NCBI GenBank assembly: GCA_015065205.1
Contig: SVQS01000003.1
Coordinates: forward strand, 1-33,452
Direction of reading: 5' to 3'
Source of the DNA: Oscillospiraceae bacterium
GTDB lineage: Bacteria; Bacillota; Clostridia; Oscillospirales; CAG-272
Length of the DNA stretch: 33,452 bases
The notes under the pieces: model-generated
What the model was told of the DNA's origin: nothing
The model's input: only the letters and a program-made list of their open reading frames with translations
Databases searched by the model: none
Made by a program: the position numbers and the translations under genes
Shown: in pieces, positions 1 through 33,452 of the stretch
Layout of the letters: each line of letters begins with the position of its first letter
Position numbering within the stretch: the stretch's first letter is position 1

Positions 1-935
1 CCTTCCGCTCCCCGGCGGTAGCTCTTATGCCTGATGTTACTGTAAAGCCGCTCCGTTCCAAGGCGAATGCCATTATCAACCTCACCGGCACGGCAGGAGC
101 CATGCTTGTTCTTGCACTTGGAATCGTGTTTGCAACCTCCCAAAATCATTATATGCAATACACGGGCTACGTTGTGGCCGTTGTTGCCATTATGCTCGCG
201 GGACTTATCGTCTTCCTTCTTACGGTTAAGGAGAAAAAATGGGCGCGTGAGATGGAAGAAGAATCGTTCCGTCTCGGTCTTGAAGATGCTCCCGACGAGG
301 ATGCCGACAAGGAAAAGCGCAAGCTCTCAAAGGGAGAGATGACCTCTTTGCTTCTCATTTTGGCATCGGTTACTCTTTGGTACATCGGCTACAACTCCAT
401 CACCAGCAAATATTCGGTATATGCCACCAATATTCTGGGCTTTGACTTCAACCTCACCCTCATTATCGCGCAGGCGGCAGCGATTGTTTCCTACATCCCT
501 GTGGGAATTATCGCCTCGAAAATTGGCAGAAAAAAAACCATTCTTGCAGGCATTATCATTCTTGCGTCTGCGTTCTTTATTGGCAACTTTATCACTCCCA
601 ATACTCCCGAGATGATTATGTACCCCGTGTTTGTTCTTGCGGGCATCGGTTGGGCAACCATTAACGTTAACTCCTTCCCAATGGTCGTTGAGCTCGCAAG
701 AGGCGGTGACATTGGTAAGTATACGGGTTACTATTACACCGCTTCGATGTCGGCACAGATCATCGCGCCTATCCTTTCGGGTGTGCTTTATGACCTTATC
801 GGCATGCGCTACGTTTTCTTTGCGTTTGGTACGGTATTTGTTCTGTTCTCCTTTGTTACGATGTTCTTTGTAAAGCACGGAGACGCCAAGGTAATTGAGA
901 AGAAAGATCTGCTTGAGCAGCTCGATGTTGACTGA
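1..935 (+). CDS. MFS transporter (SLC45/maltose-type), 5'-truncated by window edge
   Basis: Frame is open from position 3 (FRSPAVALMPDVT...). Multiple hydrophobic helices, MFS loop motif 'GIIASKIGRKK', and 'GKYTGYYYTASMSAQIIAP'. Confidence 0.85.
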   Translation, partial: FRSPAVALMPDVTVKPLRSKANAIINLTGTAGAMLVLALGIVFATSQNHYMQYTGYVVAVVAIMLAGLIVFLLTVKEKKWAREMEEESFRLGLEDAPDEDADKEKRKLSKGEMTSLLLILASVTLWYIGYNSITSKYSVYATNILGFDFNLTLIIAQAAAIVSYIPVGIIASKIGRKKTILAGIIILASAFFIGNFITPNTPEMIMYPVFVLAGIGWATINVNSFPMVVELARGGDIGKYTGYYYTASMSAQIIAPILSGVLYDLIGMRYVFFAFGTVFVLFSFVTMFFVKHGDAKVIEKKDLLEQLDVD

Positions 936-940
936 TAGCC

Positions 941-1750
941 ATGGTATTGATAGGAATTATTGTATCACTTTTGGTGATACTGATAGCAATTTATCTTTTG
1001 GTGCTTGTTCGTCCCACCAAGAAAACAAAGCCGAATAAGGCTCTGCTTTGCGACTATGCGCACAGAGGGCTTCATAACGGCAAGGATGCGCCCGAAAATT
1101 CGCTCGCGGCTTTTGAGGCAGCCTGCCGTGCAGGATACGGCATTGAGCTTGACGTTCAACTCTCGCGCGATGGAACGGTAATGGTCTTTCACGACTACAC
1201 GCTCATCCGCATGACAGGATGCGACAAAAAGCTCTCGGAGCTTGATGCAAACGAGCTGACGGCTCTTACGCTCGGAGAATCGGATCAAAAGATTCCCACC
1301 TTTGAGGAAGTGCTGTCTCTTGTTGATGGCAGAGTTCCTCTCTTGGTTGAACTCAAGGGAGAGAATTTTGATACCTCGCTTTGCGCCAAGGTTGCGGATA
1401 TGCTTCGCAATTACCGTGGGCTTTACTGCATTGAATCCTTCAATCCTTTGTTGATAGGGAACATGAAAAAGCAGATGCCAGAGATCTTTTGCGGCCTGCT
1501 CTACACCAACGTCTGCAGAGATAAGAAAAAGAACTCGATACTCAATATCGCGCTCACGGCAATGGCACTCAATGTTGTGGCAAAGCCGGACTTTATTGCG
1601 TTTAACAAAGTGGATAGAGATTCTTTGCCTGTCAAGATCACTACACAGCTCTTTGGTGCGCCAAAGTTCGTTTGGACTGTCAATACACCCGAGGAGCTCG
1701 ACACTGCGCACAAGAATGGCGAATTGCCCATATTTGAGAATATATTTTAA
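941..1750 (+). CDS. Glycerophosphodiester phosphodiesterase family protein with N-terminal membrane anchor
   Basis: GDPD motifs 'YAHRG', 'PENSLAAF', 'GIELDVQLSRDG..MVFHD', 'IPTFEEVL', 'LLVELK'. Confidence 0.92.
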   Translation: MVLIGIIVSLLVILIAIYLLVLVRPTKKTKPNKALLCDYAHRGLHNGKDAPENSLAAFEAACRAGYGIELDVQLSRDGTVMVFHDYTLIRMTGCDKKLSELDANELTALTLGESDQKIPTFEEVLSLVDGRVPLLVELKGENFDTSLCAKVADMLRNYRGLYCIESFNPLLIGNMKKQMPEIFCGLLYTNVCRDKKKNSILNIALTAMALNVVAKPDFIAFNKVDRDSLPVKITTQLFGAPKFVWTVNTPEELDTAHKNGELPIFENIF

Positions 1751-1767
1751 GTGAATTTGAATCTATA

Positions 1768-1810
1768 AACACAAACCGCACCGTCAACTGTTGACGGTGC
1801 GGTTTGTGTT
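1768..1810. terminator. Perfect 21+1+21 palindrome, probable bidirectional terminator between convergent genes
   Basis: aacacaaaccgcaccgtcaac-t-gttgacggtgcggtttgtgtt, 18 bp after the GDPD stop. Confidence 0.7.
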
Positions 1811-1890
1811 GCAAAAGGGATATTTACATTTGTAGGGTGAGGCTTGCTTGGAACTCCCATACGCTTGTGTCTCAAACGATTATAAATCAA

Positions 1891-2016
1891 CAAACTCACT
1901 GTATGTCATCCTGAGCGGAAAACCGCAAAGCGGTTTGCGAAATCGAAGTTTTTCCGAGCGAGGAGCGAGGTAAAACCGAGGAGCGAATGCGACGAGGGGA
2001 TCTCTTAACGAGTTTG
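1891..2016. repeat. REP-like intergenic element (TGTCATCCTGAGCG...GGATCT type)
   Basis: tgtcatcctgagcgg at 1904, gggatctc at about 2003, internal hairpin aaaccgc-aaa-gcggttt, repeated gaggagcga, flanking inverted pair caaactc (1891) / gagtttg (2010). Confidence 0.5.
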
Positions 2017-2022
2017 GGTGGC

Positions 2023-2673
2023 TTATTTCAATTTTCCCAATTTTGCCGTATTTGCAAGAACGATTAGTGTAGTTTCTGCATCAAGCGTTTGTTCGGGATT
2101 GATGTTTACGTTGACCCTTTCACCCTTTTTCATAGCGACAATATTGAAGCCGTATTTTTTACGAAGATTTAATTCTATCAAGTTTTTACCGCACCACTCG
2201 TTCTTCACATCAATCTCGACCATAGATACATCTCTCGACAAAGCGATCATATCAATAAAGCCTGAGCTGAGTAGGTTCTTGGCAAGGCGTACGCCTGACT
2301 CCTTTTCCGGGAAAACCACCTGATCCGCGCCCACACGAAGCAATATTTTTTGATGCATTTCATTGGCGCACTTTGCAATAACGTTCTTAACGCCTGCCTC
2401 CTTGCAAAGCGTTACTGCCATAACGCTCGCCTCAAGATTGCTCGCTATACAAATAATGACGGTATCAACATTGCCGATACCAAGGCGCGAGATAACCTCC
2501 GCATCGGTTACATCTGCACACTTACACACAGGCAAATATGCGGCTGCATCGTTGACGATTCTTTGTTCGGTATCAACGGCAATAACCTCCATTCCGTTCT
2601 CTACAAGCTCTCTTGCCACGGCAGTGCCGTATCTTCCAAGTCCAAAAACTGCATATGTTTTCTTTGCTTTCAT
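2023..2673 (-). CDS. ktrA: TrkA/KtrA-family potassium uptake regulatory subunit (RCK domains)
   Basis: Rossmann motif 'FGLGRYG', 'ILLRVGADQVVFPEKESG', C-terminal TrkA_C 'LIELNLRKKYGFNIVA'. Lies directly downstream of the KtrB gene. Confidence 0.92.
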   Translation of the reverse strand: MKAKKTYAVFGLGRYGTAVARELVENGMEVIAVDTEQRIVNDAAAYLPVCKCADVTDAEVISRLGIGNVDTVIICIASNLEASVMAVTLCKEAGVKNVIAKCANEMHQKILLRVGADQVVFPEKESGVRLAKNLLSSGFIDMIALSRDVSMVEIDVKNEWCGKNLIELNLRKKYGFNIVAMKKGERVNVNINPEQTLDAETTLIVLANTAKLGKLK

Positions 2674-2685
2674 TGCTTTTCTCCT

Positions 2686-4047
2686 TTATCCTATACTGAT
2701 ATCTTCCGTCGGCTCGGAAATGACGTTTTGGCTCTCGTTTTTACTGCCAAGTGCCACCGCAAGTGAGATCGGACCGACTCTGCCGAAATACATCGTTACT
2801 ATGATAATTAGCTTGCCGAATGTGTTAAGCGTTGCCGTCAGATTTCTCGAAAGACCGACGGTTGCTGTTGCGCTGACCGTTTCATAGACTGCGTCAATGG
2901 CAGATGCGTTACTCGTTGCCATCAAAAGCAGGGTGGCGGCGGCGCAAATCGTAAGAAATGTTACGACCACGGCAACTGCTTTTTTCACCGATCCCTCGGA
3001 AATACGACGACCGAACATGGTTGGGTTATTTTTATTGCGAATTGTAGCAAACGCTGAGCAAACGAGGACGGCGATGGTTACGGTTTTCATGCCGCCTGCC
3101 GTTCCCACGGGTGAACCACCGATCAACATCAAAATAATAGATGTGGCAGCAGAGGCGTTTGTCAAATTTTCTTGTGGAATGGTAGCAAAGCCTGCCGTTC
3201 TTGTGGTGACAGATTGGAAGAAGGATACTTGAATCTTATCGAATAAGGACATCTTTCCAATGGTCAATGGGTTAGCATATTCAAAAATAAATATGAGAAT
3301 TGCGCCGATAAGAATGAGTCCTGCGGTAACTGTAATTGCTATTTTGCTATGCAAGGTAAGGTACCTGAATATCTTTCTATTCTTTTGTGAACGGCTCTTA
3401 ACGACACGAAGCACATCCCACCATACGATATAGCCGAGACCGCCGAGAATAATGAGTGCGGAGGTGACGGTGTTGATCAAGGGGTTGGTGGCGTAATTAC
3501 AAAGGCTGTTCTCTGCAATAATGTCAATACCTGCGTTGCAAAAAGCAGAAACAGAATTGAATACTGATATCCAGATGCCTTTTGCGCCAAACTCGGGGAT
3601 GAACACGAGCATATACAGAACTGCGCCTATTCCTTCGATGATCAGTGTGCCGAACAGTACGTTTTTGACAAACTTGGCAAGCCCTGACATAGTATTAAGA
3701 TTCAACGCATCCTGAATGAGCAAACGGTCACCAATGCCCATTTTTCTATTCAACAGAAGCATCAGCCCCGACATAATGGTGATGATCCCAAGCCCACCGA
3801 TCTGTATTAGAAGCAATATGACGATTTGCCCGAACACGCTCCAAGTCGACACCGTTGGAAGTGTAACAAGCCCTGTCACGCAGGTAGAGGTGGTTGCTGT
3901 GAAGAGGGCATCAAGATAGGGAACAGCTTCACTGCTTGCGGAACTGATCGGTAATGCCAAAAGTGCGCTTCCCACGAGAATGGTCACAAGGAAGCTGAGC
4001 AATATGATTTGCGTAGTTGAGAGTGTAATTTTCTTCTTTCTAATCAT
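2686..4047 (-). CDS. ktrB: TrkH/KtrB-family potassium uptake membrane subunit
   Basis: Pore-loop motifs 'ALFTATTSTCVTGL', 'SVSAFCNAG', 'SVTTRTAGF', 'VSATATVGLS', plus 'GGSPVGTAGGMK'. Confidence 0.93.
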   Translation of the reverse strand: MIRKKKITLSTTQIILLSFLVTILVGSALLALPISSASSEAVPYLDALFTATTSTCVTGLVTLPTVSTWSVFGQIVILLLIQIGGLGIITIMSGLMLLLNRKMGIGDRLLIQDALNLNTMSGLAKFVKNVLFGTLIIEGIGAVLYMLVFIPEFGAKGIWISVFNSVSAFCNAGIDIIAENSLCNYATNPLINTVTSALIILGGLGYIVWWDVLRVVKSRSQKNRKIFRYLTLHSKIAITVTAGLILIGAILIFIFEYANPLTIGKMSLFDKIQVSFFQSVTTRTAGFATIPQENLTNASAATSIILMLIGGSPVGTAGGMKTVTIAVLVCSAFATIRNKNNPTMFGRRISEGSVKKAVAVVVTFLTICAAATLLLMATSNASAIDAVYETVSATATVGLSRNLTATLNTFGKLIIIVTMYFGRVGPISLAVALGSKNESQNVISEPTEDISIG

Positions 4048-4126
4048 AAGGATTTTCCTCTAAAAGCATAAGGAACCAACGTCCTCTACAGTCAGCTGGT
4101 TCCTTTTATAATTATTTGTTTTTATT

Positions 4127-4155
4127 ATTATATCACATTTCGTTGTTTATGTCAA
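4127..4155 (-). promoter_or_regulatory. sigmaA promoter of ktrBA
   Basis: Minus strand TTGACA-17 bp-TATAAT with extended TG. Confidence 0.85.
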
Positions 4156-4228
4156 TACATTTTCGCGCTGTACAGTATCATACAAATTATTATGGTCGAT
4201 TTATTATATGATAAAACTCTCAAAATGT

Positions 4229-4266
4229 AAAAAAAGACGGCTTGAATTTTCACTCAAACCGTCTTA
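4229..4266 (-). terminator. Rho-independent terminator of gdhA
   Basis: Minus strand aagacggtttga-gtgaaaat-tcaagccgtctt followed by a T run. Confidence 0.75.
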
Positions 4267-4332
4267 TTTGCCAGAATCTACTTATAATATTTGAATATTA
4301 CAGGGTTTCTTGTCACACAAACCGAATATTCC

Positions 4333-5685
4333 TTAAACAACACCGTAAGCGAGCATTGCGTCCGCAACCTTCAAAAATCCTGCAATGTTAGCACCTGCTA
4401 CCAGGTTGCCTTCCATGCCGTACTTCTTTGCGGCTGCAACAGAGCTGTCGTAAATGTTCTTCATAATGTCTTTCAGCTTTGCGTCAACTTCTGCTGCAGA
4501 CCAGCTGTAACGCATCGAGTTTTGAGACATTTCAAGGCCGGATACGGCAACGCCGCCGGCATTTACTGCCTTAGAAGGAGCAACAACTACGCCGTTTGCT
4601 TGCAGATATGCAACTGCCTCGTTGGTGGTAGGCATATTGGAAACCTCAACGTAGTACTTCAGGCCGTTTGCGACCATCTTCTTGGCATCGTCGATGTTGA
4701 CCTCGTTCTGCGTAGCGCAGGGCATAATAACGTCAACCTTTTCGCCCCAAGGCTTTTGACCTGCGAAGAAGGGAACACCAAACTTATCTGCATAATCCTC
4801 TACGCGGTTGCGGCAGGATGCGCGCATTTCAAGCAGGAAGTCGACCTTCTCTTGGGTGGAAATGCCGTCTTTATCGTAAACGTAACCGTCGGGGCCGGAG
4901 ATGGTAACGACCTTACCGCCAAGCTCGTTGACCTTGATAACGGTACCCCAAGCAACGTTACCGAAGCCGGAGATCGCAAAGGTCTTGCCCTTGATCTCTT
5001 CGCCGTAGGTCTTGAGCATTTCTGCGGTGTAGTAAACTGCGCCAAAGCCGGTAGCTTCGGGACGGATGAGCGAGCCGCCATAGGAGCGTCCCTTGCCGGT
5101 CAGAACGCCGGTGAACTCATCGCGCAGTCTCTTGTATTGACCAAAGAGGTAGCCGATCTCGCGTGCGCCAACGCCGATGTCGCCTGCGGGAACGTCGGTA
5201 TCGGGACCGATGTACTTTTGCAGCTCTGTCATAAAGCTCTGACAGAAGCGCATAACCTCTCCGTCAGATTTGCCCTTGGGGTCAAAGTCGGAGCCGCCCT
5301 TACCGCCGCCCATAGGCAGACCTGTCAGGGAGTTCTTAAAGGTTTGCTCAAAGCCGAGGAACTTGATAATGCTTTCGTTTACAGAGGGGTGGAAGCGGAG
5401 TCCTCCCTTGTAAGGACCGATAGCGCTGTTGAATTGAACGCGGAAGCCGCGGTTGACTTGAACCTTGCCGTTGTCGTCTACCCACGGAACGCGGAACTTG
5501 ATAATTCTTTCGGGCTCAACCATCATATCAATGATGCCGCGCTCGATGTAAATAGGGCTTTGCTCCACAACGGGCTCGAGGGATTCGAGAACCTCGCTAA
5601 CGGTTTGGTGGAACTCGCTCTCGCCGGGGTTACGGGCGATAACGTCAGCCAATACCTTCTTTAAATATTCGTTTTGAATGCTCAT
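4333..5685 (-). CDS. gdhA: NADP-specific glutamate dehydrogenase
   Basis: 'GPYKGGLRFHPSVN', 'GGGKGGSDFDPKGKS', 'DVPAGDIGVG', 'GFGNVA'. ATG at 5685 chosen from RBS AGGAGG at about 5695-5700. Confidence 0.97.
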   Translation of the reverse strand: MSIQNEYLKKVLADVIARNPGESEFHQTVSEVLESLEPVVEQSPIYIERGIIDMMVEPERIIKFRVPWVDDNGKVQVNRGFRVQFNSAIGPYKGGLRFHPSVNESIIKFLGFEQTFKNSLTGLPMGGGKGGSDFDPKGKSDGEVMRFCQSFMTELQKYIGPDTDVPAGDIGVGAREIGYLFGQYKRLRDEFTGVLTGKGRSYGGSLIRPEATGFGAVYYTAEMLKTYGEEIKGKTFAISGFGNVAWGTVIKVNELGGKVVTISGPDGYVYDKDGISTQEKVDFLLEMRASCRNRVEDYADKFGVPFFAGQKPWGEKVDVIMPCATQNEVNIDDAKKMVANGLKYYVEVSNMPTTNEAVAYLQANGVVVAPSKAVNAGGVAVSGLEMSQNSMRYSWSAAEVDAKLKDIMKNIYDSSVAAAKKYGMEGNLVAGANIAGFLKVADAMLAYGVV

Positions 5686-5794
5686 AATACAATTCCTCCT
5701 TGTTGGATGCTTTTTGCAAGTTTTGTGCTGCAAAAATGCAATTTAAAATGCAAATAAGTGCATAATTTTGCAAAAAGCACGCCACTATGCCAAT

Positions 5795-5823
5795 ATTATA
5801 ATACAGAATATGCAACTTGTCAA
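5795..5823 (-). promoter_or_regulatory. sigmaA promoter of gdhA
   Basis: Minus strand TTGACA-17 bp-TATAAT, perfect consensus. Confidence 0.85.
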
Positions 5824-5883
5824 CCGCTTTTTTGCAAAAAAATCATAGTTGGAAAAATTTTTTATGAGTAAATGTGCCTGATT

Positions 5884-6765
5884 TTATACGTCGAACAGCT
5901 CGCATAGGCGTCTGGCGGTCTCGGGAGCGGGAGGACAGAGCGGGAGTCGGTATTCGGGGTGGCAAAGTCCCATTTTTGATGCTACGTGCTTAACGGGGAT
6001 GGGGTTGGTCTCCCAAAACAGTGCTTGCATCTTGCCAAGTACTTGCTTTTGGCGCTGATAAGCGAGCTTCCAATCTCCCGTGGCACAATGACGACAGATC
6101 TCTGTCATCTTTCGAGGGGCTATGTTGGAATAGACCGATATCACTCCCGAGGCACCCAAGCGTATGGCCGAGACCGTGTGATGGTCGTTGCCTGTGTAAA
6201 CATCGAGCTTTGTACCCAATTCGCCGCACAGAGAGGCAAGGAGCGAGAGGTCGGGTGAAGCTTCTTTCACCGCCACAATGTTCGGGTGCTCGGCAAGCTC
6301 GCGATAATGCGAGAGTGTCATCGAAAAGCCCGTTCTCGCGGGAACGTTGTAAAGAATCAGCGGTTTTTCGGTTGCATCCGTCAAAGCGTGATAGTGTGCT
6401 ACGATACCGCGATCGTTGGTGCGATTATAGTAGGGCGTGACTGCCAAGAGTGCATCTGCGCCGCTCTCTGCCACAGCCACCGCCAATTCGCAAGCGTGCG
6501 AGGTGGAATTGGAACCGCATCCCGCCAGGAGTGGAAGCCTGCCTCTGATTTGCCGCGCGGCGAAGGAGACAAGCTCAGCGTGCTCGTCGAGGGAAAGTGT
6601 AGGACTTTCTCCGGTTGTTCCCGCCAGCAGAATCGCCCCAACACCGGCATCAATTTGCGCCTCTATTAGATTTTGCAACGCCTCGTAATCAATTTCGCCC
6701 TTATAAAAGGGGGTAATTAAAGCCGTTGCGACTCCCTTGAATATGGTTTGTTTTTCAATGCTCAT
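5884..6765 (-). CDS. dapA: 4-hydroxy-tetrahydrodipicolinate synthase
   Basis: 'ALITPF', 'GTTGESPTL', 'VTPYYN', 'LYNVPART', catalytic Lys in 'IVAVKEAS', 'ETNPIPVK'. Confidence 0.93.
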   Translation of the reverse strand: MSIEKQTIFKGVATALITPFYKGEIDYEALQNLIEAQIDAGVGAILLAGTTGESPTLSLDEHAELVSFAARQIRGRLPLLAGCGSNSTSHACELAVAVAESGADALLAVTPYYNRTNDRGIVAHYHALTDATEKPLILYNVPARTGFSMTLSHYRELAEHPNIVAVKEASPDLSLLASLCGELGTKLDVYTGNDHHTVSAIRLGASGVISVYSNIAPRKMTEICRHCATGDWKLAYQRQKQVLGKMQALFWETNPIPVKHVASKMGLCHPEYRLPLCPPAPETARRLCELFDV

Positions 6766-6800
6766 AAAGGAGAACTCCTTTCAATTTCATTGCCATAGGT

Positions 6801-6973
6801 AAACAACTCTCTGAGCGGATAGGGTCTTGGCGGTGCCTTGCCGCTAGCGAGAGCAAAAGCGAGCGGTACGCTCGTGTCGACCGTCCGTTGCAAGACTGAC
6901 GAATCTATTTTGGTGATTTTGTTAGGAAGTTTTTGAAGGGGTGTGGGGGAACTTTTTCCAAAAAGTTCCCCCA
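6801..6973. repeat. Structured dispersed repeat, copy A
   Basis: Aligns over its length with 21933-22113. Terminal hairpin tgggggaacttttt-cc-aaaaagttccccca. Confidence 0.8.
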
Positions 6974-6989
6974 TAAAACCCAAAAACAG

Positions 6990-7018
6990 TTGCAAAACTT
7001 TTCATTTTGATGTATAAT
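6990..7018 (+). promoter_or_regulatory. sigmaA promoter of queA
   Basis: TTGCAA-17 bp-TATAAT. Confidence 0.7.
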
Positions 7019-7105
7019 AGTATCAATATGCGACCGCGGATACTTACAGTATATGAAACGTGTGTCAATTTGCGAATTTACAAAAGAAGGATTTTTTGAG
7101 ATTTT

Positions 7106-8185
7106 ATGAGTGAAACTATCAAAAACGCGTTGCCCGAAACCGACCTGCGCACGGCGGATTTTTACTATGATTTACCACAGGAGCTCATTGCGCAGCACCC
7201 GATGGAACAGCGCGATACCTCGCGTCTGATGGTGCTTGACAGAGCCGAGGAGAGCATCACGCACCGTCATTTTTATGATATTCTGGACTATCTGCACGAG
7301 GGTGACGTGTTGGTCATCAACGATTCCAAGGTCATCCCTGCGCGTGTGTATGGTCACGTCGAGGGTAGGGAAGAGGCACTGATCGAGTTGCTTCTTCTCC
7401 GCCAACACGAACTCGATACTTGGGAGTGCTTGGTCAAGCCCGGCAAGCGCGCACGCATTGGCATGAAGCTCGTATTTGGCGAGGGGATGCTTTTGGGTGA
7501 GGTCAAGGATATTGTAGAAGAAGGCAACCGTCTCATTCATTTTACCTATGACAAAGAAAAATATGCCAACATCTATGATGTATTGAGTGTTGTTGGATTG
7601 ATGCCCCTGCCGCCCTACATCACCGAAAGATTGACGGACAATAGCCGCTATCAAACGGTCTACGCGCGCGAGGAAGGCTCGGCTGCGGCTCCCACTGCGG
7701 GACTGCACTTTACTCCCGAATTGCTCGCACGTATTCGCGAAAAAGGCGTGGCAATCGCGCCCGTAATGCTGCACGTGGGCCTGGGAACCTTCCGTCCTGT
7801 TAAGGAAGAAAACATCACCGACCACGTGATGCACACCGAATTTTTCTCGGTTCCCGAAGAAGGTGCACGCATTATAAACGAATGCAAAGCCGCAGGCGGA
7901 CGCATCATTTGCGTGGGAACGACATCCTGCCGCACTATCGAAAGTGTTGCGCGCGAGGACGGAACCATTCCCGCGATGAGCGGTGACACCGGCATTTTTA
8001 TCTACCCGGGCTACAAATTCAAGGCAGTGGACGCACTCATCACCAATTTCCATCTGCCCGAGAGCACTCTTTTGATGCTCGTTTCCGCGTTTTATGACAA
8101 AGAAAAGGTGATGGAAGCGTATCACACCGCAGTTGAAGAAAAATACAGATTTTTCAGCTTTGGCGATGCGATGTTTATTCAGTGA
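7106..8185 (+). CDS. queA: tRNA preQ1(34) S-adenosylmethionine ribosyltransferase-isomerase
   Basis: 'DFYYDLPQELIAQ', 'MPLPPYI', 'YQTVYA..GSAAAPTAGLHF', 'LHVGLGTF', 'TNFHLPEST', 'RFFSFGDAM'. Confidence 0.97.
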   Translation: MSETIKNALPETDLRTADFYYDLPQELIAQHPMEQRDTSRLMVLDRAEESITHRHFYDILDYLHEGDVLVINDSKVIPARVYGHVEGREEALIELLLLRQHELDTWECLVKPGKRARIGMKLVFGEGMLLGEVKDIVEEGNRLIHFTYDKEKYANIYDVLSVVGLMPLPPYITERLTDNSRYQTVYAREEGSAAAPTAGLHFTPELLARIREKGVAIAPVMLHVGLGTFRPVKEENITDHVMHTEFFSVPEEGARIINECKAAGGRIICVGTTSCRTIESVAREDGTIPAMSGDTGIFIYPGYKFKAVDALITNFHLPESTLLMLVSAFYDKEKVMEAYHTAVEEKYRFFSFGDAMFIQ

Positions 8186-8214
8186 AAATTTATTTTGTGA
8201 AAAGGAGAAAGAGT

Positions 8215-9597
8215 ATGAAAAACATTTTTAAAATTGCAACATTATTTTGCTTGGCCATTTGCGTTATGCTATTGATGGCTGCTTGCAACACAAAGGATGA
8301 AACACCACAAACAACAACTAACGAAGAAACTACCTCTCCCGAAATTACCACTCCCGAAATCACAACCCCTGAGGAAACAACTGCTACCGATACTTCTGTA
8401 ACCTACACAGTAACCGTGGTGGACGAGAACAACGCGCCTCTTGCAGGTGCTACCGTTCAGCTTTGTGTTGGCGAGCTTTGCAGACTTCCCGTGTTTACCG
8501 GTGCAGACGGTGTTGCAATTCTTAAGATTGACGAAGCAGACTACACCGTAAAGGTAACCCTTGGCGGCTACACCGGCGAGGCAGAATATCACTTTGCCGC
8601 AGGCTCAACCGAGCTTACGGTTCAACTCACAAAAGTTCCCGAGGAAACATCAGAAGAAGATCTTTACCCCGAGCCGGTCAAGCAGCTGCTGACAAATAAC
8701 CAACCGTATTCTTTGGAGTTCGTTTCCAATGGAGACGGAACCTGCTATGTTAGCAAGCTGTATTTGAACAATCGATACGAGACTGCATTTGACATAATCA
8801 TTCCCGAACAATCCCCCACGGGAGATACTGTTACGGGCATTGACTTTGGGGACTCTCTCACCTCTCCGAATGACATAGTGCCTCGATTCTTGACGCAAAA
8901 TCAAGTAAATGAGATTTTAACGCAGGTCAAGGCAGATTATCCGGATCTGGAAAACGGCGATGTCGACAGATGGTGGATAAATGCATACCTTCATTTCGAT
9001 GTTTCAAAAATGTCACCATTGATGGCTCAAGAAATGATTAAAAGATATCCAGTGCTTGAATATATGAATATTATTTTTTCTTGGTCTTCCAAAATGTCTA
9101 AAGTTGATGACACCTTCTTGAGACTTAAAATGGCCGACATTACGTTGTCTGTAGCAAAACAGTGCTATGAAGACCTTATTCAAGAGATGCGTGATGCAGG
9201 TGCGCCCGAAGAAACGCTGACCATTTATAAAGAACTCTTAGAGGCAATGCCTGTGTACGTAAATCAGAGCGAATATGTTCGCTATTTACACATTCCGTCA
9301 TCGGTTACCAATATCAATGCAGAGTCGTTATCTTGTTTGATGTTTGAGTTTGAATATGATGGTGAGTGTATCGATAGAGGTGTTGTTCTTCCTGCGTTTG
9401 ATTTGCAAACCACAAATGCAATAAAGCGCGCCGTTGCCGCAAGTTTGCCTGATGAGTATGAATTTGTTATTTTTTCTCAAAGCACGTCCTCTGTTGGGTA
9501 TGAGGAAATCGACAATTTTGCAATCTATTCTCCTGAAGAACCCGAAAGCAATGTTCTTGCTTGGCACTATGTAGATGGTGTGCCGACGCTTTGGTAA
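8215..9597 (+). CDS. Putative surface lipoprotein: Thr/Pro/Glu linker, beta-sandwich domain, BspA/LRR_5-like segments
   Basis: RBS AAGGAG before ATG 8215. Signal peptide ends in lipobox MAAC. TTPE repeats, 'YTVTVVDENNAPLAGATVQLC', 'IIIPEQ', 'LHIPSSVTNI', C-terminal 'WHYVDGVPTLW'. Confidence 0.7.
   Translation: MKNIFKIATLFCLAICVMLLMAACNTKDETPQTTTNEETTSPEITTPEITTPEETTATDTSVTYTVTVVDENNAPLAGATVQLCVGELCRLPVFTGADGVAILKIDEADYTVKVTLGGYTGEAEYHFAAGSTELTVQLTKVPEETSEEDLYPEPVKQLLTNNQPYSLEFVSNGDGTCYVSKLYLNNRYETAFDIIIPEQSPTGDTVTGIDFGDSLTSPNDIVPRFLTQNQVNEILTQVKADYPDLENGDVDRWWINAYLHFDVSKMSPLMAQEMIKRYPVLEYMNIIFSWSSKMSKVDDTFLRLKMADITLSVAKQCYEDLIQEMRDAGAPEETLTIYKELLEAMPVYVNQSEYVRYLHIPSSVTNINAESLSCLMFEFEYDGECIDRGVVLPAFDLQTTNAIKRAVAASLPDEYEFVIFSQSTSSVGYEEIDNFAIYSPEEPESNVLAWHYVDGVPTLW
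8338..8382 (+). repeat. Three imperfect 15-bp tandem repeats coding the PEITT linker
   Basis: cccgaaattaccact cccgaaatcacaacc cctgaggaaacaact. Confidence 0.75.
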
Positions 9598-9648
9598 TAA
9601 ATCGATTGCGCGGGAAATTATCGCACAAAAAGTAATCATCGAATACCC

Positions 9649-9712
9649 CCCGCCCGAGGACAAAATCCTCGGGCTTTCTTATTGTTACGGTGAAACTAAC
9701 CAAAGCCTCCCT
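9649..9712 (+). terminator. Terminator hairpin, direct-repeat copy 1
   Basis: gcccgagga-caaaa-tcctcgggc-tttctt. Near-identical to 10496-10558. Confidence 0.8.
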
Positions 9713-9813
9713 CCGAGAGGGGGGCGAGTAAAATGAGCCAGATGAGGTGTAGCCGCCCTTGGCGGCGTTAGGTACAGTCAACTATCAGTTGATATTCAAA
9801 AAGCAAAAACCTA

Positions 9814-9842
9814 TTGACAATCCATCCATTATGTGTTACAAT
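9814..9842 (+). promoter_or_regulatory. sigmaA promoter of the 9.9-kb hypothetical gene
   Basis: TTGACA-17 bp-TACAAT with extended TG. Confidence 0.75.
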
Positions 9843-9913
9843 AAATTTGTGAGGGGGACGGCACCCATAACAAAAAACGGCATCACAAAATAATTGCATA
9901 TCACTATAAGGGG

Positions 9914-10492
9914 GTGACACCCATCGAAAAAAACATTATTGTAGTAGATGAGCAAGGAAATGAATATGAGGCGACCTATCCAAAACGGGCAAAAGGTCTT
10001 GTAAAAAACGGCAGGGCACGCTTCGTAGACGAAAACAAAATATGCCTTGCGTGTCCTCCGGATAAAATTTTGGAGGAAGAAAAAGTGTCTAATAATACAA
10101 ACGAATTGACCGCAAAGGAAATCTTCACACAGATTACCATTCTGCAAAAGCAGCTTACCGAAAACAGTCAAACATCTTTGCATCGCCTTGGGGATGCGCT
10201 TTCAACGTTCGAGAGTGAAAACGTTGAGGATTCCGGTGAGCAAATTTCCGAAATTTGCAATGTTTTTTATACGAGAGAGCTGACACTTCTCAAGATGCTT
10301 GAAATGTATGAAAAGATGTACAATGACATTCAAAACGAGGAAACCAAAAAAGTTAATTTGGTAAAATCGGCATTTGATAACAATATGGCAATGATAAAGG
10401 AATCCAATATGGAAACACAAGACAAGGTTGCAGCTCTCAGCTACGTTACCGATAAAATTGCAGAGCTTGTAGAAAAAGCAATCACCAAATAA
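9914..10492 (+). CDS. Hypothetical protein with RRXRR/PLMP-like N-terminal module and helical C-terminus; start uncertain (GTG 9914, ATC 9923 or GTG 10085)
   Basis: ORF has its own promoter and terminator. N-terminus 'IIVVDEQGNEYEATYPKRAKGLVKNGRARFV'. Confidence 0.75.
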   Translation: MTPIEKNIIVVDEQGNEYEATYPKRAKGLVKNGRARFVDENKICLACPPDKILEEEKVSNNTNELTAKEIFTQITILQKQLTENSQTSLHRLGDALSTFESENVEDSGEQISEICNVFYTRELTLLKMLEMYEKMYNDIQNEETKKVNLVKSAFDNNMAMIKESNMETQDKVAALSYVTDKIAELVEKAITK

Positions 10493-10495
10493 CAA

Positions 10496-10558
10496 CCCGC
10501 CCGAGGACAAAATCCTCGGGCTTTTTTATTGTTTGCAGTGACTAACGATAGGCTCCCT
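10496..10558 (+). terminator. Terminator hairpin, direct-repeat copy 2
   Basis: gcccgagga-caaaa-tcctcgggc-tttttt, a few bases after the stop codon. Confidence 0.85.
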
Positions 10559-10686
10559 TGTGTAAAGGGATGCTGTAAAATGTCGCAAGCGACAAGGGAC
10601 TGAGGGATTGTCTTAAAAGAATTTTGTTTTTAAAAATCCCTCCGCCTCGTATACACTCGGCACCTCCCTTTACACAAGGGAGGCTT
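10551..10686. repeat. REPIN-like inverted doublet of palindromic repeats
   Basis: Perfect 18-bp IR ctcccttgtgtaaaggga (10553-10570) / tccctttacacaagggag (10665-10682). Inner IR gagggatt / aatccctc. Small hairpin tgtcgc-aa-gcgaca. Confidence 0.75.
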
Positions 10687-10760
10687 TCTCATTCGCGCCT
10701 TTTTGTCAACTCCTACAAAACAAATTATCACATTTTTCAAAAAAATGTTTGATATAGGGC

Positions 10761-10789
10761 TTTTCATACGTCGTTTTTTGTGGTATAAT
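10761..10789 (+). promoter_or_regulatory. Putative promoter of typA
   Basis: Extended -10 TGgTATAAT (10781-10789) with weak -35 TTTTCA at 17 bp. Confidence 0.6.
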
Positions 10790-10842
10790 ATGTATTTGGT
10801 ATGTTTTGAAAAAAATTTGGACGAATATGGAGAATTGGAAAA

Positions 10843-12687
10843 GTGATCAGAGAAGATTTGAGAAACGTGGCAATTATCGCGCACGTTGACCACGGTAAAA
10901 CGACATTGGTAGACGGGCTCCTCAAGCAGGGCGGCATCTACCGCGAAAATCAAGAGACCGTTGTTCGCGTTATGGACTCCGGCGACCTTGAAAAAGAGCG
11001 CGGCATTACCATTTTGGCAAAGAACACCGCCGTTCACTATAAGGATATTAAGATCAACATCATCGATACCCCCGGCCACGCCGACTTTGGTGGCGAGGTT
11101 GAGAGAATTTTGAAGATGGTAAACGGTGTTATCCTTTTGGTTGACGCTGCCGAGGGACCTATGCCCCAAACACGCTTCGTTTTGCAAAAGGCGTTGGAGT
11201 TGAACCACCGCGTTATCGTTTGCATCAACAAAATAGACAAGCCCGATGCCCGTCTTGGCGAGGTTGAGGACGAAATTCTCGAACTCTTGATGGACCTTGG
11301 CGCAAACGACGAACAGCTCGACAGCCCGATGATGTACTGCTCGGGTCGTGCAGGTACTGCTACCGAGGATCCCCTCGAAGAGGGCGTTGACCTGACTCCT
11401 CTGTTTGAAAAGATCGTCAACTATATGCCTGCTCCCGAGGGAGATGAGACGGGTGATCTTCAGCTGCTCGTTTCCTCCATCGACTACAACGATTACGTTG
11501 GACGTATCGGTATCGGACGCATCGAGCGCGGAAACATTCGTGTAGGTCAAGAGGTTGCCATCTGCAACTATCACACCCCCGGCGCCATTAAAAAGACCAA
11601 GGTTGTCTCTCTTTACCAAATTGACGGTCTTGTTCGTCAGCCTGTTGAAAGAGCTACCGTTGGCGACATCGTCTGCTTCTCCGGTGCGGGCGACATCACC
11701 ATTGGCGACACATTGACCACCGTTGCCCATCCCGAGCCTTTGGAGTTCGTTAAGGTCTCCGAACCCACAATGGAGATGACCTTTATGGTCAACAACAGCC
11801 CCTTGGCGGGCAAGGAGGGTAAGTTTGTTACTTCCCGTCAGCTGCGCGACAGACTCTACCGCGAGCTGCTCAAGGATGTTTCCTTGCGCGTATCCGACGG
11901 TGACACCACCGACGAGTTCCGCGTTGCGGGCAGAGGTGAAATGCACCTTTCTATCCTTCTTGAAACCATGCGCCGCGAGGGCTTTGAGCTTGCTTGCTCC
12001 AATCCCCGTGTGCTTTACAAGGAAATCGACGGCAAAAAGTGCGAGCCTATGGAGCGCGTAACGCTTGACGTTCCTATGGATTACGTTGGCGTTGTTGTTG
12101 AAAAGCTCTCCCAACGCAAGGGCGACCTGCTCTCGATGAACCCTGTCGGAAGCCGCACACGTATCGAATATTCTATTCCGTCTCGTTGTCTGTTTGGCTA
12201 CCGTTCCGAGTTCCTCACCGCTACCCACGGCGAAGGTGTTATCAACACCATCTTCGATGGTTACGCACCTTATCGCGGAGAGATCACCATGAAGTTCACA
12301 GGCTCTCTCATCGCGTCCGAGGCAGGTGAGACCACCCGTTACGGTCTCTACAACACCCAGGAGCGCGGGCAGCTCTTTGTTGGTCCGCAAACGCAGGTTT
12401 ATGAGGGAATGATCGTTGGTGAAAACCCGAAAAACGATGACATTGCCGTCAATCCTTGCAAAAAGAAGCAACTCACCGCCATCCGTTCTGCGGGTGCGGA
12501 CGAAAAGCTTCTCTTGACTCCTGCCAAGATTTTCACCTTGGAAGAAGCAATCGAATATATCACCGATGACGACCTCATCGAGGTCACACCCAAGTCCATC
12601 CGTCTGCGCAAAAAGATCCTCAATACCGAACTCCGTATGAAGGAAATGATGCGCCGCCGCCGTGAATTGGAAGCACAAAAGAAGTAA
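10843..12687 (+). CDS. typA: Translational GTPase TypA/BipA
   Basis: 'LRNVAIIAHVDHGKTTLVD', 'ERGITILAKN', 'DTPGHADFGGEVER', 'GRGEMHLSIL', 'EVTPKSIRLRK'. Confidence 0.98.
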   Translation: MIREDLRNVAIIAHVDHGKTTLVDGLLKQGGIYRENQETVVRVMDSGDLEKERGITILAKNTAVHYKDIKINIIDTPGHADFGGEVERILKMVNGVILLVDAAEGPMPQTRFVLQKALELNHRVIVCINKIDKPDARLGEVEDEILELLMDLGANDEQLDSPMMYCSGRAGTATEDPLEEGVDLTPLFEKIVNYMPAPEGDETGDLQLLVSSIDYNDYVGRIGIGRIERGNIRVGQEVAICNYHTPGAIKKTKVVSLYQIDGLVRQPVERATVGDIVCFSGAGDITIGDTLTTVAHPEPLEFVKVSEPTMEMTFMVNNSPLAGKEGKFVTSRQLRDRLYRELLKDVSLRVSDGDTTDEFRVAGRGEMHLSILLETMRREGFELACSNPRVLYKEIDGKKCEPMERVTLDVPMDYVGVVVEKLSQRKGDLLSMNPVGSRTRIEYSIPSRCLFGYRSEFLTATHGEGVINTIFDGYAPYRGEITMKFTGSLIASEAGETTRYGLYNTQERGQLFVGPQTQVYEGMIVGENPKNDDIAVNPCKKKQLTAIRSAGADEKLLLTPAKIFTLEEAIEYITDDDLIEVTPKSIRLRKKILNTELRMKEMMRRRRELEAQKK

Positions 12688-12688
12688 T

Positions 12689-12800
12689 TGTCAAGGTCTA
12701 ATTTCATTGCTAACAAGTCTAATTTAATCGCTAACAAGATTGGGTTAAAAAATGCGATGTTTAATTTAATCGCTAACAAGTACAATTTAATCGCTAACAA
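12689..12800 (+). repeat. typA-proximal transposon end: four 21-bp putative transposase-binding sites
   Basis: Consensus gtctaatttaatcgctaacaa at 12696, 12717, 12759 and 12780, all in 21-bp phase with one unrelated 21-bp spacer. Confidence 0.9.
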
Positions 12801-12810
12801 GAAAATACCA

Positions 12811-12858
12811 AAGCAGAAGGACGGGACTCCAAAATTGGAGTTCCGTCCTTTTGCTTTT
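12811..12858 (+). terminator. Strong hairpin just inside the transposon end (would terminate typA read-through)
   Basis: aagcagaaggacgggactccaa-aa-ttggagttccgtccttttgctt followed by tt. Confidence 0.75.
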
Positions 12859-13001
12859 AAAACCGTATCGACCGCAGGCTCAATTTCTTTGAAATCGTGT
12901 GATTTATCGGTTATCTGTAAAGTGTTTTGAATGTTACGGATTATTTTATCCTTCGTAATTTCTTTTTCGTGTTGCTCTGTTCTGTCATATATTAAAAAAT
13001 A

Positions 13002-13030
13002 TTGAAAAACGATTGAATATATGATATAAT
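13002..13030 (+). promoter_or_regulatory. sigmaA promoter of the cargo operon
   Basis: TTGAAA-17 bp-TATAAT with extended TG. Confidence 0.75.
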
Positions 13031-13062
13031 AGACCATATAAAGCTTGTATTGGAGAATTTTT

Positions 13063-13497
13063 ATGCCTAACAAAAGCATTCAAATATACGTTGCCCTAAA
13101 GCACATGGGAAACGTAGCAAGAAAAGTAAAAGAATATCCGTTCTTACTCGGTAAGACACCGCGCACGTTTCGTGAGTTGATCGAAGAATCGGTAAGATCT
13201 TGCGTTGATGCATACAAGACACGCGCAAACAATGCGAACAACCCCGCACCGCTTACCGATGAGCAGCTTGACGGGATGCGCGAGATCGGCAAATTTGCGT
13301 TTGGTGTGCATTACAATGAAAACAAAATAGACGAAGAAAAAGCTATTCAAACTGCGATAGATGCGGTGACGGACGGACTTGTGCGCGTGTTCAAGGGGAC
13401 GAATGAAATTACCGATCTTGATGCCGAAATCGAAATATCCGAAGGCGATGTCTTTACGTTCGTAAGACTTACAATGCTCTCGGGCAGAATGTGGTAA
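13063..13497 (+). CDS. Small hypothetical protein with MoaD/ThiS (ubiquitin-like)-style C-terminus
   Basis: RBS GGAG before ATG 13063. C-terminus 'VRVFKGTNEITDLDAEIEISEGDVFTFVRLTMLSGRMW'. 13 bp upstream of the next gene. Confidence 0.75.
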   Translation: MPNKSIQIYVALKHMGNVARKVKEYPFLLGKTPRTFRELIEESVRSCVDAYKTRANNANNPAPLTDEQLDGMREIGKFAFGVHYNENKIDEEKAIQTAIDAVTDGLVRVFKGTNEITDLDAEIEISEGDVFTFVRLTMLSGRMW

Positions 13498-13510
13498 AGG
13501 AGGGACCCCA

Positions 13511-16500
13511 ATGGCGGATAATGTTTCGGAAAAATACGAAGCAATGATGAAAAAGAAAAAGCTCGCGGAAGCTTATGCGGAAAAATTTCGCAAGCGCGAG
13601 GAATTGCTGAAAGAAAAGCTAAGCAAGGGGCAGTATGATTTTTTCAAAAATCAAGGACAATTCCTTGACCAGACCATCTATTCGAATCTCGTAACGGCAA
13701 TGAGAAATCCGAGTACCGTTCCTTCGGAATACGTATCCAAAAAATTGGGATGGCTCTTTGATTTTGCAATTCCAAGCCGTGAAAAGGACGTTATTTTGTA
13801 TTTTGCGGACAGACTGCAAGAATATCCTTATTCGGATTCTTACAGCAGAAGATCGTTCAGGGCAAAAGGGAACGGCGCATACGCATCGAAGCTTGCGTAT
13901 ATGATCCGTCAATATGGCAATGCCAATATGAATGTAGTCGACGAGCCCCTCGACAAAATTATCACCGGAGAAGTATCCGAACAGGCCAAGGCTTATCTTG
14001 ACGGCTATGCTTGGCGCGGATGCGGATATACGGGATGGCAGGTAGCATACGCACTTGATCATCATAACAGTAAAGTAGAAGAAGCCGTTCGTCGAATCCT
14101 GACCGAGGAAAACGGTTCGGGAATGATGACAAACGAGCTTATTCGCGGTGTGGTTTTCAGCCACAGAAGTGATTTTCATGAGCTTCTGGGCAAGCTGCTT
14201 CTTGCGGCAAGACTGCAAGAAGGTCTCCGCCAAGTCATCTGCGAAAATGCCGATTACGGCACAAAAGCCTGTTTTCTCACCATATTAAAGGTAATTGCCG
14301 AGGACAATTTGATCCGTTTTTCATCGGTTAAGCGCGCTGTGGGAACTTGGCTTGGTATCTTGACGGAAGAAGCGCGCGATCTTGACCGCGTCAGCGAAAA
14401 GAGCGTTCGTCTGATCATTGATTGTCTTGAAGACGAAAACGCACGAAAGAAACACCTTGCATCCGAGGATGCGATGAAGATCTATATTGCTCTTTGGAGC
14501 TACGGTCTCGATGATATTGACGATGCCATTCAAAAAATCGTTCAGATTGCAAACAACGGCTCAATACATCAGTTACTTGTAGCAGGCTATTTTGTGGCAA
14601 ATCTCGATCTGCCGTATCTATCCAATCAGATCGCAAAGATCGTGCTGAAGAAGCACTACGATAAGGACGAGGTTCTTGCAGTATGGCTTCCTTGCTTTAT
14701 GCCCACACGAGTGTCTGCCTTGTGGAATGCCATAAGAAACGAGCAGCCTATCGAATACAACACTTGGTTTGATAGTAAGGCTGAAATACACGAGCATTAT
14801 CAGCTTATCAAAGAGCTGTATTCTGCTTTCTCCGGCAAAACCAAAACATTCTCCCCCTGTGTTTTTCCGTGGTATGAAGCCAAAATTGCCAAGAGTGATT
14901 TTGCCGAACTTCTTTGCACCTTGACGGCTTTGTTGGGGGATAATGAAAAAATTGATGAAGCCTGCGGCTTGATCAAAGAATGTGATTCCAATCAAAGGCA
15001 AACTTATTTTTACGCCCTGCTGCACAATCCCAAAACACCGCTCCAGCGTAAAACCGTGTTGGAAGGTCTTGTTGATAGAGAAACATACACTCGCAAATCA
15101 GCTTACACGATTGTGTCCCAAATGAAATTGTCGGCTGATGAATATCACTCTATCGAGGAATATTTGCGTTTTAAGGGTGCAGATATTCGTAAAAACGTAA
15201 TAGAGCTTTTGCTCCGGCAAAATGATTCCGAACTCACCGCGTGCATCGGTCGACTGCTTGAAAACAGCAAGGAAGAAGTGCGCCTTGGCGGACTTGATAT
15301 GCTGTTGCAGCTCAAAAAGGATGCAAAACGCCACAAAATCACAGAGTCCTTTGCAAGTATTCTTTCCCAAAGAGCAAAAGCCGATGATCTTCCCTCAAAG
15401 GAAAAGATCTTGCTTGATTCTCTTGTTCCCGCAAAAGCGGAAACGAAAACGGAGGCAGTCAAGCTGTTCTGTGCAGAGGACAAATACCTGCCTGTCGAAT
15501 TTGATGCAGAGTATACAGAGCTGTGTGCAAAGACCTTTGCAGAATATTTCCCGGACTCGAAATTGCCCGAGCTGATTCGCGGCAAAAAGAGGGGGATGAA
15601 CTTTTTTGACAAGATCAAATCGGCATTGACTGATCCTGTTGCCTGCAAATCCGCAACTGTTGCGGCGATGGATATTCTGTCGCTTTCCAAGCTGATTGAT
15701 GAGCATAAACGCGATCCGTTTGTAAATTCGTGGGGCGAAACTGTACTTTTTGGAAACGTACCGCCGCATTCTCCCCACCTTGAGGACAAAGACGGTAAAT
15801 TCGTGTTTGCAGAGCTCTGGGATGAATGGAAAAAGACCAATGGAATAACCAATGCGCGCCTTGTTCGTGCGCTCGTTTTGTTCAAAGCATACAGAAAGAA
15901 AACACACTTTTCCGTGACTTGCGCAGAGACGATAAGAACCGTATTTGGAGCAGGCTTTGAACGTGGCGAAAATCTTCCTTATCCCGCTATTATCGCCATG
16001 ATTCTCAGTCACCTGCTTGACTGTGTGCCGAAGGAAGAGCTCTCACAACTTGCATCCGCAATTGCGATATGGTTTATCGGGTGCGTACCTGATAATATGG
16101 TTATGATTCACGCTCCAACACAGGAAAAATTGCCAATGCAACTGGAAATGGCACACCTGCTTGCACACGCTCAGTTGTATCAAATTTACAAATGGTTGAA
16201 ATGTGAAAACAATGCTGATTTGAAAAACACTTTCCCATTAGCTGTTGCATCTGCGGAACGTTGTGTGGCAGCTTTCAAGAAGATTCCCAAAGAAGAAACG
16301 AAGATCGGCAATTCCTATTACTACATTGGCGATTCACGTATTCGTGTTTTGCACGAGCCGCATGAGAGTATGTACGGTTCTCGCAATCCTCTTGTCGGTG
16401 TAAACGCATATTTGTTTGCGGCATATCAAGGTATTATTACCAAGGCTCAGTTGTTTGAATTCTTGCTTGATGCTGATAACCTACGCGAATCGATGGAGAC

Positions 16501-18760
16501 CGTGACTGCTATTGCATCGACTTACTACGAAAAGGGGAAGCAGATCTCCGCCCACGATTCTTACAAGGGGATTCGCAATGCCCGTAAGGTGAAAGAGTTC
16601 CTTGGCAAAGAGGATGAACCGAGTGCAGAGGATATAAAGATCATCGAGTACGTTTCTCATATTTATGAAGCTGTTATTCCCGTCGTTCTTGCTTCCGAGC
16701 TTAGCCGTGGCGATAGCCCCGCGACCTATACCAAGGGAATTCACGGCATCGCGCGCATTTACGGAGCAAAATATCTCTCGGAGATATTGTCCGCTATGGG
16801 TAACGATACCCTTGACAGAACCGCATATTACGGTTGGGGCGAAGCAAGTAACCGCAAAGGCTCGCTTTCCTACCTTCTTTCCGTTTGTATCCCGTCCGAC
16901 GAGGATTCTGTAGATACGCTTCGTGCGGCTCTTTCGGGGAAGAAGATCACCACCAAGCGCTTGATCGAAGCGGCATTGTTCTCTCCCGAGTGGATACCGA
17001 TCATTGGCAAATATCTTGAGATCGATTCCTTTGAATCGGTTTGCTACTACTTTATGGCGCACATGAACGAAAGGTTCGACGACAAGCGCAAGGCGATGAT
17101 CGCAAGATTTACGCCCCTTTCGGAGGACGAATTGAATCTCGGTGCGTTTGACGTGAATTGGTTCCATTCTGCATACGATTCCATCGGAGAAAAGGAGTTT
17201 GACCTGATCTACGATGCCGCCAAGTACATTTCCGATGGTGCAAAGCATTCCCGCGCGAGAAAGTATGCGGATGCGACACTTGGCAAATTTGGTGTGGACG
17301 AGACCGAAAAGACCGTTTCCGACAAACGAAACAAAGACCTTTTGATGGCGTATGCACTCATACCGCTTTCGGGCGAAGACGATATTTGCCGCCGCTATCT
17401 TTATATCCAAAGATTCCGCAAGGAAAGCCGTCAGTTCGGTTCACAACGTGTAGCAAGCGAAGGGAAAGCTGTTGAAATGGCGCTTACCAACCTCGCGATC
17501 AACGCGGGATATTCCGATACGATGCGTCTCACCTTGCGTATGGAGACCAAGGTCATCGACGACAGCCGAGCACTTCTTGAAGAACAGATAATCGAGGGGG
17601 TATCCTTAAAGATAACACTTGATGAAAACGGCAAGGCAAGTCTTGTTTGTGCAAAGGACGGCAAGACGCTCAAGAGCGTTCCCGCAAAGCTGAAAAAGAA
17701 TGAAACCGTTGTGGCTCTTACCGATATGGTCAAAACGCTCACCGAGCAGTACAGACGCACACGGGTGATGCTTGAGAGAGCAATGGAAGACAGCACCATC
17801 TTTACCTTTGGTGAGCTTTCAGCACTGTCGGCGCATCCCGTGGTTTATCCGATGCTCAAAAATCTCGTGCTGATCAGCGGCGATGCCGTTGGCTTCCTTG
17901 CCGACAACGGACTTGTGAATGATAATGGAACGATACAGCCTCTTGACGATAGTGCGAAAATCAAGATCGCCCATCCGTTTGATCTTTACAGCAAGAGCTG
18001 TTGGAGAGATTATCAAAAGTATCTCTTTCAAAACAAGATCGCACAGCCCTTCCGCCAAGTATTCCGCGAGTTGTATGTCAAGACGGCAGAAGAAATGGAT
18101 ATGTTCCATTCTCTCAGATATGCCGGCAATCAGATACAGCCCGCCAAAACAGTCGGTGCGCTTAAGAGCCGCCGTTGGGTAGCGGATATTGAGGACGGTC
18201 TGCAAAAGGTTTATTACAAAGAGAACATTGTGGCGCAGATCTATGCGCTTGCCGATTGGTTCTCGCCTGCGGATATTGAAGCTCCCACGCTTGAATGGGT
18301 GTGCTTTACCAACCGAAAGACAGGTGAAGAGATCAAGATCGCGGATATTCCCGACATCGTATTCTCCGAGGTCATGCGCGACGTTGATCTCGCAGTCAGC
18401 GTAGCGCACGCAGGCGGTGTCGATCCCGAAACAAGCCACTCCACAATCGAGATGCGTGCGGCTATTCTTTCCTTTGTTCTGCCTATGTTCCGCATAGCAA
18501 ACGTCAAGGTAGAAGGTCATCACGCCATCGTGGACGGCAAGCTTGCAGAGTATTCGATCCACCTCGGAAGCGGTGTCGTGCATCAGATTGGTGCTGCAAT
18601 GATCCCCGTCCTGCCCGTCCATTCACAGCATAGAGGAAAGATATTCCTGCCTTTTGTGGATGACGATCCCAAGACAGCCGAGATCATATCCAAGGTTCTT
18701 TTGTTTGCAGAGGATGATAAGATCAAGGATCCTATGATATTGTCAAATATCAGTAAGTGA
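13511..18760 (+). CDS. Large DUF4132-domain (YehI/MolR-like) protein with helical-repeat N-terminal region
   Basis: RBS AAGGAGG. C-terminal motifs 'LKSVPAKLKK', 'IAHPFDL', 'QPFRQVFRELY', 'FSEVMRDVDLAVSV', 'YSIHLGSG', 'FLPFVDDDPKTAEIISKVLLFAEDDKIKDP'. HEAT-like repeats around aa 500-610. Confidence 0.85.
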   Translation: MADNVSEKYEAMMKKKKLAEAYAEKFRKREELLKEKLSKGQYDFFKNQGQFLDQTIYSNLVTAMRNPSTVPSEYVSKKLGWLFDFAIPSREKDVILYFADRLQEYPYSDSYSRRSFRAKGNGAYASKLAYMIRQYGNANMNVVDEPLDKIITGEVSEQAKAYLDGYAWRGCGYTGWQVAYALDHHNSKVEEAVRRILTEENGSGMMTNELIRGVVFSHRSDFHELLGKLLLAARLQEGLRQVICENADYGTKACFLTILKVIAEDNLIRFSSVKRAVGTWLGILTEEARDLDRVSEKSVRLIIDCLEDENARKKHLASEDAMKIYIALWSYGLDDIDDAIQKIVQIANNGSIHQLLVAGYFVANLDLPYLSNQIAKIVLKKHYDKDEVLAVWLPCFMPTRVSALWNAIRNEQPIEYNTWFDSKAEIHEHYQLIKELYSAFSGKTKTFSPCVFPWYEAKIAKSDFAELLCTLTALLGDNEKIDEACGLIKECDSNQRQTYFYALLHNPKTPLQRKTVLEGLVDRETYTRKSAYTIVSQMKLSADEYHSIEEYLRFKGADIRKNVIELLLRQNDSELTACIGRLLENSKEEVRLGGLDMLLQLKKDAKRHKITESFASILSQRAKADDLPSKEKILLDSLVPAKAETKTEAVKLFCAEDKYLPVEFDAEYTELCAKTFAEYFPDSKLPELIRGKKRGMNFFDKIKSALTDPVACKSATVAAMDILSLSKLIDEHKRDPFVNSWGETVLFGNVPPHSPHLEDKDGKFVFAELWDEWKKTNGITNARLVRALVLFKAYRKKTHFSVTCAETIRTVFGAGFERGENLPYPAIIAMILSHLLDCVPKEELSQLASAIAIWFIGCVPDNMVMIHAPTQEKLPMQLEMAHLLAHAQLYQIYKWLKCENNADLKNTFPLAVASAERCVAAFKKIPKEETKIGNSYYYIGDSRIRVLHEPHESMYGSRNPLVGVNAYLFAAYQGIITKAQLFEFLLDADNLRESMETVTAIASTYYEKGKQISAHDSYKGIRNARKVKEFLGKEDEPSAEDIKIIEYVSHIYEAVIPVVLASELSRGDSPATYTKGIHGIARIYGAKYLSEILSAMGNDTLDRTAYYGWGEASNRKGSLSYLLSVCIPSDEDSVDTLRAALSGKKITTKRLIEAALFSPEWIPIIGKYLEIDSFESVCYYFMAHMNERFDDKRKAMIARFTPLSEDELNLGAFDVNWFHSAYDSIGEKEFDLIYDAAKYISDGAKHSRARKYADATLGKFGVDETEKTVSDKRNKDLLMAYALIPLSGEDDICRRYLYIQRFRKESRQFGSQRVASEGKAVEMALTNLAINAGYSDTMRLTLRMETKVIDDSRALLEEQIIEGVSLKITLDENGKASLVCAKDGKTLKSVPAKLKKNETVVALTDMVKTLTEQYRRTRVMLERAMEDSTIFTFGELSALSAHPVVYPMLKNLVLISGDAVGFLADNGLVNDNGTIQPLDDSAKIKIAHPFDLYSKSCWRDYQKYLFQNKIAQPFRQVFRELYVKTAEEMDMFHSLRYAGNQIQPAKTVGALKSRRWVADIEDGLQKVYYKENIVAQIYALADWFSPADIEAPTLEWVCFTNRKTGEEIKIADIPDIVFSEVMRDVDLAVSVAHAGGVDPETSHSTIEMRAAILSFVLPMFRIANVKVEGHHAIVDGKLAEYSIHLGSGVVHQIGAAMIPVLPVHSQHRGKIFLPFVDDDPKTAEIISKVLLFAEDDKIKDPMILSNISK

Positions 18761-18855
18761 TTGAGGCATATTGAGCTTGAACGACTTACATAGGTTAGTT
18801 GATATCAGTAGAATGTCAATTTTTACGAAAGTTAAAATTGTTTGATAAGTCAACA

Positions 18856-18892
18856 GACCCCCGAGGCAAATTTTGCGCTTCGGGGGTTCTTT
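18856..18892 (+). terminator. Terminator of the cargo operon
   Basis: gacccccgaggc-aaattttgc-gcttcgggggtt-cttt. Confidence 0.7.
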
Positions 18893-19008
18893 GTAAAAAG
18901 GAAAAGTTTTCAAGATAAAAAGTCTTGTTTCAAAAATAGATGTAAGTTAACATTGAAGGGGCAAGTTTCTAACAAAGACAAAAACATCCGTTTTTATGCT
19001 TTATAAAC

Positions 19009-19145
19009 TTGTTAGCGATTAAATTAAACCTAAAAATAACGCATTTTCAGAAAAACAAATCTTGTTAGCGAATAAATTAGACCTGAAATGCTTAAAATTG
19101 CTCAAAAACACCGCAATCTGTTAGCGATGAAATTAGACTGTGACA
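19009..19145 (-). repeat. Distal transposon end: three spaced 21-bp putative transposase-binding sites
   Basis: Inverted copies at 19009-19029, 19062-19082 and 19118-19138 (53 and 56 bp apart), then terminal tgtgaca. Confidence 0.9.
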
Positions 19146-19160
19146 GTAATTGAAAGAGAA

Positions 19161-19262
19161 TGCAGGGGGGGAACTTTTTTCCAAAAAGTTCCCCCCCTGC
19201 ACCTCCTTCAAAAACTTTTGCACAAAAGGGAAGGAGAAGCCGTCGGTTCACAAACAGACGGA
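19161..19262. repeat. Structured dispersed repeat, partial inverted copy C
   Basis: Hairpin tgcagggggggaactttttt-cc-aaaaagttccccccctgca, then cctccttcaaaaactt and ccgtcggtt...aacagacgg, matching the 3' half of copies A and B in reverse orientation. Confidence 0.75.
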
Positions 19263-19284
19263 ACGTCAGACAAATTCGGATAGG

Positions 19285-19324
19285 AAAACCGCCCCAAGAA
19301 GCCGCGTGGCTTCTTGGGGCGGTT
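19285..19324 (-). terminator. Terminator of the hydrolase gene
   Basis: 17-bp stem aaccgccccaagaagcc-gcgt-ggcttcttggggcggtt, 9 bp from the stop. Confidence 0.8.
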
Positions 19325-19332
19325 GGGCTTTA

Positions 19333-21114
19333 TCAGCCGGTCAATGTGTTCGTTACGGTTAGTATACAAGCCGTAATCGCCATAATGATACCGCCGATGT
19401 AGGGGTTTTTCGTTTTCTTGTAAATGGTGTGGCTGATGAGAACCGACAAGGGAAGAATCACTACGATGGGGAAGAGCCAAATGCCCATAATGCCGGTAAT
19501 GGGGTCCAGCACCATCTTGCCCGTAATAAAGAACTTGGTGTATTGGATCGCGATCATCGTTGCAGGGCCGATGAAGACCCAGAACATTTGTGACAGAACA
19601 GAGGAGCGTTTGGTGTAGGTATAGCAGTTTGTGCATACGCTGGTTGCAATGTAGTAAACAAGCCAAAAGGGCAGGAAGCAAAGAACCTTAACCAGATGTT
19701 TTGCTTCAAACGCTCTGATGGTCGCAAAGCACCAGAGTCTGTAGTCGGTCAAGAAGAAGTAATCTGACAGGAATACCAAGAGGAATGCCGAAGTGACCAC
19801 CGCAAGTGCGAGAACGATGGTACGGAACATCATTCCCTTGCCAAGCTTCGCGCCTCTCTCATAGCGGTCGATGAAGGTGTGTTTTCTGATCTTGCGAATG
19901 GTGCCTATGGTAAACAGACCGCAAAGCAGCGACCACGCACCGATTGCAAAGGAGCCGCCTTGGTTCCAGATAGCAATTAGCATAGAGCCGACAAAGCCGA
20001 TAATAAAGCCAATAAAGTAGAAGGGAATGCTCCATACTGCACCCCAGAAGCTTCTACGGCGAGCCTTCTTTTTAGCAACATCCTCAAGCGCCGGCCAAGG
20101 GGTAACGGGAGCCTCTGCCTTCAGGACGGCAAAGTAGGGCAGGTTCAAGAGGGCAAAGGTAGCGGCGACCACAAACATAAAGAAGCCAACAATGCCCAAA
20201 GCATTGAATGCCGCCTTGAATTGCCAAATCTGATTGGTATGCTCCAAGGAGATGGGAGCACCTAACGCACGGTAAAAGAAATCGGTGCTAAAGCTGACAA
20301 CGTCACCCGAAAAATGCGCCCATGGGTGCGTAATTGCGGGATTGTAGATTGCGCGAATGGCGGTTTCACCATCTATTTTTTGCGCGTAGAACTCACCTGC
20401 GGTGCGCTTTTCAAGCCCCGTGGGGTCAACACCGAAGTGCAGGAAGGATTGCGCGGTAACTTGATCGATGTATTCACGGGGCGGGTTACCGTCCACACGG
20501 TGGAAGAATTCGTCGTATTGACAAGCAACGATGGCGGCATCTCTTGTGCCGAATTGGTTGTAGAAGTTGCCGTCCTCATCATAATACACTGCATCGTTGG
20601 AAACGAGCAGAGCGGCGGCAATGAGACCTTCACTGTCTTGTAATACGGCCTCGCGGCAGGCAAGAGCACCGTTGGAGTGTCCGGTTACGCCGATTTTGGT
20701 CGTATCAACAAAGGGGAGAGAGGCAACGTACTTTACGCCGTCGTAAAGTCCGTTGGCGTTGTTTTCGTCATCCCACCAGGTGTTTGATTCGATTGCTTCC
20801 GAGTCGCCGTGGCCGTACATACTAATGGCGAGCACAACGTATCCGCGGCGGGCATACTCAACGTAGTTGAGGTCCTGCATCTCGCGGTTGTTGTACCAAC
20901 CGTGGCTGACTACGATGGCGGGGGCTTTGTTTTCCGGAGTGGCTGTTTCGGGAACGAGCAAGAGGGCGTCGAGCTCGTGGCCGCTGTTTGTTACAAATGT
21001 CATATCGTGATATTCCACCCGCCCAAAGTCGGATTGGAAGATGCACGCTCCAAGAGAACTGATCAGGCATACGATCAAAGAAATGATAACGAGGGACTTT
21101 GCTTTCAATTTCAT
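19333..21114 (-). CDS. Alpha/beta-hydrolase fused to a multi-pass membrane domain
   Basis: RBS AAAGGAG before ATG 21114. 'PAIVVSHGW', 'MYGHGDS', nucleophile elbow 'GVTGHSNG'. About 8 hydrophobic segments in the C-terminal half. Confidence 0.85.
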   Translation of the reverse strand: MKLKAKSLVIISLIVCLISSLGACIFQSDFGRVEYHDMTFVTNSGHELDALLLVPETATPENKAPAIVVSHGWYNNREMQDLNYVEYARRGYVVLAISMYGHGDSEAIESNTWWDDENNANGLYDGVKYVASLPFVDTTKIGVTGHSNGALACREAVLQDSEGLIAAALLVSNDAVYYDEDGNFYNQFGTRDAAIVACQYDEFFHRVDGNPPREYIDQVTAQSFLHFGVDPTGLEKRTAGEFYAQKIDGETAIRAIYNPAITHPWAHFSGDVVSFSTDFFYRALGAPISLEHTNQIWQFKAAFNALGIVGFFMFVVAATFALLNLPYFAVLKAEAPVTPWPALEDVAKKKARRRSFWGAVWSIPFYFIGFIIGFVGSMLIAIWNQGGSFAIGAWSLLCGLFTIGTIRKIRKHTFIDRYERGAKLGKGMMFRTIVLALAVVTSAFLLVFLSDYFFLTDYRLWCFATIRAFEAKHLVKVLCFLPFWLVYYIATSVCTNCYTYTKRSSVLSQMFWVFIGPATMIAIQYTKFFITGKMVLDPITGIMGIWLFPIVVILPLSVLISHTIYKKTKNPYIGGIIMAITACILTVTNTLTG

Positions 21115-21157
21115 AGGGGGAGCTCCTTTCGGTTTTTTAATTTGGGGTCGCAGTTCT

Positions 21158-21256
21158 ATTATATCATGAAATATATGGGATTGCAACAGAAAATGGGCAA
21201 TACGCTGTGCAAGTTTGTATTTTTATCTTGCAATCTATCAAGATTTCTGTTATAAT
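21158..21256. promoter_or_regulatory. Back-to-back divergent sigmaA promoters
   Basis: Minus strand TTGCAA-17-TATAAT (21186-21158). Plus strand TTGCAA-17-TATAAT (21228-21256). Both have extended TG. Confidence 0.75.
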
Positions 21257-21287
21257 GAGAAAAACCGACCGAAAGGAGCGTTTTGAT

Positions 21288-21833
21288 ATGACGGTATTTG
21301 AAAGAGAATTGAAAATCATTCGCAAAGAAATCATCAAACATATTGTTTTGGCGTGTGTTTCTGCTATTCCGGGATTGATACTTGCAGTGTTCGCTTTTGG
21401 AAAAGCATCTCCGTTACCTATGCTCATTATATCGCTCGTTTTCTTCGTGCCTGCTGCCGTATTATTGAGCGGTGCTATGAAACGTAAGAGCATACATAAA
21501 CAATATGCAAGCATTCAAAATACGCAAAAGTTTTACGATGTAAACTTGAAAAATCCAAAGGTGAAATTTCTTCTTGTCTCGCAAGGAAGACAGTCGTTTT
21601 CAAGGTCTTTGTTGGGTGTTGTGCTGATTGGCGAGAACCAAAATCGCTATTATTACATTTTGCCCGAGACTGTTTTGTTAAATTGGGAAAGCCTTGTTTT
21701 GGCACAGAACAAAATAAAAGAAAGATTCAACCGCGAAATTTGCATTCAATGCTACGAGAACACCAACGTGATTCGCTCTGTTGAAAAGGATGTTCATTTC
21801 TTGCGTTTTCATCGTGGTAAGCTGTGTGACTAA
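21288..21833 (+). CDS. Hypothetical membrane protein (two N-terminal TM helices)
   Basis: RBS AAAGGAG before ATG 21288, own promoter, two hydrophobic segments. Confidence 0.7.
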   Translation: MTVFERELKIIRKEIIKHIVLACVSAIPGLILAVFAFGKASPLPMLIISLVFFVPAAVLLSGAMKRKSIHKQYASIQNTQKFYDVNLKNPKVKFLLVSQGRQSFSRSLLGVVLIGENQNRYYYILPETVLLNWESLVLAQNKIKERFNREICIQCYENTNVIRSVEKDVHFLRFHRGKLCD

Positions 21834-21932
21834 TGGGGCTATACCTACAAGCTTTTGCACAAAAAGGGATTTGAAGATACAGATAGACACAAAGGGATAG
21901 CGCATTTGCTATTCCTTTGGTTTTTTGTACGC

Positions 21933-22113
21933 AAACAACTTTCCTAGCGCGTGGGGTCTCGGTGGTGCCCACGCGCTCGCGACAGCAAAGCGCGTCGTAT
22001 GGCGCGCGTCAACTGTCTGTTAGCACACTAACGACTTGTTTTTATAGACCCCTTTGTGCGAGAGTTTTTGGGAGGGGTGTGGGGAGACCTTTTTGCAAAA
22101 AGGTCTCCCCACA
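21933..22113. repeat. Structured dispersed repeat, copy B
   Basis: Aligns with 6801-6973. Terminal hairpin tgtggggagaccttttt-gc-aaaaaggtctccccaca. Confidence 0.8.
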
Positions 22114-22170
22114 ATAACGCATCCCACATCGCAAATTTATATATTTCATATATAAAACTTTCAAAAAGGG

Positions 22171-22199
22171 TTGACTTTTATTTTGAAATGCGGTAAAAT
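22171..22199 (+). promoter_or_regulatory. sigmaA promoter of the yicC-gmk cluster
   Basis: TTGACT-17 bp-TAAAAT. Confidence 0.7.
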
Positions 22200-22235
22200 A
22201 ATAATGTATAGGCTTTTTTGGAAAGGAGTTTTGGT

Positions 22236-23123
22236 ATGATCCGCAGTATGACAGGATTCGGCCGCTGCCGTGCGACGGTAGAGGGTTTGGATATTACGGT
22301 TGAGATCAAGTCGGTCAACAGCCGCTTTTTGGATTGTACCGCCAAGATCAGCCGCGCCTACGGATATCTCGAGGAGCGCATCAAGCCCTACCTGATGAGC
22401 CGCGGTGTGACGCGCGGAAAGGTGGACGTTTGGATCTCGGTGGAAGTGATGGATTCGGGCAGTGTGCAGATCACGGCTGACGAAGGGTACTTGCAAGGGT
22501 ATCTTGAGGCTCTTTACACTCTGCGCGACAAATACGGCTTGCGCGATGACATCTCTGTAATGACGGTTGCGCGCAATCACGATATCTTCCAAATCAAAAA
22601 GCCCGAAGAGGACATTGAGCGCGATTGGGAAAGAGTTTTGACGGTTCTTGCAAAGGCTGTCGATACATTCCTTTCTGTTCGCGAGCGCGAGGGTGAGCGA
22701 CTTGCCGAAGATCTGCGAGGCAAAATGCAGAACATCAAGACGGCAACCGCACGCATTGAAGAGCTTTCCGAGGCTGATGTTTCTACTTATCGTGAAAGAC
22801 TTGCCGAGAGAATCCGCGAGGCGCTCAACGATAATCAGATCACGCCCGATGAAAATCGCCTTTTGACCGAGTGTGCCATTCACGCCGACAAGGTTGCTGT
22901 TGACGAAGAAATGGTTCGTTTGCGCACACACTTTGGCGCATTTGAGGAGATCCTTTCCTCGGGTGAGCCTGTCGGTCGAAAGCTCGATTTTTTGATGCAA
23001 GAAATGAACCGCGAGATCAACACCACAGGCTCCAAATGCTCCGATGCACAAATTGCGCATCTGGTGGTGGACGTCAAGTGCGAGCTTGAAAAGATCCGCG
23101 AGCAGATACAGAATCTGGAGTAA
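22236..23123 (+). CDS. yicC: YicC/YloC family endoribonuclease
   Basis: '[10 protein letters not shown]', '[11 protein letters not shown]', '[21 protein letters not shown]', '[13 protein letters not shown]'. RBS AAAGGAG. Confidence 0.95.
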
Positions 23124-23143
23124 TTCCAAAGGAGTGGCAAAAG

Positions 23144-23419
23144 ATGAGATTTATTAACGTCGGCTTTGGCAATATGGTGGCAGCCGAGCGCATCACCATT
23201 CTCGCAAGCCCCGATTCCGCGCCTATGAAACGCCTTGTGCAGGATGCAAAGGACGATGGCAGAGCCATTGACGTCACCTGCGGTCGTCGCACACGCGCCA
23301 TTATCATTACCGATTCGGAGCACGTCGTTCTGTCGGCTCTGCAACCCGAAACCATTGCCAACCGCTTGGAAAACAACACCGCTGATGAGGATACTCTCGA
23401 TGCGGAAAGCGACAACTAA
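23144..23419 (+). CDS. remA: RemA/DUF370 family regulator
   Basis: 'INVGFGNMV', '[10 protein letters not shown]', '[27 protein letters not shown]'. Conserved position between yicC and gmk. Confidence 0.93.
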
Positions 23420-23432
23420 AAGGAGACGGACG

Positions 23433-24035
23433 ATGCAAAAAGGATTGTTGATTGTTATCTCCGCGCCCTCGGGTAGCGGAAAGAGCACGGTGCGCGAGGA
23501 GCTGATGCGCCGTGAGAATTTTGCTTATTCGGTATCTGCCACCACGCGTCCCCCCAGAGCGGGAGAGGTGAACGGTGTGGACTACTGGTTCGTCACCCGT
23601 GAGCAATTTGAAGAAAAGATCAAAAACGGCGATATGCTGGAGCACGCCATATACAACGGCAACTACTACGGCACCCCTCTGCGTGAGGCTTTGCGAGTTG
23701 TCGAGTCGGGACGCAACCTGCTTCTTGAAATCGAGGTTGAGGGTGCGATGAACATCAAGCGCCAATATCCTGAGGCAGTTCTTATTATGCTGCTGCCGCC
23801 CTCTTTCTCCGAACAGGAGAGAAGACTACGCTCTCGCGGAACCGAGACCGACGAGGTCATTGCGGGGCGCCTGAAGCAGACTTATGAGGAAATGACCTAT
23901 TTTGACAGATACGATTATTTTGTTGTCAACGAAACCGTTGATAAATGTGCTGACGATATTCAAGACATCGTTCACGCAGAAAAGTGGGCGGTCAAGCGCC
24001 ACCTTGAGGTTCCCTCTACCTATTTTGAGGCTTAA
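23433..24035 (+). CDS. gmk: Guanylate kinase
   Basis: P-loop 'SAPSGSGKST', 'SVSATTRPPRAGEVNGVDY', 'YYGTP'. RBS AAGGAG before ATG 23433. Confidence 0.96.
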   Translation: MQKGLLIVISAPSGSGKSTVREELMRRENFAYSVSATTRPPRAGEVNGVDYWFVTREQFEEKIKNGDMLEHAIYNGNYYGTPLREALRVVESGRNLLLEIEVEGAMNIKRQYPEAVLIMLLPPSFSEQERRLRSRGTETDEVIAGRLKQTYEEMTYFDRYDYFVVNETVDKCADDIQDIVHAEKWAVKRHLEVPSTYFEA

Positions 24036-24076
24036 TACATCAAACGCAAATTTTGCACAAGCAAGGAGATAAAATT

Positions 24077-24421
24077 ATGCTACACCCTACCATTGAAGAA
24101 TTGACGAAGGGCGAATACAACCGCTACGAGCTGGCACTTGCCACCGCAAAGTGCGCGCGTCTTATCACCGAGGAGTACGTTCGTCAGCATGATGCTGCCG
24201 AAAAGTCCATCACCGGTAACAAGGAGACCGACCGTCCTTTGAATACTATGATCGACCGCGAGCTGCGCGACGAAAAGGCTGTTCACGTAGCCGTTAACCG
24301 TCTGTATGCCGGCGAGTATGTGATCGATATGAACGCAAACGAAGCCACCGAAGCTGAAGAAGAGACACAAGAAGCAGTGGCTGATGAACAAGCAGAGGAC
24401 TTTTTGTCCGATGCTGAGTAA
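24077..24421 (+). CDS. rpoZ: RNA polymerase omega subunit
   Basis: 'MLHPTIEEL...NRYELALATAKCARLI...KAVHVAV'. Position after gmk. RBS AAGGAG. Confidence 0.8.
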   Translation: MLHPTIEELTKGEYNRYELALATAKCARLITEEYVRQHDAAEKSITGNKETDRPLNTMIDRELRDEKAVHVAVNRLYAGEYVIDMNANEATEAEEETQEAVADEQAEDFLSDAE

Positions 24422-24434
24422 GTAGGAGATACAC

Positions 24435-26924
24435 TTGAGCCGATATGCGGGCGTATGCCTACTCGACAATCCGTTCTCAATTGACGGAGTATACGATTAT
24501 GTGATTCCCGAAGAGCTGGCAGGGGAAATTTCTGCCGGCTCGTTCGTCACGGTTCCGTTTGGCACAGTTAATCAACGCAGGTTGGCACTTGTTACGGAAT
24601 TGAAGGATAGTTCTGCCTACAAAGAGGCAAAGTCTATTCTTTCCGTGTGTCCCGAGGAGATGTTTTTGAGTGAGGAGATGTTGGGCCTTTGTTCCTTTAT
24701 GAAGCTTCGCACCCTATGTACTACGGGTGATGCTGTCAGGGCAATGATTCCCGCGTCCTCGCTCTCTCGTCTTGTCACTACGTATACTTTGTCCGAGGAA
24801 CACATATCCAACCCCTCCGACGACGTACCATCGTCGGATTTGTTTGTATATGAATACCTTCGCGAGAACGGGGAAATATCTCTCGATGCTCTGCGCCACC
24901 GTTTTGGCGTGGGCGTTGAGATCAAGCTCAAGCACCTTGTAACACTCGGCATTGCCAAAAAGGAAAGTGTTCTCCGGGAAGCCAAAGGCGAAAAGCTCGA
25001 GCGTGTTTGGCAGGTAGCCATCCCCACCGAGGATGCTTATGCACTCATCGACGGGGAAATCATCAAAGAGATCAAGCTGACGTCCGAGGCACAAAAAAAG
25101 GCACTCTCTTCCATTTTGGAAAGCGAGCTGCCTATGACTGCTACCGAGATAAAGGAGCGCGCAGGTGTGACTGACACACCACTCAAAACACTTTTGAGCA
25201 AGGGGATCGTTACAACTCTGCAGCTACGCCAAGAGCGCAATCCTTACGTAAACGCAAAATATTTGGGTAGAACACCCATACATCTGAACGACGAGCAATC
25301 GGCGGCAATGAGGACGCTTTCCGCGCTTGTCGATTCGGGGGAAGCAAAAGCGGCACTGCTCCACGGTGTTACGGGAAGCGGAAAGACCTGCGTAATGTTG
25401 ACTCTCATTGATAAACTTCTTGATGACGGTCGCGGTGTGATCGTCCTTTTACCCGAAATTGCACTCACCCCGCAATCGGTGGCTATCTTCTGCGCCCGTT
25501 ATGGAGAGCGCGTGGCGGTCATTCACTCGGGACTCTCAGCAGGGGAGCGTTACGATGCTTACTGCCGTATTCGCGACGGACGTGCCGATGTTGTCATTGG
25601 AACACGCTCGGCGGTTTTTTCGCCCGTTAAGAATTTGGGTGCTATCATCATCGACGAAGAACAAGAACACACATATAAATCCGACCAAAACCCGAAATAT
25701 CACACGCGCGACATTGCGCGCTACCGTTGTGCACACAACAAGGCTTTGATGCTTCTTTCCTCGGCAACACCGTCGCTTGAGAGCTATCAAAAGGCAAAAG
25801 AGGGAACCTATACGCTCATTACGCTCAAGCACCGCTTTGGTGGTGCAAAGCTGCCCCTGGTAAAGGTTGCCGATATGCGCGGTGAGGTGCAGGGTGGAAG
25901 TCTTTCTCCGCTTGGCGAAGAATTGATGGGGGAACTCTGCCGCGTGACAAATGCGCGCGAGCAAGCAGTGCTTTTTATCAACCGCCGCGGATATAATCAT
26001 TTTGTCAGCTGTCGCTCCTGCGGTGAGGCAGTCACCTGCCCATCCTGCTCGGTGGCAATGACCTACCACACGCGCCGCGGCACGTGGCACGAGGGCGACC
26101 TTGTTTGCCATTGGTGCGGCCACCGTATGCCGCTTCCCAAGGAGTGCCCGAGCTGTCACTCCGAGCATCTTGCCCGCATGGGCTTTGGCACACAGCGCGT
26201 TGAGGAAGAACTCCAAACGCTTCTTCCAAAGGCTAACATCCTGCGAATGGATACCGACACGACCACCACAAAATTTGCCTATGATGAACTGCTTGGGCGT
26301 TTTCGTGCACACGAAGCGGATGTGCTTCTCGGCACGCAAATGGTAACAAAAGGGCACGATTTCCCCGACGTTACCCTCGTGGGTGTTCTTTTGGCAGATG
26401 CCTCTCTCTACCTTGACGACTACCGTGCCGCAGAGCGAACCTTCGCAATGCTGACGCAGGTCATCGGTCGCGCGGGACGCGCCGACAAAGAGGGAATGGC
26501 TGTCATTCAAACAAACAATCCCGATAGCGAGGTCATTCGCCTTGCTTGCGCGCAAGACTACGAAAGCTTTTATGAGCGCGAGATCCGTTTGCGTAAGCTC
26601 TTGACCTTCCCGCCATTCTGCGACATCGCTCTCCTGACCGTTACGGGCTCTTATGAGACCGAGCTGCTCCGCGCCACCACAATGATGGCGCAAATGATAA
26701 AGGAGATGGCAGAGGGGGACTACAAGGACGTTACATTGGTTACCTTTGGCCCCTTTGAAGCCCCCGTTTATCGGGTGGATAATAAATACCGTATGCGTAT
26801 GGTGCTCAAGTGCAAGCTGACGCGCCGCACGCTCTCGATGCTGGCAGAGCTCCTCTCGACCTTTGGTCAGAGAGTGAGCAAAAAGGTGACGCTGAGCATC
26901 GATCTCAATCCGTCAAATCTCTAA
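24435..26924 (+). CDS. priA: Primosomal protein N'
   Basis: 'LLHGVTGSGKT', 'PEIALTPQ', 'IIDEEQE', Cys-rich Zn motifs, 'GTQMVTKGHDFP', 'QVIGRAGR'. Confidence 0.97.
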   Translation: MSRYAGVCLLDNPFSIDGVYDYVIPEELAGEISAGSFVTVPFGTVNQRRLALVTELKDSSAYKEAKSILSVCPEEMFLSEEMLGLCSFMKLRTLCTTGDAVRAMIPASSLSRLVTTYTLSEEHISNPSDDVPSSDLFVYEYLRENGEISLDALRHRFGVGVEIKLKHLVTLGIAKKESVLREAKGEKLERVWQVAIPTEDAYALIDGEIIKEIKLTSEAQKKALSSILESELPMTATEIKERAGVTDTPLKTLLSKGIVTTLQLRQERNPYVNAKYLGRTPIHLNDEQSAAMRTLSALVDSGEAKAALLHGVTGSGKTCVMLTLIDKLLDDGRGVIVLLPEIALTPQSVAIFCARYGERVAVIHSGLSAGERYDAYCRIRDGRADVVIGTRSAVFSPVKNLGAIIIDEEQEHTYKSDQNPKYHTRDIARYRCAHNKALMLLSSATPSLESYQKAKEGTYTLITLKHRFGGAKLPLVKVADMRGEVQGGSLSPLGEELMGELCRVTNAREQAVLFINRRGYNHFVSCRSCGEAVTCPSCSVAMTYHTRRGTWHEGDLVCHWCGHRMPLPKECPSCHSEHLARMGFGTQRVEEELQTLLPKANILRMDTDTTTTKFAYDELLGRFRAHEADVLLGTQMVTKGHDFPDVTLVGVLLADASLYLDDYRAAERTFAMLTQVIGRAGRADKEGMAVIQTNNPDSEVIRLACAQDYESFYEREIRLRKLLTFPPFCDIALLTVTGSYETELLRATTMMAQMIKEMAEGDYKDVTLVTFGPFEAPVYRVDNKYRMRMVLKCKLTRRTLSMLAELLSTFGQRVSKKVTLSIDLNPSNL

Positions 26925-26939
26925 AGTGAGGATACTGTT

Positions 26940-27395
26940 ATGGCAAAACTCAAAATTGTAAAGCACGGCGACGAAACTTTGCGCAAGGTCTGCCGTCCCG
27001 TTGATAAAATCACCCCCCGAATCATCACGCTTCTTGATGATATGCTGGAAACGATGCACGCCGCCGACGGTGTCGGTCTTGCTGCACCGCAGGTAGGAGT
27101 GCTTCGCCGCATCGTCATCGTTGAGGTGGAAGAGGGGGAAGTATATGAACTCATCAACCCCCGCATCGTCGCTTTTGCCGGCGAACAGCAGGGGCAAGAG
27201 GGGTGTCTCTCTCTGCCCGGTCGCTGGGGTATCACCAAACGCCCCATGCACGTTACCGTGCGCGCCTTCAACCGCAAGGGTGAGGAGTTTGAGGTCAGCG
27301 GTAGCGGCCTTTTGGCACGTGCTTTCTGCCACGAGATCGACCATCTCGACGGCAAGCTCTTTATTGACGAAATGATCGAGGAGATCCGTGAATGA
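26940..27395 (+). CDS. def: Peptide deformylase
   Basis: 'GVGLAAPQVG', 'EGCLS', 'HEIDHLDG'. Confidence 0.97.
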   Translation: MAKLKIVKHGDETLRKVCRPVDKITPRIITLLDDMLETMHAADGVGLAAPQVGVLRRIVIVEVEEGEVYELINPRIVAFAGEQQGQEGCLSLPGRWGITKRPMHVTVRAFNRKGEEFEVSGSGLLARAFCHEIDHLDGKLFIDEMIEEIRE

Positions 27396-28345
27396 GTATG
27401 AAGATCCTGTTTATGGGCACGCCTGATTTTGCGCTGTTTTCTTTGCGCGCGCTTGTTGAAGCAGGGGAGAACATCATTGGTGTTGTCACCCAACCCGACA
27501 AGCCCAAGGGCAGGGGATATACCCTCACACCGCCTCCCGTAAAAGTGTATGCGACCGAGGTGGGCATCCCCGTTTACCAACCCAATACCTTGCGCGGTGA
27601 GGAGTTTGCAGAGCTTTTGGAAGAACTCTCTCCCGACCTCATCATCGTCGTAGCCTATGGCAAGATATTGCCGTCAAACGTGCTGGAATTCCCCAAGTAC
27701 GGCTGTATCAACGTGCACGGTTCTATTCTGCCCACTTATCGCGGAGCGGCGCCTATGCAGCGCGCCATTATGGAAGGACAACGCGAAACGGGTATTACCA
27801 CTCAAATGATGGCTGATGGTATCGACACAGGCGATATTTTGCTTATTAGCAAGGTCGCCATCCAAGAGAACGACAACTTTGAAACGATGCACGACAAGCT
27901 CGGCGAATGTGGAGCGAACACGCTTCTTGAAACGCTGAAAGAACTCCGCGCGGGAACGCTCACGCGCACAAAGCAAGACGATAGCCTTGCCACTTATGCC
28001 GCCAAGATCGAAAAGAGCGATTGTCTCATTGACTTTACAAAGAGCGCAAACGAGGTGCACAACCAAATTCGCGGTTTGTCTCCCATTCCGCTCGCATTCA
28101 CCTATACGCCTGACGGAAAAATGCTCAAGGTGACGGCAACCGAGATCGCCAAGCGCGAGGGAACACTCGCACCTGCGGGAACGGTTCTGTCTCTTACAGG
28201 CGGCAAAATCGAGGTTGCTTGCGGTGTTGGTTCTATCGCTGTTTTGTCGGTTCTCCCCGAGGGCAAAAAGAGAATGGCGGCGGCTGACTTTATCAACGGT
28301 CGCAAAATTGCCGTTGGCGACCTGCTTTCCGCCCCCAACGCATAA
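27392..28345 (+). CDS. fmt: Methionyl-tRNA formyltransferase
   Basis: 'ILFMGTPDFA', 'VVTQPDKPKGRG', 'INVHGSILP.YRGAAP', 'DTGDIL'. Confidence 0.97.
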   Translation: MSMKILFMGTPDFALFSLRALVEAGENIIGVVTQPDKPKGRGYTLTPPPVKVYATEVGIPVYQPNTLRGEEFAELLEELSPDLIIVVAYGKILPSNVLEFPKYGCINVHGSILPTYRGAAPMQRAIMEGQRETGITTQMMADGIDTGDILLISKVAIQENDNFETMHDKLGECGANTLLETLKELRAGTLTRTKQDDSLATYAAKIEKSDCLIDFTKSANEVHNQIRGLSPIPLAFTYTPDGKMLKVTATEIAKREGTLAPAGTVLSLTGGKIEVACGVGSIAVLSVLPEGKKRMAAADFINGRKIAVGDLLSAPNA

Positions 28346-28357
28346 GAGGAAAACACT

Positions 28358-28813
28358 ATGCAAGAAGTAACGATTTTAGACCTCAAAGAGACAAAAGGAC
28401 GTATTCTCGGCGTTGATTTTGGCGACACGAGAACGGGACTTGCCGTGTCTGACACGAGCCGCTTTTTGGCATCGGGCATCGGATATGTCAGCCCGGGTGG
28501 CATCGTCAAGACTGCCGATAAGGTTGCCGAGGTCGCACGCGAGCAGAATGTTTCTGCCATTGTTGTGGGACTTCCCAAGAATATGGATGGCTCCGAGGGC
28601 TTTCGTGCCGACCGTTGCCGCGAGTTTGCCGACCTTTTGCGCGAGCGTCTTGTCGACATTCCCGTTGCGATGATGGACGAGCGTATGACCACTATGAGTG
28701 CCTCGCGTTATCTCAACGAAACGAATACAAGAGGACAAAAGCGCAAGGGTGTGATCGACACGCTCTCGGCGCAGATCATTCTGCAAAACGCGCTCGACCG
28801 TCTTAAAAATTGA
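28358..28813 (+). CDS. ruvX: YqgF/RuvX family pre-16S rRNA nuclease
   Basis: 'ILGVDFGDTRTGLAVSD', 'IVVGLPKNMDG', 'DERMTT', 'IDTLSAQIILQ'. Confidence 0.94.
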   Translation: MQEVTILDLKETKGRILGVDFGDTRTGLAVSDTSRFLASGIGYVSPGGIVKTADKVAEVAREQNVSAIVVGLPKNMDGSEGFRADRCREFADLLRERLVDIPVAMMDERMTTMSASRYLNETNTRGQKRKGVIDTLSAQIILQNALDRLKN

Positions 28814-28863
28814 GAAACTGAACCCAAAATCCTTTCGCAATTTGCGAAAAAGAAGGAAGATAT

Positions 28864-29739
28864 ATGCAACATTTACCGCCGCGGCGCATTGCCGCAATAC
28901 ACGATTTTTCCTGCGTGGGCAGATGCGCGCTCACGGTTGTTATCCCTACCTTGTCGGTTATGGGGTATCAGACCATTCCGCTTCCCACCGCGCTCCTCTC
29001 CAGCCATACAGGTGGCTTTGAGGGGCTGTATTTCCGCGATCTGACTGCGGATATGCATCATATCTCGGCACATTTTGACCGCCTCTCTATGACCTTTGGT
29101 TCTATCTACACGGGCTTTCTTGGTAGCGTTGAGCAGATTTCTACGGTGCGCGAATTTATTGAGCGTTTTGGAAAAACACCTGACGAAACAGGCAAAGCCC
29201 CCCTCATCCTCGTTGACCCCGTGATGGGCGACGACGGTGTTCTCTACGCTACATACACCAAGGCACTTGCCAACGGTATACGCGAGCTCAGCACACACGC
29301 ACAAGTGCTTACCCCAAATCTTACCGAGGCCTGCTTTCTGACCGACACGCCGTATCAAGATACCGCTGTGCTTTCCGAGGATGAAGCCGAAGCGTTTGTG
29401 CTAACTTTGCTCGAAAAGCTCTCCCACATTTGCCACGGCAAAATCGTGGTGACGGGTATCGGCCTTACGGGTGGCATCGTTGCCAACGCGGGCAGAGACA
29501 CCGACGGGTGCATCTTTTGGGTCAAGCGTGCGTGTCAGGATATTTCCTATCCCGGCACAGGTGATATTTTTGCTTCTGTTTTGCTCGGTGCCCTGATGCA
29601 AGGGGATGATTTTGAGACCGCCTGCACACGCGCGGCAGATTTTATTGTTCTGCTCATTACCGAGTCGGCAAAGATCGACACCCCTGTGCGTATGGGAGTC
29701 GCGCTTGAGGCGCACCTTGGCAAACTGCTACAAAAGTAA
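28864..29739 (+). CDS. pdxK: Pyridoxal/pyridoxamine kinase (PfkB/ThiD family)
   Basis: 'IAAIHDFSCVGRCAL', 'LPTALLSSHTGGF', 'VDPVMGDDG', 'LTPNLTEA', 'PGTGDIFAS'. Confidence 0.88.
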   Translation: MQHLPPRRIAAIHDFSCVGRCALTVVIPTLSVMGYQTIPLPTALLSSHTGGFEGLYFRDLTADMHHISAHFDRLSMTFGSIYTGFLGSVEQISTVREFIERFGKTPDETGKAPLILVDPVMGDDGVLYATYTKALANGIRELSTHAQVLTPNLTEACFLTDTPYQDTAVLSEDEAEAFVLTLLEKLSHICHGKIVVTGIGLTGGIVANAGRDTDGCIFWVKRACQDISYPGTGDIFASVLLGALMQGDDFETACTRAADFIVLLITESAKIDTPVRMGVALEAHLGKLLQK

Positions 29740-29749
29740 GGAGGAGACT

Positions 29750-30460
29750 ATGTCAAACGGACATAATATGCGCGTTTTTTTGCGCGTGGTCAAGTGGAGT
29801 ATTTCGCTTCTTTTGTGCCTGATTTGTGGCATCCTCATTTGGCGTATGTGCTCTTCGGGCGACCCCGAAAAGGTGAAATACCTGATGGGAAATGAGGCAC
29901 TTTATCAAGCCTATGACGAGCACGGTGAAGACCTTGTCCTGCAATATCAAAACCAGGATACCATTACGACCGCCGAGTATAACAGAGGGTATTTTTCCAT
30001 TACGCAATACGTTTTTATTCCCGAGGCGAAGCAGGTGCAATTGGTGTTCCGCTACAACAACAGCACCATCAAAAACCTCGCAAAGGATTATGGCCTTGCC
30101 GAGATTCCCGACAAGAGCGAGGAGCTTTTTGACCTAACGCTTGTCTCCGTTGTGGATAACACGCCCGACAACCGCGAGGACAACGAAAGCACCGATGCGC
30201 GCACAACAACGCGCTATTATCCCTCTGCCGCAACACGCACCGAGACCTCGCTCTACACCTATTATCGCTTTGTTTTTGACGACATTGAAGTTACTTCCGA
30301 TATGCTCTACGTCTTTGCCGATATTTATTACGAGGGAGACCTCGACTACGAAGAACGCCCCTACGGCACGCTTTGCCTTTATGACGATCAGTCGGAGTGG
30401 GTAACCTATAAGCTTTCGCGCACCGAGCGCAAAATGCTCGCCAAAAAAGAGGACGAGTAA
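29750..30460 (+). CDS. Hypothetical membrane-anchored protein
   Basis: RBS AAGGAGG before ATG 29750, one N-terminal TM helix, operonic spacing. Confidence 0.8.
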   Translation: MSNGHNMRVFLRVVKWSISLLLCLICGILIWRMCSSGDPEKVKYLMGNEALYQAYDEHGEDLVLQYQNQDTITTAEYNRGYFSITQYVFIPEAKQVQLVFRYNNSTIKNLAKDYGLAEIPDKSEELFDLTLVSVVDNTPDNREDNESTDARTTTRYYPSAATRTETSLYTYYRFVFDDIEVTSDMLYVFADIYYEGDLDYEERPYGTLCLYDDQSEWVTYKLSRTERKMLAKKEDE

Positions 30461-30473
30461 GAGAGGATAGACG

Positions 30474-31463
30474 ATGAACATTCCTTATACACACGAAAGC
30501 ATCCGCCTCACGGGTCGATGGGATAGAGGTGCAGATCGCGCCACCGCTACGGCGACGGGCTCTTATATTGAGTTTGCATTCCGCGGCAGAATGGCGGTTG
30601 CCAAATTCAACATTGTTTCCAACGCACAGCCCAGACTCCATTTGTGGATTCAAATCGATGGCGGTGATATGATCGAAGCGAATATCGATTCTCACATCCG
30701 CATTATGGCAAAAAACGATGGCGACCACGTCTGCCGCATCATCTACAAGGGCGGCACCGAACTTGACAGACGTTGGTATCATCCGCTTACGGGAAAGGTA
30801 TCCTTTGTTGGTGTGCAAACCGAGTGTCCTATTCCGATTGCTCCCGACAATCGCAAGACGATCGAATTTGTGGGAGATTCCATTACCGAGGGCGTTTTGA
30901 TCGATACCGATTTCAACAACGGTGGCGACGTTCTTTCCACTGCCGTTTTTGATGCGATGCGTTGCTATCAAGATGACGTTTGTGCTACCTACGCGTGGCA
31001 GACCGCCGAAGCACTCAACCTGCGTCCCATCTTTATGGGGTACGGAGCGGTTGGTGTCACACGCGCAGGCGCGGGAGATGTCCCCGCCGCCCCCGAATCC
31101 TATCTTTACAATTTTGATGGCTCACCCATCACGCACGAGAGTGCGGATTACATCCTTATCAACCACGGGGCCAACGACCGCGCAAACGGCGTGGAGCGTT
31201 ACCTGCAAAAATACGAGGAATTGCTTAACGTTATCCGCAAACGCAATCCCTCGTCGGTTATCATTTCTCTTTCGGCATTCGTTGGCACGTTCCACGAGGA
31301 ACTCGGGAAAATGATTGAAGATTATAACCGAAAACACAACTGCTGTGTGCACTTTATCGATAGCTACGGCTGGATTCCCGAAGTGCCCCTGCATCCTCTG
31401 CGCGACGGTCACAATACCGTTGCCAAAAATTTAATTCCCCTGATGAGGGAGATCGTGAAATAA
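30474..31463 (+). CDS. SGNH/GDSL hydrolase (CE2-like acetyl esterase architecture)
   Basis: 'IEFVGDSITEG', 'INHGAND', 'LHP...GH'. N-terminal beta-rich domain. Confidence 0.88.
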   Translation: MNIPYTHESIRLTGRWDRGADRATATATGSYIEFAFRGRMAVAKFNIVSNAQPRLHLWIQIDGGDMIEANIDSHIRIMAKNDGDHVCRIIYKGGTELDRRWYHPLTGKVSFVGVQTECPIPIAPDNRKTIEFVGDSITEGVLIDTDFNNGGDVLSTAVFDAMRCYQDDVCATYAWQTAEALNLRPIFMGYGAVGVTRAGAGDVPAAPESYLYNFDGSPITHESADYILINHGANDRANGVERYLQKYEELLNVIRKRNPSSVIISLSAFVGTFHEELGKMIEDYNRKHNCCVHFIDSYGWIPEVPLHPLRDGHNTVAKNLIPLMREIVK

Positions 31464-31498
31464 AATATCCGTTAAGTGGATAGGAAAGGAGCCGACGT

Positions 31499-32779
31499 AT
31501 GAGCGCCCCCCGTAAAATTGCATACGATGTTCTGGTGCGATGTGCGTCGGCAGAGCAGTATTCCAATATAGCTTTGGATACTGCCATTAAGCGTTCCGCC
31601 CTAACACCTCCCAATAGAGGTCTGTTGACGACCCTCGTCTATGGCGTTATCGAAAGACAGATCACATTGGATGCTATTATAGACAACCTTTGTAACCGAG
31701 GAAGCAAGAGCATTTCTTTCGATGTGCGCACGTTATTGCGCTTGGGGCTTTATCAGCTTGCTTACCTCGACCGCGTCCCCGACCACGCCGCTGTGAATGA
31801 AACAGTGAATATGTCACCCAAACGCAACCGTGCATTTGTCAATGCCATTCTGCGTGCGTTCATTCGAGGCGGCAAGAAAATCCCCATTCCCGATAAAGAA
31901 AAAGATGCCGTTGGATATCTCTCGGTCAAATATTCATTTTGCCCCGCACTTTGCCGCAAGTTTATCGATACCTTTTCACTTGAACGTACCGAACAGCTCT
32001 TCGCCGCCTTTGGCGAGCAACCTGACCTGACTCTTCGCACCAATACGCTCCGCATCTCGCGTGAGGAACTGATTCAAAAAATCGAGGGGCAGGGAATCCA
32101 CGCGCTCCCCACAAAAGAGAGTGACGCAGGTATTCGCGTATGCGATAAATCCCCTGTGACCGAGCTTTACGGCTTTCTTGATGGACTCTTTTTCGTTCAG
32201 GACGAAGCCTCTCAGCTTTGTGTCAAAGCCTTGGATGCAAAACCCGGAATGAAAATTTTGGATGCCTGCGCTTGTCCGGGCTCTAAATCCTTTGGTGCCG
32301 CTATTGATATGAACAACAAGGGCAGTGTGCTTTCCTGCGACCTGCACCGCAACAAGCTTTCACTCGTCGAGAGTGGAGCGCAAAGACTCGGCATCACCAT
32401 TCTCACAACCGAGGAGCGCGATGCCCGAAACCAAAAAGAAGAGTGGATTGGAGCATTCGACCGTGTGCTCTGTGATGTACCTTGCTCGGGCTTTGGCGTG
32501 TTTGCCAAAAAGCCTGAATTACGCTACAAAGATCCTGCCGCCAGCGAAGCACTCCCCGATATTCAGTTGGCCATCCTAAAAAATGCATCCAACTATGTCA
32601 AGGTAGGCGGCAAGCTGGTATATTCCACCTGCACGCTTCTCCCCTCGGAGAACGAGGAGAACGTAGCACGTTTTCTTGGTGAAAACAATAATTTTGAACT
32701 CAAAGAACAACGCACGCTCTATCCCGATACCGACGAAACCGACGGCTTCTTTTATGCTGTGATGGAGCGCGTAAAATAG
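31499..32779 (+). CDS. rsmB: 16S rRNA m5C967 methyltransferase RsmB/Sun
   Basis: NusB-like N-terminus 'LRLGLYQL...HAAVNETV', 'VQDEASQL', 'LDACACPGSKS', 'DVPCSG', 'VYSTCT'. Confidence 0.95.
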   Translation: MSAPRKIAYDVLVRCASAEQYSNIALDTAIKRSALTPPNRGLLTTLVYGVIERQITLDAIIDNLCNRGSKSISFDVRTLLRLGLYQLAYLDRVPDHAAVNETVNMSPKRNRAFVNAILRAFIRGGKKIPIPDKEKDAVGYLSVKYSFCPALCRKFIDTFSLERTEQLFAAFGEQPDLTLRTNTLRISREELIQKIEGQGIHALPTKESDAGIRVCDKSPVTELYGFLDGLFFVQDEASQLCVKALDAKPGMKILDACACPGSKSFGAAIDMNNKGSVLSCDLHRNKLSLVESGAQRLGITILTTEERDARNQKEEWIGAFDRVLCDVPCSGFGVFAKKPELRYKDPAASEALPDIQLAILKNASNYVKVGGKLVYSTCTLLPSENEENVARFLGENNNFELKEQRTLYPDTDETDGFFYAVMERVK

Positions 32780-32827
32780 AATTATACTTTTCGAAACTTT
32801 GGATAGAATAAAGAAAGGAGGCGCCAA

Positions 32828-33452
32828 ATGAACGAACAGCAAAAGCCCGCTCTGCTCTCTCTGACCGTTACCGAATTGGAAAATTGGATGGTTGAGAACG
32901 GTGAAGCAAAGTACCGCGCAAAGCAGATTTTTCAGCAGCTGCATCGCGGTATCTCTGTCGATGAAATGACCAATATCGGTAAAAAATTGCAAGAAAAATT
33001 GCGCGCATCTTTCTCTTATCATTTCCCCGAAATTGAGCAAAAATTGGTGTCTGCCATTGACGGCACGGTTAAGTTTCTCTTTGGTCTTGCCGACGGCAAC
33101 TGCGTGGAAAGCGTTGTGATGAAATACGAGCACGGCAACACCATTTGCATCTCCTCGCAGGTCGGCTGCCGTATGGGGTGCAAGTTTTGTGCATCCACTA
33201 TCGGTGGCCGCGTGCGCGATCTTGGACCCGATGAGCTTCTCGGGCAGGTCATTGCCGCGCAAAAAGACATCGGTGAGCGTATCTCCAACATCGTGATGAT
33301 GGGCATCGGTGAGCCCTTGGATAACTATGATAACGTCATCAAATTTTTACACCTTGTCAACTGCGAGGCGGGGCTCAATATCGGCTACCGTCACATTTCG
33401 CTATCAACCTGCGGACTTGTCGACCGCATCAAGATGCTGATGGAAGAGGATC
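32828..33452 (+). CDS. rlmN: 23S rRNA m2A2503 methyltransferase RlmN (radical SAM), 3'-truncated and absent from the ORF track
   Basis: RBS AAAGGAGG, ATG 32828. Translation includes 'YRAKQIF', 'DGTVKFLF', 'CISSQVGCRMGCKFCAST', 'NIVMMGIGEPLDNY'. Follows rsmB. Confidence 0.95.
   Translation, partial: MNEQQKPALLSLTVTELENWMVENGEAKYRAKQIFQQLHRGISVDEMTNIGKKLQEKLRASFSYHFPEIEQKLVSAIDGTVKFLFGLADGNCVESVVMKYEHGNTICISSQVGCRMGCKFCASTIGGRVRDLGPDELLGQVIAAQKDIGERISNIVMMGIGEPLDNYDNVIKFLHLVNCEAGLNIGYRHISLSTCGLVDRIKMLMEED

Follow-up and report, generated by a model that had tools for sequence, protein, structure and literature searches.

The window analysed here (the whole stretch of 33,452 nt at the start of contig SVQS01000003.1, from an Oscillospiraceae bacterium) very probably contains, at positions 12689-19145, a non-autonomous Tn7-family transposon of 6,457 bp that was integrated by the standard Tn7 route and that is a deletion derivative of an autonomous element. 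This mini-element sits directly behind typA, and the locus reads as follows:

10843-12687, plus strand: typA/bipA translational GTPase gene (Pfam GTP_EFTU, 1e-53; BipA_C, 2.5e-46)
12684-12688, no strand: target-site duplication, typA-side copy, GTAAT, present once at the empty site of genome G003
12689-12802, plus strand: typA-proximal transposon end, terminus TGTCAAG and four putative 21-bp TnsB-type sites
12812-12855, plus strand: strong hairpin with U-tract (fold -35.5 kcal/mol, z -10.5)
12834-12971, minus strand: tnsC 3′ vestige of ~46 codons, corresponding to about aa 490-538 of the TnsC of genome G006, in frame within a pseudo-ORF (13079-12399)
13002-13030, plus strand: promoter-like site for the cargo operon, TTGAAA-17-TATAAT with extended TG (11 of 12 consensus positions)
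13063-13497, plus strand: cargo gene 1, 144-aa conserved protein (346 homologues at E ≤ 1e-3)
13511-18760, plus strand: cargo gene 2, 1749-aa protein with DUF5724, DUF4132 and DUF7737 (Pfam 4.7e-292, 1.1e-43 and 2.1e-35)
18856-18888, plus strand: hairpin after cargo gene 2, likely terminator (fold -23.8 kcal/mol, z -4.5)
19009-19145, minus strand: distal transposon end, three spaced 21-bp sites and the terminus TGTGACA
19146-19150, no strand: target-site duplication, distal copy, GTAAT
19161-19201, no strand: perfect 19-bp palindrome (inverted repeat 100% complementary, fold -37.3 kcal/mol)

The element starts with TGTCAAG at 12689 and runs up to TGTGACA at 19145, which gives it the TGT…ACA termini of Tn7-like transposons, and its terminal inverted repeat covers 27-28 nt per terminus with 89% complementarity. 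Inside the termini lie asymmetric arrays of inward-pointing 21-bp repeats, putative TnsB sites and likewise a Tn7-like trait. Four are packed on the typA side (starting at 12696, 12717, 12759 and 12780; offsets 7, 28, 70 and 91), in 21-nt phase with one slot skipped (12738-12758, a non-site), and three are spaced on the far side (19118-19138, 19062-19082 and 19009-19029; offsets 7, 63 and 116). Agreement with the consensus is 19-21 out of 21 nt per site. With up to three mismatches allowed, the core AATTTAATCGCTAACAA is matched seven times in the window, always at one of the two ends, and elsewhere in the bacterium's own genome (1.84 Mb) just four times at the three-mismatch level, singly and on four contigs. 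Termini, GTAAT pair and the seven inward repeats (4 + 3) had already been read in the initial annotation, and all of their coordinates hold. The direct repeat is readable up to 8 nt (AGTAATTG), the terminal bases overlapping the flank; this and otherwise shifted duplications were rejected, as symmetric TGT/ACA ends result from GTAAT alone.

The insertion left typA intact, its TAA stop codon falling inside the duplicated GTAAT, and the 3′ end of the gene is presumed to be the attachment (att) sequence. An empty site of the form that the initial annotation had predicted was found in the same-genus genome G003, where typA is followed by one GTAAT and then by sequence matching the window after 19150, and again in a metagenome contig (Logan) of run X18. 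A 5-bp duplication with a matching empty site is a further property expected of a Tn7-like insertion. The palindrome at 19161-19201 is the typA terminator of the locus before insertion and at the same time one copy of a genus-dispersed repeat: it has many matches across genomes of the genus and stands directly after typA in G003.

The typA stop codon is an insertion hotspot in the genus. The typA 3′ junction was read in 21 genomes of the genus, and nine of them carry a TGT-ended multi-repeat end, or a remnant of one, exactly at this codon. The ends found there fall into three unrelated sequence families and the packed end is always turned towards typA. Several stages of decay are represented, with a one-site scar in G009, two sites in G008 and a truncated end with a stub in G014; in run X7, a type-C end separates the mini-element from an identical typA allele. 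The typA landing site is common to several related transposons in this gut bacterial group. An att site located at the stop codon of typA/bipA has apparently not been described so far, the main texts of PMC8649781 and PMC10293859 (att-site tables would sit in their supplements) and the listings of literature searches containing no mention of it.

The initial annotation had proposed looking for a parent with the same ends, and such an end was found beside a transposition operon in G006. There, G006:C87:15102-15223 is identical at 122 of 122 positions to window 12689-12810 and occupies the same typA site, with one T fewer at the junction (GTAA followed by TGTC). A Pfam scan of ten ORFs next to this end showed the gene order tniQ-tniQ-tnsA-tnsB-tnsC. 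TnsA carries PF08722 (8.4e-14) and has Tn7 TnsA as its best PDB match (1.2e-29); TnsB, a 731-aa rve-domain protein, is best matched by Tn7 TnsB (1.3e-35) and TnsC (AAA_22/TniB) by Tn7 TnsC (5.7e-25); both TniQ proteins contain PF06527 (1.3e-16 and 8.9e-16), and a PDB match to Tn7 TnsD came at 6e-3. The 3′ end of tnsB lies ~1.7 kb from the identical transposon end, with tnsC alone between them. In G006, the same ends are therefore associated with a Tn7/Mu-type DDE transposase (TnsB), a TnsA endonuclease and a TnsC AAA+ regulator are encoded in one operon, and a TniQ/TnsD selector, by which typA is presumably recognised, goes together with site- and orientation-specific insertion beside a conserved gene, all of which characterise Tn7-like transposons.

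A second autonomous element at the typA site, in G049 (type C), also has TnsA, TnsB and TnsC, and in both siblings the operon tniQ-tniQ-tnsA-tnsB-tnsC reads towards the packed end. Identity between the G006 and G049 proteins is 71-79% for TniQ, 77% for TnsA, 38% for TnsB and 49% for TnsC. The distal ends of both elements are absent from their contigs and from the rest of those assemblies, so that the three-site end of the window has no autonomous counterpart for comparison. A candidate distal end (G049:C30) was rejected as an unrelated repeat, a type-B distal end is not shown by G004:C229, whose contig stops 10 nt short, and a TnsA-domain gene in G060 proved unrelated to this Tn7-like family. 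Wider searches gave no further parent or copy: G006 TniQ1 had no match in 401 genomes (400 drawn from the order plus the bacterium's own, G000), exact 18-mer scans returned 11 stretches in metagenome contigs (all single-match) and nine in genome contigs (eight single-match, and L050 with three sites), and a plasmid collection held no match to the transposon end.

In the mini-element itself, Pfam detected no Tns domain in the ORFs at 13511-18760 and 13045-13497 or in an 80-aa ORF at 12688-12930, and in the same scan the flanking genes were identified as typA and a hydrolase. Of the Tns-type ORF products of G006 and G049, ten were compared with the element by tblastn, and the tnsC stub alone was matched (49% over 49 aa to G006 TnsC, E 3.9e-5 for the whole genome and 1.8e-7 for the element; 39% over 36 aa to G049 TnsC, E 5e-5), at the place and on the strand where it was expected. 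The absence of transposition genes, claimed at the outset, is thus borne out save for this stub, and the suggested origin by internal deletion gains support from its being the 3′ part of tnsC on the minus strand (12971-12834). With no tns gene but a tnsC stub where the layout predicts it, the element is best explained as a deletion derivative, and since it has no tnsB, tnsC or tniQ of its own, as a non-autonomous one. G006 is not its direct parent: the stub shares ~70% of its DNA and 49% of its protein sequence with G006 tnsC, yet the adjoining end is ~99% identical, so that recombination must be invoked. A 226-aa minus-strand ORF (12399-13079) was rejected as a real gene, being the stub's reading frame extended across the hairpin, the TnsB sites and typA in antisense. 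The hairpin at 12812-12855 is kept in G006, just past the tnsC stop, and probably terminates read-through from typA. Both internal hairpins were missed by a consensus terminator scan, and their energies come from direct folding.

These features are consistent with the following history. A TniQ/TnsD-type selector would have recognised the conserved 3′ end of the typA coding sequence, and TnsC would have relayed the target to the TnsA+TnsB transposase. TnsB would have bound the seven 21-bp repeats and joined the TGT…ACA ends to a target staggered by 5 bp; as the sequence shows, GTAAT was duplicated together with the typA stop codon, so that typA stays intact, and the packed four-site end faces the att gene like the right end of Tn7. 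The ancestor would have been laid out as packed end, tnsC, tnsB, tnsA, tniQ, tniQ, cargo and spaced end, as in G006 and G049. Deletion or replacement within this ancestor would then have removed the whole tns operon except the tnsC 3′ stub, which became joined to a promoter-driven two-gene cargo. Judged from its sequence, the element could plausibly move only if cognate type-A TnsABC and TniQ were supplied in trans. Cognate TnsB, TnsA, TnsC or TniQ were not found in its own genome, so that the assembly offers nothing able to mobilise it, but this genome is 74.7% complete and hence provides weak evidence on this point. A TniQ family search there found none, a weak negative in that control genomes were equally silent; a motif search gave no second copy of the element, and tblastn with the G006 and G049 Tns proteins gave the stub alone.

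To a different outcome we assign a little less than an even chance: the element could be an immobile fossil, a type-A transposon that lost its tns operon in place at typA and never moved since, the remnant persisting just through its cargo or through neutrality. The tnsC stub shows that the loss came after an autonomous stage, no cognate transposase was found in the own genome, and among relatives at this site all stages of decay occur (G009, G014, G008). In addition, the mini-element was seen at the typA locus alone (own genome, genomes of relatives, Logan contigs), where movement as a mini-element is indistinguishable from gene loss in place. A TniQ-targeted element would, however, reach typA each time, so that sightings at typA alone are no argument against movement. 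Moreover, sites are lost in relatives that are truly decayed, while the mini-element has kept the duplication, its two ends and all seven sites intact. In a longer alignment of the end region, window and G006 agree at 170 of 175 positions (two mismatches hand-counted in the first ~168 nt), whereas the typA genes of G000 and G006 match at 1255 of 1395 positions (90.0%). The end is thus much better conserved than typA: its identity to the end of an autonomous element is ~99% (122/122 over window 12689-12810), against a 10% difference between the typA genes of the two hosts. This speaks for recent horizontal spread, and so for a lineage that was mobile very recently.

One further reading appears rather unlikely: several lineages may compete for the typA stop codon as a landing pad, with at least three TnsB/TnsC/end lineages sharing near-identical TniQ and TnsA there and gene-less derivatives behaving as 'squatters'. 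If this were true, the mini-element, having kept all its TnsB sites, would make the locus immune to its own lineage, and this target immunity would shield the cargo from displacement while mobilisation in trans remained open to it. Other lineages could still insert, as the type-C end in run X7 would illustrate.

Membership in another family with multiple terminal repeats, be it IS21 (IstA/IstB), Tn5053/Tn402 (TniABQR and a resolvase, no TnsA) or a Mu-like element, is highly improbable. Mu and the Tn5053 family also have multiple terminal repeats and 5-bp duplications, features with which the window element would agree, but beside the identical end in G006 only TnsA, TnsB, TnsC and two TniQ are encoded. 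Pfam detected neither IstA nor a resolvase among the ten G006 ORFs, and no IstA/IstB in these ORFs or in the window element; IstB_IS21 appeared just as a weak side match of FtsH in G009. Contrary to Tn5053/Tn402, both G006 and G049 encode TnsA, and a resolvase was not seen among the operon genes. Because TnsA, TnsB, TnsC and TniQ, and not IstA/IstB, adjoin the identical end, IS21, which the initial annotation had kept as the main alternative, is refuted, and its Tn7-like label stands, the G006 TnsA, TnsB and TnsC matching Tn7 proteins in the PDB. Finally, chance or misassembly as the source of the repeats and the GTAAT pair is refuted, with a probability close to nil, by seven core matches against 0.12 expected (none of 100 shuffles reached seven), by the same end in the independent genome G006, and by Logan contigs from four runs of four studies (X7, X10, X13 and X18) in which both ends and the stub-cargo junction were found again, contigs of independent runs spanning both junctions and the interior, which excludes an assembly artefact. 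At 19144, the contigs of X10 and X13 carry one additional A.

With Tn7 of E. coli (TnsABCDE, attTn7 downstream of glmS), the window element shares the TGT…ACA termini, the 5-bp duplication, four packed sites facing the att gene and three spaced ones, as well as insertion at the 3′ end of a conserved housekeeping gene, which is not inactivated by it; the element differs in having no tns genes and typA as its att gene. The insertion point of Tn7 lies some 25 bp downstream of glmS, whereas that of the window element is the stop codon itself, the duplication including the stop. The sites of Tn7 are 22 bp long and overlap, whereas those of the element are 21 bp long and abut, and Tn7 has a TnsE, of which none was seen here. 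Passages of a review (Annu Rev Biochem, PMC11406308) describe for Tn7 and its relatives a 5-bp duplication throughout, four overlapping right-end sites, spaced left-end sites and att outside the right end. By the gene-orientation convention stated there (PMC11406308), the packed end of the siblings, towards which their operon reads, would in contrast to Tn7 be a 'left' end.

The laboratory mini-Tn7 and mini-CAST constructs likewise consist of cis-acting ends only with cargo between them (as outlined in PMC11014353 and PMC9881144), but the window element is natural, its tnsC stub records its origin and its mobilisation in trans is hypothetical. Also comparable are partially degraded cyanobacterial Tn7-like elements targeting CRISPR arrays, with tns deletions, intact ends and, according to their authors, possible mobilisation in trans (PMC11837452); these have some tnsAB and tnsC sequence left besides tnsD, and some of them exist in multiple copies, whereas the window element retains ~46 tnsC codons alone and has one genome copy. 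The Tn6022/AbaR islands at comM in Acinetobacter resemble the present case in that Tn7-like elements build up and diversify islands at one att site, with target immunity at issue (sections of PMC11014353), but host, att gene and cargo differ, and comM is interrupted (per PMC9881144) whereas typA is intact here.

Tn7-family transposons can thus persist as complete transposase-less cassettes. Tn7-like transposons have been delineated by Benler et al. 2021 (PMC8649781). Surveys anchored on tnsB are blind to transposase-less cassettes, and cargo censuses and att-site catalogues may undercount them. The relatives at typA also form a natural test system, combining a single site with three end families and with TnsB/TnsC modules exchanged behind conserved TniQ/TnsA, which suits the study of end specificity, target immunity and module compatibility.

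The cargo is a widespread two-gene cassette that is now flagged as mobile. None of the 346 homologues of the 144-aa protein has a Pfam domain, its AF2 model (pLDDT 79.3) has no significant PDB fold match, weak ubiquitin-like Foldseek matches not being accepted (best E 0.028), and in the ESM Atlas it falls in unnamed clusters alone. For the 1749-aa protein, NCBIfam matched nothing, the best PDB sequence match (E 0.74) is not meaningful, and PADLOC returned one weak match (HEAT-ARM_XIII, E 0.0083); in the literature searched, DUF5724 and DUF7737 are not mentioned, and DUF4132 occurs in five papers but in no title or abstract. In G014, the same cassette adjoins a tnsC stub of another lineage than in the window, and cargo may have been swapped between tandem elements at the typA site. 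The promoter-like site at 13002-13030 is kept upstream of this cargo in G014.

Behind typA lies a Tn7-type transposon without transposition genes of its own (hereafter the mini-element), with the following features.

Features of the mini-element and its flanks (window positions)
left flank: typA/bipA, with its TAA stop within the left GTAAT
12689-19145: mini-element, 6,457 bp, GC 45% vs 47-49% in the flanks
typA side, first part of the element: four-site end
12812-12855: very stable hairpin with U-tract, -35.5 kcal/mol
12971-12834, minus strand: 3′ part of tnsC (tblastn)
13002-13030: near-consensus promoter, 11/12 positions
13063-13497: 144-aa ORF (ORF144), 3′ of the promoter
after ORF144: 1749-aa ORF with DUF5724 (4.7e-292), DUF4132 (1.1e-43) and DUF7737 (2.1e-35)
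between the 1749-aa ORF and the three-site end: terminator-like hairpin
distal, last part of the element: three-site end
right flank: α/β-hydrolase gene, convergent

The typA-side junction (12684-12695) reads …AAGAA GTAAT/TGTCAAG… and the distal junction (19139-19156) reads …TGTGACA/GTAAT TGAAAG…, the slash marking the element boundary. Seven copies of a 21-bp repeat core, AATTTAATCGCTAACAA (≤3 mismatches), occur in the 33-kb window, all pointing inward and all at the two element ends; 0.12 were expected, and seven were reached in 0/100 shuffles. The copies start 7, 28, 70 and 91 nt from the terminus on the typA side (21-nt phase, with one slot being a non-site) and 7, 63 and 116 nt from the distal terminus, and the terminal 27-28 nt of both ends are 89% complementary. 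Every coordinate that the initial annotation had given for termini, GTAAT pair and repeats was correct. In the rest of its own genome (1.84 Mb, 202 contigs) there was no other copy, only four isolated 3-mismatch matches. All Tn7-family cis features that we tested were found in the mini-element, which by these features works like Tn7 but lacks its own transposition genes, the only test it failed. Inside it, Pfam and tblastn revealed no domain of a Tns protein, of IstA/IstB or of any other transposase apart from a tnsC stub, in line with the initial claim that no tnsA/B/C, tniQ or istAB ORF is present.

We queried 40 relatives with the whole region and then read their typA junctions. The predicted empty site was found in G003: its typA, 90% identical, has just one GTAAT behind it, and next comes TGAAAAGAATGCAGGGG…, the sequence after window position 19150. 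A Logan contig of the public run X18 has the same empty form, with 12690 joined to 19166 by 11 nt.

The main alternative to a Tn7-like identity was that these are IS21 ends. In the relative G006, however, the end after typA is identical to window 12689-12810 (122/122) and adjoins genes encoding, in order towards the end, two TniQ proteins (607 and about 700 aa), TnsA (PF08722), TnsB (rve) and TnsC (AAA_22/TniB). Among solved structures, these proteins match best to Tn7 TnsB (1.3e-35), TnsC (5.7e-25), TnsA (1.2e-29) and, weakly, TnsD (6e-3). Judged from these genes, the mini-element's ends belong to a TnsABC+TniQ transposon and not to IS21. A longer alignment with G006 was reported as 170/175, with two mismatches in the first ~168 nt by hand count; typA is 1255/1395 (90.0%) identical, and homology to the window ends 17 bp after the following gene's stop codon. 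Genes past the tns operon (L020 1-6521, contig C87), within the G006 element or in its neighbourhood, are possible cargo; they encode a LytTR response regulator, a GHKL histidine kinase, two ABC-transporter ATPase fusion proteins and a 429-aa protein lacking any Pfam domain. The distal boundary of this element was not found.

When typA 3′ junctions were read in 21 genus genomes, a TGT-started multi-repeat end or remnant lay exactly at the stop codon in 9 (7/19 in the unselected sample, G049 and G051 having been chosen because other searches pointed there).

Transposon ends at the typA stop codon
type A (window motif): own genome (G000); G006; G051 (86% identical, flank GTGAT); G009 (one-site scar)
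type C (GTTACAACTCTAATTGAAA-type sites): G049; G024; G008 (two sites); G014 (innermost site only)
type B (TTAAACTCTTCTCTTAACGG-type sites): G004
no end (12/21): G002, G003, G005, G007, G011, G013, G015-G019, G022
outside the count (contig ends or no match): G001, G010, G012, G020, G021, G023

The attachment site at the typA stop codon seems new, with no mention in the main texts of PMC8649781 and PMC10293859 or in search listings, and so does the local ecology at a site that three end families share. Of 78 genus genomes, only 3 have the TnsA family and 2 a G006-like TnsB; the first G006 TniQ occurs in 0/401 genomes searched in the order (400 others and G000). These counts mark the lineage as rare, and in these incomplete assemblies autonomous copies are fewer than ends that lack assembled tns genes. 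In G009, housekeeping genes directly follow the type-A scar (L021, C66), and an orphan innermost distal site on another contig (L022, C11:927-980) shares 96% identity with window 19010-19063 across 54 nt.

G049 carries a second autonomous element, in which typA and a four-site type-C end are followed by tnsC, tnsB, tnsA, a split tniQ and tniQ on the opposite strand. Between the G006 (L020, C87:6704-15038) and G049 (L061 7608-15864, C27) elements, TniQ1 is 76%, TniQ2 71-79% and TnsA 77% identical, whereas TnsB and TnsC are only 38% and 49% identical and the end repeats are unrelated. On this comparison the two typA-targeting elements are mosaic, which suggests replacement of a module made up of TnsB, TnsC and the ends, with the TniQ-TnsA module conserved. 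The G049 element may be decaying, as its second tniQ is broken into two ORFs (358 and 298 aa) and one in-frame TAG lies within the TnsB match.

The tnsC stub of the mini-element matches G006 TnsC aa 490-538 with 49% identity (tblastn; E 3.9e-5 with the whole genome as target, 1.8e-7 with just the element) and is also matched by G049 TnsC (E 5e-5). It adjoins the packed end on the same strand, the place of tnsC in both autonomous elements, which makes the mini-element a descendant of an autonomous element. The proposed origin by internal deletion is thereby supported: tniQ-tniQ-tnsA-tnsB and most of tnsC have been lost. The stub protein is 49% identical to G006 TnsC vs ~99% identity in the adjacent 168 nt, indicating that G006 is a sibling, not the parent, and that recombination near the end must have occurred. 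A parallel exists in G014, where the truncated type-C end is followed by a tnsC stub matching G049 TnsC aa 481-547 (63-78%) and then by the promoter-ORF144-DUF5724 cassette known from the window (DNA 86% identical). Because the stub-cassette junctions differ and the cassette is absent from G049, it has been attached to tnsC stubs in two lineages, either by independent events or through exchange. Loss of the whole operon with perfect ends seems new, although partially degraded Tn7-like elements with likewise intact ends, possibly mobilised in trans, are a kind already described (PMC11837452).

Twenty public runs, drawn from 13 animal gut or faecal studies, contain part of the window stretch. 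Logan contigs of the four runs examined in detail (X7, X10, X13, X18) each cover most of the mini-element; matches in X7 and X13 start at precisely 12683, and X7 record 32 runs through the distal end and on into the flank. One X7 contig has typA (0 differences over 283 nt) followed by a type-C end; in another, a DUF5724-like 3′ end and 92 nt immediately precede A-GTAAT and the type-A end. We read X7, by linkage pieced from separate contigs, as a putative tandem array, typA-[another element]-GTAAT-[mini-element], implying a later insertion into the same site. The G006 junction, …GTAA/TGTCAAGG, has one T fewer than the window, and X10 and X13 contigs carry an additional A behind 19144 and so read TGTGACAAGTAAT; these variants may reflect either a 1-bp offset of the insertion or simple indels.

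In Tn7, TnsB binds the end repeats, packed vs spaced sites tell the two ends apart, TnsD/TniQ binds sequence outside the right end, TnsC couples selector to transposase and mediates target immunity, and staggered 5-bp joining produces the 5-bp duplication (PMC11406308). Here, a TniQ of this family would read the 3′ coding end of typA; the stop codon would be the point of insertion, so that the duplication would restore the stop. The hairpin at 12812-12855 would now terminate typA, and type-A proteins could move the mini-element in trans.

The 144-aa cargo protein has no Pfam domain or convincing fold match and belongs to a well-conserved family (346 homologues; top 120, 78-100% identical), of which the few with a source name come from Clostridia or Ruminococcaceae MAGs. 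A 226-aa open frame (12399-13079, minus strand, start at 13079) contains the tnsC stub in frame and runs on across the hairpin and all four TnsB sites, whose translation is a repeated LLAIKL, into antisense typA; automated gene calling could list it as a hypothetical protein. Just beyond the element, at 19161-19201, a perfect 19-bp palindrome, TGCAGGGGGGGAACTTTTT…, is one copy of a short repeat dispersed with dozens of matches in this and most genus genomes, and looks like a REP-like terminator element.

Follow-up and report, generated by a model that had tools for sequence, protein, structure and literature searches.

An element inserted behind typA

The window, the whole 33,452-nucleotide stretch of Oscillospiraceae DNA analyzed here, carries the translation factor gene typA (bipA) with a mobile element lodged directly behind it. 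In the window sequence the typA reading frame closes with AAG AAG TAA, so that the stop codon occupies 12685-12687. The features of the locus are listed below.

10843..12687, + strand: typA (bipA) coding sequence (Pfam GTP_EFTU 1e-53, BipA_C 2.5e-46), uninterrupted by the insertion
12628..12663, + strand: candidate selector-binding stretch in the last typA codons, ELRMKEMMRRRR, proposed by analogy with Tn7
12684..12688, no strand: target-site duplication, left copy GTAAT, containing the typA stop codon
12689..12801, + strand: typA-proximal end, tip TGTCAAGG and four 21-bp transposase-site repeats, from a core search
12810..12857, no strand: hairpin with a 22-bp stem, A-tract before and U-tract after (fold -37.8 kcal/mol, z -11.5)
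12834..12971, - strand: relic of the tnsC 3' end (tblastn to residues 490-538 of TnsC from genome G803, 49% identity, E 7e-7)
13002..13030, + strand: promoter-like site before the cargo genes (11/12 hexamer matches and a TG extension; a consensus match alone)
13064..13497, + strand: cargo gene 1, a small protein (ATG at 13064 after GGAG; the ORF opens with TTG at 13045)
13511..18760, + strand: cargo gene 2, 1,749 aa, DUF5724, DUF4132 and DUF7737 (Pfam 4.7e-292, 1.1e-43 and 2.1e-35)
19008..19145, - strand: distal end, three spaced transposase-site repeats and tip ...CTGTGACA, from the core search
19146..19150, no strand: target-site duplication, right copy GTAAT, from the window sequence
19161..19201, + strand: native typA terminator hairpin, a perfect 19-nt inverted repeat (fold -41.7 kcal/mol)

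The element spans 6,457 bp (12689-19145) between TGT...ACA tips (TGTCAAGG...CTGTGACA), and its inverted terminal arms of 27 nt are 89% complementary. Both ends contain repeats of an 18-nt core, AATTTAATCGCTAACAAG. With up to 3 mismatches, the window has seven copies of this core, of which the + strand carries four (12700-12801) and the - strand three (19008-19134). Shuffling the window gave an expectation of 0.03 copies, and seven were reached in 0 of 100 shuffles. The typA-side repeats keep a 21-bp phase (12697, 12718, 12760 and 12781), and the far-side repeats lie 53-56 bp apart.

An earlier note on this DNA had claimed that the GTAAT at 12684-12688 holds the typA stop codon and that typA stays intact, and this was confirmed by the second copy at 19146-19150 and by the unoccupied site of a sister species (locus L091 in G780). 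There, ...AAGAAGTAAT is followed directly by TGAAAAGAATGCAGGGGGG, joining the left and right flanks of the window with a single GTAAT, and we therefore take the boundaries of the element and its 5-bp duplication to be real. The duplication has been confirmed once, both ends being visible only in the window copy. An integrase-type island was considered and rejected: no integrase is present, the tips and duplication are of the DDE type, and relatives of the element carry tns genes.

The insertion displaced the native typA terminator, which lies directly 3' of typA at empty sites and is now 6.4 kb from the gene. Folding revealed another hairpin just inside the element (12810-12857), which is absent from the list of a simple terminator scan and is probably a two-way terminator replacing the displaced one. 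Ends of a second kind found in the genus (type C, below) have a hairpin at the equivalent place (fold -30.3).

Between its ends the window element has only a pair of cargo ORFs and a 49-residue remnant of tnsC, and its own transposition proteins are absent. Cargo gene 1 had no match in Pfam, PADLOC or NCBIfam, and PADLOC returned nothing meaningful for the cargo (E 0.008). The tnsC relic aside, protein searches found no TnsB, TnsC or TniQ matches in the window or in its genome (G000), a 74.7%-complete draft assembly in which a helper element may be unassembled. Because transposition genes are missing although the ends are intact and a tnsC relic persists, the window element is a non-autonomous deletion derivative. 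With neither selector nor transposase, it must therefore have moved in trans, presumably with proteins supplied by an autonomous relative, of which the G803 element is an example.

Autonomous relatives encode a Tn7-like machinery

Matches to TnsB or TniQ were found in 2 of the 78 genomes of the genus (G803 and G791), in both cases adjoining typA. Each of these autonomous elements encodes TnsA, TnsB and TnsC together with a pair of long, TnsD-like TniQ proteins, in the order tniQ-tniQ-tnsA-tnsB-tnsC, read towards the target-proximal end. In G803, TnsA matches Tn7_TnsA-like_N (8.4e-14; the G791 homologue is 77% identical) and TnsC matches AAA_22 (8.9e-13) and TniB (1e-6). The Pfam rve match of the G803 TnsB fell below the cut-off (E 5.4e-6) and that to Mu-transpos_C was weak; its best PDB match is Tn7 TnsB itself (7pik, E 1.3e-35, residues 31-585). 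The two TniQ proteins of an element (Pfam TniQ 1.3e-16 and 8.9e-16) are 607 and 707 aa long, and in each a TnsD-like N-terminal part is followed by an array of four zinc-ribbon-like modules of ~60 residues. A structural model of the 607-aa protein (pLDDT 86.7) is closest to Tn7 TnsD(1-318) bound to TnsC (8glu, E 1.8e-5, probability 1.00), a match that lies in the fold only, sequence likeness to TnsD being marginal (E 0.25). For this 607-aa protein, 85 relatives were found. Between end types A and C, represented by G803 and G791, TnsB is 38-41% and TnsC 46-48% identical; the TniQ pair and TnsA are 73-77% identical.

The defining features of the Tn7 family are thus found across these elements: TnsA (the endonuclease that marks the cut-and-paste branch), the DDE transposase TnsB, the AAA+ regulator TnsC and TniQ in the relatives, asymmetric TGT...ACA repeat ends and a 5-bp duplication in the window, and site- and orientation-specific insertion by a conserved gene at typA. 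Tn5053/Tn402 elements lack TnsA, encode a resolvase and target plasmid res sites, whereas TnsA is present here and the target is chromosomal typA; no resolvase was seen among the scanned proteins of the autonomous elements.

The earlier note had offered either a TniQ/TnsD-type protein or an RNA-guided selector for the typA end, and had suggested looking for CRISPR homing spacers that match typA. Homing by a CRISPR-associated transposon (CAST) would be compatible with the two TniQ genes per element, which also occur in some CASTs as described in PMC11406308, and with missing sequence, since the left ends of the G803 and G791 elements run past the contig ends and their far parts are unassembled. 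However, no Cas domains were detected among the 11 G803-element and 10 G791-element proteins scanned or matched, the assembled element sequence (15.2 kb for G803, 19.4 kb for G791) showed no CRISPR-like repeats, and the TniQ proteins, at 607 and 707 aa, are both long and carry zinc-ribbon arrays of their own. The assembled parts thus contain none of the hallmarks of a CAST (cas genes, a CRISPR array, a homing spacer), and because cas genes and CRISPR-like arrays are missing from them the RNA-guided half of the proposal is unsupported; we consider it extremely unlikely. The protein half stood, on two TniQ proteins per element, one of which was modeled and has a TnsD-like fold.

Insertions recur at the end of typA

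We found typA 3' ends in 70 of the 78 genus genomes and could read the DNA past the stop codon in 69 of them (70 loci). A Tn7-like end or relic lies 0-1 nt past the typA stop in 10 of the 69 readable genomes, which is the recurrence at a fixed distance and orientation that the earlier note had proposed to look for. Three types of end account for these sites. Type A is found in G000, G803 and G794 and survives as a one-site relic in G812 and G811; type B is found in G821; and type C in G791 and G790, reduced or as a relic in G820 and G822. The junction reads TAA followed directly by TGT in G803 and G812, versus TAAT followed by TGT in G000. The note had also stated that the end with four sites faces typA, which holds in the window, and at every occupied site with surviving repeats the multi-repeat end points to typA. 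In G806 (locus L153) a similar hairpin lies past typA, but repeat sites are lacking; this locus, perhaps a relic, was left out of the count.

Random placement, which the note had named as the outcome that would speak against a dedicated site, was not what we observed. Across the genus, clustered sites of all three types lie at typA without exception, and no clustered ends of these types were found away from typA in the genus genomes. The type C site pattern is too loose for single sites to be used, since the control yielded them equally often; this comparison was limited to matches that were exact or clustered.

We weighed whether one ancient insertion behind typA in the ancestor of the genus could have been inherited, diversified in place and lost from most lineages, with no targeting at all. 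Every case falls within one genus, 4 of the 10 sites are decayed relics, and G811 has the same cargo element as the window at 90.2% identity with flanks at 86-92%; because these values are alike, the window copy itself could be inherited rather than newly inserted. Set against this, the three end types go with TnsB and TnsC proteins only 38-48% identical where typA 3' ends are 80-94% identical, and the junctions are shifted by 1 nt. The window end matches that of the G803 autonomous element at 167 of 170 bases (98%), although the two typA genes are only 89.5% identical. The empty sites are clean. In a typA tree built from 29 loci, occupied sites are interspersed with empty ones: the 9 occupied rows require 9 changes, and well-supported branches force at least 6 of these. 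A single ancestral insertion is a strained reading of these data and, in our judgment, highly unlikely. Because the end types are unrelated, the junctions shift by 1 nt and occupied and empty species are interspersed on the tree, we conclude that insertion at typA has happened repeatedly.

Elements could also be drawn by the strong terminator hairpin behind typA instead of the coding sequence. Some transposons favor terminators or hairpins, and a very stable hairpin lies past typA in many empty sites. But the sequences past the stop vary widely in the genus, and the insertion point nevertheless keeps to within 1 nt of the stop; such hairpins follow many genes, yet no clustered ends turned up elsewhere. 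Tn7 moreover reads the coding end of its target, the sequence at the insertion point being irrelevant according to PMC2918618. We regard attraction by the terminator as a very improbable explanation, and return to recognition of the typA coding end.

A candidate recognition stretch in the last typA codons

In PMC2918618, the footprint of Tn7 TnsD is given as +23 to +58 from the center of the duplication. Counted from the center of the duplication in the window, the same interval is 12628-12663, and by this analogy we designate it the putative selector-binding stretch of typA. Inside it lies a block, ATGAAGGAAATGATG (12637-12651), that is near-invariant across the 70 typA tails of the genus. 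All 10 occupied tails share one register, the conserved block ending up 36-37 nt before the element tip. The same register occurs in 51/70 tails overall ((51/70)^10 ~ 0.04), and as an argument for recognition of the block the shared register is weak.

Searches beyond the genus

A search for the transposase sites in 401 genomes of the family yielded, outside G000, only isolated single sites with 1-2 mismatches, as in the reversed control. The junction pattern ATGAARGAWATGATG-N36/37-TGT, which is informative only where the typA block is kept, was found across 321 family genomes only in G000 and in one spurious match. TnsC relatives were detected in 2/401 family genomes and 4/401 order genomes; they are distant (22-28% identity), stand in the canonical gene order and have no typA in their 2.2-4.2-kb loci. 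A metagenome scan with a two-site pattern returned 25 loci; typA and the cargo genes were missing from all of them, and the scan was uninformative for this gut lineage.

Discussion

Because elements recur there at 0-1 nt past the stop, we conclude that the last typA codons and the stop codon very probably constitute a dedicated attachment site for Tn7-like transposons, chosen by a protein selector, in this genus, to which all ten occupied cases belong. The data above show how the elements are built, that they recur in one orientation, which genes they carry and what their TniQ fold resembles; we infer which protein binds, which bases are read and that the window element is mobilized in trans. 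One TniQ protein would bind the conserved coding stretch ~25-55 bp upstream (ELRMKEMM..., block ATGAAGGAAATGATG) and recruit TnsC, and TnsA and TnsB would then insert the element 0-1 nt past the stop, with the four-site end facing typA, duplicating 5 bp. The gene stays whole, and the hairpin just inside the end probably provides its new terminator.

This arrangement both resembles and departs from Tn7. In Tn7, four close sites form the target-facing end and three spaced sites the other, a layout that the window copy of the typA elements shares. The Tn7 operon reads away from the target-proximal end, whereas the tns genes of the typA elements read towards it. Tn7 targets glmS (attTn7) rather than typA, and the typA elements lack TnsE but have a pair of long, TnsD-like paralogues. 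As in the description of Tn7 in PMC2918618, TnsA, TnsB and TnsC come with a TniQ-family selector, the tips are TGT...ACA with a 5-bp duplication, and insertion occurs in a single orientation behind a conserved gene left intact. Unlike Tn7, which inserts ~20 bp downstream of its target gene (PMC2918618), the typA elements insert 0-1 nt past the stop and duplicate it.

Protein-guided homing is described in PMC11406308 for Tn6230 (yhiN) and Tn6022 (comM), for a parE-targeting TniQ in some I-F3 CASTs and for a tRNA-targeting TnsD in I-B2/I-D CASTs. The typA elements follow the principle of these systems, in which a TniQ/TnsD protein serves a single conserved site on the chromosome, but reside in gut Clostridia, while the systems described there are from Proteobacteria or Cyanobacteria. 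typA is absent from the att sites listed in PMC11406308. We found no publication naming typA as a Tn7-family attachment site, flanking-gene lists in survey supplements aside. The typA-homing elements extend the known principle of selector and site pairs to a new site.

A further, tentative reading is that TnsA and both TnsD-like proteins form a portable typA-homing cassette, exchanged among transposons that differ strongly in TnsB, TnsC and ends. The selectors might read DNA through their four zinc-ribbon modules, one paralogue serving typA while its partner serves another target, for instance plasmids or phages. If true, gut Clostridia would possess a targeting array that is modular, made of protein only and able to work with exchangeable transposase cores. 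A mosaic in which selectors are conserved while transposase cores are exchanged bears on the separate evolution of target choice and transposase.

Tn7-type elements are valued because they deliver large DNA cargo to a single location that is safe and predictable, and every added selector and site pair broadens the choice of integration spots. A natural system landing just past typA could become an integration tool for uncultured gut Clostridia that are hard to engineer. For these bacteria, the end of typA offers one fixed chromosomal slot for the exchange of cargo, including the giant DUF5724/DUF4132 protein, a TIR-TPR protein and an ABC-transporter/two-component locus.

A cargo-only Tn7-like element behind typA

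In the window, the typA-side tip of the element, TGTCAAGG, begins one base past the typA TAA, and its inverted partner, CTGTGACA, lies at 19138-19145, with GTAAT right behind it, a repeat of the bases at 12684-12688. Because an empty site in the sister species G780 (...AAGAAGTAAT/TGAAAAGAATGCAGGGGGG) joins both window flanks via a single GTAAT, the presence of a 6,457-bp element behind typA, with a 5-bp duplication containing the typA stop codon as the earlier note had described, is confirmed. An 18-nt core, AATTTAATCGCTAACAAG, occurs seven times in the window (three or fewer mismatches) versus 0.03 expected. Four copies point inward from the typA side in a 21-bp phase (12697, 12718, 12760 and 12781, with a degenerate slot at 12739), so that the four-site end does face typA, and three point inward from the far side, spaced 53-56 bp apart.

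Features of the window element and its surroundings
10843-12687, + strand: typA, GTP_EFTU and BipA_C domains, ending AAG AAG TAA
12810-12857: hairpin with 22-bp stem just inside the typA-side end, -37.8 kcal/mol, z -11.5
12834-12971, minus strand: relic of the TnsC C-terminus, 49 residues, E 7e-7
13002-13030: promoter-like site upstream of the cargo, consensus-type match
19161-19201: native typA terminator, displaced 6.4 kb from typA by the element

Only two genes lie between the ends: one is an ORF of 144-150 aa that fits no known family, and the other encodes a protein of 1,749 aa with DUF5724, DUF4132 and DUF7737 domains. PADLOC and NCBIfam gave no fitting family for either protein (the PADLOC match, E 0.008, was no better than chance), and literature mentioning DUF4132, judged by titles, gives no function for it. 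Transposition genes are absent between the ends, and searches with TnsC, TniQ and TnsB proteins returned no match across the draft genome (G000, 74.7% complete). The window element derives by deletion from a Tn7-like element and is non-autonomous. Its cargo pair (13064-18760), which has its own promoter-like site, also occurs behind typA in the related species G811 (L162 7719-13479).

Element ends recur at typA across the genus

A scan of one genome per species found two adjacent sites at 15 loci, at two of which (L033 and L043) the four-site end abuts typA. Their hosts, G803 and G794, both belong to the window's genus, with TypA 97.6% and 92.7% identical. Of the 78 genus genomes, 70 yielded a typA 3' end, and in 69 of these (70 loci) the DNA past the stop was readable, leaving out G832, whose contig stops at the typA stop codon. 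A TGT-tipped repeat array or relic begins 0-1 nt past the stop in 10 of these 69 genomes, bearing out the proposal of recurrence at a fixed distance from the typA end. The other 59 carry unrelated sequence after typA, mostly a terminator; G806 may hold another relic and is excluded from the ten.

Element ends at typA by type (slash, start of the element)
Type A, G000: TAA T/TGTCAAGG, four sites
Type A, G803: TAA/TGTCAAGG, four sites
Type A, G794: TGA T/TGTAACGG, four sites, 85.6% like the window's end
Type A, G812: TGA/TGTCAAGG, one-site relic
Type A, G811: TGA T/TGTTAAGG, one-site relic
Type B, G821: TAA T/TGTTTTTG, three TTAAACTC..CTTAACGG sites up to the contig end
Type C, G791: four GTTACAACTCT..TGAAATA sites
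Type C, G790: site type as in G791
Type C, G820: two sites
Type C, G822: one-site relic

In four species the typA-side end has shrunk to one or two sites (G812, L161 150-260; G822, L096; G820, L135; G811, L162), which looks like deletion between repeated sites, and in G812 host genes follow directly. These reduced ends are fossils that no longer look mobile.

Type A sites occur solely at typA (G000, G803, G794), as do type B clusters (G821) and clustered or exact type C sites (G790, G791, G820, G822); the remaining type C matches are singles at a rate equal to the reversed control. Beyond the genus, 401 family genomes yielded singles and no clustered sites, and a typA-element junction pattern of uncertain sensitivity there had no match in 321 family genomes. 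Distant TnsC relatives, in canonical tnsB-tnsC-tniQ order, turned up in two family and four order genomes (401 searched at each level), with no typA within the 2.2-4.2-kb loci around them, and a metagenome scan gave no typA-linked match.

Similar site arrays appeared in other phyla, in a Cytophagales record (L039 9999-10142, AATTTCAACGCTAACAT..) and an Acidobacteria record (L046 9999-10079, AATTTG.TTGCTAACAAA). Neither has typA or G803-related Tns proteins within 10-kb flanks, and both are possibly further cargo-only Tn7-like ends. The type C search also returned two other short repeats, TTACAACTCT..TTTATA on G789 contigs C63, C97, C113 and C131 and TTGCAACGCTTTTTGAAA on G365 contigs C45, C51, C57, C60 and C110, often near contig ends; these are probably ends of other multi-copy elements.

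Independent insertion at a shared site

Sequence comparison indicates that the typA insertions are independent events rather than one inherited insertion. The junctions of G803 and G812 lie one base off the others, and no sequence relationship links the three end types. Identity between types A and C is 38-41% for TnsB and 46-48% for TnsC, and the typA ends of the hosts share 80-94% identity. The window end matches the G803 end at 167 of 170 bases, the typA genes being 89.5% identical over 1,845 nt. On a typA tree built from the last 1,300 nt of 29 loci (42 loci with less than 1,300 nt of sequence, G820 among them, omitted), the nine occupied rows need nine changes, at least six of them forced by well-supported branches. 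The window's and G811's copies may nevertheless derive from one old shared insertion, since their cargo elements are 90.2% identical over 5.8 kb, comparable to their flanks (86-92%); the G811 element has one end cut to a single site and its far end deleted.

Machinery of the autonomous elements

The autonomous type A element of G803 encodes, in order, tniQ (607 aa), tniQ (707 aa), tnsA (239), tnsB (731) and tnsC (588), reading towards the four-site end and typA, and the autonomous type C element of G791 has the same order. TniQ-707 and TnsB each match 2 of the 78 genus genomes, these same two, inside typA-adjacent elements. The best solved relative of TnsB is Tn7 TnsB (E 1.3e-35). Both TniQ proteins carry a Pfam TniQ domain followed by four ~60-residue repeats (...H..C(G)..F...(R)C..C), whose His and Cys are (nearly) invariant in 41 relatives. 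The link from TniQ to TnsD is marginal by sequence alone; an AlphaFold model of TniQ-607 (pLDDT 86.7) is closest to Tn7 TnsD(1-318) bound to TnsC (8glu, E 1.8e-5, probability 1.00) and also matches the TnsD-TnsC-DNA complex 8v32. The earlier note had allowed for a TniQ/TnsD-type or an RNA-guided selector: two TniQ proteins per element and the TnsD-like model favor the former, and the lack of Cas domains and CRISPR-like repeats in the assembled parts of the elements (15.2 kb for G803, 19.4 kb for G791), whose far ends lie beyond the contigs, speaks against the latter.

Between types A and C, identity is 73-77% for TnsA and the two TniQ proteins versus 38-48% for TnsB and TnsC, with the drop at the TnsA C-terminus. 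This contrast points to one selector set combined with two distinct transposase cores, each with its own ends, and both combinations land at typA.

The G791 TniQ-707 homologue (L160 4743-6719) has one in-frame TAG at codon 299, where type A has Tyr, which is a nonsense mutation or else an artefact of assembly; the G791 TniQ-607 homologue is intact. A divergent 427-429-aa ORF adjoins tniQ-607 (L033 120-1409, minus; L160 8744-10027, plus), is 52% conserved between types A and C, and resembles ISL3-type transposases (protein-atlas score 0.95; the NCBIfam ISL3 match, E 6e-5, falls far short of the cut-off). Its constant position in the two elements suggests an integral component, not a chance IS insertion. 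G791 cargo (L160 10383-14536) includes a TPR-TIR-DUF6273 protein of 891 aa and an SPFH/Band-7 protein of 466 aa that bears double zinc ribbons, a pair that looks defence-type. G803 cargo (L080 11-4897) is reminiscent of a locus for peptide signalling or of bacteriocin type: it includes ABC-transporter ATPase proteins of 541 and 610 aa, along with a GHKL histidine kinase and a LytTR response regulator.

Target recognition and relation to Tn7

According to PMC2918618, the stretch bound by TnsD in Tn7 runs from +23 to +58 relative to the duplication centre, within the glmS coding end, and the sequence at the insertion point, ~20 bp past the stop, is irrelevant. The equivalent interval in the window is 12628-12663 (codons ELRMKEMMRRRR), and it contains the best-conserved block of the typA tail, ATGAAGGAAATGATG (12637-12651). 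This block lies 36-37 nt before the element tip in 10/10 occupied tails versus 51/70 of all tails, a shared register (~0.04 by chance) that weakly supports the block as the putative target. By analogy with Tn7, one TniQ paralogue would bind the typA coding end at 12628-12663, TnsC would link it with the insertion point, and the element would be inserted by TnsA and TnsB with a 5-bp stagger. Types A and C each carry, just inside the end, a hairpin that probably terminates both typA transcripts and opposing tnsC transcripts.

By every defining feature testable here, the system belongs to the Tn7 family. It is set apart from Tn7 by its target (typA versus glmS), its insertion point abutting the stop codon, a pair of long TnsD-like selectors with no TnsE, and an operon reading towards the target-proximal end. 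The part of PMC11406308 available to us names glmS, yhiN, comM, parE, tRNA genes, guaC, yciA, ffs, rsmJ and plasmid res sites as att sites, and typA is not among them. Going by titles and the opening lines of abstracts, we found no paper on typA/bipA as a Tn7-family att site, and neither name appears in the main texts of Faure et al. 2023 and Benler et al. 2021. Together our results support homing to typA by a protein selector, a useful and clean case, yet one unsurprising to a specialist.

Follow-up and report, generated by a model that had tools for sequence, protein, structure and literature searches.

In the MoaD-MoaE and ThiS-ThiF/ThiG systems a small beta-grasp protein, encoded beside its partner, works through a flexible C-terminal tail that ends in Gly. 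Beta-grasp ubiquitin-like (Ubl) proteins are also encoded within compact, horizontally mobile bacterial operons, namely CBASS Cap2/Cap3, Bil and Bub/6E (PMC10097602, PMC10557695, PMC11601596, PMC11601603), which are defined by their E1, E2 and JAB/DUB genes. Proteins with a DUF4132 domain include the MolR/YehI-type WGR-DUF4132 proteins of E. coli, on which the literature is minimal, and DRA0166 of Deinococcus radiodurans, whose drA0165-drA0166 operon is reported to be strongly up-regulated on DdrO depletion (PMC8533742).

The locus described here lies in a 33,452-nucleotide stretch of an Oscillospiraceae genome (contig SVQS01000003.1; hereafter the window) and consists of a gene for a 144-aa protein followed by one for a 1,749-aa DUF5724-DUF4132-DUF7737 protein, which we refer to as the giant; the pair occurs in gut bacteria, and we found no account of it in the literature. 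The small protein is like MoaD and ThiS in being encoded beside its partner, MoaD is among its fold matches, and a ThiF gene adjoins one Gly-Gly-type relative. It differs from them in ending G-R-M-W and not G-G, in having a helical insertion of about 45 residues, in having a 1,749-aa partner dissimilar to MoaE, ThiG and CysM, and in that no E1 is near the pair. The operon shares with CBASS Cap2/Cap3, Bil and Bub/6E a predicted beta-grasp protein in a compact and mobile setting, but neither the window nor 36 related neighbourhoods contain an E1, E2, JAB or DUB gene and there is no credible match in PADLOC. The giant has DUF4132 in common with the MolR/YehI-type proteins, although Pfam detects no WGR domain in it and the window contains no YehLMPQ-type AAA+/vWA genes.

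Results

A 6,457-bp Tn7-like element occupies positions 12689-19145 of the window (coordinates are on the plus strand unless stated otherwise) and is inserted at the stop codon of the typA/bipA GTPase gene (10843..12687), identified by Pfam matches to GTP_EFTU, BipA_C and EFG_C. This stop codon, TAA at 12685-12687, is the attachment site and lies inside the left copy of a 5-bp target-site duplication, GTAAT (12684..12688), and the same pentamer can be read directly from the sequence beyond the right end at 19146..19150. The left end (12689..12802), located by repeat search and motif scan, starts with the terminal TGTCAAGG at 12689 and contains four closely packed repeats of about 22 bp, whereas the right end (19005..19145, minus strand), located by repeat search, has three repeats at intervals of 53 and 56 bp and terminates with ...CTGTGACA at 19145. 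The repeat search places the left-end repeats in one family (D1) and the right-end repeats in another (D2), and lists inverted pairs for both ends. TGT...ACA termini, multiple internal repeats and a 5-bp duplication are the hallmarks of a Tn7-like element, and the asymmetric repeat arrays (four packed, three spaced) and the site-specific insertion just past a conserved gene are likewise those of Tn7 and its relatives, including non-autonomous derivatives. The attachment site of Tn7 itself is glmS, and the window element differs in using the typA stop codon and in having no transposition genes inside.

Inspection of the open reading frames and Pfam matches between the element ends revealed two cargo genes and no transposase, TnsA, TnsB, TnsC or TniQ gene. 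In contrast, a sibling element at another locus (L025), with the same typA site and the same end repeats, is autonomous and encodes two TniQ proteins, TnsA, TnsB (rve) and TnsC (AAA_22/TniB). Because this sibling has all four kinds of transposition gene and the window element has none, the latter is a non-autonomous derivative, which must be mobilised in trans. The original prediction of a Tn7-like element with the gene pair as its sole cargo is thus borne out by the ends, the repeats, the duplication and the L025 sibling. At a further locus (L001) the insertion recurs, its left end shortened and its right end absent. In the genome to which the window belongs (74.7% complete) the end repeat was not found a second time, nor was an empty-site joint found in the contigs of four runs.

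The cargo is a single operon of promoter, 144-aa gene, 13-nt gap, 1,749-aa gene and terminator, and each of the parts that had been proposed to fill the element is in place. The sigma-70-type promoter (13002..13030), TTGAAA-17-TATAAT with a TG extension, matches at 11 of 12 positions and is the best of seven promoter-like sites in 12600-19300, a number not above that in shuffled sequences (mean 10.2). It is near-consensus and looks constitutive, with no obvious operator. The small gene follows at 13063..13497 (ATG at 13063, TAA at 13497), and the intergenic gap contains a Shine-Dalgarno sequence, AGGAGG (13498..13503), for the giant gene (13511..18760, ATG at 13511). Downstream, an intrinsic terminator (18856..18896) consists of a 12-bp stem (18856-18888) with a 9-nt loop, followed by the U-rich tail UUCUUUGU; its predicted RNA fold has an energy of -23.8 kcal/mol (z -4.8), 0 of 200 shuffles being as stable, and it is missed by a simple terminator scan because of the length of the loop. 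A Pfam scan of the 28 window ORFs found no ThiF/E1-like enzyme and no E1, E2 or JAB gene, as had been noted before.

The AF2 model of the small protein (pLDDT 86.2, pTM 0.76) has the element order bb-a-[a a]-bbb, in which the insertion interrupts the predicted beta-grasp, and a floppy tail; the last strand comprises residues 130-135, and pLDDT falls below 50 at residues 141-144. In VIA-align, 50 of the 50 listed rows are ubiquitin-like, MoaD, RBD or DIX-type domains with Z values of 5.5-8.1, a range also reached by unrelated models, and they include 1v2y (Z 8.1, rmsd 3.8, 94 aligned) and the MoaD chains 5mpo_B, 1vjk_A and 6jc0_A (Z 6.9, 5.8 and 5.6). Foldseek returns weak rows (best E 0.011), mostly of the same fold class, and weak ThiS matches are found by Pfam in two of 72 family members (best E 0.011). 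On the basis of the uniform match list and the predicted model, we assign to the small protein a predicted ubiquitin/MoaD-like beta-grasp fold with a helical insertion, as originally proposed.

The relatives of the small protein number 547 representative sequences, and what is invariant throughout the family is its final strand and tail, F-x-[K/R]-L-T-x-L-x-G. The window protein ends ...EGDVFTFVRLTMLSGRMW, the G-R-M-W terminus. Gly141 is invariant in 72 aligned sequences, and the tails listed for 150 representative sequences and for 61 loci keep it too. Most of the 150 end [A/S/T]-G-R-[M/L/I]-[W/F/Y] (AGRMW 40, SGRMW 19, AGRLW 10, SGRLW 10), while at the 61 loci three residues follow the Gly in 45 cases, a single aromatic residue in 8 and none in 5, with 3 others. 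The proteins of one Lachnospiraceae clade end at Gly or at Gly plus Trp or Phe, with at least three switches between zero and one residue inside that clade. The R-M-W sequence is kept across relatives of only about 35% identity. The earlier description of a ubiquitin-type C-terminus with a three-residue tail therefore stands as regards the Gly and has to be amended as regards the extension, which is conserved and not variable. No free C-terminal Gly or Gly-Gly is encoded in the window gene; these are found in relatives only.

Such relatives occur in Bacteroidota, where Gly-Gly-ended small proteins, three of which end V-G-G, precede shorter DUF4132-DUF7737 proteins of about 860 aa, a pair that is itself undescribed in print. 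By hhalign the two kinds of small protein are homologous (probability 98%, E 2.9e-13), with G141 aligned to the penultimate Gly of the Gly-Gly-ended relative, so that what follows the invariant Gly is G in the short-partner type and otherwise nothing, W/F or, in the window, R-M-W. The partners have homologous C-terminal modules with invariant residues in common, and gene order and tight spacing match those of the window pair, which differs in the R-M-W tail, in the additional N-terminal DUF5724 region of about 1,300 residues and in that no ThiF neighbour was seen for the DUF5724 type. At one of the four short-type Bacteroidota loci (L138), a gene of the ThiF family (E 1.1e-64) overlaps the DUF4132-DUF7737 gene at the latter's stop codon.

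All three Pfam domains of the giant exceed their gathering thresholds (972.7, 149.7 and 121.2 bits against 25, 27 and 27): DUF5724 at residues 55-1344 (nt 13673-17542, E 4.7e-292), DUF4132 at residues 1384-1556 (nt 17660-18178, E 1.1e-43) and DUF7737, also placed by genome search, at residues 1646-1747 (nt 18446-18751, E 2.1e-35). For the HEAT-like repeats suggested earlier in the giant, the sole hint is a weak PADLOC match to HEAT-ARM (E 0.0083). Alignments and a predicted model delimit a C-terminal module (residues 1340-1749; 17528..18757) common to the short proteins of about 860 aa. The motifs RELY, SEVMRD and HLGSG picked out earlier are present and hold residues invariant across the two family architectures, R1519-E1520-x-Y1522, S1619-E1620-x-x-R1623-D1624-x-D1626 and H1684-x-G1686-S1687, with no invariant Cys among them. 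The model of the giant, which spans the C-terminal module (pLDDT 80.3), matched no ligase, E1, E2, JAB, protease or adenylation fold in fold searches and showed no recognisable pocket-bearing or enzyme fold; the one part to find a match was a generic TBP-like/helix-grip sub-domain at model residues 192-294 (2pww_A, Z 7.4). Catalytic domains could lie in the N-terminal 1,340 residues, and the domain searches recognised in the pair neither a nuclease, NADase or pore domain nor any other effector.

The small-protein family is almost always found directly upstream of a DUF4132-DUF7737 protein. Both genes occur in the same eight of 401 sampled genomes of the window's phylum, with no discordant genome, and are adjacent in the other seven carriers. 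Both are present at 14 of 14 informative close loci, and at 61 of 65 informative loci the giant gene is directly preceded by the small one (the exceptions being L051, L070, L077 and L094), so the expected co-occurrence holds nearly without exception. DUF7737 is carried by 10 of 301 Bacteroidota genomes. Close relatives, with 56-60% identity in the C-terminal module, are found in Lachnospiraceae, Selenomonadaceae, Filifactor and Bacteroides/Parabacteroides, and their presence in such distant groups implies horizontal transfer. The 143 flanking ORFs of 36 loci include no ThiF, E2 or JAB, and the sole ThiF match in the window's own genome (74.7% complete) is on another contig and has two internal stops.

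Discussion

Our best reading of these data is that the small protein uses its tail to contact the giant at the conserved C-terminal module. The tail would be the working interface and, by analogy with the insertion of the MoaD tail into MoaE, would enter the DUF4132-DUF7737 module; in the DUF5724-type clade, which includes the window pair, the contact would be non-covalent, with the terminal aromatic residue acting as an anchor or cap. The small protein would then serve the giant scaffold as a stoichiometric subunit or as a regulator and not be a conjugated tag. We give this docking reading a probability of about 0.4. The lack of conjugation genes near the pair and of an invariant Cys, the conserved tail and the linkage of the two genes argue for docking; however, the Gly-ended variants and the ThiF gene beside a Gly-Gly-type relative fit an activated Gly at least equally well, the C-terminal module model has no recognisable pocket-bearing fold, and four of 65 loci have no small gene upstream.

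It is possible, if doubtful, that the small protein is instead a capped Ubl precursor, in which R-M-W is a propeptide that either the giant or a host peptidase removes from Gly141. An E1-like enzyme whose gene lies elsewhere would then adenylate the exposed Gly, to be conjugated to targets or made into a thiocarboxylate, with the DUF4132-DUF7737 protein as processing enzyme, ligase or acceptor. The invariance of Gly141, the homology to Gly-Gly-ended relatives and the ThiF-family gene at one of four short-type loci would all be consistent with this, and the invariant acidic, His and Ser residues of the module could form an active site. The number of residues after the Gly (0, 1 or 3), with its repeated switches between 0 and 1 in one clade, also fits, as eukaryotic Ubl precursors such as Atg8 and UFM1 show such variable residues past the Gly. 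Nevertheless, R-M-W is kept at only about 35% identity, unlike typical discarded tails, no E1, E2, JAB or peptidase consistently adjoins the DUF5724-type pair (ThiF in none of 36 neighbourhoods), and the interrupted ThiF match of the window's own genome (only 74.7% complete) and the lack of an invariant Cys speak against a processed tag; that the module model matched no protease or adenylation fold decides neither way. Least probable of the readings weighed here is that the DUF4132-DUF7737 module is itself a new Ubl-handling enzyme, which would recognise G-R-M-W, cut after Gly141 and carry out activation or transfer without E1, E2 or JAB. If it were, the cassette would be a minimal system for protein tagging (or sulfur transfer), horizontally mobile and of an as yet undescribed type, and the various ends (Gly-Gly, Gly, Gly-Trp and Gly-Arg-Met-Trp) would represent alternative precursor states.

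As to the biological role, our preference is for an accessory function related to stress or conflict, which would spread by horizontal transfer. The original prediction was of a candidate defence system. A role of the pair, as transposon cargo, in defence against phages or mobile elements is compatible with either mechanism and is suggested by its position as sole cargo, its patchy distribution (eight of 401 own-phylum and 10 of 301 Bacteroidota genomes with DUF7737) and its transfer between distant groups. At L003 the pair comes after TnpV and an AAA_15/AAA_21 ATPase with a DUF4435 protein, which we take to be PARIS-like; an SF1 helicase-DUF2726 protein and an Mrr_cat nuclease lie upstream at L113, a reverse transcriptase is found at L085 and WYL regulators at L099 and L012. 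We nonetheless consider defence unlikely, as a screen for known anti-phage systems against PADLOC-DB 2.0 gave no credible match (no family for the small protein, and for the giant a weak match to HEAT-ARM_XIII, E 0.0083, 11.5 bits), defence-like genes are present in only three of 36 surveyed neighbourhoods, most flanks contain housekeeping genes (for tRNA synthetases, sigma factors, transporters and metabolic enzymes), and the pair has no recognised effector domain. Less likely again, in our estimation, is a DNA-damage or stress-response module comparable to drA0165-drA0166, although the reported up-regulation of that operon upon DdrO depletion (PMC8533742) and a DUF7737 match in the D. radiodurans control genome point in this direction. 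The Deinococcus protein has a different architecture from the giant, the constitutive-looking promoter of the window has no obvious operator, and a LexA/Cheo-type box (GAAC-N4-GTTC, at most one mismatch) is found upstream at five of 62 loci, the rate in control windows being 6.7%. DNA-repair genes do flank the pair at five of 36 loci, with mutS-mutL at L075 and L087, which are in one tree clade and may represent one event, a RecN-like SMC_N protein at L097, SbcD at L089 and an MrfA-type helicase at L102.

Operon layout and linkage of the two genes

The two cargo genes form a compact operon on the plus strand. The ORF listing and translation place the gene for the 144-aa small protein between an ATG at 13063 and a TAA at 13497, followed, after a 13-nt gap containing AGGAGG, by the giant gene (13511–18760; 1,749 aa). 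Upstream lies the region's best promoter-like site, TTGAAA-17-TATAAT with a TG extension (13002–13030; 11 of 12 positions match), and downstream, at 18856–18896, is a terminator hairpin with a 12-bp stem followed by UUCUUUGU (−23.8 kcal/mol, z −4.8; 0 of 200 shuffles equally stable), all on the same strand. The two-gene operon with promoter, 13-nt gap and terminator described in the original prediction is thus confirmed in the sequence, and both its coordinates and the small-protein C-terminus that it quoted are correct. Elsewhere in the window, two ORFs are situated between queA and typA, one of 471 aa (8182–9597) with only weak CarboxypepD_reg and Big_1 matches in Pfam, and one of 192 aa (9914–10492) with no Pfam annotation.

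Co-occurrence of the pair, raised as a check on that prediction, is borne out. DUF7737 is present in eight genomes of an even sample of 401 from the phylum, the small-protein profile is found in the same eight with none discordant, and the pair is adjacent in all seven DUF7737-bearing genomes besides the window's own. Among 15 close loci, a DUF5724-type gene lies directly downstream of the small gene in 14 of the 14 that are informative, L005 being left out as it ends too early. More broadly, the C-terminal module of the giant protein (residues 1340–1749) matches at least 596 genome loci, of which 80 were recovered; 15 of these are cut inside the giant gene, and in 61 of the 65 informative loci the small gene is immediately upstream, the exceptions being L051 (broken), L070, L077 and L094. 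The family is patchy, occurring in 2–3% of sampled genomes, and the finding of close relatives in both Bacillota and Bacteroidota implies that it has moved horizontally. Eisenbergiella porci, Coprococcus hominis, Bacteroides xylanisolvens and Selenomonas flueggei are among its cultured carriers.

The small protein is predicted to adopt a beta-grasp fold

The small protein has no credible match among Pfam, NCBIfam or PADLOC models, and the profile of a 72-sequence alignment of its family finds nothing credible among PDB sequences (best E 0.63). A word-indexed search gives 346 relatives and an exhaustive search 547 representative clusters at E ≤0.001, most of them about 139 aa long with the same end position. 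In the AlphaFold2 model from the 72-sequence alignment (pLDDT 86.2, pTM 0.76), two strands are predicted to lead into a long helix, which is followed by two inserted helices, then three strands and finally a disordered tail. In a VIA-align comparison with 48,161 PDB representatives, the best 50 matches are all beta-grasp domains of the ubiquitin-like, MoaD, Ras-binding or DIX type, for example 1v2y (Z 8.1, rmsd 3.8, 94 residues), 8r7n_B (Z 7.5) and MoaD 5mpo_B (Z 6.9), with ubiquitins at about Z 6, although these Z values alone are within the range reached by chance matches. Foldseek matches are likewise mostly of the beta-grasp class, and weak (best E 0.011). It is the uniformity of the VIA-align list, not the Z values, that leads us to predict a beta-grasp (ubiquitin-like) fold, in keeping with the ubiquitin-like protein originally proposed. 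No fused form turned up in 8,000 longer candidates, although this is only weak evidence against fusions. The exhaustive search also returned P0241, a protein of 5,037 aa in which ten separate stretches match small-protein residues 83–126, and which, judging from these matches, may be a repeat protein reusing the helical insert.

A conserved C-terminal cap

Three glycines, G76, G105 and G141, are invariant across the 72 aligned sequences, and among the 150 representatives listed the C-terminus is overwhelmingly [A/S/T]-G-R-[M/L/I]-[W/F/Y], the commonest ends being AGRMW (40), SGRMW (19), AGRLW (10) and SGRLW (10). On these alignments we read the tail as a conserved cap and not as a variable tail. 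Tail length does vary in a minority of the 61 loci with a small gene: in 45 the Gly is followed by three residues, in 8 by a single aromatic (W or F) and in 5 by none, while 3 have another tail, one of them in a degraded gene. The tails of zero and one residue belong to a single 14-row Lachnospiraceae clade (support 100/100 in the tree built on the C-terminal module of the partner), inside which the state has switched between zero and one at least three times. The earlier reading of the pair as ubiquitin-like plus DUF4132 is therefore largely right as to predicted fold, linkage and conservation of the terminal Gly; three points need changing, namely that the R-M-W-type end is conserved in most of the 150, that the carrier is non-autonomous and that the defence label is unsupported.

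The giant partner and the fate of the tail

Pfam recognises only DUF5724, DUF4132 and DUF7737 in the giant protein. The protein finds nothing credible among PDB sequences (best E 0.74, or 0.3 with the C-terminal profile), and an ESM Atlas search returns DUF4132 clusters only, with scores ≤0.87. Its C-terminal module is shared with shorter proteins of about 860 aa, and the residues invariant in both long and short forms include H1488-P1489, R1519-E1520-x-Y1522, S1619-E1620-x-x-R1623-D1624-x-D1626, D1638-P1639, H1684-x-G1686-S1687 and L1713-P1714-F1715; there is no Cys among them. A model of residues 1340–1749 (pLDDT 80.3, pTM 0.65) gives nothing credible with Foldseek (best E 0.044, low probability), and VIA-align matches only a sub-domain at about model residues 192–297 (2pww_A, Z 7.4), which in the model resembles generic alpha+beta TBP-like, helix-grip or KA1 folds. 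Neither method lists an E1, E2, JAB or protease fold for this model, nor is any catalytic fold recognised in it, a blank that is not an exclusion.

We propose, by analogy and with a probability of about 40%, that the tail of the small protein would dock non-covalently into the conserved C-terminal module of its giant partner, a mechanism that we liken to that of MoaD-MoaE. Only slightly less probable in our ranking is a capped precursor from which R-M-W would be removed and Gly141 activated. Relatives that end at Gly-Gly bear on this precursor model. In a sample of 301 Bacteroidota genomes, DUF7737 is present in 10, within proteins of about 1,700 or 860 aa, and small ORFs ending ...SF[L/V]KLT[P/Q]LVGG precede three of the four ~860-aa genes; hhalign matches the small-protein profile to one such ORF with a probability of 98% (E 2.9e-13) and aligns G141 with its penultimate Gly. 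One of the four short-type loci, L138, also has a gene of the ThiF family (E 1.1e-64), which overlaps the DUF4132-DUF7737 stop codon. On the other side, the three post-Gly residues are kept among relatives of only about 35% overall identity, which is unlike a throw-away tail. A ThiF-family search of the window's own genome gives a single match (contig C198, 11843–12538) with one TGA and one TAA inside it, which may represent either a broken gene or two separate ones.

DUF4132 proteins are widespread (at least 596 loci; 547 small-protein clusters), yet few papers mention the domain, and literature searches over main texts, titles and abstracts found no description of the pair and no main text with DUF5724. 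A ubiquitin-fold partner that is obligate, and whose C-terminal cap is conserved yet varies naturally, is the first concrete testable handle on the function of these giant proteins, and turns the question into one of binding, cleavage or activation of the tail. The pair would widen bacterial ubiquitin-like systems beyond those based on E1, E2 and JAB.

Biological role

The label of candidate defence system is unsupported, as the small protein has no credible PADLOC match and only 3 of 36 neighbourhoods are defence-like. The 143 ORFs flanking these 36 loci are mostly housekeeping; the three defence-like cases have an SF1 helicase-DUF2726 protein with Mrr_cat (L113), a reverse transcriptase (L085) and a WYL protein (L099), and DNA-repair neighbours occur at five. 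In the first locus set, L003 has AAA_15/AAA_21 and DUF4435 neighbours, which we take to be PARIS-like, and L012 a WYL regulator. Upstream of the pair at L005 (3828–8177) are a TnpV gene and another whose 1,010-aa product weakly matches RNA-dependent RNA polymerase (PF05183, E 1.7e-9). Control by a LexA/Cheo-type box was considered and rejected, such a box being upstream in 5 of 62 loci versus 6.7% of controls. In Deinococcus radiodurans, according to PMC8533742, the drA0165-drA0166 operon is strongly induced on DdrO depletion and DRA0166 carries DUF4132.

A Tn7-like carrier at typA

The element has TGTCAAGG at its left end (12689), with four packed repeats of about 22 bp at 21-bp spacing, and CTGTGACA at its right end (19145), with three repeats spaced by 53 and 56 bp. 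GTAAT pentamers flank it on both sides (12684–12688 and 19146–19150), the left one containing the TAA stop of the typA/bipA GTPase gene, and by ORF listing and Pfam there is nothing between the ends except the two cargo genes. When 185,579 species genomes were scanned for the 19-nt end repeat, six loci were found. In one, L025 (a Eubacteriales MAG), the same end adjoins typA, and behind it are two TniQ, TnsA, rve-type TnsB and AAA_22/TniB-type TnsC. Because L025 combines this end with transposition genes and the window element holds cargo genes alone, the latter is a cargo-only, non-autonomous derivative of an autonomous Tn7-like family targeting the typA 3′ end, and a clean natural example of such derivatives in gut Clostridia. 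The autonomous element (L025, 1573–10092, at the typA stop) has the order TniQ (607 aa), TniQ (707 aa), TnsA, TnsB, TnsC, all read toward the typA-proximal end, and so differs from the tnsABCDE layout of Tn7.

The close relative L001 has the same insertion with the left end shortened and the right end lost, and at L006 the operon likewise follows typA. The genome of the window itself (a 1.84-Mb MAG, 74.7% complete) gave no second end-repeat copy, a plasmid collection no match to the element, and contigs of four metagenome DNA runs no empty-site joint at typA; a search for the empty site in 40 relatives recovered none, its matches being mostly a dispersed repeat. A Mu-transpos_C search gave no match in any genome, control genomes being equally blank, so that it carries no information. 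Element DNA occurs in gut and faecal metagenome runs from 12 studies, with no RNA runs among those listed.

In metagenome run X7, one contig (window 12683–12691) departs from typA at 12691 and continues in a different, end-like stretch that has a GAAATATAACAA repeat. A second contig connects the giant gene's end (18758) with the left end of the window element through about 92 nt in which this repeat recurs. These joints suggest that another type of Tn7-like element also carries the same cargo, or that the cargo forms a tandem array. A contig of run X10 lacks 21 nt at window 12763, equal to one left-end repeat, so that end-repeat number varies between strains. Immediately right of the element, at 19150–19230, is a palindrome whose 19-bp arms (TGCAGGGGGGGAACTTTTT / AAAAAGTTCCCCCCCTGCA) pair perfectly. 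It belongs to a dispersed repeat of about 75 nt, REP- or MITE-like in appearance, which is matched in 19 of 24 genomes of the same genus and has 22 matches in the window's own genome, several of these being overlapping or opposite-strand matches to one palindromic copy.
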